Shown: in pieces, positions 1 through 64,000 of the stretch | Layout of the letters: each line of letters opens with the position of its first letter | Position numbering within the stretch: position 1 is the first letter of the stretch | Assembly: GCA_963833575.1 (NCBI GenBank) | Contig: CAWHXY010000008.1 | Span: forward strand, 96,001-160,000 | Length of the DNA stretch: 64,000 nt | Origin: Candidatus Bathyarchaeota archaeon | GTDB lineage: Archaea; Thermoproteota; Bathyarchaeia; Bathyarchaeales; Bathycorpusculaceae | Reading direction: 5' to 3' | Made by a program: the position numbers and the translations under genes | Notes under the pieces: generated by a model | What the model was told of the DNA's origin: nothing | What the model saw: only the letters and a program-made list of their open reading frames with translations | The model's database searches: none

Positions 1-2109
1 AGGCGTTGTTTTGCGTTTTATTAGAAGCATGCTGCTGACAATTGCAATAACCACTGCAGCTATTACAACAGATATTACAACTAAGTTGTTGGTGCTTGAA
101 TTGTTATTGCTACCGTTGCTGCTGACTAGTGGCACATGAAGTGTCAAAGGCTGAGCATTATAACTGGGGATAGTTTCATTTAGCTGCGTGTATCCATCCT
201 TAATTATTTTGAATACATATGATCCTGCTGTTGCGTTTTGGAAAGTAACTGAGCCTGATGCATCTGTTACATTGGTCAGTGTTGCCATTCCTGTTGGTTG
301 AGTGGTTGACGAGACAAGTACGTTAGTTAATGGGGTTCCTTGGCTATCTTCAATGAGTAAGGTTATTGTTCCTGTAGCTGGTGCCGGTGTGGGTGTAGGT
401 GTGGGCGATGGAGTTGGGGTTGGTGTTGGGGTGGGCGCTGGAGCAGGTGTCACTGTTACTTGTGTAGTTCCTTGGGCGTTTAAGTATCCTGTTTTTGAGC
501 CACTTACTGTAATTGTGCAGCTTGTTGTCGTAGTGAAACTTGGAGCTGCAAAGCTTGCGTTATAGTATCCGTTTCCTTGATCTGTAACTGCGGTGAACGA
601 TCCGCCATTGTTTGATGCGAAGTTTATAGTAGCGCCTGCTACTGGGCCTCCGTTAGCCGTTACATAAGCAGTTATTTCCGAAGATAATGCATTATTGACG
701 CTTGTGGGATTAGCCGTTACTGATATCTGAAGAGGTGAATAATCAATTAGGTAAGTCGTTATTTGACCTTGCCCAGTACTGTATCCTGATGATTGTGCTG
801 TGATTGCAATTTGGCCTGGAGCATTTGTAACTGTTAGGCTTCCAGTGGCTTGCGTATCTCCTGAGGGAATTACAAGGGTTTGGCTAACTGATGCAACGCC
901 AGGATTTTGTGAGAATAGATTTACGCTTACATCTACTTCAGGGTTTTTTGCAGGGCGTCCCTGTGAATCTTGAAGCTGCACTATGATCGCGGAGTATGTT
1001 TTGTTATCAGATGGCAGGACTGGTGGAACTGCATAGACAGCTAACTTTGGCGGAATAAACTCCACCGTACTTATTTGTTGTGAATCGGGGTTCCAGTCTG
1101 TCGCGGCAGCAACGATATTTGTCACTCCTGCCTTGTAAGTGGAGTTGAACGTTGCTACTTCATAGGTTGAGAATTGTGAAGTTGCCCCAATTGTTAGGGT
1201 GGAATTTGTTTGCCCTATGTTAGTATCAGTTGACACCAAAGTGATTGCGACATTTGAGGTTGTATTTGCTATATTCCCTGCACTGTCTTGTAATTCAACT
1301 GCAATTTGTGGATATGAGTTATTATCTGCGAGAATGTGATTGGGTCCTACAAAGATTTTTAGATATTTAGGATTAACTGGATCGGTTGTAACACTTTTTG
1401 TTGTAATTGATAATTGTTTCGATGCGTATCCGTTTGCCATTGTGGAAATAATTGCCGCTCTTACGCTAGGTGTTGTAGTTGTAGTGAAATTGGCAATTGC
1501 ATAAGTTTGCCCATAGGGGATTGTGACATTAGTAACTGTTCCTACGTCATTTTCTGAGCATGAAAGGGTTACATTTACGCCGTTTGGTGGTGCCCTTTGT
1601 GGCAAACCACTTGAATCTTGCAGCTGAACCATTATGGCTGGATAAGTTCCTCCGTCAGCCGGTAGGGTTGATGGAAATCCATATATCGCTATTGATGAGG
1701 GTACGGGCGTAACTGTGATTACAGTTGCTTGCACAGTTGCGTAATCTGTTGCGGAAGCTGTTATTATTGTACTTCCAGGAGCTAAAGTCGCGTAGAAGTT
1801 AGCTGAAACAAATGTAGCATTTTTAGGTATGGTGACTGACGAATCTACAGTTCCAATGAAAGTGTTTTGAGATGTCAGGCTTACTGCTGTATCTTGTAGT
1901 GCTCGAGCGGGTTGCCCATTAGAATCCTGCAATTGCAAGAAAATACAGTTGTATACACTCCCATCAGCAAGTACACTAGTTGGACCAACGTAAATGCTGA
2001 GTTTGGAAGGTCCTGCTGCTGATGCTAAAGAAGTATTCTGATTAAAAACTAAAAATGCTGAAGTTAAAATTAAGATAGCTATTGAAATGGTAATTATTTT
2101 CTTTTTCAT
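1..2109 (-). CDS. Secreted/surface protein with tandem invasin-like (Big_1-type) Ig repeats, Pro/Thr linker and C-terminal TM anchor; stop codon lies beyond the window start
   Basis: Absent from the ORF track; read by hand from ATG at 2107-2109 (ATGA overlap with the upstream gene). Signal peptide MKKKIITISIAILILTSAFLVFNQ; four repeats of (L/P)ADG..Y..I.(V/L)QLQDS.G.P; PT linker at ~378-452; ends ...LVVISVVIAAVVIAIVSSMLLIKRKTTP at base 1. Confidence 0.8.
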   Translation of the reverse strand, partial: MKKKIITISIAILILTSAFLVFNQNTSLASAAGPSKLSIYVGPTSVLADGSVYNCIFLQLQDSNGQPARALQDTAVSLTSQNTFIGTVDSSVTIPKNATFVSANFYATLAPGSTIITASATDYATVQATVITVTPVPSSIAIYGFPSTLPADGGTYPAIMVQLQDSSGLPQRAPPNGVNVTLSCSENDVGTVTNVTIPYGQTYAIANFTTTTTPSVRAAIISTMANGYASKQLSITTKSVTTDPVNPKYLKIFVGPNHILADNNSYPQIAVELQDSAGNIANTTSNVAITLVSTDTNIGQTNSTLTIGATSQFSTYEVATFNSTYKAGVTNIVAAATDWNPDSQQISTVEFIPPKLAVYAVPPVLPSDNKTYSAIIVQLQDSQGRPAKNPEVDVSVNLFSQNPGVASVSQTLVIPSGDTQATGSLTVTNAPGQIAITAQSSGYSTGQGQITTYLIDYSPLQISVTANPTSVNNALSSEITAYVTANGGPVAGATINFASNNGGSFTAVTDQGNGYYNASFAAPSFTTTTSCTITVSGSKTGYLNAQGTTQVTVTPAPAPTPTPTPTPSPTPTPTPAPATGTITLLIEDSQGTPLTNVLVSSTTQPTGMATLTNVTDASGSVTFQNATAGSYVFKIIKDGYTQLNETIPSYNAQPLTLHVPLVSSNGSNNNSSTNNLVVISVVIAAVVIAIVSSMLLIKRKTTP

Positions 2110-2540
2110 TTTTCTTTTCCTCTGTTTTTATCTTCTTTTTTCGAAACCTTGTTTTTCTTAATATTTTGAGAAATGTTTTTTGGTTTTTTTGAACTATTTT
2201 GAGAAGACTGTTTTTCTGAGCCATTTTTTATTTTTTGGCAGAGTGTACATGAAATATTAGATATTTCTATATGATAATGAAGCGACGGCTCTTCACAATC
2301 TTTTATTCGGCACTCAGCAACAATTGGAATTTTATTTTTTACTTCCTCTTCTAAAAGATAAAAACTGCATTGCCCATTTTTCGCGTGTTCACAACTTGAT
2401 TTTCTCATTTCTCCGAAAAATGTAGCGTTAGATAATATTTCTATTAAGGTTAAGACTTCTTGTTTTTTCTGTCTTTCGATTATGTCGACACGTTTATTTA
2501 GCTCGTCTATGTCCGTGACCATTCGGAATCTTACATCCAA
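2106..2540 (-). CDS. Hypothetical Cys/His-rich (probably Zn-binding) protein with basic tail
   Basis: CEH-x4-C, CRIKDC, HYH and CTLC motifs; co-oriented and translationally coupled to the surface-protein gene. Confidence 0.65.
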   Translation of the reverse strand: MDVRFRMVTDIDELNKRVDIIERQKKQEVLTLIEILSNATFFGEMRKSSCEHAKNGQCSFYLLEEEVKNKIPIVAECRIKDCEEPSLHYHIEISNISCTLCQKIKNGSEKQSSQNSSKKPKNISQNIKKNKVSKKEDKNRGKEK

Positions 2541-2612
2541 TGGTAAATTGAAGAAGTTCTCTTATATACTAAGAAAATAACAAGATTTCTAAGGTGGCTA
2601 CCGAATAAGAAT

Positions 2613-3431
2613 TTATTTCTTGTGAATAGACTGCGCATATTGTATCTTTTGGTTAGGTTCACATGCAATTAATATGGTTAGATTTTCATTTTTTATGGCT
2701 TTCATTAATGTTCTGATTTTTGCTTCGTTGGAGTAGACAGTTCTTGGGGAGATGCCGAATATTTCTCCAATTTTTTCTTTGGAAATCTTTTGTTTTTTGC
2801 ATGCGTAATAGAAGGCGCCTGCCGCTAGTCCAACTGGGTTTCCGCCAGACCTTCTTATTTTCTGAAGTGCATTTTCTGCATTGAGGATAAGTTCTTTGTC
2901 CGGTGTTATTTTTCCCGCGTATTCGTGTAAGTAGTCTATGGCTGTTTTTCGTGGAATTCTTGTTCGTTCTTTTTTGGTTTTAAGGGTTTTGTTGAGTAGC
3001 CATGCTTGTTTCATTACTGTTCTTTGATCAAGGCTTAGGTCTTTGCTTATTTCTTTGATGGGACGCATTTTATCGTATTCTTTGAGTATGAGGTGCATTA
3101 GGGCCGCGATTGTTGCTCTTTTGTTTTTTGAGAGTTTTTGTGATTTAAAAAGTGAATGATTTTGTGTTCTAATCGTTCGAGCAGCTTCTTCCCTGTACGG
3201 GTAATTAGGAATGTTAAGTTGACAAGAGATAGATCTTAAAAGCGTTAACCATTCTTTGAGCGTTTCTGAGTCTTCTTCGTTCCAGTTTGAATACCATTCA
3301 GGAGTCCACTGAGTGTAACCCTTAAAAGACGGAGTCTCATCTATAACCAACCCGCATTTGCTGCAGATTTTTTCTCCTTCGACGCCTTCAGGATAAAGAA
3401 CAATAATATTTTCGCACGTGTGGGACTTCAA
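2613..3431 (-). CDS. Short/divergent transcription factor B (TFIIB) family protein
   Basis: N-terminal Zn ribbon (HTC...GEKICSKCGLVID), QWTPEW segment, two cyclin-like repeats with GGNPVGLAAGAFYYAC and HTH-like ISKEKIGEIFGISPRTV. Confidence 0.8.
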   Translation of the reverse strand: MKSHTCENIIVLYPEGVEGEKICSKCGLVIDETPSFKGYTQWTPEWYSNWNEEDSETLKEWLTLLRSISCQLNIPNYPYREEAARTIRTQNHSLFKSQKLSKNKRATIAALMHLILKEYDKMRPIKEISKDLSLDQRTVMKQAWLLNKTLKTKKERTRIPRKTAIDYLHEYAGKITPDKELILNAENALQKIRRSGGNPVGLAAGAFYYACKKQKISKEKIGEIFGISPRTVYSNEAKIRTLMKAIKNENLTILIACEPNQKIQYAQSIHKK

Positions 3432-3724
3432 GTTTCTCGCTCTTTTTTAATTTTCTTATAAGCACCTGGAAATTTGATATCCTTAGGTTGACAGAAGCAT
3501 TTATAAAACTTAAGAACTCAGAATATATTAATTCGATACTTTGATTAATACTATTTATTAAAAAACAAAAATATTACTAGTGAAATTATTTGATAATGCT
3601 TTATTCTTCAATTTTAGCCAATAAGATTACGGCTAAATTCGAAAATATGAGACACATACGAAGGATTTCCGTTAGTTTCTTAAATTATATATCGAATTTT
3701 GGAATATTCGTCAGATAAAAACAT

Positions 3725-3733
3725 GGTATATAA
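3725..3733 (+). promoter_or_regulatory. Putative archaeal TATA box for the major pilin gene
   Basis: GGTATATAA preceded by a purine-rich BRE-like stretch, ~60 nt upstream of ATG 3791; GGAGGTG SD at ~3773-3779. Confidence 0.4.
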
Positions 3734-3790
3734 TGTCACTCTTTCAATAAAATGTCAAATGGGAAATTTAACGGAGGTGCAAAAGAAAAA

Positions 3791-4255
3791 ATGAAAAGTT
3801 TTAGACGAAATATGAAAGGCATATCACCAATATTCGCAACTCTCATACTAATCGCAATCGCAGTTATTGCTGGAGTAGTAGTTTACATGTTTACAAGCGG
3901 AACACTAGCAACCATGACAAGCGGTGGAACAGCAGCACAAGAAAAAATTTCAGTTCAAGGATCGAGTATTGTCGCAAGTAGTGGTGTGGCTACGTTGTAT
4001 GTTGAGCAGACCAGTGGTCCGGCTGCAACACCAAACAGCATAATAATTAAAGACTCATCCGGAACTACGCTCGGCGTCGTTACAGTTTCAGTAAGTCCAG
4101 CTGCAGATACAGGCTTAGCAAGTGGAACGATGTACACTATTACTGGTGGAGCCTATTCTGGTGCTACTACCCTCACAGCGGGTACACAATATACTCTTAC
4201 GCTAACAACTAAAGCAGGCGGCAGTTTCGTATCAACAGGAGTAGTTGCAACTTAG
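3791..4255 (+). CDS. Archaeal type IV pilin (probable major pilin)
   Basis: Class III signal peptide MKSFRRNMKG|ISPIFATLILIAIAVIAGVVVY followed by a beta-rich Thr/Ser/Gly domain. Start moved from 3752 to ATG 3791 because of the SD and TATA positions. Confidence 0.9.
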   Translation: MKSFRRNMKGISPIFATLILIAIAVIAGVVVYMFTSGTLATMTSGGTAAQEKISVQGSSIVASSGVATLYVEQTSGPAATPNSIIIKDSSGTTLGVVTVSVSPAADTGLASGTMYTITGGAYSGATTLTAGTQYTLTLTTKAGGSFVSTGVVAT

Positions 4256-4265
4256 TTTGAACGGC

Positions 4266-4293
4266 ATTTTCTTTTCCGTTGAACTTTTTTTTT
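4266..4293 (+). terminator. T-rich archaeal terminator after the pilin
   Basis: TTTTCTTTT and a long T run just after the stop; short AACGG/CCGTT inverted repeat. Confidence 0.45.
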
Positions 4294-4580
4294 ATCTCTA
4301 ACTCGGACACTTTTCTATAGTCAATTAAGAGTTAATTTTAAAATCTGAAACCAAATACTTCAAATTATTTTTCTGAAGAATTCAACCGATTAGAACACGT
4401 GACTTATAGATGGTAAATTACAGATATCCCACTATCTGAAAATACGTCTAACATAAAGTAAAATTAATTAGAACAACTCTGAAAGATGTTAAATAAATTT
4501 TTATAGTGTTCGACGAAAAGCTTGTTTGTTCCAATAATATCAAACCCATTAGCAAAATTCTCCAAAAAGGCGCTCAGCTA

Positions 4581-4824
4581 TTATTTATCAATTGAAACTA
4601 AATCAGCAATTTTCAAAAATAAAACTTTGGCGTTTCATTTCTTGCTTCAGCAATCAAATATTTTTTTAGGCATTCTTCGTAGTTTTCGCATTTGCCAGGC
4701 TCTGAGCAGTTGAATAGTCCTTCGCAATCAAGAATTGATTTCTCTACTTTGAATTGATGATTATGGGTGAATTTGTCTCAAGATTATGAGCAACAATTTT
4801 TTGATTATGTTTTTTCTCTTTCAC
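4581..4824 (-). pseudogene. Possible frameshifted small Cys-rich ORF
   Basis: Frame ending at TAA 4581-4583 reads VEKSILDCEGLFNCSEPGKCENYEECLKKYL... but has no start codon; an upstream GTG (4824) opens a different frame. Confidence 0.3.
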
Positions 4825-5303
4825 ATAATGAAGGAAAAAAAAAGAAATACCATAAGTTTTTTGAATTGTCAAACATGAGTAATAAACCATAGTCTAAATC
4901 AAAAAATAGACGGATCTAAAAAATAGAATTAATAAAATCTATTTCTAGAAAGCTATGAGTTTTCCCTGTTTTATTTCTGTATCTTGCACGTTTCGGTTCG
5001 GGTTTGAAGGATAGTGGTAAATCGTCATTTTTTCAATTTCCAAATGAAATAGCCTCATTTATTTGGCTACAAATGCTGCGTTATGATATTTTTGTACCAT
5101 AAAATTCTATAATTTTGCCTGATATTATTAAATTTGAAATAGTATTTATCAAAGCGGTATTGCCCCGTTTTAATCTTATTTGCCTGTGAAAAATCGTAGT
5201 TTATTAACACTCTCTAGTAATGAAATGGCGGCAAGATGAAAAATGAAGTTTCGGCCAATTAGTAGTGAGACAAGAAGAGGAAAGTATTAAGGTAAACTGT
5301 TAG

Positions 5304-5861
5304 GTGCGGTATTTGAGAAAACTAAATGTTTGGTTACGAAATAAGCATGCGCTTAGTCCAATATTTGCTACCGTATTGTTAGCTTCAATCATAATTATTT
5401 TCGGCTCTGTTGCATATTACTATTCGAGTAATCTTACCAGAACAGCCACTAACAGTTATGTAAGTTCTTTGTCTGACAGTCAGCAATCTATTTCTGAGCG
5501 AATAGGCTTTGAAAACGTAGTTGAAATTAATTCTACTAATCCTGTAACATTAAGGATTTGTATAATCGATTCTGGAAGCGCGAATAATGTTCAAATTGCT
5601 TCTGTTTTTCTGTATTTTAGTTCCAACAATACCCTTTTTGGGCAACCAATTCAAGGTAGTGTTAGACTTTCTGGAGGTAGTCATATTTTCCCATTATTTT
5701 TTATTGACAATAGAACATCAATTCAAAGTAATAGTCTGAACGTAGGGAGCGAAGGATACTTTACTGTTCCATTACCTAGAGTGTTACAATCTGGAACAGA
5801 ATATACTATTCATGTAATTACTCAGCGTGGGAGTGCTTTTGACTATGAATTTACACCTTAA
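5304..5861 (+). CDS. Minor type IV pilin-like protein
   Basis: RNKHA|LSPIFATVLLASIIIIFG class III-type signal; ERIGFENV and YTIHVITQRGSAF pilin-like segments. Confidence 0.8.
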   Translation: MRYLRKLNVWLRNKHALSPIFATVLLASIIIIFGSVAYYYSSNLTRTATNSYVSSLSDSQQSISERIGFENVVEINSTNPVTLRICIIDSGSANNVQIASVFLYFSSNNTLFGQPIQGSVRLSGGSHIFPLFFIDNRTSIQSNSLNVGSEGYFTVPLPRVLQSGTEYTIHVITQRGSAFDYEFTP

Positions 5862-8800
5862 ACTGCATCGAAACAATAAAGGAATCGGCACAATATTTGG
5901 AATGGTATTTTTCTTACTAATAGTTATGATTGTTTTCGCCAGCTTAATGATTATTCTCAACCAAAACACTGGTCTACAACAAACTGTAATGCAGACAAAT
6001 CAACTGGACCAGAATAAAGCAAGTGAACAGCTAACAATATCTCAACAACCAAACTCAAACCTTTACACAAACATTGGCTCAACCAGCGTAACTGTCAATT
6101 TTAATATCACCAATTCTGGAACACTCCCCGTTCAAGTCATCCGCCTATGGATTGAAGACTTAAACAACTCAGCAACGGGATATTTGCCCATTTTACCCAC
6201 AGACAAAATCTACTCGTTAACACCAGGAGAGTCTCAGCTTTACAGTGGCAGCGTCCAAATTACGCTTGCTAATTCTAATGATACCCTCATATTTTGGGTT
6301 GAAACTACAAGAGGGAACCAATTTACACTTCAACAATTAAATGGTGTTTCTCCATTTAGCGTTTACCAAAGTCTTTCAAATGTCTTTGGAGATTTTCTTC
6401 CATATTATCACTCAATCCAATGGTCCATTGTTACGAAGCAAGGAAGTAACTATGTAGCAGGACCTTGGCACGATGGTTGGATCATAAATCCGAACTCAGG
6501 TAGTTACGTTGCATTCCGAATTAACTTAACCTATTGGGGTCAAAATACCCTGAGAATTGATAATGATACTAATATATGGCTTGAAAATTTTCCGGGGTCA
6601 GTGTATGATGTAGGTTATCAAGAAGATGAACTCCCTCTCCTCTACATCTCTAACTACACAGCAAGCACGCAGATTTTTAGTATATATACGGGTCATGAAA
6701 TGACAGTTACACCATCACCGATCGGAACTAACATTACATTATATTTCGCTACTCTCCAAACAGCGGACGATAATGGGCTTCCAATAAATCCACAAACTCC
6801 CAGCGGCTACGAACTTGAAGATATTGAACCAACGGTAATAATGACTGCCACAATTTATGGGATGTCTCCAAGCACATACGCGCAGTCTTTTCTACTGTAT
6901 GCAGCTCAATCCCGTACTTTAGGTATAGACGCAACTCCGCCCTACGGACCCGTCGGGACTACTGAATCGGTGGATGGAACATCCTTCCAGGCTCGTACGA
7001 CCATTTCACTGTTTTATGATTCAACTCCTATAACGATTCCGACAACCACAACAAATACCGCAGGAAACTTCGGTCCAGTAACATTTATCATACCGCCCTC
7101 GGTAGCTGGTACTCACACAATAACTGCCGTCGATTCAAGCCCAAGTCATAACACAGCCATTGCACCTTTCACAGTTATTCCAACAATAACCTTAAGTCAA
7201 ACTCAAGGTCCAAAAAACACACCTGTCACCGTAACAGGAACTGGCTTTGCGGCCAACTCAAATGTCGGAATTACGTTTGGTGGAAATGCAGTAGCAACCA
7301 CTCCCGTAGTAGTTACAACAGACGGTTTTGGTTCATTCACGGCAACATTTTTAGTTCCAGCCTCAGTCGCTGGTGCTACCCCTGTCGCCGCAACTGATGC
7401 CAGCGGCAACACGGCTTCTTCTAATTTCGGAGTAACTATTGCGTCGATTAGTCTGGCTCCACCAAATGCAAAAGTAGGTGCAACGGTTACAGTAAGTGGA
7501 TCCAACTTCATATCTAATTCACCTATAACTATAGCACTAGATGGAGTTCAAGTAGCAACAACTACGGCCATCGCTACTGGTGCTATTCCGGGAGGAGTAA
7601 CATTTACCGTGCCAGCTACTCCAGCTGGAGCTCATACTATCACCGCTACAGATTCGACCAACAACATTGCAACAGCTACATTGACAGTTACACCAAATAC
7701 CATTATAGCTCCAACAAGTGGTCCCTACGGAACCTCTGTCTCCATAACAGGACAAGGTTTCGCCGCTTCTTCACCTATCACCTTGAGTTTCAATGGAGCC
7801 AACATCGCAACTTCCCCATTATCACTGCAAACTGATAATACAGGCTCATTCTCCGGCTCATTTATCGTGCCTTCTTCATCAGCAGGCGCACAACCTGTTC
7901 TTTCTTCAGACGGTACAAACTCGTATTCAAACACTTTCACTGTTATTACCCGAGCCATTACATTAAATCCAACAAGCGGGCCTAACGGCGCTACAATAAC
8001 AGTCACAGGATCAAACTTCGAACCCATCCAAGTAATATCCTTGAGTTTCGACGCCTCATCACTTACAACATTTCCAACTACAGTTATTAGTAGCGGCACT
8101 GGAGCGTTCTCTTGCACATTTAATGTCCCGAACACTTCTGTCGGCAGCCACACGGTGAATGCAGGTGACACTGTGCCTAATGCGGTCTCTGCAACCTTCG
8201 GAGACGTAGCTTCCTCACTAACCCTTAACCCGAATAATGGTCCTATTGGCACAAGAGTTACTGTGACTGGCTCTAACTTCTTGCCTAATTCGCCTTTAAC
8301 GGTAACTTACAATGGGGTTACGGTTGTCACGCCCAATCCAACTTCCTCAAGTACCGGCACAATTCCGAATGGCGTATCTTTCCCCGTTCCCGCATCCACT
8401 TTCGGTCCTCATTCAGTTGTAGTTACAGACGGATTCGGAAATTCAGCTACAGCTACCTACACTGTAAATGCTGCCTCTTTGGCCTTAAACCCAGTAAGTG
8501 GGCTCATTGGCACCAGCATTACAGCGACAGGTCAGGGCTTTGCAGCCTCTTCACTCGTAACGATAACTTTCCCAGGATACAGTATTACCACTACGCCAAC
8601 TCCAGTGCAAACTGACACATCCGGCTCATTCGCTTGCTCCTTCAATAATCCGTCATTCGTATCCGGCGCCTACATAATCCAAGCTTCAGATGGTACCCAT
8701 ACAGCCCCGGCAACATTCACAGTCAATCCAGACGTTGCCATTACTCTATCAGTAACAGGTTTTCCGTCACCAGTAACAGCTGGAACCGCAGCAAGTGTGA

Positions 8801-10080
8801 CAGTAACTGCAAGGGATACATATGGCAATATTGCAACAGGTTATCGTGGTACGGTTCATTTCACTTCAAGTGATGGTCAGGCTGTTTTGCCTGCTAACTA
8901 TGTGTTTGTATCTGGTGATAATGGTGTTCATACTTTCACCAATGGGGTTACTTTGAAGACGGTTGGCACTCAGTCGGTTACGGCTACTGACACGGTGACC
9001 GGTTCAATTACTGGGTCCCAGATAGGTATAATTGTTACTCCTGGTGCTCTTGATCATTTCACTTTCAGCGCTATCTCGACGCCTCAGACTGCTGGTACTG
9101 CTATTACGGGTGTTACGATCACAGCTGTGGACGCTAACGGTAATACGGTTACGAGTTATGTGAGTTCGACGACTTTGACTGAGACTGCTGGTGGGGTTGG
9201 CGGAAGTGTTACGCAGTCGCCGGTTACGTTTGCTGGCGGTATATGGTCTGGCTCGTTGACTGTGACCAAGTCAGGCTCCGGCGTTACTATCACTGCTACT
9301 GGTGGTTCTCCAAGCAAGACTGGTACGAGTAACTCCTTCACGGTGAATCCTGGTGCTTTAGCAAAGTTTGCGTTTGCCACGATAAGCACTCAGACTACGG
9401 GTACGGCTTACAGCATTACTGTTACTGCTCAGGATGCTAACGGGAATACTGTTACGAGTTATGTTGGGAACCCAGGTTTGATTTCGTCTTCTTGGGTTGG
9501 TACTAAGAATTTGGGTGCATTTACCAGCGGAACTAGGACTGGTTCGGTTACGTCAACTGTAGCTGGTTCAACCACAATTACTGCTACTGACGGTGTTACT
9601 GGTACAAGTAACTCGTTCACAGTATTAGGAACATTCGGCAACACAAATACTGGAACGAACTATCAAGATGTAAGCAACCTAATCAGAGGTTCACCTTACG
9701 TTGCCCCCGCAACTGGCACTTTACAGAGCATAACTGCATACATTTATGTTACTAGCACGAGCAGAAACATTCAAGCAGCATTATACACAACTTCAGGTGC
9801 TCTCTTAGGTACTTCAAATGTTGTTACTGGAATTAGTGGCGGGGCGCAATCTGTCACGTTTTCCTTCAATACCAAGCCAAGTCTGACTGCTGGAACAACA
9901 TATGAACTAGTCTTGTCAGCTAACTCAGGAGGGTCAGATGTCTATCTTTACTATAGCGGAACAGGAGCGTCAGGTGTTGGCTATCATACTGGCACAGTTA
10001 CATTCAATACATGGCCAAGCGTAACATTCACTGCTGACACTTATCAATACTGCATCTACGGCACATATTCAATCCCTTAA
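5845..10080 (+). CDS. Giant pilin-like adhesin: class III signal peptide, pilin domain, ~7 IPT/TIG-like Ig repeats, 3 other Ig-like repeats, C-terminal domain
   Basis: MNLHLKLHRNNKG|IGTIFGMVFFLLIV; repeats P..GP.G..VTVTG..F...S.I.......F.VP.S..G.H, then TAGTA..(V/I)TVTA.D..GN..T.Y repeats. Start overlaps the upstream pilin's 3' end. Confidence 0.85.
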   Translation: MNLHLKLHRNNKGIGTIFGMVFFLLIVMIVFASLMIILNQNTGLQQTVMQTNQLDQNKASEQLTISQQPNSNLYTNIGSTSVTVNFNITNSGTLPVQVIRLWIEDLNNSATGYLPILPTDKIYSLTPGESQLYSGSVQITLANSNDTLIFWVETTRGNQFTLQQLNGVSPFSVYQSLSNVFGDFLPYYHSIQWSIVTKQGSNYVAGPWHDGWIINPNSGSYVAFRINLTYWGQNTLRIDNDTNIWLENFPGSVYDVGYQEDELPLLYISNYTASTQIFSIYTGHEMTVTPSPIGTNITLYFATLQTADDNGLPINPQTPSGYELEDIEPTVIMTATIYGMSPSTYAQSFLLYAAQSRTLGIDATPPYGPVGTTESVDGTSFQARTTISLFYDSTPITIPTTTTNTAGNFGPVTFIIPPSVAGTHTITAVDSSPSHNTAIAPFTVIPTITLSQTQGPKNTPVTVTGTGFAANSNVGITFGGNAVATTPVVVTTDGFGSFTATFLVPASVAGATPVAATDASGNTASSNFGVTIASISLAPPNAKVGATVTVSGSNFISNSPITIALDGVQVATTTAIATGAIPGGVTFTVPATPAGAHTITATDSTNNIATATLTVTPNTIIAPTSGPYGTSVSITGQGFAASSPITLSFNGANIATSPLSLQTDNTGSFSGSFIVPSSSAGAQPVLSSDGTNSYSNTFTVITRAITLNPTSGPNGATITVTGSNFEPIQVISLSFDASSLTTFPTTVISSGTGAFSCTFNVPNTSVGSHTVNAGDTVPNAVSATFGDVASSLTLNPNNGPIGTRVTVTGSNFLPNSPLTVTYNGVTVVTPNPTSSSTGTIPNGVSFPVPASTFGPHSVVVTDGFGNSATATYTVNAASLALNPVSGLIGTSITATGQGFAASSLVTITFPGYSITTTPTPVQTDTSGSFACSFNNPSFVSGAYIIQASDGTHTAPATFTVNPDVAITLSVTGFPSPVTAGTAASVTVTARDTYGNIATGYRGTVHFTSSDGQAVLPANYVFVSGDNGVHTFTNGVTLKTVGTQSVTATDTVTGSITGSQIGIIVTPGALDHFTFSAISTPQTAGTAITGVTITAVDANGNTVTSYVSSTTLTETAGGVGGSVTQSPVTFAGGIWSGSLTVTKSGSGVTITATGGSPSKTGTSNSFTVNPGALAKFAFATISTQTTGTAYSITVTAQDANGNTVTSYVGNPGLISSSWVGTKNLGAFTSGTRTGSVTSTVAGSTTITATDGVTGTSNSFTVLGTFGNTNTGTNYQDVSNLIRGSPYVAPATGTLQSITAYIYVTSTSRNIQAALYTTSGALLGTSNVVTGISGGAQSVTFSFNTKPSLTAGTTYELVLSANSGGSDVYLYYSGTGASGVGYHTGTVTFNTWPSVTFTADTYQYCIYGTYSIP

Positions 10081-10578
10081 ACGCGCACAAGTACTAGGAG
10101 AAATAGCGATCTCTCAAGAGCACTTTAGCCTTTATTATCAAATCAATTCCCCCTCCAATCTAAGTGCCCATCCTCAGCTCTGCTAAAACAACACGCTATT
10201 GCGCAACCGAGTTCCCAAGAAAAAAGTTACCAACGCGGCGTCCTTTCTAAAACACCGAATATTTCTGCACTTCGTATAGGGGTGGGATGAGTACACAACT
10301 ATAGCATATATACTATTTCAGCCGTCAGACCAATCCGACGATAGGACCTGAGCCGACATTACACATTCTAAATCTCTTACAGCAGATCAAAAGCCCTTGT
10401 CAAATTCATTTGTCACCGCGTTGGCTCGGATGTTAACCTTTGGGTAAGTATCGCAACCCCCAAGCAGACGCTCACCCTTCTCGATTCTCAATATTAGCTT
10501 TCGCACATCTCCCGCAAGTCTCACCAACGATTAAGGATAGCAAACTAAACAAGCGCTTGATAGCTAAACCAAATTTAC

Positions 10579-12243
10579 ATGGTTTATATTGACTCTTTAG
10601 GAATTAATGATGTGGTCGCTAAATTGAAGATATGGAAACGTGAAAAGAAGTCTGAGCAATCACTAGTACCAGCAGAGAATGCTTCAGTTATAGATGAAAC
10701 TATGCCTGGTCCAGCTGTAGAAGATCATGTAGATGCGGCTGGTGGTTCAGAGGTTCCTGAAACTTTCAAAGAGCATTATCCTCTTTTGCTTCCTTTTTCG
10801 TATGCGGCGATTGTTGAAGACGAAAAAAGTGAAGTAAAATATTCGCTTCTCGAGCCAACTTTAACAGAATTAGATAACCAGATGTTAACTGAGCTAAAGA
10901 ATATTCTTTGGGATGAACTTGCAATTAACACAAAAGGCTTCAAAACGGGAGAGGAAGCCGAAGAATTTTTAAAATATAAAATTTTAGAAACAGCGATAAA
11001 ATATCGCATTAACGTTGATGCTAACACACTGGGTAAATATCAATATTATATTAGCCGAGATTTTTTGGGTTTTGGAAAAATCGATGGCATCATGAGGGAT
11101 GATAACATTGAAGACGTTTCCTGTGACGGCACTAACTCACCTGTTTTCGTTTGGCACAGAAAATACGAATCTATACCGTCAAACGTTAAATTTGAAACTC
11201 ACCAAGAACTAGAAAACTTCGTGTTCAAATTGGCCTATCTTTGCGGAAGGCACATTTCTATTGCTCAACCAATCCTTGACGGAACACTATCGGATGGGAG
11301 CAGAGCCCAGGTAACTTACGGAACTGAAGTTACACCTAAAGGCAGCACCTTCACCATCAGAAAATTCAAAAAGACCCCTCTAACAATTACGGACTTAATA
11401 ATTTACAAGGCGCTATCACCTGAAATCGCCGCTTACTACTGGTTCTTAATAGAAAACAGGCATTCAGTCATGATCGGCGGAGACATTGGTGGAGGAAAAA
11501 CCTCAATGCTCAACGCGATCAGCCTTTTCATTAGGCCAACTCTAAAAATTGTAAGCATTGAAGACACTCAGGAAATCAGGTTACCTCATAAGAACTGGGA
11601 AATGATGGTTACAAGGCAAGGTCTTGGTACGGGCGCTGGAGCAGTTGGTGAAGCAGGAATCGGCAGCATCAGCATGTTCGATCTACTACGCGCTGCGTTG
11701 AGACAAAGACCTGACTTTATTATTGTTGGAGAAATCAGAGGCGAAGAAGCGTATGCTCTCTTCCAAGCTATGGCTACGGGGCACTTAGGCTTAACAACTA
11801 TTCACGCAGAACATGTTCAAGGCGTCTTGCACAGGTTAACAACAAAACCAATGAACATTCCACAAACCCAAGTGGAAAACCTGAACGCAATCTCAATAGT
11901 GCGACGTTTGGTTGTAAACAACGTTTCGTTAAGAAGAACTATAAGTGTTTCAGAAATGATCGGTTGGGATCGAGAGAAAAACGATTTCAAAGTTCAAGAC
12001 ATATTCAAATGGGACACGGAAAAAGACATTTATGTAAAAATGGGGAGAAGCCCATTGCTTGATAGAATCGCAGCGCAGTGGGGATACTCAGAAGATGAAA
12101 TTGATCAAGAACTGCTTATGCGGCAAACAATTCTCGAATACATGGTCAGAAAACACTTGCGCTCTTACGAAGATGTCTCCAAATTAGTCTTAGACTACTT
12201 CGCCGACCCACAACAAGTATATCGAAAAGCAAAAGTGAGCTAA
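10579..12243 (+). CDS. Type II/IV secretion system ATPase (archaeal pilus assembly ATPase, ArlI/PilB-like)
   Basis: Walker A GDIGGGKTS, Asp box SIEDTQEI, LRQRPDFIIVGEIRG, His box TGHLGLTTIHA. Confidence 0.95.
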   Translation: MVYIDSLGINDVVAKLKIWKREKKSEQSLVPAENASVIDETMPGPAVEDHVDAAGGSEVPETFKEHYPLLLPFSYAAIVEDEKSEVKYSLLEPTLTELDNQMLTELKNILWDELAINTKGFKTGEEAEEFLKYKILETAIKYRINVDANTLGKYQYYISRDFLGFGKIDGIMRDDNIEDVSCDGTNSPVFVWHRKYESIPSNVKFETHQELENFVFKLAYLCGRHISIAQPILDGTLSDGSRAQVTYGTEVTPKGSTFTIRKFKKTPLTITDLIIYKALSPEIAAYYWFLIENRHSVMIGGDIGGGKTSMLNAISLFIRPTLKIVSIEDTQEIRLPHKNWEMMVTRQGLGTGAGAVGEAGIGSISMFDLLRAALRQRPDFIIVGEIRGEEAYALFQAMATGHLGLTTIHAEHVQGVLHRLTTKPMNIPQTQVENLNAISIVRRLVVNNVSLRRTISVSEMIGWDREKNDFKVQDIFKWDTEKDIYVKMGRSPLLDRIAAQWGYSEDEIDQELLMRQTILEYMVRKHLRSYEDVSKLVLDYFADPQQVYRKAKVS

Positions 12244-12245
12244 CA

Positions 12246-13127
12246 ATGAAATTTGAACCCTGGTCAACTGCATATGACTTGCTTAACAAGAGATTAGAAA
12301 GGGTATACCCTCAATTTCAAGAGCTCCACGTTCAACTTAAACAAGGCGGCACGCTGATAGCATTCAAAGCCTACGTTGCTTTTATGATTTTGACCTCGAT
12401 AATTGCTTTTGCAGTATCAATCCCAACATCTTTTATTCTTATACCTCTTATAACAGGTATTCCATTTCTCTCAACGTTGAATTTGTTATTTACTTTAGTT
12501 GTAGCAGTCTCGGCATCAATGATAACACTGTTAATAATGTACATCTATCCTGGAATGAAAGCTAGCAATAGAAGCGGACCAATAGACAGGAACCTACCCT
12601 ACATAACAAACTTCTTAACTTTGCTTTCAAGCTCAAATGTTCCACCAAGCCTCATATTCGAATCGATGGCTAAGATTGATAGTCTCAAAGAAGTACGTTT
12701 AGAATTTAGCAACATTATACGTGACATAGAAGTCTTCGGCAGTGACCTCATGAGTTCAATAGTCGAAAACGCCAAATTAACACCGAATGATACACTCGGC
12801 GAAATTCTTGAAGGCTATGTCGCAACAGTAAGAACAGGCGGTAACCCAACTGAATACCTAAAAATCACAACTGAAGCAGTTACAAAGAATCGTATGGGCA
12901 AATTAGATATGATGCTAGAATCTCTTGCAGCTTCAGCTGAAATTTACATAATGATGTTAGTTGCGGCTCCATTGCTTTTCGTAGTTCTTTTTGTTACTTT
13001 AGGCATGATAGGCAGCGGTTCAATTGCAGGTATAAGCATGTCACTAATTCTTTACTTACTCACCTATGTTGGAATCCCAATAATGGGTGCAATAATGATG
13101 GTGATAATGTCAACATTCGAAAAGTGA
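12246..13127 (+). CDS. Type II secretion F-domain (TadC/ArlJ-like) pilus platform protein
   Basis: Multiple TM helices, IDRNLPY...LSSS T2SSF-like domain, operonic with the ATPase. Confidence 0.88.
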   Translation: MKFEPWSTAYDLLNKRLERVYPQFQELHVQLKQGGTLIAFKAYVAFMILTSIIAFAVSIPTSFILIPLITGIPFLSTLNLLFTLVVAVSASMITLLIMYIYPGMKASNRSGPIDRNLPYITNFLTLLSSSNVPPSLIFESMAKIDSLKEVRLEFSNIIRDIEVFGSDLMSSIVENAKLTPNDTLGEILEGYVATVRTGGNPTEYLKITTEAVTKNRMGKLDMMLESLAASAEIYIMMLVAAPLLFVVLFVTLGMIGSGSIAGISMSLILYLLTYVGIPIMGAIMMVIMSTFEK

Positions 13128-13134
13128 TAACTTA

Positions 13135-13962
13135 ATGAGAATGACTAAACAAGCGACAAAAAGAATATCTATTATTTCAGCAGCTGCAGCGATAGCTTTC
13201 TTCATAGTTGCACTGTATTTCTACCTTCTTTCCCCAACTTTGGATTATATGATGGTAATTGCTTTAACAATAGGTGTTGCGCCTCCAAGCATCGTAGGAA
13301 TCTTACACAACAGATGGAAACTCAAGATTGAAAAAGCAACCCCCGAATTCTTAAGAGATTTAGCCACTGCCTCAAGAACTGGGATACCCTTACAGGTAGC
13401 TTTGGAGCACGCTTCAAAAAGAATGTATGGTCCGCTTACACACGAACTAAAGATATTGGTTGCACATATGAGCTGGGGCATGAACTTTGATGAAGCCCTG
13501 ATAGAATTTAGCGATAGAATAGATTTGCCTCTAATCAAAAAAGCCGCCGTCCTTATTAACGAAGCTGGACGACATGGCGGAGATCTTTCAGACATCTTTG
13601 ATTCCACCGCAAAATACCTCGAAAACATTAATGCTTGGAGTCTAAAGAGAAGACAACAGACAATGCCATATGTTCTAATATTTTACTTCTCAGTCTTCAT
13701 GTTCTTGTTTATCATCATAATTATTTCAAATATGATGTTTGCTCCCCTGAGCCAATCGGCCGCGGGTGCGTCGTCTTTCATTAAGCCAATAATATCACAG
13801 GCGCAGTCAAAACGATTATTCCTACATGCCTCTTTAATAGAATCTCTGTTCGGAGGCTTAATTGCAGGAAAAATCAATGAAGATTCATTTGTTGATGGAT
13901 TAAAACACGTAACTGTTTTAGCTATTGCCTCAGGCGTAGCATTTTACCTGTTTCTCCATTAA
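13135..13962 (+). CDS. Type II secretion F-domain (TadB/TadC-like) pilus platform protein
   Basis: PEFLRDLATASRTGIPL...YGPLTHEL...WGMNFDEAL; C-terminal GLIAGKI. Confidence 0.9.
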   Translation: MRMTKQATKRISIISAAAAIAFFIVALYFYLLSPTLDYMMVIALTIGVAPPSIVGILHNRWKLKIEKATPEFLRDLATASRTGIPLQVALEHASKRMYGPLTHELKILVAHMSWGMNFDEALIEFSDRIDLPLIKKAAVLINEAGRHGGDLSDIFDSTAKYLENINAWSLKRRQQTMPYVLIFYFSVFMFLFIIIIISNMMFAPLSQSAAGASSFIKPIISQAQSKRLFLHASLIESLFGGLIAGKINEDSFVDGLKHVTVLAIASGVAFYLFLH

Positions 13963-14021
13963 ACAAAATGGCGCAAATTATTGAATGTGAATAATGTCCA
14001 AGAATAGGAGTCGAAGAACCA

Positions 14022-15206
14022 ATGAAAAAAACTCAAGAACAAAAAACAGATACCAAACCAGCAGAGCCGCTAAATAGCAGTTCAATTAAAAAAGACGCAT
14101 TTGCCGATGTGTCAGCAGAAGACAAAATCGAACTTGAGCGAAGAGAAGCATACATAGAACACAAAACGCGAAATCTCCTAAGACATCTGCTGCAAGGTGG
14201 AGACAAAGAGGAAATAATTCCTACTTACACTCCAGGCTCAGGATACATGTACAAAGTAACCAATAACGGTTCAAACGAGACAGATGAATTCTCAAAAGAT
14301 TGTCTAGAAGACCTGGATCGTCTTGATATACTTCACAAAAGTTTCTTCGATTCAATAAATATTTGCCCAAACTGCGAATCAACAGTCATGACTCTGCACA
14401 ATAGATGTCCAAAATGCAAAAGTCACAATGTTGAAAAAACTAGCCTAACAGAACATATTCCATGCGGATACATAGATCAGAAAGACAAGTACATACAAAA
14501 TAAATGTCCAAAGTGTGGCGAACTGCTTATCGAAGGTCAGTATAGAAATATGGGCCGTTGGTACATATGCCAAGAATGCAATGAAAAATTTGAAAATCCA
14601 GAATTTGACCTAGTTTGCCGTAACTGCAACAAAAACTTCTCAATTAAACAAGCACAAGTAACAGTAATACCCAAGTTCTCATTAAACGCGAACAGAAAGA
14701 AGGAAATACGCCAGAACGTTGCAAGCCTAGAAAGCATCAGAGCAATCTTAAGTGACTTAGATTTTACAGTCGACATTCCTGGATTTGCAATTGGACAAAA
14801 AAGTGGAATGCAACATCACTTTAGCTTATTGGCTAAAAAAACGATCAATGGAAAAGAAATCATTGTTGCTCTTGATCATGCAGTCAGCGAATCTGAAGTT
14901 CAAGCATCACCATTAATTCTGTATATTTACAAAACTTCAGAATTGAAAGTTGACATACCAATCTTTATTGCGATGCCAGCATTAAGTGAAACTGCAAAAA
15001 AGATAGCTCAAGGTCACGACATTCTTTTAATTGAGGGTTCAACCGAGGGTAAAGAAGAAATCGAGAAAATTAAGCTCGAGATTGAGAACAGAATAGAGCG
15101 CATGAATCAAAAAGGAACAAACAGCAACGATCCGCTAGATGATCCGCCAGAAAACAAACCTGAAACAAAATCTTTCTTTGGCAAGCTAATGGGAAAAAAG
15201 CGATGA
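14022..15206 (+). CDS. TackOD1-like (thaumarchaeal output domain 1) multi-Zn-ribbon protein with C-terminal restriction-endonuclease-like domain
   Basis: CPNC, CPKC, EHIPCGY, CPKC, CQEC, CRNC; C-terminal GQKSGMQHHFSLLA segment. Confidence 0.7.
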   Translation: MKKTQEQKTDTKPAEPLNSSSIKKDAFADVSAEDKIELERREAYIEHKTRNLLRHLLQGGDKEEIIPTYTPGSGYMYKVTNNGSNETDEFSKDCLEDLDRLDILHKSFFDSINICPNCESTVMTLHNRCPKCKSHNVEKTSLTEHIPCGYIDQKDKYIQNKCPKCGELLIEGQYRNMGRWYICQECNEKFENPEFDLVCRNCNKNFSIKQAQVTVIPKFSLNANRKKEIRQNVASLESIRAILSDLDFTVDIPGFAIGQKSGMQHHFSLLAKKTINGKEIIVALDHAVSESEVQASPLILYIYKTSELKVDIPIFIAMPALSETAKKIAQGHDILLIEGSTEGKEEIEKIKLEIENRIERMNQKGTNSNDPLDDPPENKPETKSFFGKLMGKKR

Positions 15207-15251
15207 CCAAAAAACACCCAAACGTTAACCATAAATCAAGGAAGAAATCAA

Positions 15252-15701
15252 ATGTCAAAATTAACGACCTTCGAGCAAAATGCCAACGAAAAAAATGAGG
15301 TAGTTACAATGGGCATATTAATTGATGGTAAGAATTCGCTAGAAGAAAAGTTTGACACACTCTTAGTTGAAGCCATTGACGAAGCTATAACATCTTTGGG
15401 TGAACCTGTTAAGAACACATTGTATTTTCATTTGGATAATGATTTTAAGATTACAAAAGAAACTATTGCTGGGCATATTGATGAATTTTCAGGGGTAATT
15501 CATAAGATCTTTGGGCTTGGCGCAAGTCGACTTGAAGTTAAATCTTTAAAGAATCTTTATTCAAAAATTCAACCGAATAGTCAATTACCTGAATTTGTTT
15601 GTTCATTATCAAAATGGATCGAAATGGAAATATCATTTAATGAATATGTAAATAATATTCGAAAGAATTTTTTGACATTAAATAATGAGGCCGTTAGCTG
15701 A
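15252..15701 (+). CDS. Small helical archaeal signalling-associated protein (DUF3227/NitrOD5-like)
   Basis: LLVEAIDEAITSLGEPVKNTLYFHL...IDEFS..IHKIFGLGASRLE; paralog of 18993-19562. Confidence 0.7.
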   Translation: MSKLTTFEQNANEKNEVVTMGILIDGKNSLEEKFDTLLVEAIDEAITSLGEPVKNTLYFHLDNDFKITKETIAGHIDEFSGVIHKIFGLGASRLEVKSLKNLYSKIQPNSQLPEFVCSLSKWIEMEISFNEYVNNIRKNFLTLNNEAVS

Positions 15702-15865
15702 GAATTTGCATAATTAGCGAATTACTCTTTTTGACTCCAGCCAATTGTTTGTCAATTTTTGATCCGCGTAGTTTTCTTCTGCTTAAGTCTCTTAAGTCGC
15801 TATGATAAAATTCGATAAATTTTCTTGTAGAATTAATATAAGAAAAAAATAGAAAAAACTATTTT

Positions 15866-16324
15866 TTAAAGGTTTAATTCATCTACTGAAATTTCTTTTA
15901 CGCGCGTTTCAATGAATTCTACTACTTTCATTTCACTAAAGTTCTTTTCTTCTTCTTGTAGTCGCAACTGATCTTTTACTGTACTCAGTAGTTTTTCAAC
16001 ATCAACGGGCTTAATTAGGTATGCGTCTGCGTTTTTGTTTAAGGCTGTAATTGCATTTTGCATTGAAGGGTAACCTGTCACCATTATTTTTCTGGTCCTT
16101 GGAACATTATCTTTCATTAGTTTTAGCAGTTCTACGCCTTCCATGTCTGGCAATCTAATGTCCAAAAGGGCAATGTTGTAGGCTGTTTTCTCTGTCATTT
16201 TGATAGCTTCATATCCAGTAGACGCTACATCTACATTGTATCCTTCGTCCTCAAGTATTATTTTCACTGTATTCCTTATGCTTTCGTCATCGTCCACAAT
16301 TAAAATCCTGGCACATTTATCCAA
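15866..16324 (-). CDS. Response regulator, receiver domain with short C-terminal helix
   Basis: ILIVDDD, LLDIRLPDMEG, VTGY, YLIKP. Confidence 0.95.
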   Translation of the reverse strand: MDKCARILIVDDDESIRNTVKIILEDEGYNVDVASTGYEAIKMTEKTAYNIALLDIRLPDMEGVELLKLMKDNVPRTRKIMVTGYPSMQNAITALNKNADAYLIKPVDVEKLLSTVKDQLRLQEEEKNFSEMKVVEFIETRVKEISVDELNL

Positions 16325-18632
16325 AATTCTTCACCTCCATTTCTTTTTGTAAAATTGGTAGAGTAACGGTGAATGTTGTCCCTGCATCTTTACATGTTTG
16401 AACGGTTATTGTTCCTTCATGCGCTTCGACGATACGTTTGCAAATTGCTAATCCGAAACCCATTCCTTGAGCTTTTGTAGTAAATAATGGTGAGAAAAGT
16501 TTGGGCAAAACTTCATCAGAGATTCCCATTCCCGTGTCAGCAAAAGAGATTTCCAGACGGTCAGCTACTTGTTTACTGGCAACTGATAATGTGCCCCCGT
16601 TAGGCATCGCATCGATGGCATTTTTAATGAGATTAATAAAAACGCGTTTTATTCTATCTTCGTCGACGTTTATCTCGGCGCTCGCCAGATTATTTGCAAT
16701 TTTTACTTTTTCTGGAACTCGAACCATTGCTAGGGCTTCAGATAGTAATTCTCCAAGTGGAATGTCTTTCCGGTCTAAACGAATTTCTCTTGAATAATCT
16801 AGAAGGTCATTAATTATTTTGTTTGAATGCTCTACACACTTGTTTATGGTTTCAATCATTTCTTTGGCTTGATTTTCTGGAATATCTGCGCCCTTCTTTT
16901 TTAGGTAATATGCTGAGTTTTTAATGCCAGCTAGAGGGTTACGTAAATCGTGTCCAATCATGCCAGCCAATTCGCCGATTGCAGCTAACCTCTCAGACTT
17001 AATTATTTGAGCGTGCGCCTCTTCAAGCTGCTTTGTTTTTTGCAAAACCAAATCTTCGAGATCCTTAGAGTACTTCTCTAATTTGTCCTCCATCTCTTTT
17101 CTTTGAGTGATGTCATTCAAAAGTGCAAGAGTTCCCAAGTTTTTTCCTTGATCATCAGGAATTTGAGAGACTGCAATACTGGCGTAAATGTGAGATCCAT
17201 CTTTCCGGATAAAATCAGACTCAAATTTTCCACTAATTCCATTAGCATAATTATCTAAGTATTCTTTTGCGGAGGTCACTTTGCTTACGTCAATAAACTC
17301 CAAGGCACTCTTACCCACCATCTCACTTTGAGCGTATCCTAACATATCGGCCATTCGAGGATTTACGAACCTTGTAACATAATTTCTGTCAAATGCCCAC
17401 ACGCCTTCTTCTGCAAGCTCAACTAGTTGACGATATTGTGCCTCACTATCTTTCAAAGTATTTTCAACTTTTCTAATTTCTGTAATATCGCGGAAAATAC
17501 AGTGTAGGAACGTTTTTCCACCAAATTTTATGACTTTGGTGTTAACCAAAACATTCTTGATTGACCCATCTTTGGATCGTTGAAGAGTTTCAAATTCTCC
17601 TCCCCCTATTCTTGACACTTCAACCAAATGCCGCGTAAATTCATTTTTGGATTCCTTAGCTTCAATATCTGGAATTGTGAGATTTCCAAACTCTTCTCTT
17701 GAATACCCCAGTTGCTGATGAGCAAAATCGTTAAATTCAATTAATTCAGCGGTTTTCGGATCAACAATCAGCACACCTATTGGAGCTTGATCAAACAAAG
17801 CGTGGTAACGCTGTTCCGCATCTCTTAACATTTCCTCAGCTTCTTTTCTTGAGGTGATGTCTTTTACTACTCCAACAGCGTTCCATTTTCCACCTATTTT
17901 AATTGGTGAAAGTGATAACTCAGCTGGAAACTCGCTGCCGTCTTTGCGACTTGCGATTAATTGTACGTTTCCTATTGTGAAATAGCCTGTGCCAGTTTCA
18001 GTAAAGATTTCTACGCTTGTCTTAATACGTTCAATTGCTTCTTTGCACATGGTTTTAGGAACTATCAGTTCATGCACCTTCTTGCCAATAGCCTCAGATG
18101 ATGAATACCCAAATGTTTTTTCAGCGCCTGGGTTCCAATAAGTAATTTTGGTTTCTTCATCCACTAAAATCATAGGATCCTTAATTGAATTTGTAATGGC
18201 GTAAAATTTTTCTACGTTTTCCCGCGAATCCTCTTTAAGTCGTTTTTGAACGTTTTTTCCTTCAGTAATATCGTGAAAAATAGCCATGTCTAATGTTTGT
18301 CCACTGTATCTAATTCGATTTCCTTTAACTTCTAAATATCTACTTTGTCCATTCTTGTCATATATTTTAATCTCGTAAGGAGTAATAACTGAGCCAGCAA
18401 ACCTTTTTTCGGTATTTTTTGATAACAACGATTTGAATTCTTCACTTACAAAATCCAATTCTGTAATACCCTTTGATAGTAACTGCTCCTTAGTGTAACC
18501 TGTGTATTTTCCTATTGCGTCATTTGCAGACACTATTGTGCCTTTAGAATCAACGACCAAGGCGGGGTCAGGAATTAGATCTATTAGAGTTGACAAAGAA
18601 TCATTTTTTCTACGATTTTTGTTCTCTTGCAT
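16317..18632 (-). CDS. Cytoplasmic PAS-domain (x4) sensor histidine kinase
   Basis: Four PAS/PAC repeats, H-box GHDLRNPL, N-box NLIKNAIDAM, DTGMGI, FTTKAQGMGFGL. Confidence 0.95.
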   Translation of the reverse strand: MQENKNRRKNDSLSTLIDLIPDPALVVDSKGTIVSANDAIGKYTGYTKEQLLSKGITELDFVSEEFKSLLSKNTEKRFAGSVITPYEIKIYDKNGQSRYLEVKGNRIRYSGQTLDMAIFHDITEGKNVQKRLKEDSRENVEKFYAITNSIKDPMILVDEETKITYWNPGAEKTFGYSSSEAIGKKVHELIVPKTMCKEAIERIKTSVEIFTETGTGYFTIGNVQLIASRKDGSEFPAELSLSPIKIGGKWNAVGVVKDITSRKEAEEMLRDAEQRYHALFDQAPIGVLIVDPKTAELIEFNDFAHQQLGYSREEFGNLTIPDIEAKESKNEFTRHLVEVSRIGGGEFETLQRSKDGSIKNVLVNTKVIKFGGKTFLHCIFRDITEIRKVENTLKDSEAQYRQLVELAEEGVWAFDRNYVTRFVNPRMADMLGYAQSEMVGKSALEFIDVSKVTSAKEYLDNYANGISGKFESDFIRKDGSHIYASIAVSQIPDDQGKNLGTLALLNDITQRKEMEDKLEKYSKDLEDLVLQKTKQLEEAHAQIIKSERLAAIGELAGMIGHDLRNPLAGIKNSAYYLKKKGADIPENQAKEMIETINKCVEHSNKIINDLLDYSREIRLDRKDIPLGELLSEALAMVRVPEKVKIANNLASAEINVDEDRIKRVFINLIKNAIDAMPNGGTLSVASKQVADRLEISFADTGMGISDEVLPKLFSPLFTTKAQGMGFGLAICKRIVEAHEGTITVQTCKDAGTTFTVTLPILQKEMEVKNFG

Positions 18633-18643
18633 CTACTCTTCCT

Positions 18644-18790
18644 CTAATTCCATGATTTCGTACTATCCTTAATGTCAAGCTTCAACGCTTTTTTTCTGCA
18701 TGTTTTGAAATAGGATGATGGGTCGTTTAGAGCGTGGACTGAAACCTTGTCATGAATCTCTGAAATGTTCGTGTTTGTAGAAGTACTCAT
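18644..18790 (-). CDS. Possible 48-aa ORF upstream of the histidine kinase
   Basis: MSTSTNTNISEIHDKVSVHALNDPSSYFKTCRKKALKLDIKDSTKSWN; its stop abuts the kinase's SD-like GAGGAAGAG. Confidence 0.3.
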   Translation of the reverse strand: MSTSTNTNISEIHDKVSVHALNDPSSYFKTCRKKALKLDIKDSTKSWN

Positions 18791-18992
18791 TCTGTCACGT
18801 GAATTATGATAATTCATGATTGTTTGCTACCACTCTCTGAACTGATTTGAATTCAAGTTAGCGGAAACAAAATAAAGGTTTACGGATTTTAGATACATAG
18901 GGTAAATTCACGGTTCACTGCATAAGTTTCTTTACGTAACTCTTCTGAGCAAAAGTAATCTTAATTCAACAACCGTTTTTTTGCCCAAGGCA

Positions 18993-19562
18993 TTATTTTG
19001 TGCCTTGCCTTTTTTCAAGATAACTTTTGCGTGCGGCATAGACATAGTCGCAAAATGACATATCCGTCATTACCCATTTTGATAGGGGCCACTCATATTC
19101 TGGCAATTCGATATTGGTGCTTATTTTTGTATGAAGATTTTTCATGAGATTAATTTCAAAGCGGCTTGCTCCAAAACCAAAAATCTTGTGTATTATGTCT
19201 GAAAATTCATCGATTTGTTTAGGAATTTCCTTTTTTGGAATGTTAAAGCTGTTTTCTAATTGGAAGTATACTGTATTTTTTACTGGTTCTCCCAATAATG
19301 ATAATGTTTCGTCAACTGCCTCACTTAAGAGTTCATCAAACTTTGTTCGTGCCGTATTGCTAATTTGAGCGCATGTTTTGCTATCGACATTATTCGTTTT
19401 TTCAGTTTTCTCGGAGTCAAACAATCCTAAATCTAACAAATCCGATTCATCAATGGAGAGTGAGCTTGTTTCTAACGAACAATTAATGCTTTTTGAATTT
19501 GAAAAATCATTTTGGGTTTGACCCTGATTTTCGTTTTTTCCATACACTGTTAGTTTCGGCAT
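18993..19562 (-). CDS. DUF3227/NitrOD5-like helical protein with acidic N-terminal extension
   Basis: FDELLSEAVDETLSLLGEPVKNTVYFQL...IDEFSDIIHKIFGFGASRFE; close paralog of 15252-15701. Confidence 0.7.
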   Translation of the reverse strand: MPKLTVYGKNENQGQTQNDFSNSKSINCSLETSSLSIDESDLLDLGLFDSEKTEKTNNVDSKTCAQISNTARTKFDELLSEAVDETLSLLGEPVKNTVYFQLENSFNIPKKEIPKQIDEFSDIIHKIFGFGASRFEINLMKNLHTKISTNIELPEYEWPLSKWVMTDMSFCDYVYAARKSYLEKRQGTK

Positions 19563-19886
19563 ACTCTCTTCCCTTAATTTACCTTGATCTCTTTTTTCTA
19601 AGCGCTTGAGTTGTTATGCTTACTATTGTGGTAGATAGAAAATACTTGTGTCTTATATATAAAGATTTAAGATACATATTTTAGATGAAGATTAGCCATA
19701 CACGTCGACAAAATTTGTTTTTTAGAATTTTTTTACTGTCTCCCAGAATGCCTTTAATGATGTATGGTTAACCGACGTATGAGTCCCAAATAGCCCTTTT
19801 AGAATTAACAAAACAAATCAAAACCCCCTAATCAATACCATGCATCTTAATAACTCGAAAACAAACAAAATGACGAGGTACAAGCC

Positions 19887-20714
19887 TTGCTAGACATGAT
19901 AACCCTTCTTCTAATTTCTATAGCAGTTGGATTACTTGGCTCCCTTACTGGTCTCGGAGGCGCAAGTATCCTAACCCCCATTTTGGTTTTGCTTGGCATC
20001 CCCATCAAGGAGGCTGTCGCATGCGGAATGGTTGCAATCATTGCTACATCAAGCGGATCAGCCGCATCATTTGTCAGAGAAAGAATTACAAACATCAAAC
20101 TGGCGATGTACCTTGAAATGTTTACCATTATCGGTGCAATTGCCGGCGCAACAATCACCCTAATAATAGCGCCAGTTTTCCTTTATTTCTTATTTGCAGC
20201 CTTCCTGCTTACCTCTTTCGTTAAAGTAAGAAGTTCGTTTAAAGCTTATACTATTCCTGAAAAACAAGACAGAGTTTCAAAATGGCTTGGTCTTGAAGGA
20301 AGTTACTATGATGAATCCACAAAACAAGTAATCAAGTATAGATGCACGAACTCGATTCTGGGGGGCTTAGGCATGTTTGTTGCTGGGCTTGCTGCGGGGA
20401 TGCTTGGAATAGGCGCTGGAGCATTCAAAGTAATTGTGCATGAGAAAGTTCTAAAAATGCCTGCCAAAGTATCAAGCGCCACGAGCAGCTTCATTATAGG
20501 CATGACTGCACTGGCTGGCGTGAGTGTTTACCTTTTTTCGGGTCTTCTCAATGTGACTTTAATGGCGCCGATGGCTGTTGGTGTAACAGTTGGCGCTGTG
20601 GTCGGCGGAAGAGTTCTGAATAAAATTCGTGATCGGAACCTCAAGATACTTTTCCTTGTAATCGTCACGTTGCTGATTATTCAGATGCTCTACAAAGGAG
20701 TGACAGCTCTATGA
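19887..20714 (+). CDS. Sulfite exporter TauE/SafE family membrane protein
   Basis: GSLTGLGGASILTP and AGMLGIGAGAFKV repeats, ~8 TM helices. Confidence 0.9.
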   Translation: MLDMITLLLISIAVGLLGSLTGLGGASILTPILVLLGIPIKEAVACGMVAIIATSSGSAASFVRERITNIKLAMYLEMFTIIGAIAGATITLIIAPVFLYFLFAAFLLTSFVKVRSSFKAYTIPEKQDRVSKWLGLEGSYYDESTKQVIKYRCTNSILGGLGMFVAGLAAGMLGIGAGAFKVIVHEKVLKMPAKVSSATSSFIIGMTALAGVSVYLFSGLLNVTLMAPMAVGVTVGAVVGGRVLNKIRDRNLKILFLVIVTLLIIQMLYKGVTAL

Positions 20715-21103
20715 ATTCTCCCGGCTTAGGTAGTGGCGAGTCAAAACTGGAAACCATCATAAGCTACATACTCGCAATAGGTGTTGTCGTCAGCGTATTA
20801 TTCGAGGTCATTGGCATAACGCTTTACTACGGCTCCTTTGGAAACCTGAGGATTTCACAAGACAAAAGCGTTTTTATTAGCGGACAAAACTTTTTCGCTT
20901 TTATAATTGACCAAACGCAACACTTGTTCGGAGTACAAAACGCTCTTCTCTTCATAACGCTGGGACTTATTATCTTGATTTTGACACCTTATATCCGAGC
21001 ATTAACTTCAGCCATCTTTTTTGCATCGGAAAAACACTACAAATACTTCTTGATAACACTCTTCGTAATTATGGTCCTGACATTGAGTTTGGCATTACAT
21101 TAG
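20711..21103 (+). CDS. DUF1634 family membrane protein
   Basis: Three TM helices, GLIILILTPYIR motif, coupled to the TauE gene as is typical. Confidence 0.8.
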   Translation: MNSPGLGSGESKLETIISYILAIGVVVSVLFEVIGITLYYGSFGNLRISQDKSVFISGQNFFAFIIDQTQHLFGVQNALLFITLGLIILILTPYIRALTSAIFFASEKHYKYFLITLFVIMVLTLSLALH

Positions 21104-21198
21104 TTAATTTGAATTATTGTATGATCTGTGCTGAAACACAAATCAATAGACGCTTAACTCTATATTACCCTTCAACAATAATTGAAAGTTGAAGCATT

Positions 21199-21822
21199 AT
21201 GGCTGAAGAAAAAGAGCGTGCTACTCCGAAGTCTCGCATTGAATCGCTTTCAGACTTAATTTTTGGCTTAGTGCTTTCCATAGGTGCCTTGACCTTAATA
21301 GGGCAGCCACCAAGCGATTTTCCGCAACTCATTTTAGACATATTATATTTTGCTTTCAGCTTTTTGATTCTAATCAGCGTTTGGTACTCATACACACGCA
21401 CTATGTCTCAACTGCGCATTGAAACGCCAATGATGGTTAACCTAAATATTTTGTTGTTGTTTTTCGTTTCTGTTGAACCTTTTCTTTTCAACGAATTGCA
21501 TTCTACCTTTGAAGAGAATGTTTCTATTGTTTATGCTTTCGACTTGGGCGGATTATTCATTATTCAGGCTTTGCTTGCCAACTCTGTCCTCACAGATAAA
21601 AACACCATTAGATCCGACAGAATACTTCAAAGTTATACAATTCGGAGAAATACACTTTTGCTGGGTGCTGCGCTTTTCTTTATTTCAGCGTTACCATTTT
21701 TCTGGTCCTGGGCTATAACGATAAACGACACTTTGACTATTCCTTTAAGAATCATACTTTGGCTAATCACGCTTTTCACCCCAACTATTAGACGTTTATG
21801 GGAAAAAAGGCTCAAAAACTAA
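21199..21822 (+). CDS. TMEM175 family (DUF1211) potassium-channel-like protein
   Basis: RIESLSDLIFGLVLSI variant of the RxxxFSD motif; YFAFSFLILISVW; 6 TM helices. Confidence 0.8.
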   Translation: MAEEKERATPKSRIESLSDLIFGLVLSIGALTLIGQPPSDFPQLILDILYFAFSFLILISVWYSYTRTMSQLRIETPMMVNLNILLLFFVSVEPFLFNELHSTFEENVSIVYAFDLGGLFIIQALLANSVLTDKNTIRSDRILQSYTIRRNTLLLGAALFFISALPFFWSWAITINDTLTIPLRIILWLITLFTPTIRRLWEKRLKN

Positions 21823-22016
21823 TAAAGTGGATGTTAAGACCTGAGAATTTGTTGCTCAATATTTTGGATTCATAATTGCTTTATTTTGCTTTTGTCTTTA
21901 GTTGATTTCAGCTTTGAACCCATTATTGACAACGAAGAAAAGGAGCGCGAAATACCAAAAAAATAGTTGAAGTCTGTCATCCTTAAATTGTTGACAACGT
22001 ACCAAGGGAAAAATGA

Positions 22017-24227
22017 ATGAACAAAGACACCATGAATGAAAATCGGAAAGAAGAAAACAAGGGTGGCAAGCTTCACGAGATAATTGACAGCCTCGGCGAT
22101 ATCTTATTTATCATGGATAAAAACCGGATAATCATAGATGTCAATAAAAGCGCTTGTGATTTATTCAAGAAAAAACCCGAAGAATTGATTGGTAAGCATT
22201 GTTACGAGGTAGTTCACCAAGCTAATTGTCCTTGGCCTAATTGTCCAGCAACGAAAACTTTTGAAACCAAACAAATAATCACCGAAGAAGTAAATGATCC
22301 AAATTTAGGAATTCCATTATTGGTTACAACCTCTCCAATCCTGAATGAACAAGGCAACGTCTCCCAGGTTATTCATATTGCTAAAGATATTTCTTCAATT
22401 AAACTAGCGGAAACAGATCTGCATATTGCCGCGATCCTATTTGACGCTGTATCCGACTCAATACTAGTTCATGATTTGGATGGAAAAATAGTTTATTTCA
22501 ATGAAGCGGCTTACAAGACAAGAGGTTTCACAAAAAATGAATTTCAAACGTTATCTATCCAAGACTTAGAAGTGCCTGATAATCCTAGATTTTTTGGAGA
22601 CAGAATGAAAAATCTTTTTGAGAAAGGTGATGTCACCTTTGAAGCTGTAAACCTTCGGAAAGATAAGAAAGTCATCCCGGTTGAGATCCATGCGCGAGTA
22701 TTTGATTCAGACAACCGAAAACTGATTCTAAGCGTAGCTAGAGACATTTCAGAAAGGAAAGCAATTGAAGAAGAACTATTTGAAAATCATGCAAAATATA
22801 AAACTACGTTCGAGTCATCAATGGATGCATTGATGCTACTTGATGAAAACTCTTTTTTAGACTGCAACTCTATGGCTCTTAGTCTTTTTGGCTTCTCTTT
22901 AGTGGACGAGTTTACAAAAAATCACCCCGCCGATTTGTCCCCTGACTTTCAGCCTGATGGTACATCCTCTCGTGAATCTGCAATTTCTCATATTAACAAA
23001 GCGCTTCAAGATGGCAAAGACAGTTATTTTTGGGTTCATAAGCGGAAGGATGGTACTCTTTTTCAAGCTGATGTGCTCCTTTCGCGAGTCTTTTTGAAAC
23101 ACAGGAACATAGTGCAGGCTACTGTGCGGGATGTAACGCAGCAAAGAGAGGCAGAGGAACAACTTAAGCTGGCAGAAGAAAAATACAGAACTTTGCTTAA
23201 TACAGCTAATGTTATTGTTCAATCTGTCAATGCAGATAGTAAGTATATTTTTGTTAACGAAGAATGGAAAAAAGCATTAGGCTACTCTGAAACGGACCTA
23301 AAAGATATTACTATGGCGAATGTAGTCAGAAAAGATCACCTTCAATATTGTATGGACGTTTTTAAGCAAATACGGAATGGAGCCTGTATTCATGATGTTG
23401 AGACCGTTTTTGTTGCTAAAGATGGACGCGAGATTACTGTAAGCGGAAATGCCTGCCCAATTCTAAAGGATGGAAAATTTATTTCTACCGTATCATTCTT
23501 TGTCGACATTACTGAACGCAAAAAAGATGAAGAAAAACTCAGAGAAAACAGCCGCAGAATAGAAATGATGAATGAAAAGTTACGCGTTGTAGGTAGCTTG
23601 ACTAGGCATGATGTTCGAAACAAACTCGGCGCTATAACTGGCTATTCTTACATTCTTAAGAAAAGACACGCGGATCAAGCTGACATGGTGGACTATCTTG
23701 ACAAAATGGTGCAAGCTGTTAACTCTTCGGTCAAGATTTTTGATTTTGCGAAAATGTACGAGCAACTCGGGGTAGAGAAACTGAGTTTAATTGATGTCAA
23801 AAAAGCTGTAGATCAAGCGGAGGAGCTTTTTTCTGAGCCTCTTAAGTTCAAAGTGATCAATGAATGCAGTGGTTTGAAGTTGTTTGCGGATTCGTTCTTA
23901 AGACAAATGTTCTACAACCTACTGGATAATACAAGGAAATATGGCGAAAAAGCCACAACGGTAAGAGTACACTGTGAAAGCGTTGATGAAGGCGTCATGA
24001 AATTGATTTATGAAGATGACGGTGTTGGCATTTCTAATGAAAATAAAATGCGTCTTTTCAAAGAAGGCTTTAGCACGGGCGGAAGTACCGGATTTGGTTT
24101 GTTCTTAATTAAGAAGATGATGGAAGTTTATGGCTGGACTATTGAAGAAAATGGTGAATTGGGTAAAGGGGTAAGATTCCAAATAACCATTCCGAACCTT
24201 AACTCAAACAAAAAAGTAAGTTACTAA
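22017..24227 (+). CDS. PAS-domain (x4) sensor histidine kinase
   Basis: PAS with GKHCYEVVH..CP..CP, H-box RHDVRN, NLLDNTRKYG, DDGVGI, GGSTGFGLF. Confidence 0.93.
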   Translation: MNKDTMNENRKEENKGGKLHEIIDSLGDILFIMDKNRIIIDVNKSACDLFKKKPEELIGKHCYEVVHQANCPWPNCPATKTFETKQIITEEVNDPNLGIPLLVTTSPILNEQGNVSQVIHIAKDISSIKLAETDLHIAAILFDAVSDSILVHDLDGKIVYFNEAAYKTRGFTKNEFQTLSIQDLEVPDNPRFFGDRMKNLFEKGDVTFEAVNLRKDKKVIPVEIHARVFDSDNRKLILSVARDISERKAIEEELFENHAKYKTTFESSMDALMLLDENSFLDCNSMALSLFGFSLVDEFTKNHPADLSPDFQPDGTSSRESAISHINKALQDGKDSYFWVHKRKDGTLFQADVLLSRVFLKHRNIVQATVRDVTQQREAEEQLKLAEEKYRTLLNTANVIVQSVNADSKYIFVNEEWKKALGYSETDLKDITMANVVRKDHLQYCMDVFKQIRNGACIHDVETVFVAKDGREITVSGNACPILKDGKFISTVSFFVDITERKKDEEKLRENSRRIEMMNEKLRVVGSLTRHDVRNKLGAITGYSYILKKRHADQADMVDYLDKMVQAVNSSVKIFDFAKMYEQLGVEKLSLIDVKKAVDQAEELFSEPLKFKVINECSGLKLFADSFLRQMFYNLLDNTRKYGEKATTVRVHCESVDEGVMKLIYEDDGVGISNENKMRLFKEGFSTGGSTGFGLFLIKKMMEVYGWTIEENGELGKGVRFQITIPNLNSNKKVSY

Positions 24228-24482
24228 GCTGAAAAAAAAGGGTCAAGTTACACATAATCGAGTTTTCAGACAAGAAACTCGTCATATCAAAGCGTGAGTT
24301 GAACTGAGTTCTTAATTAATGCTCGCTCAGGGACAAAGATCTCAACTTTTTCTTTCTCTTGTCGTTTTTTGCTTTCAACGAGATCGGTTGCTACACAATT
24401 TGGTAAAGTGCACATGCTTTCCATTTTGAAAACTCTATCTATTAGATTTTATGAATTACGAATCCACTTTAAAGCTGTCAAA

Positions 24483-25376
24483 CTAAGCAATTTTTTTGCT
24501 GATGTTATTTTGATTTCTATTTGCAGCATGCAAGACATGCCCGCCTTTCTCTGGAACGGAGGCGGCAAAATCTGGAATGAAACGTGCAAACATCTGCATT
24601 GGTCCCTCATCTTCGATTTCATCAAAACCCATTGTCATTAATTGGGCAACAAGTTTGTCTGTTTCAAAGTAGGTAACGAAAGCTTCGCCCACTTTGGATA
24701 CATGTGCGGCTCGTCTCTCATGAGCGACACGCATTTTAGGCGAGAACGAAGTTGGCGGATTGCTGTAGTCGAACACTACATGTGCTCCGTTGGGTAAACT
24801 AGCAATGAAATCGAGGGTCGACCATATAGCCGGCTCCGTTAGGTATGGTACGACTCCAAGCCAAGTGAAGAACGTCTGTTGCTCAAGATCAAATTCCGAG
24901 GCTTTCAGCTTCTCTGCTATGGTCTCGCGTTCGAAATCAACTGGAACAAAAAACAGTGAATCAGGTAACTTGATTGCCGCTTCTGTGAGAAGCTGGCGTT
25001 TCCAGACCTGCGTTGCCGAATGATCCACTTCAAAGATGCGTAAGCGGTCGCCAAACGGATTGCGGTAGGCATAGGTATCTAGTCCCGCGCCGAGTACCAC
25101 AAGTTGACGAACACCGTGTTTCACGGCGACGGCCAGAGCATCCTCGGCGAACCTTGTCCTCATTGCAATGAAGAGGCGCATCCGTTTTCTAGACCGATTT
25201 AGTTCAGCCTCGTGAACCAAACATTTGGCGTCTTTACCGAGAATGCGAAGAGCGAGTGGATCGGCAAATATGCATCCGTTCTCCAAGATTTGATGAGCGG
25301 CACGGTGGGCGGCCGCCGCTAGAGCCGTCCGGCTTGGTAGCCCCGATTCCATCAATTTATGTTTATCCAAATGCAA
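24483..25376 (-). CDS. SAM-dependent methyltransferase (LCM/TcmP-like family)
   Basis: SRTALAAAAHRA, RTRFAED, QLVVLGAGLDTYAYR, FEVDH, WLGVVPYL. Confidence 0.9.
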   Translation of the reverse strand: MHLDKHKLMESGLPSRTALAAAAHRAAHQILENGCIFADPLALRILGKDAKCLVHEAELNRSRKRMRLFIAMRTRFAEDALAVAVKHGVRQLVVLGAGLDTYAYRNPFGDRLRIFEVDHSATQVWKRQLLTEAAIKLPDSLFFVPVDFERETIAEKLKASEFDLEQQTFFTWLGVVPYLTEPAIWSTLDFIASLPNGAHVVFDYSNPPTSFSPKMRVAHERRAAHVSKVGEAFVTYFETDKLVAQLMTMGFDEIEDEGPMQMFARFIPDFAASVPEKGGHVLHAANRNQNNISKKIA

Positions 25377-25536
25377 TATTACAGTTCCCCAAATGCAATT
25401 TGCCGTTTTGAAAATCTGAAATCCTCATGCAGATTGTCTTCGGTAATGGCATGCGTAATGTATAACAAAGCAAAAAATTAAATTTAATGCTCAATCTGAA
25501 GAAAAAAACCTGAAAAAATACCTTTGTGCAGATAAT

Positions 25537-25614
25537 TGGCGGGCCCGACGGGAATTGAACCCGCGACCTACGGATTAAGAGTCCGCCGCTCTAGCCTGAC
25601 TGAGCCACGGGCCC
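25537..25614 (-). tRNA. tRNA-Lys (anticodon CTT), intronless, CCA encoded
   Basis: Reverse complement GGGCCCG TG GCTC AGTCAGGCTA GAGC G GCGGA CT CTT AA TCCGT AGGTC GCGGG TTCAATT CCCGT CGGGCCC G CCA folds into a cloverleaf. Confidence 0.97.
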
Positions 25615-25724
25615 GCATGGCTTCGCTTTTGAAAAAGGTTTCATTGAATAATATAGAGCTTACGGTTTGCTGTTGCAGCTTGATGCAATGAAAAACTAAT
25701 AACGGTGTAGCGCTTTAATCTTTA

Positions 25725-26663
25725 ATGGAGATTTTTGTGGCAAATTCTTTGGGCGAAGTTTTTGTTTTAAAAACTACTGACCGAGCTGCTGGCGTTCCTT
25801 CGATAGTTAGTAAGTTGGGCTTAGATGATTATTCTCGGAAGACGGTTGCTTTGAAGGCTAATTTTAACAGTGCAGACCCCTTTCCCGCCTCAACTCATAT
25901 AGATACATTAAGAGCCCTTGTTGGAACCCTGAAAAAAGCTGGGGCAGGCGAAATAACTTTAGCTGAACGAAGCGGCATGGGGGAGACTGAACAAGTTTTG
26001 AATGAAATGGGCGTTTTTGCGCTGTCAAAGGAATTGAGATTTAATGCAGTTGTCCTAGATGACGTTGGCCAAGAAGATTGGCTTAAAGTTGAGCGGAAAG
26101 GTACTCATTGGATTAAAGGATTCTACATGGCCAAAGTATTTCACGATGCTGACAAAGTTGTTCAAACTTGCTGCTTAAAGACACACAGGTTCGGCGGGCA
26201 CTTCACCCTTTCACTTAAAAACTCTGTTGGCTTAGTGGCAAAGAAGGTTCCAAATGGACTGTACGATTACATGTGGGAACTGCATAGTTCTCCTAATCAG
26301 CGTCGAATGATTGCGGAAATAAACAACAATTACAATGTGGATTTTGTTTTGATGGACGGCATAAAAGCCTTCGTAACTGGGGGACCAGACAAGGGCACAT
26401 TAGTTGAGCCTAACCTTTTGCTAGCAAGCCGTGACCGAGTAGCCATAGACGCGGTTGGAGTAGCAATTCTTAAAATGCATGGAGCCAAAGGAAAAATCGG
26501 CGAAGCAGACGTTTTTGAGCAAGATCAACTCAAAAGGGCGGCTGAGCTGGGGTTCGGAGTAAAATCCGCCGATGAAATAAAATTGATATCTTTAAATGAT
26601 GAAAACCGAGTTGAAACAGAGCAAATCGAGCGGGTTCTCAAAGCAGAGGATTCTAAACATTAA
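25725..26663 (+). CDS. DUF362 domain-containing protein
   Basis: VALKANFNSAD, AERSGMG, LKTHRFGGHFTLSLKNSVG, DRVAIDAVG. Confidence 0.88.
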   Translation: MEIFVANSLGEVFVLKTTDRAAGVPSIVSKLGLDDYSRKTVALKANFNSADPFPASTHIDTLRALVGTLKKAGAGEITLAERSGMGETEQVLNEMGVFALSKELRFNAVVLDDVGQEDWLKVERKGTHWIKGFYMAKVFHDADKVVQTCCLKTHRFGGHFTLSLKNSVGLVAKKVPNGLYDYMWELHSSPNQRRMIAEINNNYNVDFVLMDGIKAFVTGGPDKGTLVEPNLLLASRDRVAIDAVGVAILKMHGAKGKIGEADVFEQDQLKRAAELGFGVKSADEIKLISLNDENRVETEQIERVLKAEDSKH

Positions 26664-27318
26664 GTATGTCCGGTTTATCGCTTGCTATACCGTCTACACC
26701 TTTCTTAGCATATTCTTTGACACCTTCAGGCTTGTTTATTGTCCAAACCACCACTTTTAAGCCGTTTTCATGTGCTTTCTCAACATTACCTGTATGCGTG
26801 AACCTGTAGAGAGGCAAAAGATAGTTAGCTTTCAACTCTAAAGCAGCTCTAACTGGGTTTTTGTGAGTGGCATAAATTAATCCCGTCTCAACATTTGCGT
26901 TTAGTTCTCTGATTTTTTTGAGTGCTTCCTCAAGAAAAGAAGTTATTACAACATTTTTCTCTAAACCTTTCTCTTTGACTATAGAGAGCACTTGATCTTC
27001 AAAGCCAGTTTCCTTCAACTCAACAAACACCTTTACTTTCTTATCTAGAAAATCCAGCACTTCCTCTAAAGTTGGAATCTTCTCGCCACTGCCAGCATCA
27101 AAACCTTTGATTTCCTCAAGAGTAAAAGCACTTACCAAGCCCTCGCAGTTAGTGGTCCGCTTAACATCAGCATCATGGATGACAACAAGATGATTGTCCT
27201 TAGTTTTTCTAACCTCTAGCTCGACTGCGTCTACACCGATTTCTAACGCTTTCTTAAAACTTGAAAGCGTATTCTCGGGCGCATGAGCTCTAGCGCCTCG
27301 GTGACCAATACGTAACAT
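26653..27318 (-). CDS. Glycerophosphodiester phosphodiesterase (GDPD/UgpQ family)
   Basis: IGHRGA..APENTL, ELEVRKTKD..LVVIHD, IPTLEEVL, WTIN, GIASDKP. Confidence 0.93.
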   Translation of the reverse strand: MLRIGHRGARAHAPENTLSSFKKALEIGVDAVELEVRKTKDNHLVVIHDADVKRTTNCEGLVSAFTLEEIKGFDAGSGEKIPTLEEVLDFLDKKVKVFVELKETGFEDQVLSIVKEKGLEKNVVITSFLEEALKKIRELNANVETGLIYATHKNPVRAALELKANYLLPLYRFTHTGNVEKAHENGLKVVVWTINKPEGVKEYAKKGVDGIASDKPDILNV

Positions 27319-27421
27319 AATAACAGGTATTCAAAGAGCCAATAATATGTTTTGTAAAACTCTTCGTGATCAAATGCTTATATATTGTTCGTACCTCACT
27401 CAAAAGTCGAGTGTGCCACTG

Positions 27422-27871
27422 ATGTCTTCTAACGAAAAAATCTCTCTAAACCCAATAGGTTATGTAAAGACCGAAGCTATTGGCGATGAAATCAAAGATA
27501 AATCTAGAATATCCCAGATTGTCATTAACAAAGAATTAGTTCAAGCCCTAGAGGGCATAAGTGAGTTTTCGCATCTTTTCGTGATATTTTTTATGAGCCA
27601 TGTCCCAGAAGATAAGCGAATAATTCTCAAGGTTCATCCAAGGGGCAGGATGGATATGCCTTTGTTAGGAGTTTTTGCCACGAGAACCAACATGCGCCCG
27701 AACCCAATAGGTTTGACTTTGGTGGAATTGTTAAAAGTGGAAAACAATACTTTGACTGTTCGTGGTCTCGACGCCTTCAACGGCACAGCTATCTTGGACA
27801 TTAAACCCTATGACTCATGGGATACAGTTGAGAAAACAAGAGTTCCTGGCTGGTGGCTTAAGCTAAATTAG
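27422..27871 (+). CDS. trmO: tRNA (t6A37-N6)-methyltransferase TrmO/TsaA family
   Basis: LNPIGYV, FSHL, GVFATR..MRPNPIGLT, GLDAFNGTAILDIKPY; start placed at ATG 27422. Confidence 0.88.
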   Translation: MSSNEKISLNPIGYVKTEAIGDEIKDKSRISQIVINKELVQALEGISEFSHLFVIFFMSHVPEDKRIILKVHPRGRMDMPLLGVFATRTNMRPNPIGLTLVELLKVENNTLTVRGLDAFNGTAILDIKPYDSWDTVEKTRVPGWWLKLN

Positions 27872-27885
27872 AAAGAGTGACGAAT

Positions 27886-28386
27886 TCACATTAACTCTTT
27901 GAATCGATATTCGGTGTCGAGCACGTTTAAAAGTTCTGTTTTAAGCTCCTCACCTTTGACGCCAGAAGCCTTAACGCTCTCAAATTCTTCAGCAAGCTCT
28001 GTCTCTTTGCAAACGCCTTTCAGCCAAGCTTCAAAATCGCCTCGGAGAAGATGAAATTCAAGAGAATCTACGCTGATCTGTTTGATAATTTTGTAAAAAT
28101 CTCCAAGTGAATTCGCAGTTAAACCAGCAGGTTGATCAATGCCGTAATAAAAGCGAAAACCCATTTCATCCGACACCTTCGTGAACGCTTTAAGTGCTGC
28201 TTTTCCTTTGTCAGTTATGCCAAAACCGTTTCCAATTTTTTGCAGAAACCCCTCTTTTGCTAATTCTTGAATTTGCTGAATTGTTTGGGCAGGGCTCAAA
28301 TTTATCTTCTTAGCGAACATGTTAATGTCCATGCGGTTTTTGGCTTCACTCATCGTTTTTAAAACTTTAAATTCTTCTTCATTCAA
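27886..28386 (-). CDS. Winged-helix plus DUF5752-like domain protein
   Basis: N-terminal wHTH (ITDKGKAAL); C-terminal FRFY.GIDQP.G..A.SL.DF...SLEFHL.RGDFEAWL. Confidence 0.75.
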   Translation of the reverse strand: MNEEEFKVLKTMSEAKNRMDINMFAKKINLSPAQTIQQIQELAKEGFLQKIGNGFGITDKGKAALKAFTKVSDEMGFRFYYGIDQPAGLTANSLGDFYKIIKQISVDSLEFHLLRGDFEAWLKGVCKETELAEEFESVKASGVKGEELKTELLNVLDTEYRFKELM

Positions 28387-28651
28387 ACGGACATCCCTAC
28401 CTTCACTATTTCATTCACACCTAATACTGACAAACGGAAATTTAAATCTCTTAACAAGATCCTTTAAACATTAACGTCGGAACATTCCAACTTCACATCT
28501 TTTACAATTTCACCCGAACTATAATGATGCAAGGACAAATTTCCAATCCAAGATTTCAGGTCAATTCATAGATTAGACCCCTAATGTTACTGGAAAATGA
28601 CTAAAATATTTATAATTGATAAAAAAATAAACAACAATCCAGTGAGCACAC

Positions 28652-29008
28652 TTGAAGAACAATTACATAATTATTTTAGTGACCTGCAAGGATAAGTTGG
28701 AAGCAGAAAAAATAACCCAGTCACTTTTGGAGCAACGTTTGATTGCGTGTGGAAACATCGTTAGTCCTGTCACTTCATTTTTTCACTGGCACGGCAGAAT
28801 TGACATAGCCGAAGAATGCCTGATTGTTATGAAATCACGTCTGGATCTTTTTGAGCAAATTGCTGAACAAGTAAAGAGCTTGCATAGTTATGATGTTCCG
28901 GAGATTCTGGCTCTTCCAATTGTTGAAGGATCGAAAATTTACATAGATTGGATGAACGACGTGCTTAAACCCATTGAAGTCAAGCGTCAAGCAAAACGTT
29001 CATTGTAA
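28652..29008 (+). CDS. cutA: Divalent-cation tolerance protein CutA
   Basis: LIACGNI, SFFHWHG, EECL, HSYDVPEILALP. Confidence 0.93.
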   Translation: MKNNYIIILVTCKDKLEAEKITQSLLEQRLIACGNIVSPVTSFFHWHGRIDIAEECLIVMKSRLDLFEQIAEQVKSLHSYDVPEILALPIVEGSKIYIDWMNDVLKPIEVKRQAKRSL

Positions 29009-29150
29009 CCAAAAGAAAAATTGGATCTCAAAAATAATCTGGCGGTACCTGCTTCTTTAAAAAAGATCTTTCGCCTCAATTACTCAATTTCCATTTAATA
29101 GACCGAAGCAAGTTTTGAATGTACGTTTTTGTACTGATAAGCCTTAAATA

Positions 29151-30605
29151 ATGCATCAACGTATGCTTGTGAACTGTTGGAAGCATGACAAATGGGGAAT
29201 CGCCTTTGGCACACAAACAGCAACAACCAAACCAGCTGATCCCCTAAAAATCAAAAAAATCAAATTATCCCAACAACCCCTCGAAATATTCTCAAAACTC
29301 CAAAAACAATACCAAACAACCTACCTTCTAGAATCCATCGAAGGACCAGAAAAACTAGCCCAATATTCATTCATCGGCTTTGACCCAAGAACAACCATTC
29401 AATGCACGCATGGAAAAGTGGAAATTAGAAACACAAAAACTGGTGGTTGTTTTACCCAAACAACAAAGGATCCACTGCAACTTATTGAAAACCTCCTAAA
29501 AGACGATACCTTAACAGATAGCGAACTCCGGTTTGTTGGAGGTGCAGTCGGTTACATCTCTTATGATGCAGTGCGTTACTGGGAAAAGCTCCCAGAAAAA
29601 TCACCTGACGATCTGGGGTTCCCTGACTTGGAAATGGGCATATTTGACGATGGATTTATCTTCAATCACCTGCAAAAACAGGCTTTCTACTATTACCGAG
29701 GCGAAGACCGCCTACCTGAAGTCGAAAGCTTGCTAAAGCAAACCGTTGAAACGGAAGAATTAGCTTTCACTCAACCTAAAGTAAATACAAAAAAAGAAAG
29801 CTATGAACGAGCAGTTGAAAAAGCAAAAGAATACATCATCGCAGGAGACATCTTCCAAGTTGTGCTCTCTAAACGCTACCAACTAGAAATTGACGGCAGC
29901 CTAATTCCATTTTATCAAGCATTACGAAGAATTAACCCTTCACCCTACATGTATTTCTACAAGTCAGGCGACCGTCAAATTGTAGGTTCTAGCCCCGAGA
30001 TGCTTGTTCGAGTTGAAAACAGAATTGTTGAGACTTTCCCCATTGCCGGCACAAAACCCATTGCCGATGACCCAATAGAAAACAACAAATTAGCTTGTGA
30101 ACTGCTGACTGATCCCAAGGAATGCGCTGAGCACGTTATGCTTGTTGATTTAGCACGTAACGATGTTGGCAAAATTTCCAAGTATGGAAGCGTTCACGTA
30201 GCTGAATTCATGAAAGTCCACAAGTACAGTCATGTACAACATATTGTATCACAAGTAGTAGGCGAATTGAAAGAAAATCTTCAAAGTTATGATGCTTTGA
30301 GGGCTGTTTTTCCGGCTGGAACGGTTTCTGGAGCACCAAAAGTACGTGCAATGGAAATAATCGATGAACTTGAGCCAGCGAAGCGTGGACCTTATGCAGG
30401 AGCTGTAGGCTATTTCTCATACAACGGTAATGCCGACTTCGCCATAACTATCCGCACTCTGTTCGCTGACAAAAACCAAGCGTACATTCAAGCTGGCGCC
30501 GGAATCGTAGCTGATTCAATTCCGGAACGTGAGTGGTTTGAAACCGATCACAAAGCCAAAGCGTTGATGGAGGCTCTTGAAAGGTCACGAGGCGCTAAAG
30601 CATGA
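29151..30605 (+). CDS. trpE: Anthranilate synthase component I (5' end uncertain)
   Basis: LLESIEG..AQYSFIG, GGAVGYISYD, NPSPYM, GSSPE, KECAEHVMLVDLARND, PAGTVSGAPK. Confidence 0.93.
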   Translation: MHQRMLVNCWKHDKWGIAFGTQTATTKPADPLKIKKIKLSQQPLEIFSKLQKQYQTTYLLESIEGPEKLAQYSFIGFDPRTTIQCTHGKVEIRNTKTGGCFTQTTKDPLQLIENLLKDDTLTDSELRFVGGAVGYISYDAVRYWEKLPEKSPDDLGFPDLEMGIFDDGFIFNHLQKQAFYYYRGEDRLPEVESLLKQTVETEELAFTQPKVNTKKESYERAVEKAKEYIIAGDIFQVVLSKRYQLEIDGSLIPFYQALRRINPSPYMYFYKSGDRQIVGSSPEMLVRVENRIVETFPIAGTKPIADDPIENNKLACELLTDPKECAEHVMLVDLARNDVGKISKYGSVHVAEFMKVHKYSHVQHIVSQVVGELKENLQSYDALRAVFPAGTVSGAPKVRAMEIIDELEPAKRGPYAGAVGYFSYNGNADFAITIRTLFADKNQAYIQAGAGIVADSIPEREWFETDHKAKALMEALERSRGAKA

Positions 30606-31192
30606 AGGTACTTGTGATCGATAACTATGATTCATTCGTTTACAATCTTGTACAGTACATAGGTGAACTCGACGCAGAAGTCATAGTTTACCGCAATAAC
30701 GAGGTAACACTAAAACAGCTAAATGAGCTTAAACCAGATCGAATTGTAATTTCTCCAGGCCCCGGCAGACCTGAGGATGACCGGTATTTTGGCGTTTGCA
30801 CAAACATTCTGCAGAATATGAGCCAGACTATTCCAACTTTAGGAGTCTGCTTAGGTCACCAAGGCATAATCAATGCCTACGGCGGAAAAATTGTGCATGC
30901 AAAGCGGCTTTTGCACGGCAAAACCTGCACGATAAAACATGACCAAAAAGGAATATTTGATGGTGTTAGAAATCCTTTTACAGCGACAAGATATCATTCC
31001 CTTGCTGGTGAACGATGTTCTATTCCTTCATGCTTGGAAATTTCTGCAGAATGCATCGATGACGGCGAAATTATGGGGGTTAGACACATCAAATTCCCGA
31101 TTGACGGGGTGCAATTTCATCCTGAATCTATTCTCTGCGAAGATGGCAAACTAATAATTAAAAACTTCTTAGATAGGAAGCGATCGCCGTGA
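30602..31192 (+). CDS. trpG: Anthranilate synthase component II (glutamine amidotransferase)
   Basis: IDNYDSFVYNL, SPGPG, GVCLGHQ, RYHSL, QFHPES. Confidence 0.96.
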   Translation: MKVLVIDNYDSFVYNLVQYIGELDAEVIVYRNNEVTLKQLNELKPDRIVISPGPGRPEDDRYFGVCTNILQNMSQTIPTLGVCLGHQGIINAYGGKIVHAKRLLHGKTCTIKHDQKGIFDGVRNPFTATRYHSLAGERCSIPSCLEISAECIDDGEIMGVRHIKFPIDGVQFHPESILCEDGKLIIKNFLDRKRSP

Positions 31193-32250
31193 TTAGGGAA
31201 GGCATACAGAAACTCATTGAAGGTTACAGCCTAACTAGTGGGGAATCAGGAGAAATAATGCGTGAGGTCATGTCGGGCAAAGCAACTAACTCGCAGACAG
31301 CGGCCTTTCTAACTGCATTGCGAATGAAGGGCGAAGCTGTTGAGGAACTCATCGCGTTCGCGTCCGTAATGCGAGAACACGGTAGCCAAATACATCCCCA
31401 TGTAGAAAACCGTTTAGTCGATACATGTGGAACAGGGGGAGATAAAATAAAAACTTTCAACGTGAGCACAACGGCTGCCTTTGTTATTGCAGGAGCTGGA
31501 GTTGCAGTTGCTAAACATGGAAATAGAGCGGTCACGAGTAAATGCGGAAGCGCCGACGTACTTGAAAGGCTCGGTCTTAACCTTAACTTGGAGCCAAAAG
31601 CAGTGGAGCGTATTATAGAAAAAGTTGGGGTGGGTTTTATGTTTGCTCCTGCTTTCAATCCAGCCATGAAGTATGCAGTTGAGCCGAGAAGTGAAATCGG
31701 CATTCGTACCGTATTCAATCTTCTTGGGCCGTTAACTAATCCGGCATGCGCTAATGCCCAATTACTCGGTGTCTACGACGCTAAACTGGTAACACCGATG
31801 GCTTATGCACTACAGCAGCTGGGATGTGAAGAAGCCATGGTTGTCCACGGAATAGACGGCTTAGACGAAGTATCAACTGTCGGCAACACAGCTATTGCAC
31901 ATTTAAGATCCGGAGAAGTCACAGAACTTGAAGTCTCTCCTGCTGATTTTGGAGTCAAAAGAGCCTGTGCCACCGATCTAAAAGTAGCGACGCTTGAAGA
32001 AAGCGCTGAAACTCTTTTCAAAATTCTCAGCGGCAACCTAACTCACGGTCACCCTAAAATGGAGTTTGTTCTTGTTAATAGTGTCGCAGGATTAATGGTT
32101 GGTGGAAAAGCGGATGACTTTGAAAGCGGCATGGAGATAGCTCGAGAATCAATTGACAGCGGCGCTGCCTACAGAAAGTTTAAGACTTTGATTAAGGGTT
32201 CAGGCGGAAATCTGCAGAAACTTGAGGAGTTGGAAGCAAAATATGACTGA
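31189..32250 (+). CDS. trpD: Anthranilate phosphoribosyltransferase
   Basis: DTCGTGGD, FNVST, AKHGNRAVTSKCGSAD, NLLGPLTNP, DGLDE. Confidence 0.96.
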   Translation: MIREGIQKLIEGYSLTSGESGEIMREVMSGKATNSQTAAFLTALRMKGEAVEELIAFASVMREHGSQIHPHVENRLVDTCGTGGDKIKTFNVSTTAAFVIAGAGVAVAKHGNRAVTSKCGSADVLERLGLNLNLEPKAVERIIEKVGVGFMFAPAFNPAMKYAVEPRSEIGIRTVFNLLGPLTNPACANAQLLGVYDAKLVTPMAYALQQLGCEEAMVVHGIDGLDEVSTVGNTAIAHLRSGEVTELEVSPADFGVKRACATDLKVATLEESAETLFKILSGNLTHGHPKMEFVLVNSVAGLMVGGKADDFESGMEIARESIDSGAAYRKFKTLIKGSGGNLQKLEELEAKYD

Positions 32251-33019
32251 TTATCTTGACGTACTGGCTCGCGTTGCCCAAATTACCATTAATAGTGAAT
32301 ATTATGAAAATCTAAAGCCAGCGGAAATCGTGCGGGTCAGTTTAAAGAAAGCAATTTTAGATTCCAAAGTTAACGCGGTTATCGCTGAAATTAAATCTGC
32401 TTCGCCCTCTGCTGGACTAATCCGAAAAGACATTAACCCAAGTGTTATTGCAAAAGATATGCAAAAAGGCGGAGCAACAGCCTTATCGGTATTAACTGAA
32501 CCAAAACAGTTCAGCGGATCCTTAGACGCTTTGGTTCAAACAAGAAAAGCAGTGAAGCTGCCCATCCTTATGAAGGACATAATCCTAAGCCCTCTACAAA
32601 TTCAAGCGGCATCAAAACTCGGAGCCAACGCCGTCTTGCTAATTAAAGCCCTTTTTGATCGAGGGTACAGCGAGAAAAGTCTAGATGAAATGATAAATGG
32701 GGCTCATCTACTTGGACTTGAAGTTTTGCTTGAAACCCACACCCTGTCTGAGTTTTGCTCTGTCTTGAAAACTGATGCTGATTTAATTGGAATAAATAAC
32801 CGTAACCTGGCAACATTAAAAGTTGATTTGAACCAAACGAAAACAATCCTTTCGTCAATAAAACCTGAAGATAAAGTTATTGTTAGCGAAAGCGGAATGA
32901 AAACGCCAAGCGACATACGTTTTCTCCGTGAAAGCGGTGCAGGTGCTTTCCTTATCGGATCAACGATAATGTCATCAGACAACGTTGAAGCGAAAGTTAG
33001 GGAGTTTGTGAATGCATAA
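32243..33019 (+). CDS. trpC: Indole-3-glycerol-phosphate synthase
   Basis: [33 protein letters not shown]; start at ATG 32243. Confidence 0.95.
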
Positions 33020-34215
33020 TGAAAATAACCAATTATCCAGTTGACGGAAAATATGGGAAGTATGGTGGTCGCTTTGTTCCAGAAGTTTTGATGACTGCAA
33101 TTAAAGAGTTGGAAGAAGCCTACAAAAAAGCCTGCAAAGACCCCAATTTCCAAAAGGAACTTGAATGTTACCTATCAGAATTTGTCGGAAGACCCACACC
33201 ACTCTACTATGCAGAAAACTTGACTTCTAAACTTGGTGGCGCGAAAATCTACCTTAAACGCGAAGACTTGGCCCATGGCGGCGCTCATAAAATTAACAAT
33301 ACAATCGGTCAAGCATTATTAGCGAAGCGAATGGGCAAAACCCGCATTATCGCTGAGACAGGAGCCGGCCAACACGGCGTAGCTACAGCCATAGCATGCG
33401 CAGTCTTAGGATTAAAAGCTGAAGTATATATGGGCACAGAAGACTGCCAGCGCCAACGTCTCAATGTGTTTCGCATGAAACTTCTAAATGCCCAAGTGCA
33501 CCCTGTGGAAACTGGCTCAAAAACACTCAAGGACTCAATAAACGAGGCTTTTAGGGACTGGGTTACAAACTTAGAGAACACATATTACTTAATCGGTTCA
33601 GTGGTTGGTCCTCATCCATACCCAATGATTGTTAGGGATTTCCAAAGTGTAATCGGCAAAGAACTCAAAGAACAATTCTACAAAAAAGAAGGCAAACTAC
33701 CTGATGCACTGGTTGCATGCGTTGGTGGCGGAAGCAATGCAATAGGTACGTTCTATCCTTTTGAAGATGATGAATCGGTTAACCTTTATGGTGTGGAAGC
33801 AGCTGGCGAAGGCATATCGACAGGTAAACATGCAGCATCTCTCGGAGCGGGAACAGAAGGCGTCTTCCACGGGATGCTAACCTATATCCTCCAAGACAGT
33901 AACGGACAAATTCAAAACACAAGCAGCGTATCAGCGGGTTTAGACTACCCTGGCGTTGGACCAGAACACTCCTTGCTTAAAACAATCAAAAGAGCACAAT
34001 ACGTTTCAGCCACAGACAAGGAAGCAGTAGACGCCTTCCTAATCTTGTCTAAAGCGGAAGGAATCTTGCCCGCGTTGGAATCCTCGCATGCAGTAGCTTA
34101 TGCTATGAAGTTAGCTGGGCAAATGAAGAGAACTCAATCAATCGTGGTCACCTTATCTGGGCGGGGGGACAAAGATGTTGAAACCATAGCCGATTACATT
34201 GGAGCGAAAATATGA
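33019..34215 (+). CDS. trpB: Tryptophan synthase beta chain (TrpB1)
   Basis: [52 protein letters not shown]. Confidence 0.97.
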
Positions 34216-35024
34216 ACGCTATAAAGGAAGCATTCGCAAGAGCCAAGGCTCATGGAAACGGAGCACTCATAGGTTATATCATGGCTGGTGACCCAAACCC
34301 AGAATTTACACCCAAAATTGCAGATGCCCTAATCAAGGGAGGCGTAGACATTTTAGAGCTTGGTCTTCCCTTCTCTGACCCAATTGCTGACGGACCAGCA
34401 ATTCAAGCTGCAGGCGTACGCGCCCTAGCCGCAGGAACAACACCATCTAAAGTGTTACAGCTTGCTAAGGAAATACGTCAAAGCCATGATGTGCCAATTG
34501 TAATAATGACATACTATAACCCAGTTTTCAGAATGGGGCTTGAGGCGTTCTTCAGTTTGGCTAAGGAATGCAAGATTGATGGCGTTATAGTTCCTGATTT
34601 GCCAGTTGAGGAAGCAGGTGACTACAAAAAAGTATCAAACAAATTTGGCATAGACACAATTTTTTTGGCGGCGCCTTCGACCTCCAACGAGAGAATAGCG
34701 AGCATCATAGCTTGTTCTTCAGGTTTTCTGTATCTCGTTTCCCATTTCGGAGTTACAGGAACAAAAGCGGAAATAGAGGATTCAACTATTCAGCTAATCA
34801 AACGTGTTTTGCCCCTCACCTCTGGAAAAATTCCTTTAGCGGTTGGATTTGGGGTCTCAAAGGCCAACCATGTTAAGCAGATCATTTTGGCAGGGGCGGA
34901 CGGAGTAATTGTTGGAACCGCATTTATCAACATAGTCCAAACACATCAAAAAAACATCAACGTTCTCCTAAAAGAACTGCAAGCAACCACATTTCACCTA
35001 AAGAGAGCAACAAAAAATCATTGA
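34212..35024 (+). CDS. trpA: Tryptophan synthase alpha chain
   Basis: [38 protein letters not shown]. Confidence 0.97.
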
Positions 35025-35254
35025 ATTATTCATTTGAATTTGAAATTTATCAGATTAGCTTTGGATCTTCGGAGTTTTTATTATGGATGTTCACCACAAA
35101 TGCATATGGCTTGCATCTATTATCAGAAAAAATTACAGCGACAAGTAACGTGATATTATTTGTATTCATAGTGTAACAAGAGTTTATTGAATTTCAAAGC
35201 GTAGATAGGTATGAACCTTTTAGCTCATGTTGAGAGTAAGGCAATTTAATTCGG

Positions 35255-35392
35255 CTAATTTGTGTTGTCAAGTGTCATTTCTATTAGTTGAATTTCTTCA
35301 GTGATTTGAACTTCTTCTTTTTTCAACCTTGTTAGCTGTCTTTGTTTTGATTCCCTGTCATTGCTTCTTAGTATTTTTATCATTTTTGACAT
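35255..35392 (-). CDS. Small (45 aa) coiled-coil protein
   Basis: Read by hand: MSKMIKILRSNDRESKQRQLTRLKKEEVQITEEIQLIEMTLDNTN, preceded by an SD-like GGGGTGG. Confidence 0.45.
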   Translation of the reverse strand: MSKMIKILRSNDRESKQRQLTRLKKEEVQITEEIQLIEMTLDNTN

Positions 35393-35622
35393 TTTACCAC
35401 CCCTAGTGTATATCGAATCGTGATAGTTACTACTATATTAAGCATTGCTGTTTGGTAAACTAACCGTATAAGTGAAGGACACAACTACACTTTCTAAAAC
35501 AAATTGGCTTTCTGCATTTGTGTAGCACACAAGGACACGTAGATCACTTATCAGAAATACTTATTAGTGCTATATAATATCGCAATATATAAGATATAAA
35601 AAATTATCAAAAGAACTTTAGA

Positions 35623-36468
35623 GTGAACAAAAAAATGAAAATCAAACAAAAACTCCTCCTTTCATACCTAATTATAATAGCCCTTTTTGTTGCAGCAGGT
35701 GCAACAATTACATATAATGCAATGCAAATGAATGAACTGCAAAAAAACGTGAAGCAGCAACAAGAGATAAACGACAACGCGTATAACTATCAACAAGGAC
35801 TTGACGAAAAACAGTTTGGCACCCTGATGTTCAGCACAGACCAACTACAAGAAGGCGAACGAATTGTTGTAGCTAGCGCAGACCAGCAAGCAACATCACA
35901 AACTTATCTATCAAAAGCCTTAAGCGCAAACACTGACCTTATCACCCAGTTTAATGATGTAATCGCGATAGACAATAACACAATTAACCCAGCAATCAGA
36001 CAAATAGTGCAAATATACAATAGCGATCTTAACTCTACTGCAAAATACCCTCAAATTTGGGACCAAATGACTGGTGTTATGAATGCGACAAATGTAGCTG
36101 ACCTTAAACTCGCTGCAATTAGAACAGACACCCAAGCGAACGTGCAAAACGCTGTTGCTACCTCCCAAAACTACTCTAACTTGAGCATCATCATCGCAGT
36201 TGTATTCATTCTTATCATAAGTGTAACTTCAGTGGCGTTGTCAATAGTAATGGGTAACCGTATCACTAACCCACTCAAAAAACTCGCAAACATCGCTGAC
36301 AAAGTAACCCAAGGAGATCTGGACCAAAGATATTACCTTAAACAAAATACGGACGCCAAAAACAGAGACGAAATAGATGACCTTGCTGACTCCTTCAAGA
36401 AAATGATAAATGCCTTCAGAATGCAAGATGCATTACTCAAAGAAGATGAAGGTACTGGCGCAAAATGA
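35623..36468 (+). CDS. Membrane sensor: TM, four-helix extracellular domain, TM, HAMP; no cytoplasmic output domain
   Basis: MKIKQKLLLSY chemoreceptor-like start, ITNPLKKL...GDL...DEIDDLADSFKKM HAMP; protein ends ~20 aa later. Confidence 0.85.
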   Translation: MNKKMKIKQKLLLSYLIIIALFVAAGATITYNAMQMNELQKNVKQQQEINDNAYNYQQGLDEKQFGTLMFSTDQLQEGERIVVASADQQATSQTYLSKALSANTDLITQFNDVIAIDNNTINPAIRQIVQIYNSDLNSTAKYPQIWDQMTGVMNATNVADLKLAAIRTDTQANVQNAVATSQNYSNLSIIIAVVFILIISVTSVALSIVMGNRITNPLKKLANIADKVTQGDLDQRYYLKQNTDAKNRDEIDDLADSFKKMINAFRMQDALLKEDEGTGAK

Positions 36469-36689
36469 CTTTAGAACATGATTGTATAACAGTACTTACG
36501 AAACAAATGGGTCCAGCCGCCAAAGTTTTTTTAGACCGTCAATGTCGGCATCATTTAAGAAAAGAAGCATCTGAACTTCAGAAAGATGATCTTCCTGAAC
36601 TTGCAAAATTATGCTTCAACGGTGCTCAGACAGCGCTTGGGGTAGTAGCGGCCGAGAGCATAAAAAAAGGTATTCTGGCAATAGAGTAG
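36465..36689 (+). CDS. Small helical protein (MGPAAKVFLDRQC motif)
   Basis: 74 aa, ATGA-coupled to the HAMP protein, followed by a T-rich terminator-like run. Confidence 0.75.
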   Translation: MTLEHDCITVLTKQMGPAAKVFLDRQCRHHLRKEASELQKDDLPELAKLCFNGAQTALGVVAAESIKKGILAIE

Positions 36690-36819
36690 CCTCCAAAATT
36701 TTTTTCTTTTTGTTGATTTCTAAAAAAGAATCTCGAATATTATTGGTTTATAGCATTTATTTTGTTATAGGTGGTGAGAGTATCAGATTTTCGTTAACAA
36801 AGAAGTGACTTTCTAAAAA

Positions 36820-38004
36820 CTATTTAGCACTTAATTTGACTACGGGTTTTATTATTACTAATGATCCCTCTTTAACCGCCAATTCTTGGCGAATCGACTT
36901 AGGAATTTGAATTCGTCCTTTTCCTTCAAATTTTGAATCCTTTATGAATTTGAACTTACAATGAACAGATTTACCCAAAAGTATATCGTTTATTATTACC
37001 TCTTCAACTTCTCTATCGTCGTAAAACTCTTTCCATCTTTCGATCAAGCTATAATCGAAACGTACCATGTCACTTGCCATTAGACTACTAAAACTGGAGA
37101 GATCCTCAACTATTAATTGACAGGCGGGTGAATCATGTGAAAATTCTATTTTGTAATTCTTTCTTTCAACTTGCTCTTTCGTAGTGCTTTTTGGGGCCTC
37201 TTCTGCTGATTCATTGTCCGTTAGGGGTTTTATGAGAACCTTTGCTCCTTTTTTTATTTGTAAAGTTCGTTGCATCATTTCGGGAATTAAGACTACATTT
37301 CGTAGTTCGCTGTTTGACTCCTTTATTTCTTCAAATTTGCACTCGATGGTTTTTCCCGTGTTCGCTACTTTTAGCATTATTTTATGAATTTTGTTTACTC
37401 CGTAAAGTTCGGTCCAATGACCAATTATTATCAGGTCTAAGCGCACAATGTTATGAGAAGATGTTATCATATCTAATCTGCCAGTATTGTCCACTGCAAA
37501 TTCAGCGAATTCTGAACTTGTAAGCTTCGACTCTAAAGTTTCGCTTTGTTCGGAACTCAGTTTTGACTTGATTTCAACCGTTGGCTTTTGTTTAAGATTC
37601 ATCTGAGGAATTAATTCTATGGATTGATGTTCATTTAGTTCTGCGGTTTCTTTAGGTGGGTTAAGTATGAAGGGAGCCAAAACCTGCGTTAATTTATTGA
37701 TCGTTTCGTTTGTGGCTTCTTTGGACGCAACTGTAGTTAAGAAGTAATCGTTAATGCGGGTAATGTCTACTCTTCCGTTTGTGCTTTGGATGGTCATTGC
37801 CTGTATTCCACCTACAATTTTGGCTTTTTTGTTTATCTCTTCAAAAGCTTCGATTATTTTGTTTCCCTTTTCATCTTTTTCGTACTCATCTGAGACAAGA
37901 ATTTTGCCTTTTTTGAAAAAGAAAGCTTTTGATACGTCTTTGTTGGAGTTTCTTGTTTCTTGTAATGCCTTGGTTAACGCGAAATCGTTCGTGTTTTCAT
38001 CCAT
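36820..38004 (-). CDS. Roadblock/LC7-like N-terminal domain plus two tandem beta-barrel-like repeats
   Basis: N-terminal alpha-beta-beta-alpha-beta-beta-beta pattern (KAFFFKKGKIL...GGIQAMTIQSTNGRVDI..INDYFLTTVAS); two ~90-aa repeats ending IPEMMQRTLQIKKGAKVLIKP and IPKSIRQELAVKEGSLVIIKP. Confidence 0.65.
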   Translation of the reverse strand: MDENTNDFALTKALQETRNSNKDVSKAFFFKKGKILVSDEYEKDEKGNKIIEAFEEINKKAKIVGGIQAMTIQSTNGRVDITRINDYFLTTVASKEATNETINKLTQVLAPFILNPPKETAELNEHQSIELIPQMNLKQKPTVEIKSKLSSEQSETLESKLTSSEFAEFAVDNTGRLDMITSSHNIVRLDLIIIGHWTELYGVNKIHKIMLKVANTGKTIECKFEEIKESNSELRNVVLIPEMMQRTLQIKKGAKVLIKPLTDNESAEEAPKSTTKEQVERKNYKIEFSHDSPACQLIVEDLSSFSSLMASDMVRFDYSLIERWKEFYDDREVEEVIINDILLGKSVHCKFKFIKDSKFEGKGRIQIPKSIRQELAVKEGSLVIIKPVVKLSAK

Positions 38005-38234
38005 TTATTTAGATTCTCCCATTTTCCACTTTGAGCGCCTGTGACGTGTAGCGTTTAGCAAGTATTAATACATACTATTGATATGAATTATAAAAACATT
38101 GCCTTTACCCCCTGGCTTTTGAATTTGTGCAAGTGCTGAAACAGATGGGGTCAAAAAGAAGCCTGTAACATTTGTTAATATATGCGATACACTCTTTTGG
38201 GTGCACTGTTGATCAAAGAATTAAGGAAAAAGAA

Positions 38235-38573
38235 CGTTCACGTAACCCGGCTCCTTCAAGTGGAAAAAACTTTGCTTCACTGCTGAAAACCTTAACCTTA
38301 CAACAAGATTCTGCAGAGTCATATGCATGCCCCTGATGTTTAACAAAAATTGTTGAAGAATGACAGAAGTTAACAAAGAACCTGAAAAGCCCCCAGGGAT
38401 TAGGTGTTCCTAATGAAAACCCAAATAAAGATACTGGAGAATCGATTGCCTGCAACTACCCCCTTGGTTATTTAGAGGCAAGGGAGGCAGATCAAATTCC
38501 TGATGAATGTTGCGTTTGCAAAGATATTGTTGAATACATGCCTAAAAAATGGAAATGCAATTTTGATAAGTGA
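38235..38573 (+). pseudogene. Degraded paralog of the neighbouring Zn-finger gene
   Basis: One frame reads KNFASLLKTLTLQQDSAESYACP*CLTKIVEE*...CNYPLGYLEAREADQIPDECCVCKDIVEYM, with in-frame TGA at 38334 and 38361. Confidence 0.7.
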
Positions 38574-38815
38574 GAACCACCTTTTCTCAACTCATTTTAG
38601 GCTTTTTTGTCAAGCTTAAAGCAAGACCACTTTCTATTCTTCCTGTTCCGACAATAATTTGTATTTTCAAAATATCAGCCTCACCATATTCGGTTAACTT
38701 AACTGTTAAAGAGTCTGTTTTTGAAACACTAAAACTTTGGATTCACGCTATCGCTAAGATTAATGAAGCTCCTGCAAGAATTCTGCAAAAACTGGAAATG
38801 ATACAGACAAAGCAG

Positions 38816-39160
38816 TTATTTTTTGATCATACAATCAATTATTTCTGGGCATAACATACATTCGTCAGGGATTTGCTGTTTTCGTTCTTTCTCTCTTAGG
38901 TAGCCAAAATGGTATTTACAGTTGGATGACTTTTCTTGGGTTTGAACAGGCTTTTCCTCTTCGGCTTCAGTTTCAGGAGTAGCTGTATTTTCCAGTTGTT
39001 TTTTACTCTTAGTTTCAGTAACAGGTATTTCTTCTAAACAATAAGGGCATGTGTTATGAGGTATTTTTGAATCTTTTTGCAGATTTAATGTCTTTAGTGG
39101 TTTATCAAAAACTTTATTGCACGCCTTGTTAGGGCAAGTTATTGTCGTTTCCTCTTCCGT
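38816..39160 (-). CDS. Double Zn-finger small protein (114 aa) with apparent ACG start
   Basis: Absent from the ORF track. TEEETTITCPNKACNKVFDKPLKTLNL...CPYCLEEI...CKYHFGYLREKERKQQIPDECMLCPEIIDCMIKK; the first codon after an in-frame TAA is ACG, 8 nt after GGGGGT. Confidence 0.75.
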   Translation of the reverse strand, partial: TEEETTITCPNKACNKVFDKPLKTLNLQKDSKIPHNTCPYCLEEIPVTETKSKKQLENTATPETEAEEEKPVQTQEKSSNCKYHFGYLREKERKQQIPDECMLCPEIIDCMIKK

Positions 39161-39333
39161 TTAATTTGACCCCCGAAAGACTTCCTTAATATTCAGCATT
39201 AATATGCAATATTAATATTTAATACTTACTATAACTCACACAAAAACATATTCTGTAGTATTGTTAGACACAAGCTTCGTCATACAACATTTCCAAAAGG
39301 ATTATCAACGCAGAGTAAAGAAAGAAAACAGGA

Positions 39334-39786
39334 ATGAAGCCTAAGAAAAAACTTTGTTGTTTCTTGCTCATTCTGTGCCTTTCAGTAGTTTTTGTTGGGA
39401 CTGTTAATGCGACCACAGAAAGTCTCAATATCGAGGCTGGAAAAGATTATGTTTGCAAAATAGGCCTCGTATCCGAAGACAAAATTCACTTGACTTTCGT
39501 AACTATAGGCCAAACATCATGTTTTTCAATAGTGTTTCCAAACTCAACGGTTTTGAACCTCGGAGAGACTGATCAATACTCCACCAGTTTTACTTCAGAC
39601 ACAACAGGAACATGCGAACTGCACTTTTGCAACACTAATTCATCAGAATCCTCACTTGTTTCCCTAAACTATGATGTAGAGCATTATATTCTTGGAATAC
39701 CTGAAATGATATTCCTTCTATTAGCCATAGCAGTTCTTTTGATGTTCATCTTAACAGGTTACGTCGTAATGGGCAAATATACGTAA
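39334..39786 (+). CDS. Secreted beta-sandwich protein with C-terminal TM (GOLD/p24-like architecture)
   Basis: Signal peptide ending VGTVNA, ~90-aa beta-rich domain (F...TTGTCELHFCN), TM helix, short tail. Confidence 0.6.
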   Translation: MKPKKKLCCFLLILCLSVVFVGTVNATTESLNIEAGKDYVCKIGLVSEDKIHLTFVTIGQTSCFSIVFPNSTVLNLGETDQYSTSFTSDTTGTCELHFCNTNSSESSLVSLNYDVEHYILGIPEMIFLLLAIAVLLMFILTGYVVMGKYT

Positions 39787-40666
39787 TTTGAAAAAATGAG
39801 TACGATAGCATTAACAGTGAAGAGCAAAAAAGGAAAAACATTTGAAAGTAACTTACAAATTAGTTTGTATGAAGCTGAGCCAGACCTGTAAAGTTTGTTA
39901 TTTTAAAGATGATATTCTCGGGGCCTTTTGGTCTCATGTAAGTAACTGTAACATAAACCGTATTCATGCTAAAGTCAAAGTTTCATAAGTGGAAAATGAA
40001 TCTTCAGTTTGGCGCTCATACAGTTTACTTTGAGCTCATCGATGAAAACATCAAAGCCTTTTTCGTCGTAGCGGCAGTATTGGGAAAATTTTTTCTTTAA
40101 GATCAGTCGCAAAAAACACGGCTTCTTGAGTTGGCTTTTCAGCCCTTTAGGTGATAATCCGAGTCTCTATAATCTTTGAAGTATTATCGAAAATTTTGTT
40201 TTATCTTTTCTTCGCATTAATTTTAAAAGAGTCTTTAACAAAGGCTTCTTCAACTACCTCAAAAACTAAATCTTTTCTGTCTAATGGACTCCAGAGTTCT
40301 TTTTGAAAACTGTTAGCTTCAGAAATTTTTTGTGTCCTCGTTTTGCATTCCTGAAACAAAGTTGTATAATTTTGAGAACTAAAGATTTATGAAGCTATAA
40401 TCAATATTATTTGATCAACGCATTATCTTTGGTTTTGCTTATGGCTAACTCAATGGATCTACAGAAATTTTAGCGTTATCTTGATCACAGTTTTTGATTT
40501 TTTGATGAAGGTTGAACTATAAAGATCGTGCAGCGCTTGTGGCGAAATCATTGGTAGGGATTAAGAAATGCAAAGACTATAATCTAATATATTGAAGCGA
40601 GCAAGTAATGGAGATACATTTATTAATTTTCCTTATTCTAAGTGCGGAAAAGGTCCACCTAATAGA

Positions 40667-40903
40667 ATGAATAAGAAGAATTCAGATCAAAGGTTGCCGT
40701 TGGTTGTTTGCGAATGCGGCTTCAAAATACTTATAGTTCCAGATTTGGATGAAATGGTACGCAGTATTGAAAATCATGCTGCAACACATGAGAAAGACGA
40801 GACTGAACGGGAAAAGGCGGTAGCGGAGCATTGTCGAATAGAAGAACTGTTAACCCAAAGAGTCATTATAGCAATTACCAAAAAAAATCCAAATCAGCAT
40901 TAA
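40667..40903 (+). CDS. Small C2H2-like Zn-binding protein
   Basis: VCECGFKILIVPDLDEM..SIENHAATH; start placed at ATG 40667. Confidence 0.7.
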   Translation: MNKKNSDQRLPLVVCECGFKILIVPDLDEMVRSIENHAATHEKDETEREKAVAEHCRIEELLTQRVIIAITKKNPNQH

Positions 40904-41105
40904 TAAAAACATTGCATGGTTTCTCCTTAGGCCATTTTGTAAGATAGATAGCTATGTCAAGCAAATTTTGAAATCATTTAATTATCAGTTGATAACAGAT
41001 CCGGAGATTGAAGCTGTTCTTACAAAATCAGTCTGCAACTTCAAGACTCAAATCGCAAACCTTTATATATAAAAATGTCGGAAGTTTATTCAAAGGTTTC
41101 AGAAT

Positions 41106-41372
41106 ATGCCATACAGTACACTGAAGCTGTACATTGACATAATTAAGACGTTAACCGAGCGCGGTCCATTGAGTATTCATGAATTGGCATCATTTTTAAA
41201 AGTCAAGCCCACAACGTTGAAGGCCCCTATTAGCTTCTTTACCGATCAAGCGATGATTAAGGAAAAAAACAACAACTCGATTGTGACTTACGTGACCACT
41301 AAACGTGGTACTCAAACTCTAAGATTTTTTAAGATTCAACCCTTACTAAAAGCAAGAATAGATGAGCCCTGA
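41106..41372 (+). CDS. Winged helix-turn-helix protein (archaeal regulator)
   Basis: YIDIIKTL..GPLSIHELA...YVTTKRGTQTLRFF; TATA-like TTTATATA upstream. Confidence 0.75.
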   Translation: MPYSTLKLYIDIIKTLTERGPLSIHELASFLKVKPTTLKAPISFFTDQAMIKEKNNNSIVTYVTTKRGTQTLRFFKIQPLLKARIDEP

Positions 41373-41674
41373 TTCTAAGATTACGTTTAAACAGCTTCAT
41401 CCTCATATATCTTGCAGCGCGTGAGGTTTTTCCTAAAATTGTCAAAAATGATTTTTGGTAAAAGTGATTATTTTCAATGCAATGGGTTCCCGAGATTGTA
41501 AAGTCATATCTATCTTTTTGCTCCTTGTCCATTGAGAATTATCCAGAGAAGCGGTAATAACAAAATTGTTAATTTGAATTCACCTAGCTTGGTGAAGCCT
41601 AACGAACAAAACAGAGAACTGTGCTTCTTAAAAACCGTTATTTATCATAGAAGCATGCTCTTAGAACTATTCAG

Positions 41675-41905
41675 GTGATAAAAATAAAAGAACAAAAAAA
41701 CAAAATACAAACTCAAGAGTTGTCCGAAGAAACAAATAAAGAGAATCCCTTTTTTCATTGTACTTGTGGAACCAAAATTTCAATTGTTTCAAATATGTAT
41801 TTGATGAGCAAAATCATAAACCGTCACTTAATAGAGCATAGACGGGTATATGGACCTGACGAAATTTTAACAGAAATAATAAAAGCTCTTTATGCTCAAG
41901 TCTGA
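41675..41905 (+). CDS. Small C2H2-like Zn-binding protein, paralog of 40667-40903
   Basis: HCTCGTKISIVSNMYLMSKIINRHLIEH. Confidence 0.6.
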   Translation: MIKIKEQKNKIQTQELSEETNKENPFFHCTCGTKISIVSNMYLMSKIINRHLIEHRRVYGPDEILTEIIKALYAQV

Positions 41906-42235
41906 CTTAGGCAAACTACATGACAAATAGTCAAAATAAGGTAGCAGGTTCTATGATTTCAGGAATTTCGGAAATGTGCTGAGCTGAAAGAAACCGGAGA
42001 GATAATTAGTGAAGATATCAATCGAAATCTTCCTGAAATTGTCGAGAAAATCGAAGCAATGATTTATCTTATGAAAGAACTTTTGCTCAAAAATGAGACA
42101 AAAGAAACAAGAAATGAGATTGTTGCTTTCTCATCCAACATTTGACTTTTGGTCAAAAAATTTTTTGAATACGATTTTAGCTTGTCAAAACTCCTTTGAG
42201 AACTTGATAACACGTTCACGAAATATTAAAAGATC

Positions 42236-42466
42236 TCAAAATTTTTGGAGTTTTGTTATTTCCTCTTTAAGTTCATCTATCTGCATCTGCATTTTAGCTC
42301 GTTCCTCAACGCTTTCTTCATCAAGCGTACATACATACAATGACAAACCTACAAACAATCCGGCGCCTATTAACGATTGAAGGGAAACTGAGATTATGTT
42401 TCCCCATAACAAATTGAAAACCCATAGCAATGTATAGATTGAAGCGGCCAATATTGCAATTTGCAT
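42236..42466 (-). CDS. Small two-TM membrane protein with coiled-coil tail
   Basis: Two hydrophobic segments followed by EERAKMQMQIDELKEEITKL. Confidence 0.45.
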   Translation of the reverse strand: MQIAILAASIYTLLWVFNLLWGNIISVSLQSLIGAGLFVGLSLYVCTLDEESVEERAKMQMQIDELKEEITKLQKF

Positions 42467-42721
42467 GATAAGTTCTATTTGAGCTGTTTCATTTTTAAAA
42501 CTTGTTAGAATCTACTGACAAAAGAATAAACTTAGAAAAGCGATGTTATATGTTTCAAATTTAATCAATTCGACATCAAAATTACAGTGAAATAAAGACA
42601 CTTCTTGGATGAACAAAAACTCTCTTTTCTTAAGTATTCCGATAAGAATAAAAACCCAAATCTACAATTAACTTAATAAGCGTAATTTTTTGTTTCTAAA
42701 GGCTGGAATAGAGGTGATTTT

Positions 42722-43051
42722 TTGAAAAAATTTATGATTTTATACATGGCATCAGTATCCGCGGAAGTGCAGATGAACGTGAGTCCAGAAGAGATGAAAA
42801 AAGGAATGGAACCTTGGATGGCTTGGTACAAGAAATGTGGAAAAGCAATCGTTGATCAGGGAGCTCCACTGGGAAAGAGCGAATGTTTAGACAAGAAGGG
42901 AAGCGCCAAGAACCTGATACAGGTAACAGGGTATACTATTGTTCAGGCAAAGGATATTGTTGCTGCGAAAGCCATGGTCACTAATCATCCACATTTAATG
43001 ATGCCAAAGGCAAGTATTGAAGTCCTTGAAATCATGCCAATGACAGTGTAA
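42722..43051 (+). CDS. YciI/DGPF-like dimeric alpha-beta barrel protein
   Basis: MKKFMILY, WMAW, IVDQGAPL, VTGYTIVQA, HPHL...IEVLEI; SD GAGGTGA. Confidence 0.8.
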   Translation: MKKFMILYMASVSAEVQMNVSPEEMKKGMEPWMAWYKKCGKAIVDQGAPLGKSECLDKKGSAKNLIQVTGYTIVQAKDIVAAKAMVTNHPHLMMPKASIEVLEIMPMTV

Positions 43052-43285
43052 AATTGCTAGACAAGAATCTTCTCGATTTTTTACTCTAAAATTTTTTCCT
43101 TAGATCTGTCGTTTTTTGTGTGAGCAGTTGAAGTGATATTTTAAAGTGCGGCCTGCAATACTATCAAGCAAGTGCTATGTAACGAGACTAACGAGGCATT
43201 ATGAACAACCATATAATATTCTGATTATCGAAATACGCCTTAAAAGCTGAAAAATGATAAAAGTTTCACTGGGAAATAGACAGAT

Positions 43286-43846
43286 ATGGCAGAGAACCAT
43301 GGATCGAAAGATAAGTCAATGGAAGCTTTAGATTTCATAATCAATGTACTGAGAGAACATGAACAAAACTTGGACAAGTCGATAGATCAGTTGGCGACGG
43401 TTACCGAACAAATAGGTAACACAGAGACGTTAAACGCTACATTGGAAAAGGCCGAAGAAAAATTAGACAAACTTCTAAAAGAAGTAACGAGTTTAGTTGG
43501 CTTACTGACAAGCATACCTAACAAAGCTGTACCAACTGCCATGAAAGAACAAGGGCTTCAGACGCAGGTAGCACCTGTAGTATCGCCAGCTGTGTTTCAA
43601 GTAGGAATTTCTGCGATTTTAAATTGCTCAGCATGGGAAGATTTTCAGATCCTTGCAATTCATCCACAAACATTGACTTTTAACTATGATGAAAATGAGA
43701 AGGTTTTCACGGCTAATGCGCTTAAAGGAAACCAGATGATCACATACGCTGGTGCCCTTCCAAGCTTTCCATTAATTCTTAAAATATGGCTATCTGGAAA
43801 GTTGGACATAGCAGAACAGAATATTTTTGAAGGTTCATTGGCTTAA
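43286..43846 (+). CDS. Hypothetical coiled-coil protein
   Basis: EALDFIINVLREHEQNLDKSIDQL coiled coil; C-terminal alpha/beta domain (CSAWEDF). Confidence 0.7.
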   Translation: MAENHGSKDKSMEALDFIINVLREHEQNLDKSIDQLATVTEQIGNTETLNATLEKAEEKLDKLLKEVTSLVGLLTSIPNKAVPTAMKEQGLQTQVAPVVSPAVFQVGISAILNCSAWEDFQILAIHPQTLTFNYDENEKVFTANALKGNQMITYAGALPSFPLILKIWLSGKLDIAEQNIFEGSLA

Positions 43847-44251
43847 CCAAAATAGTATACTTTTTTGGATAATGATTGTTCAGCGTTAAAATAACTGGAG
43901 TTCGCGAACTCCGTAAGTCAAGAAATCCACTGATTCTACTTTGTTTTGTTAAGGATGATTACTTTTCTGTAATCCTTTAGATTGATAGCTGAAACTTGAT
44001 TTTTCGTTATCTGTTGGATTTGCAAATTTGTATGCAAAGTCCCCAAGACTCATATCTTGGTTTGAACAGACGGTGCAAATTAGTTTTTCGCGGTCTTCTT
44101 GTCTGAAACTTAACTGGTTGTTTGAGTTTATCTGATATCCTGTTTCTTTGGCTGTTTTCATTTATTATCCAGACTGACATTTCTTCAATGTCAAGTACAT
44201 CGAATATCCAGCTTCTGATCTTAAGTGGTTAGACCAAAATTTTGCGAATAG

Positions 44252-44644
44252 TCAAATCTTTTTTCTCTCAATTAATTCAATAAGTGTTCCATCTGGGTCT
44301 TCAATAAAAGCAATTATTGTATTTGGATTGAACTTAAATGGTTCATCGGTAACCGTTATTTTTTCTTTTCGCATTCCAGCAATAGTTTTGTTGATGTCTG
44401 CAACTTCAAAGCCTAAATGGTCAAACAAGCGTTCTTCATATTCTGGCTGACTGAACTTCAGTTGATTACGGTACAGGGTTAATTCTAATTTGCAGCCTTC
44501 GCCTCTTGGATCTTGAAGGAAAGCTATTTCCGCGTTGGTCTGTTTGATCTCACGTCTGCTCAGGAGTTTTAAACCTAAAAACCGGGAGTAAAAATCGATG
44601 GATCGATCCATATTACTTGTGCGAATGCTTGCATGAACAAACAT
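44252..44644 (-). CDS. VOC family / lactoylglutathione lyase (glyoxalase I-like)
   Basis: HASIRTSNMDRSIDFY, LELT, DHLGFEV, FIEDPDGTLIELIE. Confidence 0.92.
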   Translation of the reverse strand: MFVHASIRTSNMDRSIDFYSRFLGLKLLSRREIKQTNAEIAFLQDPRGEGCKLELTLYRNQLKFSQPEYEERLFDHLGFEVADINKTIAGMRKEKITVTDEPFKFNPNTIIAFIEDPDGTLIELIERKKI

Positions 44645-44702
44645 TTCTTTTCACCTAATATTAAAGTTAAGAAATGAATGGGGGTTTTTTATAATCTTTT
44701 AC

Positions 44703-45122
44703 TTATTGACACCTTTTTGATTGTTTATCTAAGGTTTTGTTTACAAGTGCATCTGCCTTTTGAATTTGTGAATTGCTTCTTGGAACATTGACAAAACTTG
44801 TTTTTTTGAAGCTGCGTTTCAATTCTTGTACTCTGCGCCACAACTTTTGTAATTCGAGATTTTTCACGGTGTATTCGCCCCTGAGCTGTTTGGCAACCAA
44901 TTCGCTGTCAAGATGACAAATCACTTCTTCAACTTTGATGGTAATAGCGAATTCTAAGGCAACAATCAACGCGTTGTACTCCGCTTGGTTGTTGGTGTGG
45001 TTTCCTATGAAAAGGGAATCCTCGTGAATAACCGCGCCTGTATCCGTAACTGCAAGGTATGCTATTGCGGATGGCCCCGGATTTCCTCTTGCGCCGCCGT
45101 CACTATATAGCAGTAAACGCAT
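44703..45122 (-). CDS. rnhA: Ribonuclease HI family protein
   Basis: YSDGGARGNPGP, TNNQAEYNAL, DSELVAKQ, VPR..ADAL. Confidence 0.93.
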   Translation of the reverse strand: MRLLLYSDGGARGNPGPSAIAYLAVTDTGAVIHEDSLFIGNHTNNQAEYNALIVALEFAITIKVEEVICHLDSELVAKQLRGEYTVKNLELQKLWRRVQELKRSFKKTSFVNVPRSNSQIQKADALVNKTLDKQSKRCQ

Positions 45123-45363
45123 AATTATTTGTCCTCGCTTTCACCTTGACGTTAAAGAAACTAAATTACATGAAACATTGATAAAGAAATCGATGTAAGT
45201 ACAGATCCTTTTCGGCTTTCCCTTTTTGCACTTGCCGATTTTCAGCTTTCTTAAAATTTTTTAGACCCTTTGTTAGATTCAATCTTCGAGCGATTTGAAC
45301 ACAGAAGTAAGAAAAGCAATATAAAGCAAGCTTTTTCAGAATTCTACAACTTTCAATAGTAGT

Positions 45364-45513
45364 AGAAGAAGAAGTGTGCACCCACACGTTTTCTTCTTCT
45401 TTCTAACGCTTAGAAGAAGTAGGACAATCGCAGGGAGCACCGTGTCCTTCTTCTTCTATCAAGAGAAGAACAACACCCCGGTGCTACCACAAACTGTCGT
45501 TGTTCTTCCTTGA
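45364..45513. repeat. Three tandem imperfect inverted repeats with AGAAGAA/TTCTTCT-type stems (candidate structured RNA or operator array)
   Basis: Stems 45364-78/45383-400, 45411-26/45443-58 and 45459-74/45499-513, each ~15 bp. Confidence 0.85.
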
Positions 45514-45745
45514 ATAATTTAAGTTTCATAAGTCTGCCAAACAGCCCGTCGGGCAGATTGACTATTCATTTTGATTTGAACTAATTTGTCATTACCTCTC
45601 ATTTTATAAAAATGTCTAATACTTTCTATTTTTGACTAAAATTGTCGAATAACGAACCTAGTTACAGATAAATTAATCCTTGATTAAGAAAACAAGCAAA
45701 AGAGTAAAGAAAAGAATCGGGCCAGAAAAAAATCAATTTCTTCTC

Positions 45746-46126
45746 TTATTTGAGCGACTCTTTCAAAGCAGAAAAGTAAGCTAACACCTGGCCAATTTGC
45801 TCTTCAGACATCGATAGAATAGTTTTAACGGCTGTTTTCTGCTTTGCTGATGAAGAAACCGCTATAGTGGCTAAAGCATAATCAAGGCTTGTAAAAAGGG
45901 GGTCCCAAGGAATGTTAACTCGTTTACCTTTCAAGTTGTATAACGCAAGGACAAAGGCGCTAGCCCTGCTTAAGCTATCTTTAAAGGACTGTACAGATTG
46001 ACCAATAGTTATGCTATCGTAATCTTTCCCAGATAGAAAACTCTTAATTACTGAGTAATTTTTTTCTAAATTCTGAATTTCCTCAATAAGATCTTGCTTA
46101 ATTTTAGCTTCGGTATTGTCTTGCAT
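45746..46126 (-). CDS. Hypothetical helical protein
   Basis: 126-aa ORF with normal composition, divergent from leuS. Confidence 0.7.
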   Translation of the reverse strand: MQDNTEAKIKQDLIEEIQNLEKNYSVIKSFLSGKDYDSITIGQSVQSFKDSLSRASAFVLALYNLKGKRVNIPWDPLFTSLDYALATIAVSSSAKQKTAVKTILSMSEEQIGQVLAYFSALKESLK

Positions 46127-46275
46127 GCTTCATCGCTTTGTTGTATGTGAAAATCAAGTAGATAAGACTTTTTTTCGTTTCACGAATTTTTTTGAGTCAT
46201 GATACAGAAATGTTAAGATCCAGTTAAAATCGAAAGCAAAACTCTTAATAGCCAATGACTTAATCAACAAGTTTC

Positions 46276-49158
46276 ATGAGCCAAACCAAGCAAATCGAGC
46301 AGAAATGGCACACCAAATGGGAAAACGCACATGTTTTTGAGGCTGATCCTGATCCAGAAAGAAAGAAAATAATGGTAACTTTTCCATTCCCATACATGAA
46401 CGGTCCATTGCATGTTGGGCATACCTTCACGGCTTCAAGGGTTGATGCTTACGCGCGGTTTAAGCGTATGCAAGGTTACAATGTGCTCTGGCCTTGGGCT
46501 TGGCATTGGACAGGTCAACCGCTTTTAGGAGCCAGCCAACGAGTAGCCAGGGGCGACGAAGCCTATGTTAAAGTGCTCCGTGAAGTTGACGGCGTACCAG
46601 AATCAGAACTAAAAAAATTCGTTGACCCCTTGTACATGGCTCAATATTACACTAATGAAGGACGATTAGCCGCCAAAGGCATTGGGTTCTCGATTGATTG
46701 GCGACGAGAATTCACAACTGTAATGCCTACATTCCAAAAATTTATCGAGTGGCAATACAAAAACCTTAAAGAAAAAGGCTATGTTACCCGGGGAACTCAC
46801 CCAGTAGTGTGGTGTCCCAAAGATCAAAGCCCAACAGGTGATCATGACCGCCAAATAGGCGAAGGCGTCACCCCAGAGCAATATACTTTAATAAAATATA
46901 AGCTGGGTGACAACACGTTTTTGCCAGCTGCAACTTTCCGGCCAGAAACCATCTATGGAATCACAAATATCTGGATAAATCCAGATGCCGAATATGTTGA
47001 AGCAGACGTTAATGGTGAAAACTGGATTGTTAGCCAAGAAGCCTCTGAGAAACTGAAAGAGCAACAAAAGAAAGTTCAAGTCAAACGCTCATTTAAAGGG
47101 AAAGAACTTATTGGCAAAATCTTTGAAAATCCAGTTACTAAATGTAAGTTTCCAATTTTGCCGGGGTGGTTTGTGGACCCTAAAACTGCTACAGGCATTG
47201 TTTACAGTGTGCCGGCACATGCACCATACGATTGGCTTGCGCTTAAGGATTTGCAGGATAAGGCTGAAGTGCTTGCGGAGTTTGGCATTGACCCAGAAAT
47301 GGTCATGCAGATAAAGCCTATTTCGATAATCAAAGTTGAAGGTTTGAGCGAGTACCCGGCAGTTGAAATAGTCAAGCAAATGGGCATAAAAGATCAGCAT
47401 GACCCTAAAGCTGATGAGGCAACAAAAGCAATCTACAAAAAAGAGTTTCATAGCGGAGTTTTAAAAGAGAATTGTGGACCTTACGCTGGAAAAACCGTCC
47501 GGGAAGTCAAAGACACCCTTATTGAAGACTTTCGTAAGCTCGGCGTCGCCGACTGCATGTACGACTTGCCAGAACAAGTGGTTTGCAGATGCATGACCCA
47601 ATGCATAGTAAAGATTCTCTCAGATCAATGGTTCCTAAACTACTCGGACCCCGAATGGAAATCAAAAGCAAAAGAAGCCGTAGCAAAGATGACAATTTAC
47701 CCAGACTCTGCAAAACAATCCTTCTACACTGTCATAGATTGGCTTAGAGAATGGGCATGCGCAAGAACAACAGGGTTTGGAACACCACTGCCATGGGGGA
47801 AAGGCTGGATAATCGAAACACTAAGCGATTCTACAGTTTATATGGCATTTTACACAATTAACAATCACATAAAACAAAACAACATCAAACCCGAAACTTT
47901 AACGCCTGAGGTCTTCGACTACATTTTCTATGGAAAAGGAAATCCAATCGAACTTCAAGAAGCAATTGGAATAAACACTTCTTTACTAGACGCGATGCGA
48001 AATGAATTTTTATACTGGTATCCATTCGACCTTAGAAACTCAGCTAAAGAACTAGTCCCAAACCATTTGTCCTTCTGCATCTTCCATCACGCTGCCCTGT
48101 TTCCACCTGAGCATTGGCCAAAAGCCATCGGAGTAAATGGCATGCTTATGGTCGAAGGACAAGGAATGCACAAAAGCAAAGGCAACTTCATAACAATGAA
48201 AGCTGCTGTTGAAAAGTATGGAGCCGACGCCACTCGATGTGCATTGTTATTGGGAGCGGAAGGCATGGATGACCCAGATTGGCGCACAGAAAACGTTAGC
48301 GATTTACAGGGTAAGTTTGAGGCGCTGATTACTTTTGCAAGCGGAATAATGATTTCTGCCAAAAAGGATGAGAACACGACGCTTGAACGTTGGCTTATAG
48401 GTAAACTTCAGCACCGAATAGAAGAAGTTACAGCAAGCTTGAATGAGCTCAAAACACGAACCGCATTGCAGACTGCATTGTTTGAAACTTGGAATGACCT
48501 GCGCTGGTACATCCAACGGAAAGGCAGAAGTGACGCTAAAGCGTTGCGTGAAGCTGTGATTGTTTGGCTCAAATTGCTTGCACCTTTTGCACCTTTCATT
48601 ACAGAGGAACTTTGGAGTCAAACAGGCGAAGCGGGCTTTATCAGTGTCACATCGTGGCCGGTTTGCGATGAAGCAAAAGTGGATGTGGCGGCTGAAGAAC
48701 AGGAAAACTTCGTAACTGATTTAATGTCAGACACATCAAACATACTAAAAGCGATGAAGATTACACCTAAACGTGTGTGTTACTACACCGCTGCATCATG
48801 GAAATGGCAAGTGTACCTAAAGATTTTGGAGAAGTCTTTATCTGGGGAAGCGAAAATTAACGAGTTAATGAAAGAATTTGCCACAGATAAAGATTTAAAG
48901 CCACGTATGAAGGATATTGCCGGGTTGGTTCCAAGAGCAATGAAAGCTTTAGCTAAACTTCCAAGCGAGAGAAAAACTAGCATTTTAAAAATTAAAAAGG
49001 TGAATGAGAAAGAACTCTTGGAAAACTCGGTTTGCTTTTTGAAAGAACGATTCAAAGCTGAAGTATCGGTTTACAGCGAAGATGACCAGACGCGCTATGA
49101 CCCTAAATGTCGAGCATTAATGACTATGCCTTATCAACCAGCAATATACGTTGAGTAA
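46276..49158 (+). CDS. leuS: Leucine--tRNA ligase (archaeal type)
   Basis: FPYMNGPLHVGH (HIGH), GDHDRQIGEG, ATFRPET, VPAHAPYD, ETLSDSTVYMA, GMHKSKGN (KMSKS variant). Confidence 0.97.
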   Translation: MSQTKQIEQKWHTKWENAHVFEADPDPERKKIMVTFPFPYMNGPLHVGHTFTASRVDAYARFKRMQGYNVLWPWAWHWTGQPLLGASQRVARGDEAYVKVLREVDGVPESELKKFVDPLYMAQYYTNEGRLAAKGIGFSIDWRREFTTVMPTFQKFIEWQYKNLKEKGYVTRGTHPVVWCPKDQSPTGDHDRQIGEGVTPEQYTLIKYKLGDNTFLPAATFRPETIYGITNIWINPDAEYVEADVNGENWIVSQEASEKLKEQQKKVQVKRSFKGKELIGKIFENPVTKCKFPILPGWFVDPKTATGIVYSVPAHAPYDWLALKDLQDKAEVLAEFGIDPEMVMQIKPISIIKVEGLSEYPAVEIVKQMGIKDQHDPKADEATKAIYKKEFHSGVLKENCGPYAGKTVREVKDTLIEDFRKLGVADCMYDLPEQVVCRCMTQCIVKILSDQWFLNYSDPEWKSKAKEAVAKMTIYPDSAKQSFYTVIDWLREWACARTTGFGTPLPWGKGWIIETLSDSTVYMAFYTINNHIKQNNIKPETLTPEVFDYIFYGKGNPIELQEAIGINTSLLDAMRNEFLYWYPFDLRNSAKELVPNHLSFCIFHHAALFPPEHWPKAIGVNGMLMVEGQGMHKSKGNFITMKAAVEKYGADATRCALLLGAEGMDDPDWRTENVSDLQGKFEALITFASGIMISAKKDENTTLERWLIGKLQHRIEEVTASLNELKTRTALQTALFETWNDLRWYIQRKGRSDAKALREAVIVWLKLLAPFAPFITEELWSQTGEAGFISVTSWPVCDEAKVDVAAEEQENFVTDLMSDTSNILKAMKITPKRVCYYTAASWKWQVYLKILEKSLSGEAKINELMKEFATDKDLKPRMKDIAGLVPRAMKALAKLPSERKTSILKIKKVNEKELLENSVCFLKERFKAEVSVYSEDDQTRYDPKCRALMTMPYQPAIYVE

Positions 49159-49286
49159 TCGTAAATTTACTTTTTTCTTCATTGTTAGATTTGAATTCAA
49201 TGTGGATGAAAAGCAATTTAGAGCAGCCAAACAGTAAATCCAATGCACAACAAGCAATCATTTGATAGCAAGAGGAAAGTGACTTA

Positions 49287-50249
49287 ATGGTTAAACTTGA
49301 TCACTCATTAACTTACGAGATAAAACCAGTTTCTCCCTTCAACTTTGATCTCACCGTTCGGAAGCCGGCAGGATGGCCTTTGTTCACACCATTGGAAATT
49401 TACGATAAGGGCAATCTCTGGACCGCTGTGCATCTGAATGATACGCTAATTGGATTAATTCTCACTTCAAGAGGCACCGTTAAGAATCCGCGCATAGAAG
49501 CAAAGATATTCTTAAAAAGCAAGACATCGAAGGAGAAACTCGATAAAATAAAGAAGACGTTGGTGCATAGTATTGGCGCGGACGAAGACCTTTATGAATT
49601 TTATGCGCTGGCAAAGAAGGATCCGATCCTAAAGTATGTAGTCGCTGATTTGTTCGGCATGCATAGTACTTCTTCCGGAGACACTGTTTTTCCAGATGCA
49701 CTTCTAGCAATACTTCTCCAGATGGCTCCGCTTAAAAGAAGTAACGAAATGATGAATTGTGTGATTACAAAATTTGGGGAGCAAGCCGAATTTGACGGCA
49801 AATCAATCTATATTTGGCCCACGCCAGCAAATCTAGTTAATCTAAATCCTGAAATATTTTCCAAATCCTGCAAGATTGGCTACAGAGCAAAGCGCATCGT
49901 AAAACTCTCCGAAAAGCTGACAAAAGAAGATTTTCCTAAACTTCAGGAACTAGAAATGCTGAGTGCCGAGGAAGCAAAAAAGAAACTTCTGGAATTGCCA
50001 GGCATAGGCGATTATTCTGCTGATATAATAAATCCACATGGGGGATTCCCGATAGACGTCTGGTCTGCTGAGGTTTTTGGCAAGCTTTTCTTTGGTAAGG
50101 AGCCAGAGAACAACAGGCAAGCTGTCGATGAAGTAAAGAAGGAAGGCATCTTGAGGTGGGGTAAGTGGTCTTGGATGGCTTTCTTCTATATAGTTCAAGA
50201 CCTTGAAAACCTGTCTAAAAGACTGAGCATAAAGCTTAGGCTGGCTTGA
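49287..50249 (+). CDS. HhH-GPD DNA glycosylase (AlkA/OGG-like)
   Basis: PFNFDLT, WPTP, GYRAK, LLELPGIGDYSAD, FPIDVW. Confidence 0.85.
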   Translation: MVKLDHSLTYEIKPVSPFNFDLTVRKPAGWPLFTPLEIYDKGNLWTAVHLNDTLIGLILTSRGTVKNPRIEAKIFLKSKTSKEKLDKIKKTLVHSIGADEDLYEFYALAKKDPILKYVVADLFGMHSTSSGDTVFPDALLAILLQMAPLKRSNEMMNCVITKFGEQAEFDGKSIYIWPTPANLVNLNPEIFSKSCKIGYRAKRIVKLSEKLTKEDFPKLQELEMLSAEEAKKKLLELPGIGDYSADIINPHGGFPIDVWSAEVFGKLFFGKEPENNRQAVDEVKKEGILRWGKWSWMAFFYIVQDLENLSKRLSIKLRLA

Positions 50250-50296
50250 TTTTAAAAAACAACGTCAGTTTGGAGAAAAGTCTTTTTATTAGTTTT

Positions 50297-50743
50297 TTAG
50301 CTGCTTGCTTCTTGAGGGGCTTCTCGGTTTTTAAGTTTTTCTTCAAGAAGCATTAGTAGTTCTTGAGGCTTCACAGGTTTAACCAAGTAAGCATCAGCAC
50401 CTTCATCAAGCGCTTTAACGCCGGTTTCCAATGATGGAAAACCAGTAATCATTATTTTAACTGTGTGTTGGAGTTGTTTTTTGAGTTTAGCAAGTAAGTC
50501 CGTGCCATCCATATCTGGAAGTCTTATGTCAACTAATGCTAAATCATAATGGTGATTTTCAGCTTTTTCTTGGGCTTCTTTTCCGGTTTCTGCGACATCA
50601 ATTTCGTAGCCGCTTTTTTGAAGAATACGTGTGAATGTTCGAAGTATTGACTTATCGTCATCAACAACAAGTATGGTTTTCTTAGATGTGTCCACTTTAG
50701 TCAAACCTTCATTATTTGAACATGTGTTTTTCTTCAACTTCAA
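50297..50743 (-). CDS. Single-domain response regulator (start may be GTG 50695)
   Basis: ILVVDDD, LVDIRLPDMDG, ITGFP, YLVKP. Confidence 0.93.
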   Translation of the reverse strand: MKLKKNTCSNNEGLTKVDTSKKTILVVDDDKSILRTFTRILQKSGYEIDVAETGKEAQEKAENHHYDLALVDIRLPDMDGTDLLAKLKKQLQHTVKIMITGFPSLETGVKALDEGADAYLVKPVKPQELLMLLEEKLKNREAPQEASS

Positions 50744-50964
50744 TAAGTTGAATGATAAGCTGTCGAAGTCTTTGCAACCTTCAAACCAAACACTGCTTGA
50801 TTTAAGGCAACAAGATTTCTACCCTTTTTTTGGGAATAATTTAAAGATGTTTTTCGAGATTAATAAACGCTATCCCCTTTGTCAATTTAGCATAACTTTT
50901 CTTAATAAAAAATCAATAAGGTTATTAAAAAGAAAAACTTCATAACAGTTAGATCTGAAAATTT

Positions 50965-52422
50965 TTGATGACCCAATCTGTTTCTTACAAAATCACTTCA
51001 GAAATACCGCCTAGCTACATGCAAAAACTATTCGACTACATATACAGCCAGTATTTAGTTCCGCAAAAAAAGAGATTTAATGATATTTCCCGCGAAACCT
51101 CGAACAAAGGTGACTTTCTCTCATACACTATTGTTGATGCAGAAGGAAAGCAGCTTCTGAGAGTGGAAGCTAAAAGCGGAAACCCCATAGAACTAAAATT
51201 AACGCCTATTGATCCAACAGTTTCTCCACAAGTTATTGAGGAAGCAAAACAAGACATCATTATTTCAACTCAAATATTTAGGGAAAACACTAAGAAAGCA
51301 ACCGTTTATTTTGCTTGGAGAGAAGGAGAAGAGGTAGTCCCAGAGGCATATACGAAGCCTGAAAAATCTTTCAATCGTCTTTTCCTTGAAACACAAGTTT
51401 TGTTTTTTATGGTATTCATTGTTTTTGGAATAGGAATTTTCATAGCTATAACAACGTTTTATCCTGCGTGGTTCTGGGTTGCACCGATAATTCTTATTGG
51501 CATACAAGCAGTTTTTGTTTTTTTCTCCAACAATTTTATTGCAAGAACAGCTGATTGGAAAATCACTAGAGAAAATCCGATTATTCATTTCTTGGAATAT
51601 TATTTGCCGGTTAGTGAAGAGGCAGATTTTAACAAGAAATATTCCCGAGAGCAGCTTTTAGCTATCAAGAAAGAGATTTATGATGAAATACTCGCTAAGC
51701 GAGGTGAGATAGATCCTGTTGAAGCTCAGCAGGTTTTCTTAAAGCATGGTGTGCCATGTCAGCTGGAGAATTTGAAAGCTAAAAAAGTTAATGTTTACGA
51801 AATGGTAAAAAATATTGCTGATCGTTTCCGTTTTCCGATGCCTAAGATTGTTGTTTCAAACACTATGGTTCCTAACGCTGCAGCTTCGGGACCAAGCCCA
51901 AGCCGTGGATTGGTTTTGATAACAACTGGGCTTCTTGTTCAACTTGAAGAAAACGAGATTCTCAGCGTTCTAGGTCATGAATTTGGTCACTTAAAAGGTA
52001 GAGACCCATTAATTCTCTATGGGTTAGTTTCCGCGGAATTTCTGTTTCGCTTCTATGTGTTGCTTCAGTTTTTCCCAATAGTTTTCACAACATTGCTGTT
52101 CTTTGTTTACTTCTGGGCTGTCATGGTTGTCATATTCTTTATAGCAAAATTCTTTGAAGCCCGAGCTGATTTAGTCTCCGCCATTATGGTTGGGACGCCG
52201 CAAGTTTTAGCTGGCTCACTTGAAAAAATTGGTTTCCAACGGTTATTGTATGAGCGGACGCCATCCTATCGTTTTCAAGAATGGTTAGGGTTAGATCCTC
52301 ACCCACCTATTTACTTTAGAGTGAACCGGTTAGAGAATCTGTCCTCTGAGGAAATTAAGCATCCACTACTTCGATCAATAAGAGACGTTACAAAGGGATT
52401 CCTTGCAACATTACGAAGCTAA
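50965..52422 (+). CDS. M48 family (HtpX-like) membrane Zn metalloprotease with N-terminal extension
   Basis: PNAAASG, TTGLL, VLGHEFGHL (HExxH), EARAD, HPPIYFRV. Confidence 0.9.
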   Translation: MMTQSVSYKITSEIPPSYMQKLFDYIYSQYLVPQKKRFNDISRETSNKGDFLSYTIVDAEGKQLLRVEAKSGNPIELKLTPIDPTVSPQVIEEAKQDIIISTQIFRENTKKATVYFAWREGEEVVPEAYTKPEKSFNRLFLETQVLFFMVFIVFGIGIFIAITTFYPAWFWVAPIILIGIQAVFVFFSNNFIARTADWKITRENPIIHFLEYYLPVSEEADFNKKYSREQLLAIKKEIYDEILAKRGEIDPVEAQQVFLKHGVPCQLENLKAKKVNVYEMVKNIADRFRFPMPKIVVSNTMVPNAAASGPSPSRGLVLITTGLLVQLEENEILSVLGHEFGHLKGRDPLILYGLVSAEFLFRFYVLLQFFPIVFTTLLFFVYFWAVMVVIFFIAKFFEARADLVSAIMVGTPQVLAGSLEKIGFQRLLYERTPSYRFQEWLGLDPHPPIYFRVNRLENLSSEEIKHPLLRSIRDVTKGFLATLRS

Positions 52423-52679
52423 AATTTCATTCGTTTGATTGATTGCGAATGAAACAGTTTTTCGCACCTTTTTATCAGCTTGGTTTGGGTTGTTTTTTGT
52501 TTTAGGGCGTAAAATAGTTGCAGGTTGCGTCTAGAATTGTCCCTAATTGTCCGCAGATAATCGAGCTTATTGTCGATTGCTGGACATGACCTTTAGACTG
52601 TATTTGGAAGTCGGTGCAAATTTGATCAACTTGCTTTACACTGCTTTCTTAAATTAGGCTTTGAAGGGTCTGCAGGTTG

Positions 52680-52734
52680 TGTGCTAGTTTGTGCCAATAT
52701 GTGCTAGATTGTGCTGTTCTGTGTGGATTTGTGC
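52680..52734 (+). repeat. Six TGTG(C/T) motifs with exact 10-bp period
   Basis: t-gtgctagttt gtgccaatat gtgctagatt gtgctgttct gtgtggattt gtgc. Confidence 0.8.
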
Positions 52735-52865
52735 TTTTCGTACGAAAGTAATGCATGTTCAAGGAGGCTTAGCTCGAATTAACTTAGCTTTTTCACATGG
52801 GTTTTCTCGAAACGCTTATCCGTTTGTAAGATTTACTTTAATTTGGTTTTTGGAGCGTCTTGCCA

Positions 52866-53810
52866 ATGAGTTATTCGGTGCAGTTAATTAGCCCACAGGA
52901 AAAAGACAAACTCTTCCAAGTCTATGAGCAACGTTTACTATACACGAGCAAAGCTGATGTCTACGGTTGCTGCATTAAATTGTTAACCGAGTCTGAAGAA
53001 ACTAGAAATGAATGGGAAGACAATTTCTACACTGCAAACGAAAACACCCGATCCCATGGACGATTAATTGAAGTTAACGAGCCAGGTCAGCCTTTAAGCG
53101 TAAAATATGATCCCTATACAAAAACCGCTTTTTTAGTTAACGTTGACTATTATGGCTGGATAAAAAGCATTGCGCTTGCCATAGCCGGAGATGTACTAGA
53201 AGATGAGCACAGAATTTATTCAGTTCATGGCGCCGCAATAGATGTAGGCTGCCTTGGTGTTTCAATAATTGCTCCTTCAGGCACAGGTAAAACAACACAT
53301 TCTTGGGGTTTGTTGCTTCTTCAAAATGCCCGATTAATCTCTGACGATTGGTACTTTGTTAGGCTCTCAAGTCATTTGCCTTTAGCTTTTGGCTCAGAAA
53401 AAAACTGTTACATAGATGCTGACTTAGGCAAGATTTGGAATAAGTATGAGAGTTTGGTTGACAAAGCAAAGTTTGACAAAAGAGGCAGGGCAATCGTAAA
53501 TGTCCGATGGATTGTAGGAGGGGGCGGCGTGATTCCAATGGAAACCCTTCACAAAATAATTCTTTTGAAAAGAGACCCCAAAGACAAAAACATAGTGACT
53601 CGCCTAAATTCCGCGGAAGCGTTAAAGTTCATGCTTGACCATAATTTTTGCAATCCCCACCAATTAGTAAAAGATGAACGCAAAGTTGAGTTAAGAAAAA
53701 CTTTCTTCCAAAAACTCTTTGGACAAACTGATGTTTACCTAGTAAACACAACAGGAACCCCGCAGGATACCCAAAAAGAGATTAGAAAGTTACTTTCTTT
53801 GAAAAAATAA
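52866..53810 (+). CDS. HPr kinase/PEP-carboxykinase-like P-loop protein
   Basis: SVHGAAID, APSGTGKTT, LISDDW, GSEKNCY. Confidence 0.8.
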   Translation: MSYSVQLISPQEKDKLFQVYEQRLLYTSKADVYGCCIKLLTESEETRNEWEDNFYTANENTRSHGRLIEVNEPGQPLSVKYDPYTKTAFLVNVDYYGWIKSIALAIAGDVLEDEHRIYSVHGAAIDVGCLGVSIIAPSGTGKTTHSWGLLLLQNARLISDDWYFVRLSSHLPLAFGSEKNCYIDADLGKIWNKYESLVDKAKFDKRGRAIVNVRWIVGGGGVIPMETLHKIILLKRDPKDKNIVTRLNSAEALKFMLDHNFCNPHQLVKDERKVELRKTFFQKLFGQTDVYLVNTTGTPQDTQKEIRKLLSLKK

Positions 53811-53881
53811 GCTATTTTTATGCAAAGAATAATAAAGCTCAACTGTCGAGTTACCAAATGTTTGAAGGAGGAACAACTCGT

Positions 53882-55162
53882 TTGAAGCTAATTTATGTTG
53901 CAATTGACGGCATGGGAGACCTGCCGATCAAATCTTTAAGCAATAAAACACCCCTTGAAGCAGCCGAAACTCCTAACATGGACGCTCTTGCAAAAAACGG
54001 TAAAATTGGACTGATGTACTCAGTCAAAAAAGGTGTTGCGCCTGAGAGCGATGTTGCAGTCATTTCTCTTTTAGGCTATGATCCCTTCAAATATAGCACT
54101 GGCAGAGGCGTCATTGAGGCAGCTGGCGCAGGGTTGAAAATGAAAGATGGCGATTTAGCGTTACGATGCAATTTTGCAACTTTAGGTCAAGGAAAAAATA
54201 TTATTGACCGTCGAGTGGCAAGAAGTTTAACCACTGAAGAAGCAATCGAACTAAGCAAAGCTGCTAACGAAGAAGTTAAGCTTGAATCTTACCCGGCTAC
54301 GTTTGAGTTTCGACCCACATTAGGGCATCGGGCAGTTCTGCTAATAAGGAGCAAAGGGAAACCTCTTTCAAGTAATATCACAAACAGCGACCCTGCCTAC
54401 ATAGTGGTTAATGGTTTAGGCGTGGCTCTCTCGAAGGTTGATATGGTGCTGAAAACCTGTGAACCCACTGATAACACGGAAGCGGCCAAAGTCTCCGCTG
54501 CCTTGGTAAACGAATTCATCGATAAAACCCATAAGCTATGGGATGCTCACCCGATAAACTTGAAGCGGGCTACTGAAGGCAAGCTGAAAGCCAACGTCGT
54601 TCTAACCAGAGATGCAGGGCATCTTCTTCCAAAATTCTTCAATATAAACGAAAGGTATCATGTTAATTTTGCCTGTTTGGCGGATATGCATGCCGAACGA
54701 GGCATAGCTCAGCTAGCGGGAATGGACGCCATGCTTTTGCCTCCGCCTTCAGGCAACCTACAAAAAGACTGCGAAATAAGAGTCAAAGCCTTACTAGACA
54801 TTCTGCCCAAACACGATTGTTTTTATATTCATCTTAAAGGTCCAGATGAACCTGGTCATGACGGCAACTGTGTCTTGAAAACACAAATTATTTCGGCGAT
54901 CGATAAGTACTTTTTTGGGCCATTGCTAAATCAAATTTCGCTAAAAGAAAACCTTATCTGCATAACCACTGACCACGCCACGCCATGCGCACTAAAAGTA
55001 CACAGTGATACTCCAGTTCCAGTGCTGATTTCAGGTGACAAGATAGAAGGCGGCAATAAAGCAGTAAAGTTCTGTGAGAAAGAATGTGCAAGAGGAAGTC
55101 TAGGCACAATAGATCGCGGTTGCGAATTGATGCCAAAACTCATGGACATAATAAAAAAATAA
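53882..55162 (+). CDS. apgM: 2,3-bisphosphoglycerate-independent phosphoglycerate mutase (archaeal ApgM, AlkP superfamily)
   Basis: IDGMGD, TPLEAAETPNMD, PESDVA, GRG, RCNFAT, HLKGPDEPGHDG, TTDHATP, HSDTPVP; TTG start with GGAGG SD. Confidence 0.9.
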   Translation: MKLIYVAIDGMGDLPIKSLSNKTPLEAAETPNMDALAKNGKIGLMYSVKKGVAPESDVAVISLLGYDPFKYSTGRGVIEAAGAGLKMKDGDLALRCNFATLGQGKNIIDRRVARSLTTEEAIELSKAANEEVKLESYPATFEFRPTLGHRAVLLIRSKGKPLSSNITNSDPAYIVVNGLGVALSKVDMVLKTCEPTDNTEAAKVSAALVNEFIDKTHKLWDAHPINLKRATEGKLKANVVLTRDAGHLLPKFFNINERYHVNFACLADMHAERGIAQLAGMDAMLLPPPSGNLQKDCEIRVKALLDILPKHDCFYIHLKGPDEPGHDGNCVLKTQIISAIDKYFFGPLLNQISLKENLICITTDHATPCALKVHSDTPVPVLISGDKIEGGNKAVKFCEKECARGSLGTIDRGCELMPKLMDIIKK

Positions 55163-55198
55163 TAAATTTAATGTCCCTCAAAAAGGATGTAAGGAAAA

Positions 55199-55534
55199 AT
55201 GGCTTACTTAAAAGAAGAAAAAGAAAACATCGAAGTTTTGTATCCGCTTAATGTGATTTGGGAAGCTATACCGAAAGTTATTGAGAAGCTTGATTGGAAA
55301 ATAATGGAAAAAGACGAATCTTTACATCATCTTAAAGTTAAAACTAAAGGTGCGTTCATATCCTACCCGTCAACCCTCAAAATTGACTTGTCGATAATAG
55401 ATGAGAAAACAACTAAAATGTCAGTTGTGGCTGAGACTCCTGTGACCACAATTACTTCCGTGGCAGATTATGGCAGGACCAGAGAACGCATCGACCAGTT
55501 TATTACAACCCTTGCAAAGCTAACAGGCAGTTAA
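55199..55534 (+). CDS. Hypothetical alpha/beta protein
   Basis: 111-aa ORF co-oriented with apgM; DYGRTRERI motif. Confidence 0.7.
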   Translation: MAYLKEEKENIEVLYPLNVIWEAIPKVIEKLDWKIMEKDESLHHLKVKTKGAFISYPSTLKIDLSIIDEKTTKMSVVAETPVTTITSVADYGRTRERIDQFITTLAKLTGS

Positions 55535-55542
55535 ACCTTTTT

Positions 55543-56511
55543 TTACTCGAGTATTTGGGACCGCTTGAAGGCATACCATGCAATTACTAGGAAAACAACG
55601 ATGTACGCAAATGCCACTCCTATTGAGCGTAAAGCAATCAAACCGATAGATTCACTATAGAGAAGTGTTGGTGGCTGTATTGGGTTACTTAAAACGTTTG
55701 TATAAGTAAATAGGACTGGAGCGTTCGGGAAAAGAATTGATTTAACCATATTTGAGCCGATGCTGTCTGTTCCACTCGAAGTTGACGTCACGGTGTTTAT
55801 TGTACGATTTGCTATGGTAGTACTTTGACCAGCAGTAACATTCAAAGTTCCCGATGGTCCAGCGCCAGGAAGATAGTTTAACCCGCCTACAACTCCAGCG
55901 TTGCTAGAGAAACTTGCAACTACGCTTACACCTAAAAATAACGCAATAAACAAGCCCAAAGCAGTCAAAAGTGCAAGTAACGAACTCTTTGAAATACAGC
56001 CAGCAGCCAAAACTATGGCTACCCAAATAAAAGTGCTAACTATATCGCCTACCAAAGCAAGAGGCACAAGATAGAGGCTGTTTTGTGGTCCATAAACCAA
56101 GATGCCCCCAATAGTTGAGTAACTAAAAATCACAACATAAGATGCCAATATGACTATAAACGTTGCGAACAGTTTTCCTAAGAAAACCATTGTTCGAGAT
56201 ACAGGCTTTGTCAATAAGGAAACGATTGTGCCGCTTTCGTACTCTCCTGAAATACTGTTCATAGCAGTTACAATTCCAAATAGAAAGAAAGTGAAACTTC
56301 CACCACTAAACGTGGCTGCGAAGTAGGGATTGTGCCCAACGTTCAGGAAAGCAGGCAATGCTAAATCTACTGTGGCTAAGACAAAAGCTATTACAAGTGC
56401 TGCAATGAATTTTTTCTTGCGTATGTTCCAAAGCATTTCATATCTTACAATTGCCCAGAAACGAGTAAACCAGCTTGGATGAGCTCTAATAGCTTTTGAC
56501 GTTGTTGTCAT
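55543..56511 (-). CDS. ABC-2 type transporter permease
   Basis: SISGEYESGTIVSLLTKPVSR..VFLGK; multiple TM helices. Confidence 0.92.
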   Translation of the reverse strand: MTTTSKAIRAHPSWFTRFWAIVRYEMLWNIRKKKFIAALVIAFVLATVDLALPAFLNVGHNPYFAATFSGGSFTFFLFGIVTAMNSISGEYESGTIVSLLTKPVSRTMVFLGKLFATFIVILASYVVIFSYSTIGGILVYGPQNSLYLVPLALVGDIVSTFIWVAIVLAAGCISKSSLLALLTALGLFIALFLGVSVVASFSSNAGVVGGLNYLPGAGPSGTLNVTAGQSTTIANRTINTVTSTSSGTDSIGSNMVKSILFPNAPVLFTYTNVLSNPIQPPTLLYSESIGLIALRSIGVAFAYIVVFLVIAWYAFKRSQILE

Positions 56512-57455
56512 TGGATTTTTCCTCCTTGGTCTTTGGTAATGAGTTGAAGGAATACATCTTCTAAATTGGAGGCTTTTTGACTCATGCCGACAATTACTCC
56601 TCCAGCAGCGGTTACTGTTTTGGAAACTTGTGCTCGCATATCATCGCGAGTATTTACTTGAATAAGCAAGGTTTCACCACTTTTCCACGTGCCCGACACA
56701 AAAGGCAACTTCTTTACTGCAGCAATAGCCTCATCTGACAAGTTGACTAATTCTATATGAATAATCGGAGATTCTGAAATCATGCTTGAAACGTTTTGAA
56801 GCGTATCTGATGCCAATACTGAGCCCTTATTAATGATGGTGACATGATCGCAGATTTGCTCAACTTCAAAAAGCAGGTGTGAAGAGAGAAAAACAGTTAT
56901 GCCTTCTTTTGAGATTGTTTTAACAAGTTCTCGAACTTCAACCATCCCAACTGGGTCTAAACCAATGCTTGGTTCATCCAAAACTACAAGTTCTGGATCA
57001 TTAAGCAGTGCTTGGGCGATGCCGATTCGTTGTTGCATGCCTTTGCTGTATTTTCCTATAAGATCATTTTCTCTGCCTTTCAAACCAACCATATTTATTA
57101 ATTTAGGGATTTGTTCTATGCGTTGCTGCGCAGTCATTCCATACATTCTGCCATAAATATCAAGCAACTCGGCACCTTTGAGGTGCTTTGGGAACTTGGG
57201 CAACTCCGACATGTAACCAATGTGTAAACGTGAATCCGCGTCGTCAACATGGACTTCATCCCCTAACACCTTAACGAAGCCACTGGTGGGTCTAAGTAGG
57301 CCTACCAGAATTTTGATTGTAGTTGTTTTTCCTGCTCCGTTTGGACCCAAAAAGCCGTGGATTGTGTTCTTCTGAACTTTGAGGCTTAATTTGTTCACTG
57401 CAGTTAAGGAACCGAAGCATTTTGTTAAGTCGGTTGTTTCTATCGCGTAGTCCAA
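56508..57455 (-). CDS. ABC transporter ATP-binding protein
   Basis: GPNGAGKTT, YSKGMQQR, LDEP, SSH. Confidence 0.96.
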   Translation of the reverse strand: MDYAIETTDLTKCFGSLTAVNKLSLKVQKNTIHGFLGPNGAGKTTTIKILVGLLRPTSGFVKVLGDEVHVDDADSRLHIGYMSELPKFPKHLKGAELLDIYGRMYGMTAQQRIEQIPKLINMVGLKGRENDLIGKYSKGMQQRIGIAQALLNDPELVVLDEPSIGLDPVGMVEVRELVKTISKEGITVFLSSHLLFEVEQICDHVTIINKGSVLASDTLQNVSSMISESPIIHIELVNLSDEAIAAVKKLPFVSGTWKSGETLLIQVNTRDDMRAQVSKTVTAAGGVIVGMSQKASNLEDVFLQLITKDQGGKIQ

Positions 57456-57629
57456 GACAAACGCTTCCGCTTAATACTTTAATGGGATTTTGATATAAGC
57501 TTTGACTTTCATCGTTATCGCTCACCACCCATTTTAGCAACTAAAAACAGTTCACTAGTTTCTATTAACTGTGGAAAGATATTTGAGTTCTTCGATTACA
57601 GTAACTAATAAAATTTAGCGGTGTAAAGC

Positions 57630-58043
57630 ATGACCAAAAAGCCTCCACAAATCATTTACAAAGGAAGAAGCATTGGCATCGTAATTTTAACTGCTGCTCA
57701 ACTGCTTATAGGAGCCATACATATCTTCTTTGGGTTGCTACTTTTCGCGTTCGAGGTCTCTATTTTGCAAGCTACGCTAGCTTATGATGTTTACACAGTG
57801 TTTTTCGGCTTGTTGACTTTAGTATTTGCAGTATTTATTTGGCAAGGCAAAAAATCAGGATGGATTGGCACCATAGCGGTTTCCATATTCGTCAGTGTTG
57901 CTGATGCTTTAACGCTCCTGAATTTACCAAGCATTCCAGGAATACCAAAATTCGCAGCGCCAACCGAAATAGTGTACAGCATTATCGTCATGTTTTACTT
58001 GCTCAGGAATAATGTTAGAGAAAAGTATTTGGCGCAAAAGTAA
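57630..58043 (+). CDS. Four-TM membrane protein
   Basis: Four hydrophobic helices, W.GK..GWIG, ending YLLRNNVR. Confidence 0.75.
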   Translation: MTKKPPQIIYKGRSIGIVILTAAQLLIGAIHIFFGLLLFAFEVSILQATLAYDVYTVFFGLLTLVFAVFIWQGKKSGWIGTIAVSIFVSVADALTLLNLPSIPGIPKFAAPTEIVYSIIVMFYLLRNNVREKYLAQK

Positions 58044-58211
58044 TAATCAGGTCATTTTTATCCATTTGAGAATCTGAATGGGATTCTTTTTGGGGTGCCT
58101 TCAAAAAAAGTTCCTTAGAGTAACTAAAGAGTAGGCAGCATAGACTTAATGGTCTTAACTTAACAGAACATTTCAATATCGCAGTTCAAAAAAAGAAAAA
58201 GAGTGGAAGGT

Positions 58212-58592
58212 TTAATCTATTTTCCACTTTTTGGCTACCTTCACTATGAGGAACACGATAAGTGCCACAAAGATGAAGGTAATTAGCGCCACTAAAAAGT
58301 CGCCGATGCCAAACGACTGCTTCGTAACTGAAACTGCATATGTAGCCAAGTTTGACATGCCTGGAATAGCTAAGCCTAAGAGCGGAATAATGAAGTCTGC
58401 GACAACCGCCTTAACCACAGCACCAAGATACAAACCTAAAACGAAAGCAACAGCTAAGCCAAGAACTTTGTACGACGATAGAAAGTCTTTGAATTCGTTC
58501 CATAAGCCTTTTGGCGGGACTGCCGCTGGAGCCTTTTCTAAGGCAGCGGTGATTTTCTTTAACTCTGCTAAAATTTCATCTTCTTTGTCCAT
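58212..58592 (-). CDS. mscL: Large-conductance mechanosensitive channel family protein
   Basis: EFKDFL...VLGLAVAFVLG, VADFIIPLLG, GDFLVALITFIFVALIVF. Confidence 0.88.
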   Translation of the reverse strand: MDKEDEILAELKKITAALEKAPAAVPPKGLWNEFKDFLSSYKVLGLAVAFVLGLYLGAVVKAVVADFIIPLLGLAIPGMSNLATYAVSVTKQSFGIGDFLVALITFIFVALIVFLIVKVAKKWKID

Positions 58593-58668
58593 TAAAATAC
58601 CCTGTGATTATTATGGACTCTGCGTTTTATAAGATTTGGGATTCAACGAATGGGGCTAATAATTGGTG

Positions 58669-59079
58669 TTACCCAGCTTTTTGTTTGATTGTACTCAAAT
58701 AAGATGTCAAACTTTCTATACATTGGATTTCTCGACCAACAAAAGCATGTAACTCCTTCCAATATCGCGTGTTTACTTTAACTTTTACTCTCTCTAAGTT
58801 ATGTTTCAGTCTCAGAGTGCCTTCTTTGCCTCTTCGGTCGAAATCTAAGAGAAGAATAACTTCATGTGCGCCGAGTTGCTCTATTTCTTCGGTTGCTTGA
58901 AGAAAGGATTTTCCTCCAGTCTTGATCGTCACGATTCTGCCGTTTATTCCTAATTCCTTCAGTGTTTCAGCATCTTTTTTGCCTTCAACAACAATTGGTT
59001 TGCCTTCGGTTGATTCTTCAGTTAATTTGGCTATAATATGCTGAATTTTCTCCTCTTTCTCTTTGAGCCTATCGGACAA
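58669..59079 (-). CDS. Small toprim-domain protein (RNase M5/primase-like)
   Basis: IVVEGKKD, ILLLDFDRRG, CIESL. Confidence 0.9.
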   Translation of the reverse strand: MSDRLKEKEEKIQHIIAKLTEESTEGKPIVVEGKKDAETLKELGINGRIVTIKTGGKSFLQATEEIEQLGAHEVILLLDFDRRGKEGTLRLKHNLERVKVKVNTRYWKELHAFVGREIQCIESLTSYLSTIKQKAG

Positions 59080-59084
59080 AGGTT

Positions 59085-60173
59085 TTACCTTGTAATTTTA
59101 GCCTGCCGCACCGTTTCTAAACAATCTTTAGCTTCACTATTATTTGCAAAATATCGCCTAACAGGCTCCAATATATCTGCAAGTTCGGTTGCAACGCCAT
59201 TCTTCAAGTCCATCGGATGAAGTTTACCTTCTGCGTAGACTGATTCGAGCTCTTGGAAGCTTTGAAGCTGTATGGTTCCTCCAAATTTTGCTGGACGCTC
59301 AATTGTGAAGACTGGTTTTTCTCGGAAGATAATGTATTTACAAATGTCAAGTATTGGATTAAATTTGATGGTTTTTTCCGGACAGAAAGCTTTTGCCATT
59401 TTCTGCTTTATTTCTTCAGGAGAATCATAGATGAAAATGCAAGTTTGAGGTTTGCTCTTTGACATTTTGGCTGAAGCTACTGCTTCTTTTTCTTGCCCTT
59501 CTGGGATTGGCCAAATTTTAGGTTTCTCTAAACCCTGAAGCAAATGGTGGTGAACACATGTGGGTTTCCAGCATCCTATTTTTTCACCTATCTCTCTTGC
59601 AACCATGTTTGCTTTTCGCTGGTCCATGCCTAACTGGCAAATTTTTACCTTCATATGAAAAATGTCTGCTACCTGCATTGGAGTGTAGAGGTAGTCTGAA
59701 ACGTAATGGGCCTCGGTTTCTTGTCTTCCCGCAATTTCTAATGTTCGGGTAGTCCGGGCTATGGTTAGGTTTTTTGCAATGATGACGGTTTTAGCCCAGT
59801 AGTCAATGTCTTTGTAGAGTTCATCTGAATAGATAAATTCAACTTTGTCGCCAGGGACCCCAAGAGCCAACCACGAGTGTCTAAAAAGGTCGGCTGCTTT
59901 GCGGATAAGAGGCAGGTCGCCACCAAGTTTGTTATTTAGCCATGCGTGCCATGTTGCCAAAAAAGCTTTGAAATGGATGCCTGCCTCAGCGAAGTCTTTC
60001 ATTTTATACGCACAAATAACGCCAGTTCCCAAATGCGCCAAACCAGAAGGTTCCCAACCATTATAGGCTACGGGATGCTCTTCTTTTTCAAAAAGGCTAC
60101 GCAAATCTTCTGGTGTAACAACTTCTTCCGTAGGCGGTCTGCAGATTAATTCAACTTTCTTTTCTATGTCCAA
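59085..60173 (-). CDS. tyrS: Tyrosine--tRNA ligase (archaeal type)
   Basis: AYNGWEPSGLAHLG, YTPMQVADI, GMDQRK, KMSKSKP, LHPMDLK. Confidence 0.96.
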   Translation of the reverse strand: MDIEKKVELICRPPTEEVVTPEDLRSLFEKEEHPVAYNGWEPSGLAHLGTGVICAYKMKDFAEAGIHFKAFLATWHAWLNNKLGGDLPLIRKAADLFRHSWLALGVPGDKVEFIYSDELYKDIDYWAKTVIIAKNLTIARTTRTLEIAGRQETEAHYVSDYLYTPMQVADIFHMKVKICQLGMDQRKANMVAREIGEKIGCWKPTCVHHHLLQGLEKPKIWPIPEGQEKEAVASAKMSKSKPQTCIFIYDSPEEIKQKMAKAFCPEKTIKFNPILDICKYIIFREKPVFTIERPAKFGGTIQLQSFQELESVYAEGKLHPMDLKNGVATELADILEPVRRYFANNSEAKDCLETVRQAKITR

Positions 60174-60461
60174 ATTGCACGCATCTTCCCTGTGTTTCCT
60201 ATTTCTAATGTAAGTGTGGAACTTAAAAATTTAGTACATCTTTATGTATTTAGCTTATCTTTGGTTCAAGTTTGCATTGTTTCCACTAGATAAATAAGAA
60301 ATGATGGTTGTGGGATATGACAAGAAGAACAACAACAGATGGAATTGCCATTTTTGAACAGTTTGTTTTCGATTGCTTTTTTGATTTAGGGTTTGACAAT
60401 GTATTCATTTGTTTTTTAGTTTAAATTAATTCACGTGAAATTTTATGTGTATTCATTAACC

Positions 60462-60473
60462 CGTGGGAAAAGG
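60462..60473. repeat. Short boundary motif A (CGTGGGAAAAGG), copy 1
   Basis: Lies 8 bp past the stop of the minus-strand gene at 60482; identical copy at 62508, one-mismatch copy at 61857. Confidence 0.7.
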
Positions 60474-60481
60474 TCATTGAC

Positions 60482-61255
60482 TTAGTTAGTGGTCTTTCGA
60501 TCCCTAAGCACCACAACAATAAACAAAACTGAAAGAAACAATGGCAAAATTGCTAACAAGGGAATCTCTGGAACGGTAGGCGTTGGAGTTAAGGTAGCTG
60601 TTGGAGTTAAGACAGGTGTTGATGATATTGTTGGGGTTGGATGAGGAGATGCAGTGATTGAAGTAGAAGTTGACCCGTTGGCTATGGTTATGGTTTGTGT
60701 GTTGCTCCAACCGCTTGATTGACCTGTAAAGTCTTCAGCACCATAAAGGGAATAAGGGGAAGGAACCGTTATCCAATACCCTATTGTTGCTTCTACTTGA
60801 AAGTCCACTTCACCACCAGCAGTAACTTGGGTCCAAATTGGAGCGTATGAACCATTATACAGGGTCACCTCATAGCTGATGACCGTGTATTCAGAATTAC
60901 TCGCAGGAACCCATGTGGAAATTGTATTCCATTCGTTGCCGTTGCTGAAATGTCCTTCTTCCTGAACGTTGTACGTCAAGCTAAGTGTGGTGCCGTTCTC
61001 AAGAGCGTTCGCATTAAAAGCTTGGTTTAGAATCACAATCTGCACCGTGTCGTTGGCATACGTGTGCGTTACGGTCGCTCCAGTATCTGTATTTGTTGTG
61101 TTCACACTGTAAGATGATTAAATGTATGTTACACTAAACTCTGGAGCCGATGGTGTGGGTATCGACTGAGCAAATGCGGGTTTAACGATTATAAGACTTG
61201 AGACAGCTAAGAGAACAATAAGAATTAATGAGAAACTCTTGCTGATACTGCCCAT
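60482..61255 (-). pseudogene. Surface protein with signal peptide, Thr/Pro linker and PEF/PEP-CTERM-like sorting signal; premature stop
   Basis: ATG 61255: MGSISKSFSLILIVLLAVSSLIIVKPAFAQSIPTPSAPEFSVTYI* (TAA 61118-61120); the same frame continues to PTVPEIPLLAILPLFLSVLFIVVVLRDRKTTN. Confidence 0.8.
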
Positions 61256-61354
61256 GTTTAGTATTAGGAAACTGTAGACGATAAAAGGCTGCTCGTAAAA
61301 CTCTCTTGACTGAAATTAGTCAAATTTTCTTGACTTGGAGTGTTTACGATTGGA

Positions 61355-61440
61355 GTTGAACTCAAACCCTCCGGCGATTTAGATGGGGAATCAGATTGAA
61401 CCCACACTCCTATGGAGACATCACATGCATTTCCCCTTTT
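61355..61440. repeat. ~87-bp structured repeat B, copy 1
   Basis: GTTGAACTCAAACCCTCC..GCGATTT..TGGGGA..TTGAACCC..TGGAGACATCAC..GCATTTCCC.TTTT; matches 63257-63344. Confidence 0.85.
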
Positions 61441-61446
61441 TTTGTT

Positions 61447-61689
61447 CTAAGAAGAGTTCTGTTTTGTTTTTTTGCTTCTTAGCAGTTTCATATAGAACTT
61501 TCCAAATAAAGAGATAACCAAAACAATCCAAACAGAACTGATTCCAAATCTAAACACACCAAATGTGATTATGGAACTAGACAATAGGAACCCCAAGAAT
61601 ATGTCAAACAAAATAGAACCCAAAACTGCAACTGAAACATACTTTAGAGTACTCAGCATTTTAGAACGGGATGTTACGGGATTTTCCAT
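61447..61689 (-). CDS. Small two-TM membrane protein
   Basis: 80 aa, two hydrophobic helices, basic tail. Confidence 0.55.
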   Translation of the reverse strand: MENPVTSRSKMLSTLKYVSVAVLGSILFDIFLGFLLSSSIITFGVFRFGISSVWIVLVISLFGKFYMKLLRSKKTKQNSS

Positions 61690-61856
61690 CGAAACAATCT
61701 CTAATACTTACTTCTTTACACCTTGCTTAAAAGATTTTAAAAATCTCTGCTTTTCGCTTTTTGGAATTTTTGAACTTTTCCCTTTATTGAAGGGCGCCGA
61801 GCTGACATTGCTTAAGGATTTTTTCCGTCAAGATGGTAGGAGACTATACGCTCAAC

Positions 61857-61868
61857 CGTGAGAAAAGG
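61857..61868. repeat. Short boundary motif A (CGTGAGAAAAGG), copy 2
   Basis: 11/12 match to the copies at 60462 and 62508; downstream of the 61916-62437 gene. Confidence 0.65.
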
Positions 61869-61915
61869 TTAGTCTATGGAGTTGCTGATTTTCTTCATTT
61901 TTCCAGCCGCCGATA

Positions 61916-62437
61916 TCACGTTGAAGTGAAAACTGGACGGTTAACATAGCGTAACCGCGAATGCAATGCTTCTACCCAATCACTCTTACTTACGTTAAAC
62001 GCTAGTTGGGCTTTGTGTATTGCTTTGCTTTCACTATCTGTTTCTGTTTCCGATGAGAAAATGAAGTCTGTCAGAAAACGTATGTTCGTGGATTCCTTCA
62101 GTGCCTCTAATTGTTTTAGCTCTGCAAACGTTAGGTCAAGTTTGAAAACAATTTGGGTTTTCACATTACTTTTAAGGCTGATGGTTGTTTTCTTAGGAAT
62201 TAGTTTGCCAAGATATAATTCTCCGTTGTCATTTCCCATGTAATTTATTTTAACGTCAAAATTGCTCAATTTCAGAATTTTTTGTGACGTAACAAAAATA
62301 TTAGACGTTGAGAACTTGCCTTCCAAATAGAAATCAAAAGCGAAATTAAATCCTGTACGAATGGCACCCCAATGTCTACTTACAGAAAGAAAAGCAATAT
62401 CTAGTAATACGTCCGAAATTTCAACATAAGCAGACAT
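61916..62437 (-). CDS. Hypothetical protein (possibly C-terminally truncated)
   Basis: 173-aa beta-rich ORF; no family recognised. Confidence 0.55.
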   Translation of the reverse strand: MSAYVEISDVLLDIAFLSVSRHWGAIRTGFNFAFDFYLEGKFSTSNIFVTSQKILKLSNFDVKINYMGNDNGELYLGKLIPKKTTISLKSNVKTQIVFKLDLTFAELKQLEALKESTNIRFLTDFIFSSETETDSESKAIHKAQLAFNVSKSDWVEALHSRLRYVNRPVFTST

Positions 62438-62507
62438 GAAATTTCATCATTCTAAATAGATTTTGTATTACTTAATAATTTTGCTATATATGGGAGGTAC
62501 ATCCAAT

Positions 62508-62519
62508 CGTGGGAAAAGG
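62508..62519. repeat. Short boundary motif A (CGTGGGAAAAGG), copy 3
   Basis: 22 bp past the stop at 62542. Confidence 0.7.
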
Positions 62520-62541
62520 GTCTGAGAGTAGAATTGGAAAG

Positions 62542-63190
62542 TTAGCTTCCAATATTAAGATTGATGGTTCTGTTGCCTGCTGGTGTGTAAACGTGGAAGT
62601 CGCCAGCGTAATATGTTGCGGGAAATTCGATTCCGTCGTTACCCCAAAAGTAATCTATTGTTACATAGTATGTGTGTTCATTTTCCAGATTAACAGAATA
62701 GACGTTATTGTTATAGGCTGATGGATTTGTTGAAAAAGTAAAAGTGCTTGTGGCATTGGTCTTTTCATCTGCAAATTTTATTTGGCGAACAATGTTTCCC
62801 ATTTTATTTACGAATGCCCTGCCAGAAACAATAACTTTAGCACTTAAAACCGAAACAACACAAAGCGTTCTGCATCAATCCTCGCCCTGCCGCTGTCACA
62901 ATGACAGAGTAGTTGCCTGTGGGAGTAGAAGCTGGAGTATTCATAGTTAGAAGGCTCGTAAAGTTGGATGTTCCCACTTCTGGCTCAAAGATTATGCTTT
63001 CATTTGCTTGTGTCATATTACTTAGATTGCTCACTTGACCTGTAAGGTCTGAAATTTGACTATTTAGAGTTGATATTTTGTTATTATAGTAAACTATCGT
63101 TCCAGCAATTGCACTTACAAAAAGTATAACAACTAACAAAAATGAGGCTATTATTTTCTTATTCATTCTTACCGAATAAATCAATATCAT
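62542..63190 (-). pseudogene. Membrane-anchored secreted protein split by a frameshift
   Basis: ORF 62837-63190 (N-terminal TM, coiled coil, TPTGNYSVIVTA) continues in another frame as VVSVLSAKVIVSGRAFVNK-MGNIVRQ... into ORF 62542-62802. Confidence 0.65.
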
Positions 63191-63256
63191 AAGTGCTTTT
63201 AGTTCTACTCATGGAACATACTGTTCCTTTCTTGGAACGCCGACAGGTAATTCAGG

Positions 63257-63344
63257 GTTGAACTCAAACCCTCCAGCGATTTTAATTGGGGACTGGCTTG
63301 AACCCTCCAGTCAGTGGAGACATCACTCCGCATTTCCCATTTTT
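63257..63344. repeat. ~87-bp structured repeat B, copy 2
   Basis: First 26 nt match copy 1 at 25 positions; shared TTGAACCC, TGGAGACATCAC and GCATTTCCC blocks. Confidence 0.85.
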
Positions 63345-63368
63345 CAGGACCTTTGTTCCAAGATTATG

Positions 63369-63830
63369 TCAAAGTTGCAGTCTCATGCTGTGTCCGGGTT
63401 TGAAACCAAAGGTTTCATACAGCGATTTTCCTGCCTCTGAAGCATCAAGATTTACTCTGTCGTAGCCATGAGCCCTACACCAAGCTATGCCAGTTTCGAC
63501 AATCAGTCGAGCTACACCTCTTCTCCTAAACTCCTTCTCCGTATACAAAGACATCAAATAAGGCACTTCCAAGAATCTGCTGATGGGCAAAGGCGGCTGT
63601 TCTCTAATCCAAATGCAACCACTACCTGCTACCTCCCCTTCCTCTGTTTTTGCGATGAAACCCACAAGTTTGTCCGATGACAACTTTTCCCTAATCCACT
63701 CCAGCGTACGCTCTTCTGTTCCGGTCGCGGACATTACCCGTTCCGGATGAATATCACACCACAGACTCAATCTGTGCTTAACCAGAATCTCAGTATCATC
63801 TAGAGTAGCATATTGAATGTTAAATCTCAT
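63369..63830 (-). CDS. GNAT family N-acetyltransferase
   Basis: YLMSLYTEKEFRRRGVA (motif A), LDASEAGKSLYETFGF. Confidence 0.92.
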   Translation of the reverse strand: MRFNIQYATLDDTEILVKHRLSLWCDIHPERVMSATGTEERTLEWIREKLSSDKLVGFIAKTEEGEVAGSGCIWIREQPPLPISRFLEVPYLMSLYTEKEFRRRGVARLIVETGIAWCRAHGYDRVNLDASEAGKSLYETFGFKPGHSMRLQL

Positions 63831-63964
63831 AGCTAGACTTTTCCCAAATTATTCTTGATGATGAAATGGACAAGTTGAGTTTAAATCTTGTTCAAAACTG
63901 AACTAATGATAGTTCGTTTAGATTCAAGTTTAAATCATTTCAGGGACCAAACAAGAGAAAAACA

Positions 63965-64000
63965 GGGGTTGATTTGAACCCCTAAGAGTGGAGATGTCAC
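63965..64000. repeat. Repeat B, partial/diverged copy 3 (cut by window end)
   Basis: GGGGTTGATTTGAACCCCTAAGAGTGGAGATGTCAC matches the GGGG..TTGAACCC..GTGGAGAYRTCAC half of copies 1 and 2. Confidence 0.65.

Follow-up and report, generated by a model that had tools for sequence, protein, structure and literature searches.

The hairpins described here lie in the gap between a gene for an RNase H-like protein (rnhA) and a hypothetical gene in a Candidatus Bathyarchaeota genome, within what we call the window, that is, the whole 64,000-nt stretch of DNA that was analysed (Table 1). Three hairpin modules, H1, H2 and H3, follow one another at a spacing of 52–54 nt and are paralogous. The outer arms of H1 occupy 45364-45373 and 45391-45400, those of H2, which are 94% complementary, 45411-45426 and 45443-45458, and those of H3 45465-45474 and 45499-45508, with an extra TCAAG/CTTGA at 45460-45464 and 45510-45514. 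A sequence-only reading of this stretch had reported these three stems and a fourth hairpin beyond them, all of which are present, and it had also noted that the H2 and H3 loops are complementary. The complementarity is exact, with AGCACCG in the H2 loop (45437-45443) matching CGGTGCT in the H3 loop (45480-45486), although the positions given for both motifs and for the fourth stem were off by one base.

The stretch folds beyond what chance would provide. Against dinucleotide-preserving shuffles (n=200 per fold), the plus-strand RNA reaches -76.3 kcal/mol relative to a shuffle mean of -45.1 (z -7.9), the minus-strand RNA has a z of -5.1 and the DNA a z of -8.2, and in each of the three cases none of the 200 shuffles was equally stable. 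An Rfam search of the hairpin stretch gave best E values of 3.2-9.7, with 14-25 bits relative to gathering scores of 60-117, and ARAGORN found no tRNA in it. Homology to the repeat family described below stops at ~45515, and the fourth hairpin falls outside it: BLAST of 45510-45670 gives no other genomic copy of this hairpin, the single 80% match elsewhere spanning 45597-45669 only and missing it, and the hairpin sits within a segment of ~140 nt that is missing from the orthologous locus of the closest relative, L102.

Table 1. Genes, hairpin modules and repeat core at the rnhA locus, in window positions
Feature	Position	Strand	Remarks
RNase H-like protein (rnhA), 139 aa	44703-45122	-	Pfam RVT_3 8e-18, RNase_H 4e-8
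Core of one three-hairpin repeat copy (H1-H2-H3)	45361-45509	+	Orientation as family model
H1 module	45364-45400		Outer arms AGAAGAAGAA/TTCTTCTTCT, inner stem GTGTG/CACAC; canonical orientation
H2 module	45411-45458		Arms 16 nt; loop inverted relative to most copies and to ortholog L102
H3 module	45460-45514		Canonical orientation; most conserved module of the repeat family
Fourth hairpin, TCTGCC...GGCAGA	~45534-45558		Outside the repeat family; unique in host genome
Hypothetical protein, 126 aa	45746-46126	-	No Pfam family; 9-160 nt upstream of rnhA in relatives

The repeat family in the host genome and its relatives

The three hairpins recur elsewhere in the host genome (G000; 2.75 Mb, 8 contigs, 94% completeness), where BLAST finds copies 70-91% identical to the window element on five other contigs, and where other copies match the H2 part on both strands. 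An nhmmer profile gives 31 matches, which collapse to 19 loci spread over six of the eight contigs (C2, C4, C5, C6, C7 and C8). The window copy corresponds to the nhmmer match at C8:141346-141543 and scores 116.2 bits with the covariance model of the family, R1 (E 7e-28, model positions 1-151). All-against-all BLAST of the 3-kb flanks confines homology between copies to ~150-220 nt. The unit that recurs across the family, a core of ~140-155 nt, consists of three modules with (GAA)n/(TTC)n arms and loops carrying a GGTGC-type motif; many host-genome copies also have in common a leader of ~45 nt upstream of H1, which is specific to a subfamily and lacks conservation across other species. As a (GAA)n microsatellite, the 5' arm of H1 ranges from ~3 to 9 units among copies (loci L154-L168; genomes G098, G105 and G039).

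None of the 19 host-genome loci falls within an ORF of 100 aa or more, and copies are often within 20-150 nt of gene ends. Orientation relative to the flanking genes is unbiased: three of the host-genome copies are sense, eight antisense, two convergent and six divergent, and the count in relatives, which covers 28 of 30 model loci with two partial matches left out, is eight sense, eight antisense, six convergent, five divergent and one at a contig edge. The genes adjoining the host-genome copies have no common theme. B12-binding radical-SAM paralogues (C4:598801-600279, 1064507-1065883 and 1067216-1070028) do flank the copies at C4:600303, C4:1066034 and C4:1070202, although this may reflect just the abundance of that gene family in the genome.

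Within contigs, full or near-full copies tend to lie on the same strand (6/7 on C4, 5/5 on C7 and 2/2 on C5), and on large contigs of G098 and G105 there seemed, by eye, to be domains of orientation; neither GC skew nor gene-strand bias gave a replichore signal that would explain this uniformity. A role at an origin or terminus of replication, which the sequence-only reading had raised, does not fit an element present at 19 loci in a genome whose five largest contigs show no GC-skew signal, and the same two features set the repeat apart from an archaeal replication origin with its ORB array, which would be expected at one or a few loci per genome, beside orc1/cdc6 and with a switch in skew.

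How widely is the family distributed? By BLAST, the element occurs in 3 of 18 genomes of the same genus and in none of 12 genomes from other genera of the order, and a search with a canonical copy recovered it from 9 of 119 other genomes of the genus. In five of these nine, model R1 gives 26-37 matches per genome, both strands counted. Across species, only the three-hairpin core is conserved, and several orthologous copies are kept in three species. All relatives recovered through LeuS are MAGs of Bathyarchaeia/Bathyarchaeota whose sources were peat, soil and sediment. A collection of viral contigs contained no exact match to a conserved 19-mer of the repeat.

Genome comparisons show that copies are gained and lost in intergenic DNA, beside unrelated genes and in no fixed orientation. 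For instance, G013 has ~35 nt at the site where host copy C7:206993 occupies a 330-nt gap, and overlapping stop and start codons at the site where host copy C4:150185 occupies a gap of ~490 nt. The reverse case is found at C4:283912-283968, where the host genome has 56 nt and G009 has 345 nt with a copy. Similarly, G112 has 27 nt where G098, G105 and G109 have ~195 nt, the extra DNA there being essentially the core alone, whereas in three of the filled/empty comparisons the extra DNA (~290-490 nt) exceeds the conserved core. Because the flanks of filled and empty sites are just 74-90% identical, neither the insertion junctions nor a target-site duplication can be defined to the base, and no clear repeat at the termini stands out.

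The window locus itself is another such site. Of the 80 leuS loci that we inspected, 15 in relatives keep the hypothetical gene as well as rnhA upstream of leuS, and the element lies between these two genes in one of them, the closest (L102); one further locus, L081, has a partial match. The gap between the two genes is 623 nt in the window as against 9 nt at L101 and 62 nt at L075, and the short spacing of 9-160 nt in relatives suggests that the hypothetical gene and rnhA form an operon. L102 retains the window arrangement of rnhA, repeat and hypothetical gene; besides the repeat, the window gap holds two segments, ~45195-45290 and ~45520-45665 (the latter with the fourth hairpin), that are missing from L102. 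DNA contigs of two sequencing runs matched the stretch in short pieces of low depth, none of which joined across the element. At two loci of G009, L015 and L019, the rnhA side (window 44227-45194) and the hypothetical-gene side (45647-46295) are joined elsewhere, each meeting, across a repeat copy, sequence that in G000 lies at C6:73070-83283. These junctions reflect either a rearrangement whose breakpoints fall at the repeat or the mis-joining there of a fragmented MAG.

A different kind of variation is seen at C5:97180-103024 (L068), where two direct repeat copies 4.8 kb apart bracket three co-oriented genes for an Mrr-type restriction nuclease, a 487-aa protein without a Pfam family and an SNF2/helicase protein. 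At this site G009 carries just one copy, and ~5.6 kb including the restriction cassette are missing from it. The cassette looks like a defence-type island gained or lost beside the repeat.

What might mobilise the copies? In the host genome (94% complete), the genes beside and between copies include no transposase or integrase and are ordinary or defence genes (between the other pair of close copies, a diphthamide-synthase-like protein and two B12 radical-SAM proteins). Nor did we find in this genome a convincing TnpB or a longer element with the same ends that could be an autonomous parent. The assembly has a single Y1 (IS200-type) transposase gene (C7:653945-654303; L032). A frameshift or stop breaks this gene into two pieces, of 64 and 94 aa, and the hairpins of the repeat do not flank it. 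Y1 genes are found in 5 of 10 element-bearing genomes and in 34 of 110 others of the genus, and they are missing from two element-rich genomes, G098 and G039, that are 97% complete. Model R1 has no match at three Y1-transposase loci (L185 and L186 in relatives and the host's own L032), the sole nearby match being a degenerate copy ~700 nt from one IS. We rejected Y1/IS200 and TnpB as mobilising partners, given a Y1 gene that is broken and unflanked, its patchy co-occurrence with the element across the genus, the lack of a convincing TnpB and the lack of a model match at the Y1 loci searched.

Loop inversion, module order and tests of an RNA function

Alignment of the copies shows that single loops are inverted between copies and between orthologs, and that module order differs between copies. 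In the host genome, six hairpins in 3 of the 17 aligned loci are inverted with the order of modules kept, namely H2 in the window copy, H1 and H2 at C7:272353, and all three at C4:600303. Two orthologous pairs differ by one flip each, of H1 between C6:224641 and L018 of G009 and of H2 between the window and L102, and inversion therefore happens in place. Other species have mosaic orders such as H3-H2'-H2'-H1, H1'-H3'-H2' and H3-H1-H2-H3. The (GAA)n/(TTC)n arms accompany both the loop inversions and the module shuffling, which is in line with the suggestion made from the sequence alone that the stems are interchangeable.

These flips also account for the complementary loops. In most copies the H2 and H3 loops both carry the GGTGC-type motif in the same sense, and the 7-mer complementarity between H2 and H3 exists in one of the 48 family loci, the window copy, because H2 is inverted there. 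Two further copies have the self-complementary GGTGCACC in the H2 and H3 loops, and one copy has a match between H1 and H2.

Are the hairpins maintained as RNA? RNAalifold recovers all three from 12 canonical copies, with an unfavourable covariation term (+1.06) and compensated change in 4 of 39 pairs. In a larger alignment of 49 rows from six genomes, 91.4% of cells pair and double-sided changes occur in just 24 of 1851 cells. These changes fall in 13 of the 39 pairs relative to 4.2 expected from shuffles (0/500 shuffles as high), although the alignment had been fitted to the covariance model. There is thus some pressure to keep the hairpins, for which a function as RNA would be one explanation. 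At the level of sequence the arms are conserved, and with the partners slid by three columns 74-82% still pair because of the GAA period. Orthologous copies show uncompensated decay of H2 and internal deletions (C6:224641 versus L018, and the window versus L102). Judged by covariation and by the conservation of the element at syntenic loci (1/15), the lack of which the sequence-only reading had named as grounds for refutation, the outcome in relatives is largely against an RNA reading.

Similar tests were made for transcription signals and for strand. The 37 tRNA genes of the host genome share a promoter motif of about G-W-A-A-G/C followed by a T/A-rich TATA box, which usually starts 45-56 nt before the mature 5' end and can be used to model promoters in this lineage. 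When a BRE/TATA matrix is trained on these genes, 4 of 17 copies reach 6 bits or more upstream of H1, relative to 12.6% of random windows. Many host-genome copies have an A/T-rich box ~55-60 nt upstream of H1, and by eye such boxes to the left of H1 had looked like promoters, but no consistent promoter emerges when they are scored with the tRNA-derived matrix. We also set aside a box in the right flank, as it is present in just four copies. In span-limited folds of 17 copies, the reverse strand did at least as well as the element strand in 13; the consensus structure, for its part, includes conserved G-U pairs on the element strand, and wobble pairs in these folds and in the consensus favour neither strand. 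An intrastrand triplex was likewise dropped, since the arms alternate between purine and pyrimidine, whereas neighbouring pyrimidine arms would be needed (our reasoning; compare PMC4666352).

Interpretation and alternative explanations

We consider it likely that the three hairpins make up a single copy of a non-coding mosaic repeat, dispersed in the genome and restricted to one lineage, which by its behaviour is of the MITE, REP/BIME or BOX kind. Such a repeat would be a non-autonomous mobile, or at least a selfishly spreading, element, and its hairpins would matter as DNA or single-stranded DNA, that is, as a cruciform-capable substrate for recombination or transposition, rather than as a sequence-specific RNA. 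Every purine arm is an inverted repeat of every pyrimidine arm, which would open the way to recombination between arms or to template switching. Exchanges of this sort could invert single loops, could shuffle, duplicate and delete modules and could occasionally produce a larger rearrangement, and one such inversion would have created the complementarity between the H2 and H3 loops in the window copy. At the window locus, the sole effect of the element would be to widen, and probably to split, a gene pair, the hypothetical gene and rnhA, that had once been tight. Among the options offered by the sequence-only reading, that of a DNA element or cruciform-type array pointed in the right direction; the form it takes is that of a dispersed repeat, with loop inversion and module shuffling at the DNA level.

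Several other explanations have to be weighed against a mosaic DNA repeat. The very stable fold, stems that are kept more often than in shuffled controls, the ~45 nt and A/T-rich box that many host copies share upstream of H1 and the retention of some orthologous copies in three species are all features one might expect of a multi-copy family of small-RNA genes, each with its own promoter and encoding a three-hairpin RNA of ~150-190 nt with a role in trans or in sequestering a protein. We nonetheless regard such a family as rather unlikely, because the promoter matrix is matched in so few copies, the upstream leader is unconserved in other species, no strand is favoured by folding, orthologs decay without compensation and there is no Rfam family, and because loop flips and a varying order and number of modules are hard to square with a sequence-specific RNA. 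Alternatively, has the host adopted the copies as REP/BIME-like cis elements that tune neighbouring genes, as 3'-end stabilisers, terminators or arrays for a nucleoid protein? That the copies are strictly intergenic, often close to gene ends, stable as hairpins on both strands and mosaic in the manner of BIMEs would be readily accommodated; yet they obey no rule of orientation or position relative to genes, most species of the genus lack them, as do syntenic sites, and no RAYT-type partner was found, so that we think this unlikely.

The proposal that the window hairpins form a locus-specific kissing-loop or switchable RNA, or a leader controlling rnhA, drew on the exact 7-nt complementarity of the H2 and H3 loops. 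As this complementarity arose from a flip of H2 that L102 does not share and is peculiar to one locus of the family, as the 18 other copies in the host genome adjoin unrelated genes, and as 14 of 15 syntenic relatives are without the element, we can give the proposal hardly any credence, and the idea of a riboswitch-like leader or kissing-loop RNA at this locus is best regarded as a false lead now removed. A bolder and, in our estimation, improbable extension is that in Bathyarchaeia an unrecognised system of structure-specific recombination or single-strand transposition acts on the hairpin modules as its substrate. If this were true, that system would both spread the element and actively flip and shuffle individual hairpins, and the family, rather than being passive junk, would generate local inversions and the gain and loss of islands in a programmed way. 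In a variant of this idea, the elements might be expressed as hairpin RNAs whose loop sense is switched by inversion of the DNA.

The mosaic repeat that we favour has consequences beyond the window. Repeats of this type can cause breaks or false joins in metagenome assemblies and can flag regions that vary, and their copies could act as markers of strain history. Also, the independent loop inversions at orthologous sites provide a natural example, in an archaeal chromosome, of instability driven by inverted repeats.

Comparison with known repeat systems

REPs are mobilised by a single-copy RAYT (Y1) transposase that is itself flanked by REPs, and their palindromes are G+C-rich. The REP/BIME systems of Enterobacteria and Pseudomonas, including REPINs (PMC3116915), resemble the Bathyarchaeia repeat in being built of short palindromic modules that form intergenic mosaics of variable number and orientation. 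Both are multi-copy, lineage-specific and non-coding, with hairpins on either strand. The Bathyarchaeia repeat differs in that no cognate Y1 of the RAYT type was found for it, the sole host Y1 being broken and unflanked and two element-rich genomes having none, in that its arms are (GAA)n/(TTC)n tracts and in that its host is an archaeon.

MITEs, including archaeal ones, are alike in being small (~150-300 bp), non-coding, multi-copy, intergenic and present or absent at orthologous sites. The ends of the repeat are also MITE-like in that, by reading, the 5' arm of H1 and the 3' arm of H3 make an imperfect terminal inverted repeat (~9/11), although this is due solely to the outer arms being arms of hairpins. 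In contrast to MITEs, no autonomous, transposase-encoding IS that shares these terminal inverted repeats was found in the host genome (94% complete), and the internal structure of the repeat is one of three tandem paralogous hairpins rather than a single long inverted repeat.

The BOX elements of Streptococcus pneumoniae and the Correia/ERIC-type repeats are similarly modular and intergenic, with a variable number of sub-units and stable predicted folds, but they have no sequence relationship with the Bathyarchaeia repeat. Independent inversion of loops and a permuted order of modules are, to our knowledge, not defining features of BOX. A loop between inverted arms that is found in both orientations is known from the small inversions associated with hairpins in non-coding chloroplast DNA and from the flip/flop termini of parvoviruses; those are single hairpins or replication termini, whereas here we have a dispersed family in an archaeal chromosome. 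Keyword searches of open-access text found no description of MITE-like or REP-like repeats in Bathyarchaeia. Classed by its behaviour, the repeat is a new MITE/BIME-like family of mosaic palindromes.

Follow-up and report, generated by a model that had tools for sequence, protein, structure and literature searches.

A strain-specific island of short gene modules with co-oriented recurring elements beside tyrS in a Bathyarchaeia genome

The window analyzed in this study comprises 64,000 nucleotides of contig C8 from G000, the genome of a Bathyarchaeia archaeon from soil or peat. Members of the Bathyarchaeia rank with the most abundant archaea of soils, peat, and sediments and are almost uncultured; to our knowledge, no mechanism of accessory-gene turnover has been described for them. 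An array of five minus-strand genes was confirmed beside tyrS. The genes are unrelated in function and partly broken, and one co-oriented recurring element lies just past the 3' end of each (5 of 5). A sequence-only reading had placed motif A at 60462, 61857, and 62508 and repeat B at 61355, 63257, and ca. 63965, past the ends of five unrelated, partly pseudogenized genes; all of these coordinates were confirmed, and the open reading frames (ORFs) and stop-to-element distances bore out the arrangement. The features, listed by position in the window, are as follows.

59085..60173, minus strand: tyrS (tyrosyl-tRNA synthetase) ORF, the conserved flank of the island
60227..60239: tyrS-side copy of a 13-nt direct repeat (ATGTACTAAATTT on the minus strand), within the tyrS promoter
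60322..60427: a second, unrelated dispersed repeat with 32 BLAST matches in the genome, also found beside tyrS in L062
60462..60473, plus strand: motif A, 7 nt past the surface-protein pseudogene stop; ACCTTTTCCCACGG in the gene direction
60482..61255, minus strand: broken gene for a sorted surface protein, ORFs 60482-61105 (207 aa) and 61118-61255 (45 aa)
61264..61340, minus strand: promoter region with TTGACT / AGTCAA / TTGACT repeats, common to at least 11 secreted-protein genes
61353..61447, plus strand: full-length repeat B (model scores 72-87 bits), its oligo-T abutting the small membrane-protein stop (ca. 6 nt)
61447..61689, minus strand: ORF for a small membrane protein of 80 aa
61857..61868, plus strand: motif A, 46 nt past the hypothetical-gene stop; downstream boundary of the hypothetical-gene module
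61916..62437, minus strand: hypothetical gene, an ORF of 173 aa with no Pfam family
62508..62519, plus strand: motif A, 21 nt past the secreted-protein pseudogene stop; upstream boundary of the hypothetical-gene module
62542..63190, minus strand: broken gene for an anchored secreted protein, ORFs 62542-62802 (86 aa) and 62837-63190 (117 aa)
63255..63350, plus strand: full-length repeat B, its oligo-T end 25 nt from the GNAT stop codon
63369..63830, minus strand: GNAT acetyltransferase gene, assigned by Pfam
63963..64017, plus strand: half-length repeat B, running past the window end (window part 63963..64000)
Near 164.53 kb of C8, past the window: second copy of the 13-nt direct repeat, directly after the stop of the ancestral neighbor gene

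The five genes and their elements form the tyrS-proximal half of a strain-specific accessory island of 8.3 kb, which is inserted in the tyrS promoter of G000, has the 13-nt direct repeat on both flanks, and consists of short gene modules in a chain. The expected continuation of the array past the window was found: it extends ca. 4.5 kb farther, with B copies at C8 161282 (weak), 161816 (weak), and 164429 (window-equivalent 65282-68504). The tyrS locus was compared among 80 loci of relatives, whose tyrS is 81-96% identical. The ancestral order is gatD-elp3-three genes-tyrS, in 21 of the 80 loci an 84-aa gene precedes tyrS by no more than ca. 150 nt, and the 13-nt sequence, single-copy in relatives, lies between these two genes. 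Gene content at the locus proved variable; the island gene set was found at none of the 80 loci, and individual island proteins were matched at 0-4 of them. For the surface-protein pseudogene there is an intact paralogue of 274 aa (C7:628703-629527), and the secreted-protein pseudogene has a paralogue of 202 aa (C8:24264-24872). The hypothetical-gene cargo also occurs in metagenome contigs L213-L217, the position of the small membrane-protein 3' end beside the oligo-T of B recurs at five loci, and the oligo-T of the half-length B abuts a conserved 85-nt stretch and a 92-aa gene.

Repeat B is 55-90 nt long, with an approximate core of GGGG.GATTTGAACCC....AGTGGAGAYRTCACCCGCATTTCCCC followed by an oligo-T of T5-8, before which a second T-tract is located. 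The oligo-T is kept at the 3' end of nearly all of 93 copies. The element is modular (first half plus second half) and exists in full and half forms. Over 88 nt each (61355-61442 and 63257-63344), two of the window copies are 73% identical without gaps. Pattern and model searches of the window found no B besides the copies at 61355, 63257, and 63963 and no further A, in accord with the earlier impression that the elements were confined to the array. The B family was detected at E ≤ 0.01 in 30 of 41 genomes (20 of 24 in the same genus; 9 of 16 in other families of the order). In each of the adjacent pairs counted (48 of 48), the two copies pointed the same way irrespective of gene strand, at a median spacing of 1.3-1.5 kb; one opposite-oriented adjacent pair, in L196, lies outside this count. 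On the oligo-T side, 44 flanking genes were opposite and 30 the same in orientation, and on the 5' side there were 37 of each; about half of the copies are directed against both adjacent genes. The orientation of B matches the sign of the local GC skew at 9 of 11 loci. Among 148 ORFs neighboring B, 111 were singletons, and no gene family was recurrently associated with it; Pfam analysis of 103 ORFs in 12 loci yielded one DDE transposase.

Motif A is 14-30 nt long, reads ACCTTTTCCCACGG(TTGGGTGTA) in the gene direction, contains a T4 tract, and may be a shortened relative of the center of B. The pattern CGTGRGAAAAGG matched the window only at the three positions listed, all on the plus strand. 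Shuffled sequence gave a mean of 0.62 matches and at least three in 3 of 100 shuffles, a weak test because the motif was defined after being seen. Hand-summed totals for the genus were ca. 128 matches vs. ca. 59 for a reversed control. A and B each form a family spread across the genus or the order. In 9 of 12 copies, motif A follows the end of a co-directional ORF (60 aa or longer) by 4-107 nt, and it looks like a 3'-end signal.

Mapped genome-wide, as the sequence-only reading had proposed, A is present in five copies (the three in the island and a co-oriented pair at C7:9442 and C7:11743) and B in 27. The C7 pair belongs to an integrase-bearing element (C7:1-20 kb) that has a DUF7347 gene in common with the island. 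B is clustered but also solitary beside ordinary genes, e.g. 61 nt from aIF5A in G000 and between the L13e and NYN RNase genes in G021; it is found downstream of aIF5A in G000 only (0 of 29 other aIF5A loci). Six G000 copies sit 27-74 nt after co-directional genes. When the aIF5A and C7:59.7-61.7 kb loci were compared for empty B sites, they were rearranged or too diverged. Motifs scattered after housekeeping genes together with a gene order conserved among relatives had been named as signs against a gene-capture system; B beside ordinary genes and the likeness of A to a 3'-end signal agree with the first of these, but the second does not hold, as gene order is not conserved.

The joints between modules were analyzed in five gene families, which were picked for having matches and are not an unbiased sample. 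Cargo is shared with other genomes, and in four families the homology stops exactly at the oligo-T of B. Copies on C7 and C6 are 100% identical for 353 nt from the oligo-T edge onward, whereas their B copies have diverged at many positions. The outer flanks of a Zn-ribbon gene are unrelated among four genomes, with the break at the oligo-T, and the orf_4105 family breaks there in 8 of 12 loci. The G013 counterpart of the G000 GNAT gene is 88% identical and begins ca. 6 nt after the oligo-T position, with no B nearby. Motif A is found on both sides of the hypothetical-gene module in three contexts (G000, L213, and L214) whose flanks are unrelated. At the loci compared, one flank was conserved and the other unrelated; no clean insertion between two conserved flanks was seen. 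Modules also recur in other combinations: in L213, the histone and hypothetical-gene modules of the island are joined to the flank of the other G000 array; the tyrS island of L062 carries genes found in G000 at C7:364k, C4:1134k, C4:109k, and C8:20k; and pieces of the second array (C8:18-27.5 kb) have matches at dispersed sites in 38 of 46 further genomes from the genus. Many cargo homologues elsewhere have no nearby B (L176-L179, L182-L184, and L193). Islands at the tyrS site of other relatives likewise lack B (79 of 80 loci), and thus B is unnecessary for variability at this site.

Several identities for B were considered. RNAalifold with 11, 24, and 82 copies on both strands gave no consensus structure (at most five weak pairs) and no covariation, and six full-length copies folded as single strands showed no excess stability on either strand (z from -1.48 to +0.77 vs. 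200 shuffles). B is thus conserved in sequence and not in structure, which fits recognition by a protein. No terminal inverted repeats were found on B copies, and the folds contained no end-to-end pairing. A tRNA-derived origin, also in the form of a remnant of a tRNA att site, was rejected: in the 59 of 93 copies with a loop motif, contiguous stem pairs averaged 1.69 vs. 1.69 for shuffled partners, ARAGORN found no tRNA in B, and comparison with 37 tRNAs gave only T-loop-like matches of 10-12 nt. Separately, the loop sequence of B varies in the manner of a T-loop. Origin recognition boxes (ORBs) are repeats adjacent to Orc1/Cdc6 genes with a TCCA..TGGA dyad; this identity was discarded for B because the dyad is absent from ca. 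3 kb around the Orc1/Cdc6 genes at C4:778k and C6:250k, and the B clusters are located away from these genes and from that at C4:270. By eye, a minus-strand open frame through two copies is broken by 1-2-nt indels between copies, and C/D and H/ACA boxes are not conserved; coding and sRNA identities of these kinds were set aside. So was a viral origin, as eight IMG/VR stretches share an 18-mer with B and none extends past 18-26 nt. Within the window, Rfam 15 at gathering thresholds returned tRNA-Lys only, and at E ≤ 5 three weak matches, none overlapping A or B.

The recombinase that had been predicted to lie beyond the window was not encountered: contig C8 (203 kb) holds no tyrosine recombinase and no IntI-like gene, and the genome holds no serine recombinase and no TnpB. 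Five PF00589 matches occur in the genome, none on C8 and none adjoining a B cluster, and no recombinase adjoins any array. A search for an HUH transposase past the window had also been suggested; the sole HUH gene in the genome is a Y1_Tnp on another contig (C7:653945-654303), and the B model reaches no more than 4.5 bits within 8 kb of this gene. A link of B to IS200/IS605 or REP/RAYT elements was rejected, as B lacks hairpins and the Y1 transposase lacks B-like flanks.

Our preferred reading, to which we assign a probability of roughly 0.4, is that A and B are boundary elements with polarity and sequence specificity, where an unlinked enzyme exchanges modules. Under this reading, recombination at A and B would be site-specific. 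Each module ends in a polar, conserved, unstructured element of one kind or the other, and these would serve as joints for the excision and insertion of modules. Crossover would be expected at the element's 3' edge, much as attC of an integron cassette lies almost wholly to one side of the crossover, and the gene for the acting enzyme would be located at another place in the genome. Termination of transcription is a further probable role of the oligo-T and T4 tracts, so that each module would carry its own terminator. The integron-analogous system of the sequence-only reading keeps its architecture, its variable locus, and breaks at A and B in its favor; the recombination that it presumes is putative, and a linked recombinase was not found. 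A broader proposal, which we hold only tentatively and would not expect to prove correct, is that Bathyarchaeia of this order carry an undescribed cassette system with polar, non-palindromic sites, insertion at the oligo-T edge, and an enzyme encoded elsewhere. Under that proposal, B and its possible short form A would share a core of ca. CC[C/A]GTGG[A/G]RA; new modules of cargo plus site would enter at the oligo-T edge of a resident site, thereby building co-oriented arrays and shifting single genes between arrays and genomes. Such a system would be an analogue of the integron with neither a folded attC nor a linked IntI. A full-text literature search, judged from abstracts, returned no published description of A or B.

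The main alternative is that A and B are conserved signals for termination or for transcript 3' ends, or sites bound by a termination factor or an RNA-binding factor, and are carried along with genes of a shared pool of accessory or mobile-element type. Gene order would then be shuffled by ordinary recombination, illegitimate or homologous, within intergenic DNA, and breaks would only seem to coincide with A and B. The retention of the oligo-T in nearly all B copies, the T4 of A and its placement after co-directional ORFs, the six G000 copies of B in a similar position, the occurrence of A in the integrase-bearing element, and the failure to find a linked recombinase are all consistent with such signals, and the identical C7/C6 tract resembles gene conversion between paralogous loci. 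We nevertheless consider this account rather unlikely. About half of the B copies oppose both neighbors and are unable to terminate those genes, strand-independent co-orientation in 48 of 48 pairs is unexpected for gene-attached terminators, and in four families homology breaks right at the margin of B and not at arbitrary points of the spacer; we also know of no requirement of archaeal oligo-T terminators for a 50-nt conserved sequence. It is improbable that B is a small non-autonomous mobile element (of MITE, BOX, or REP type) that inserts itself into intergenic DNA with a strand bias and does not mobilize the modules, the arrays mirroring a preference for accessory regions. The single occurrence after aIF5A, cargo homologues without B, and the full and half forms speak for it, as does the correspondence with GC skew, since single-strand transposons have a replication-strand bias. 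It is opposed by the lack of terminal inverted repeats and hairpins on both strands, by the sole HUH transposase without B-like flanks, by the largely singleton neighbors with no recurrent transposase family, and by joints with one conserved and one unrelated flank, which are not clean insertions.

Less probable still is that B copies are small RNA genes of ca. 55-90 nt, transcribed toward the oligo-T and possibly antisense or 3'-UTR-targeting, with arrays arising by duplication. Order-wide sequence conservation with a terminator-like oligo-T at one end would suit such genes, and five copies converge on small membrane-protein 3' ends, as in type I toxin-antitoxin pairs; yet B has neither consensus structure nor covariation, no Rfam match, and by eye no conserved upstream promoter, and the synteny breaks at the oligo-T would go unexplained. 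Only a negligible chance is left for a canonical integron cassette array without integrase (CALIN). Integrons and CALINs are reported from archaeal MAGs in PMC9668308, which asks for two or more co-oriented sites spaced by less than 4 kb, an arrangement that B shows. Single-gene modules and GNAT-type cargo fit as well. The defining features tested refute this identity: in 9 kb (L001:1-9000), no attC boxes (RYYYAAC / GTTRRRY, 40-140 nt apart) were found at A or B, the two pattern matches per strand both lie inside the GNAT gene with weak folds, and B folds no better than shuffles. The doubt expressed earlier about canonical attC was thus well placed; without attC motifs, a fold on either strand, or an array-adjacent recombinase, the array is not an integron.

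The comparisons show movement of short modules from one locus or genome to another, and the joints lie at two kinds of element that are conserved, unstructured, and co-oriented. Should A and B be the substrates of an enzyme, archaea would have a new gene-capture route, based on a novel class of sites for cassette recombination. If no enzyme acts on them, they would still form an archaeal terminator or boundary family of unusual sequence conservation that could help to mark accessory islands and to annotate the ends of transcripts in this lineage.

Among known systems, archaeal oligo-T intrinsic terminators resemble both elements in their T-tracts (T5-8 plus an earlier tract in B; T4 in A) and resemble A in its place just downstream of co-directional genes. 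What sets A and B apart is a conserved stretch of 14-55 nt common to unrelated genes, and half of the B copies point away from every gene whose transcription they might end. REP/BIME, BOX, ERIC, and Correia elements are likewise short, non-coding, multicopy, and intergenic near gene 3' ends; B shares their modularity (half plus half) and a likely role in termination or at mRNA ends, and such elements can serve as recombination hot spots. Unlike A and B, they have palindromic or inverted ends and no array-wide co-orientation, and REP is tied to RAYT transposases, whereas the sole Y1 transposase here is unrelated to B. The array resembles integrons and CALINs, including VCR-type chromosomal super-integrons, whose attC repeats are conserved in sequence, in its tandem single-gene modules of unrelated function with one co-oriented site each, in the similarity of sites within a genome, in the junction at one site edge, in cargo of GNAT, small membrane, and unknown proteins, and in array content that varies between close relatives. 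It differs from them in that A and B have no R''/R' boxes, imperfect palindrome, or single-strand fold and no array-adjacent IntI, the cargo lies in either orientation with its own promoters, and B also stands alone beside housekeeping genes. The dif modules of Acinetobacter plasmids are Xer-dependent and bounded by pdif sites; each such site is a 28-bp dyad (11-6-11), and orientation alternates from one site to the next, whereas A and B are co-oriented and not dyads. What those modules share with the present array is small recurring units in varied contexts, short conserved boundary sites, and a recombinase encoded elsewhere in the genome, the last of which would apply here under our preferred reading.

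The genome under study (G000) comprises 2.75 Mb in 8 contigs (C1 to C8, with the window at C8:96001-160000) at 40% G+C, and the genomes with the most similar TyrS proteins all bear the title of Bathyarchaeota or Bathyarchaeia MAGs. All of the elements listed by the sequence-only reading were present in the window, and the five minus-strand genes upstream of tyrS were as it had described them. Each of these genes carries one of two short elements, motif A or repeat B, 6-46 nt from its stop codon; this architecture was observed directly. Two of the five were judged to be broken by comparison to intact paralogues, in agreement with the proposed partial pseudogenisation, and the array extends past the window to C8:164504, as had been implied. 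The elements and their clusters are as follows.

Elements of the tyrS-adjacent array and their other occurrences in G000
Window 60462, 61857 and 62508, + strand: motif A (CGTGRGAAAAGG), three copies
C7:9442 and C7:11743: further copies of motif A, co-oriented and 2.3 kb apart
Window 61355 and 63257: repeat B, an 88-nt pair, 73% identical
Window 63963, running past the window end: repeat B, half-length
C8:18-27.5 kb, C8:77-80 kb, C8:157-164.5 kb, C7:627.7-631.8 kb and C6:74.8-82.3 kb: the five clusters of repeat B
Window 60227-60239 and C8 ~164.53 kb: 13-nt direct repeat ATGTACTAAATTT, flanking the island and part of the tyrS promoter

Motif A has five copies genome-wide, three of them in the window.

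The tyrS loci of 80 relatives were compared, and the ancestral order was gatD-elp3-orf-orf-(84-aa gene)-tyrS. The 84-aa gene was present in 32 of the 80, and in 21 of these it precedes tyrS by no more than ~150 nt. In G000, this gene and tyrS are 8.3 kb apart. The proteins encoded between them match 0-4 of the 80 loci, a B copy occurs in only one, and the same spot holds different inserts of 0.6 to 7 kb in other relatives. Among the island genes of the closest relative having an insert at tyrS (L062; TyrS identity of 96% over the best segment) are some that were found in G000 at four other places, one of which is inside a second B array. The locus is a strain-specific island, a status read directly from these comparisons.

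The tyrS promoter has a T-run that is a hot spot for insertions, and other inserts (at loci L040, L056, L065 and L041) have a common right end of ~100 nt that abuts TTTTAAGTTC. A second dispersed repeat of ~100-140 nt (window 60322-60427; containing ...AGAACAACAACAG.TGGAATTGCCATTTTTGAAC...GGGTTGCTTTTTTGATTTAGGGTTTGA...) gave 32 BLAST hits over six contigs and also adjoins tyrS in the closest relative (L062 9669-9820).

Iterated nhmmer searches located 27 copies of B in G000 at E < 1e-3 and ~12 weaker ones; six singleton copies lie outside the five clusters. About half of the copies are half copies in which only the 3' 55 nt are kept. When 41 genomes were searched with a sequence-only covariance model, 30 had B at E <= 0.01, among them 20 of the 24 genus members and 9 of the 16 from other families of the order; the search gave 1-15 copies in each. 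The cross-genome core is GGGG.GATTTGAACCC, 4-8 variable nt and AGTGGAGAYRTCACCCGCATTTCCCC, followed by oligo-T. Co-orientation is likewise a direct observation and holds family-wide: all 48 pairs of neighbouring B copies (<=6 kb apart) were co-oriented, 19 of them in G000 and 29 in 18 loci elsewhere. One opposite-oriented pair, at locus L196, falls outside this set. The orientation of B was unrelated to that of the 148 flanking ORFs (on the oligo-T side, 44 were opposite and 30 the same; on the 5' side, there were 37 of each). No gene family recurs beside B, and 111 of these 148 ORFs are singletons. Motif A and the centre of B align and are on the same strand, which is only suggestive of kinship between the sequences. 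B as a coding sequence was ruled out because the copies differ by 1-2-nt indels, and a tRNA-like T-arm was rejected, as B has a T-loop-like motif but lacks supporting stem covariation.

At 9 of the 11 independent G000 loci, B is oriented in line with the sign of the GC skew around it (+/-20 kb), and all seven C7 copies, spread across 570 kb, are on the + strand. A conserved stretch of ~290 nt with a TATA-like box and a 34-aa basic ORF follows one B oligo-T (C8:25005-25296; L002 13005-13296); at least 12 genomes have it at 79-85% identity, often in several copies per genome.

Breaks in homology repeatedly coincide with the edge of A and B. The examples given here were picked by following hits and are not a random sample. 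A small membrane-protein gene at C7:628393 and its C6 copy are 100% identical over 353 nt; the identity begins at the first base past the oligo-T of B, and the B copies themselves have clearly diverged and mismatch at many positions. For a Zn-ribbon (RPB9-like) gene found in four genomes (~87% identity), the homology starts immediately past the oligo-T with which a diverged upstream B ends, covers the gene together with its promoter and extends into the next B before it stops; no relation is seen between the outer flanks. In 8 of 12 loci, B copies that differ greatly from one another have, after their oligo-T, a 92-aa gene and its 85-nt tail. The match to the GNAT cargo in another genome (G013) starts ~6 nt after the oligo-T position, although the G013 copy is without any B. 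The window's hypothetical gene recurs in metagenome contigs; in G000 and two other loci (L213 and L214), its module starts at one motif A and stops ~10 nt past the next, between unrelated flanks. In L213, two tyrS-island modules (histone and hypothetical) lie beside a conserved flank of G000's other array, segments of which have matches at dispersed sites in 38 of the 46 other genomes of the genus.

The feature is real, a new form of cassette-like, repeat-bounded gene array. We favour, with a probability of roughly 0.4, a reading in which A and B would be recombination joints on which an unlinked enzyme may act, because in four families the break falls right at the 3' edge of a conserved stretch of 55 nt, because orientation holds across whole arrays whatever the cargo, and because conservation resides in sequence, not structure. 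The sequence-only reading had placed a recombinase outside the window; none was found near the B arrays. The five tyrosine recombinases of G000 lie at C6:133344, C1:827, C2:778, C7:19451 and C4:4201, and none is on C8. Neither a serine recombinase nor TnpB was found in the G000 genome, which holds one Y1 transposase (its flanks without B-like sequence), three DDE fragments and one Cas1.

Some results speak against the idea of a dedicated cassette system. Elsewhere, several homologues of the cargo occur without B, and B stands singly beside ordinary genes, 61 nt from aIF5A in G000 (a placement shared by none of 29 other aIF5A loci) and near a ribosomal protein gene in another genome, G021. Motif A resembles a 3'-end signal, since 9 of 12 copies lie 4-107 nt downstream of the end of an ORF of at least 60 aa. 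Within the genus, its 14-mer (<=1 mismatch) occurs at ~2x the reversed control (totals added by hand) and is frequently clustered and co-oriented. Motif A also lies inside an integrase-bearing element (C7:1-20 kb) that has a DUF7347 gene in common with the island. In the main rival reading, which is less probable than the favoured one, A and B would be conserved signals that mark terminators or boundaries in a shared pool of accessory genes, and ordinary recombination would do the shuffling. A small-RNA family, in which the oligo-T would end each transcript-like unit, is very improbable: no consensus RNA structure of B was found on either strand, and no Rfam family matches it.

The C7 element (C7:1-20230; L157, L012 and L156) consists of co-oriented small unknown ORFs, ends with a 475-aa tyrosine recombinase and contains two motif A copies; its DUF7347 gene is 79% identical in DNA to the island's, and the whole has probably integrated here and is related to the island gene pool. 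Likely integrated elements also stand at the start of C4 (C4:159-4989, L155; Orc1/Cdc6 paralogue, AAA ATPase and tyrosine recombinase) and at the starts of C1 (827-1542) and C2 (778-1704), where recombinases adjoin the genes for tRNA-Cys and tRNA-Gln. Rfam and ARAGORN searches of the 64-kb window yielded a single RNA gene, tRNA-Lys(CTT) (25537-25614). A conserved promoter region (window 61264-61340) has three TTGACT / AGTCAA boxes upstream of a TATA-like CCTTTTATC and recurs at C7:625.6k, 629.55k, 630.55k and 631.6k, C4:505.1k, C4:327.3k and C6:7.9k. The region is likely a regulon operator, since at least 11 genes for secreted or surface proteins have this promoter in common. Repeated GGAAC / GTTCC boxes (window 63195-63250; C8:24205-24260; C6:76905-76960; C8:80170-80225) are found upstream of paralogous membrane-anchored secreted-protein genes.

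A literature search found no description of such elements in Bathyarchaeia. That B is a self-propagating, MITE-like element is improbable; B lies between genes as REP, BOX and MITE elements do, whereas the palindromes or inverted ends of those elements are absent from A and B. A canonical integron is hardly conceivable. The canonical attC pattern is absent at both A and B, as the sequence-only reading had held, and the single-stranded DNA fold of B was no better than that of shuffles (z -1.48 to +0.77); the archaeal integrons described in PMC9668308 use canonical attC sites. The G000 arrays fail the tests that define an integron or CALIN (attC boxes, fold and IntI), but their layout works like that of an integron cassette array or CALIN.
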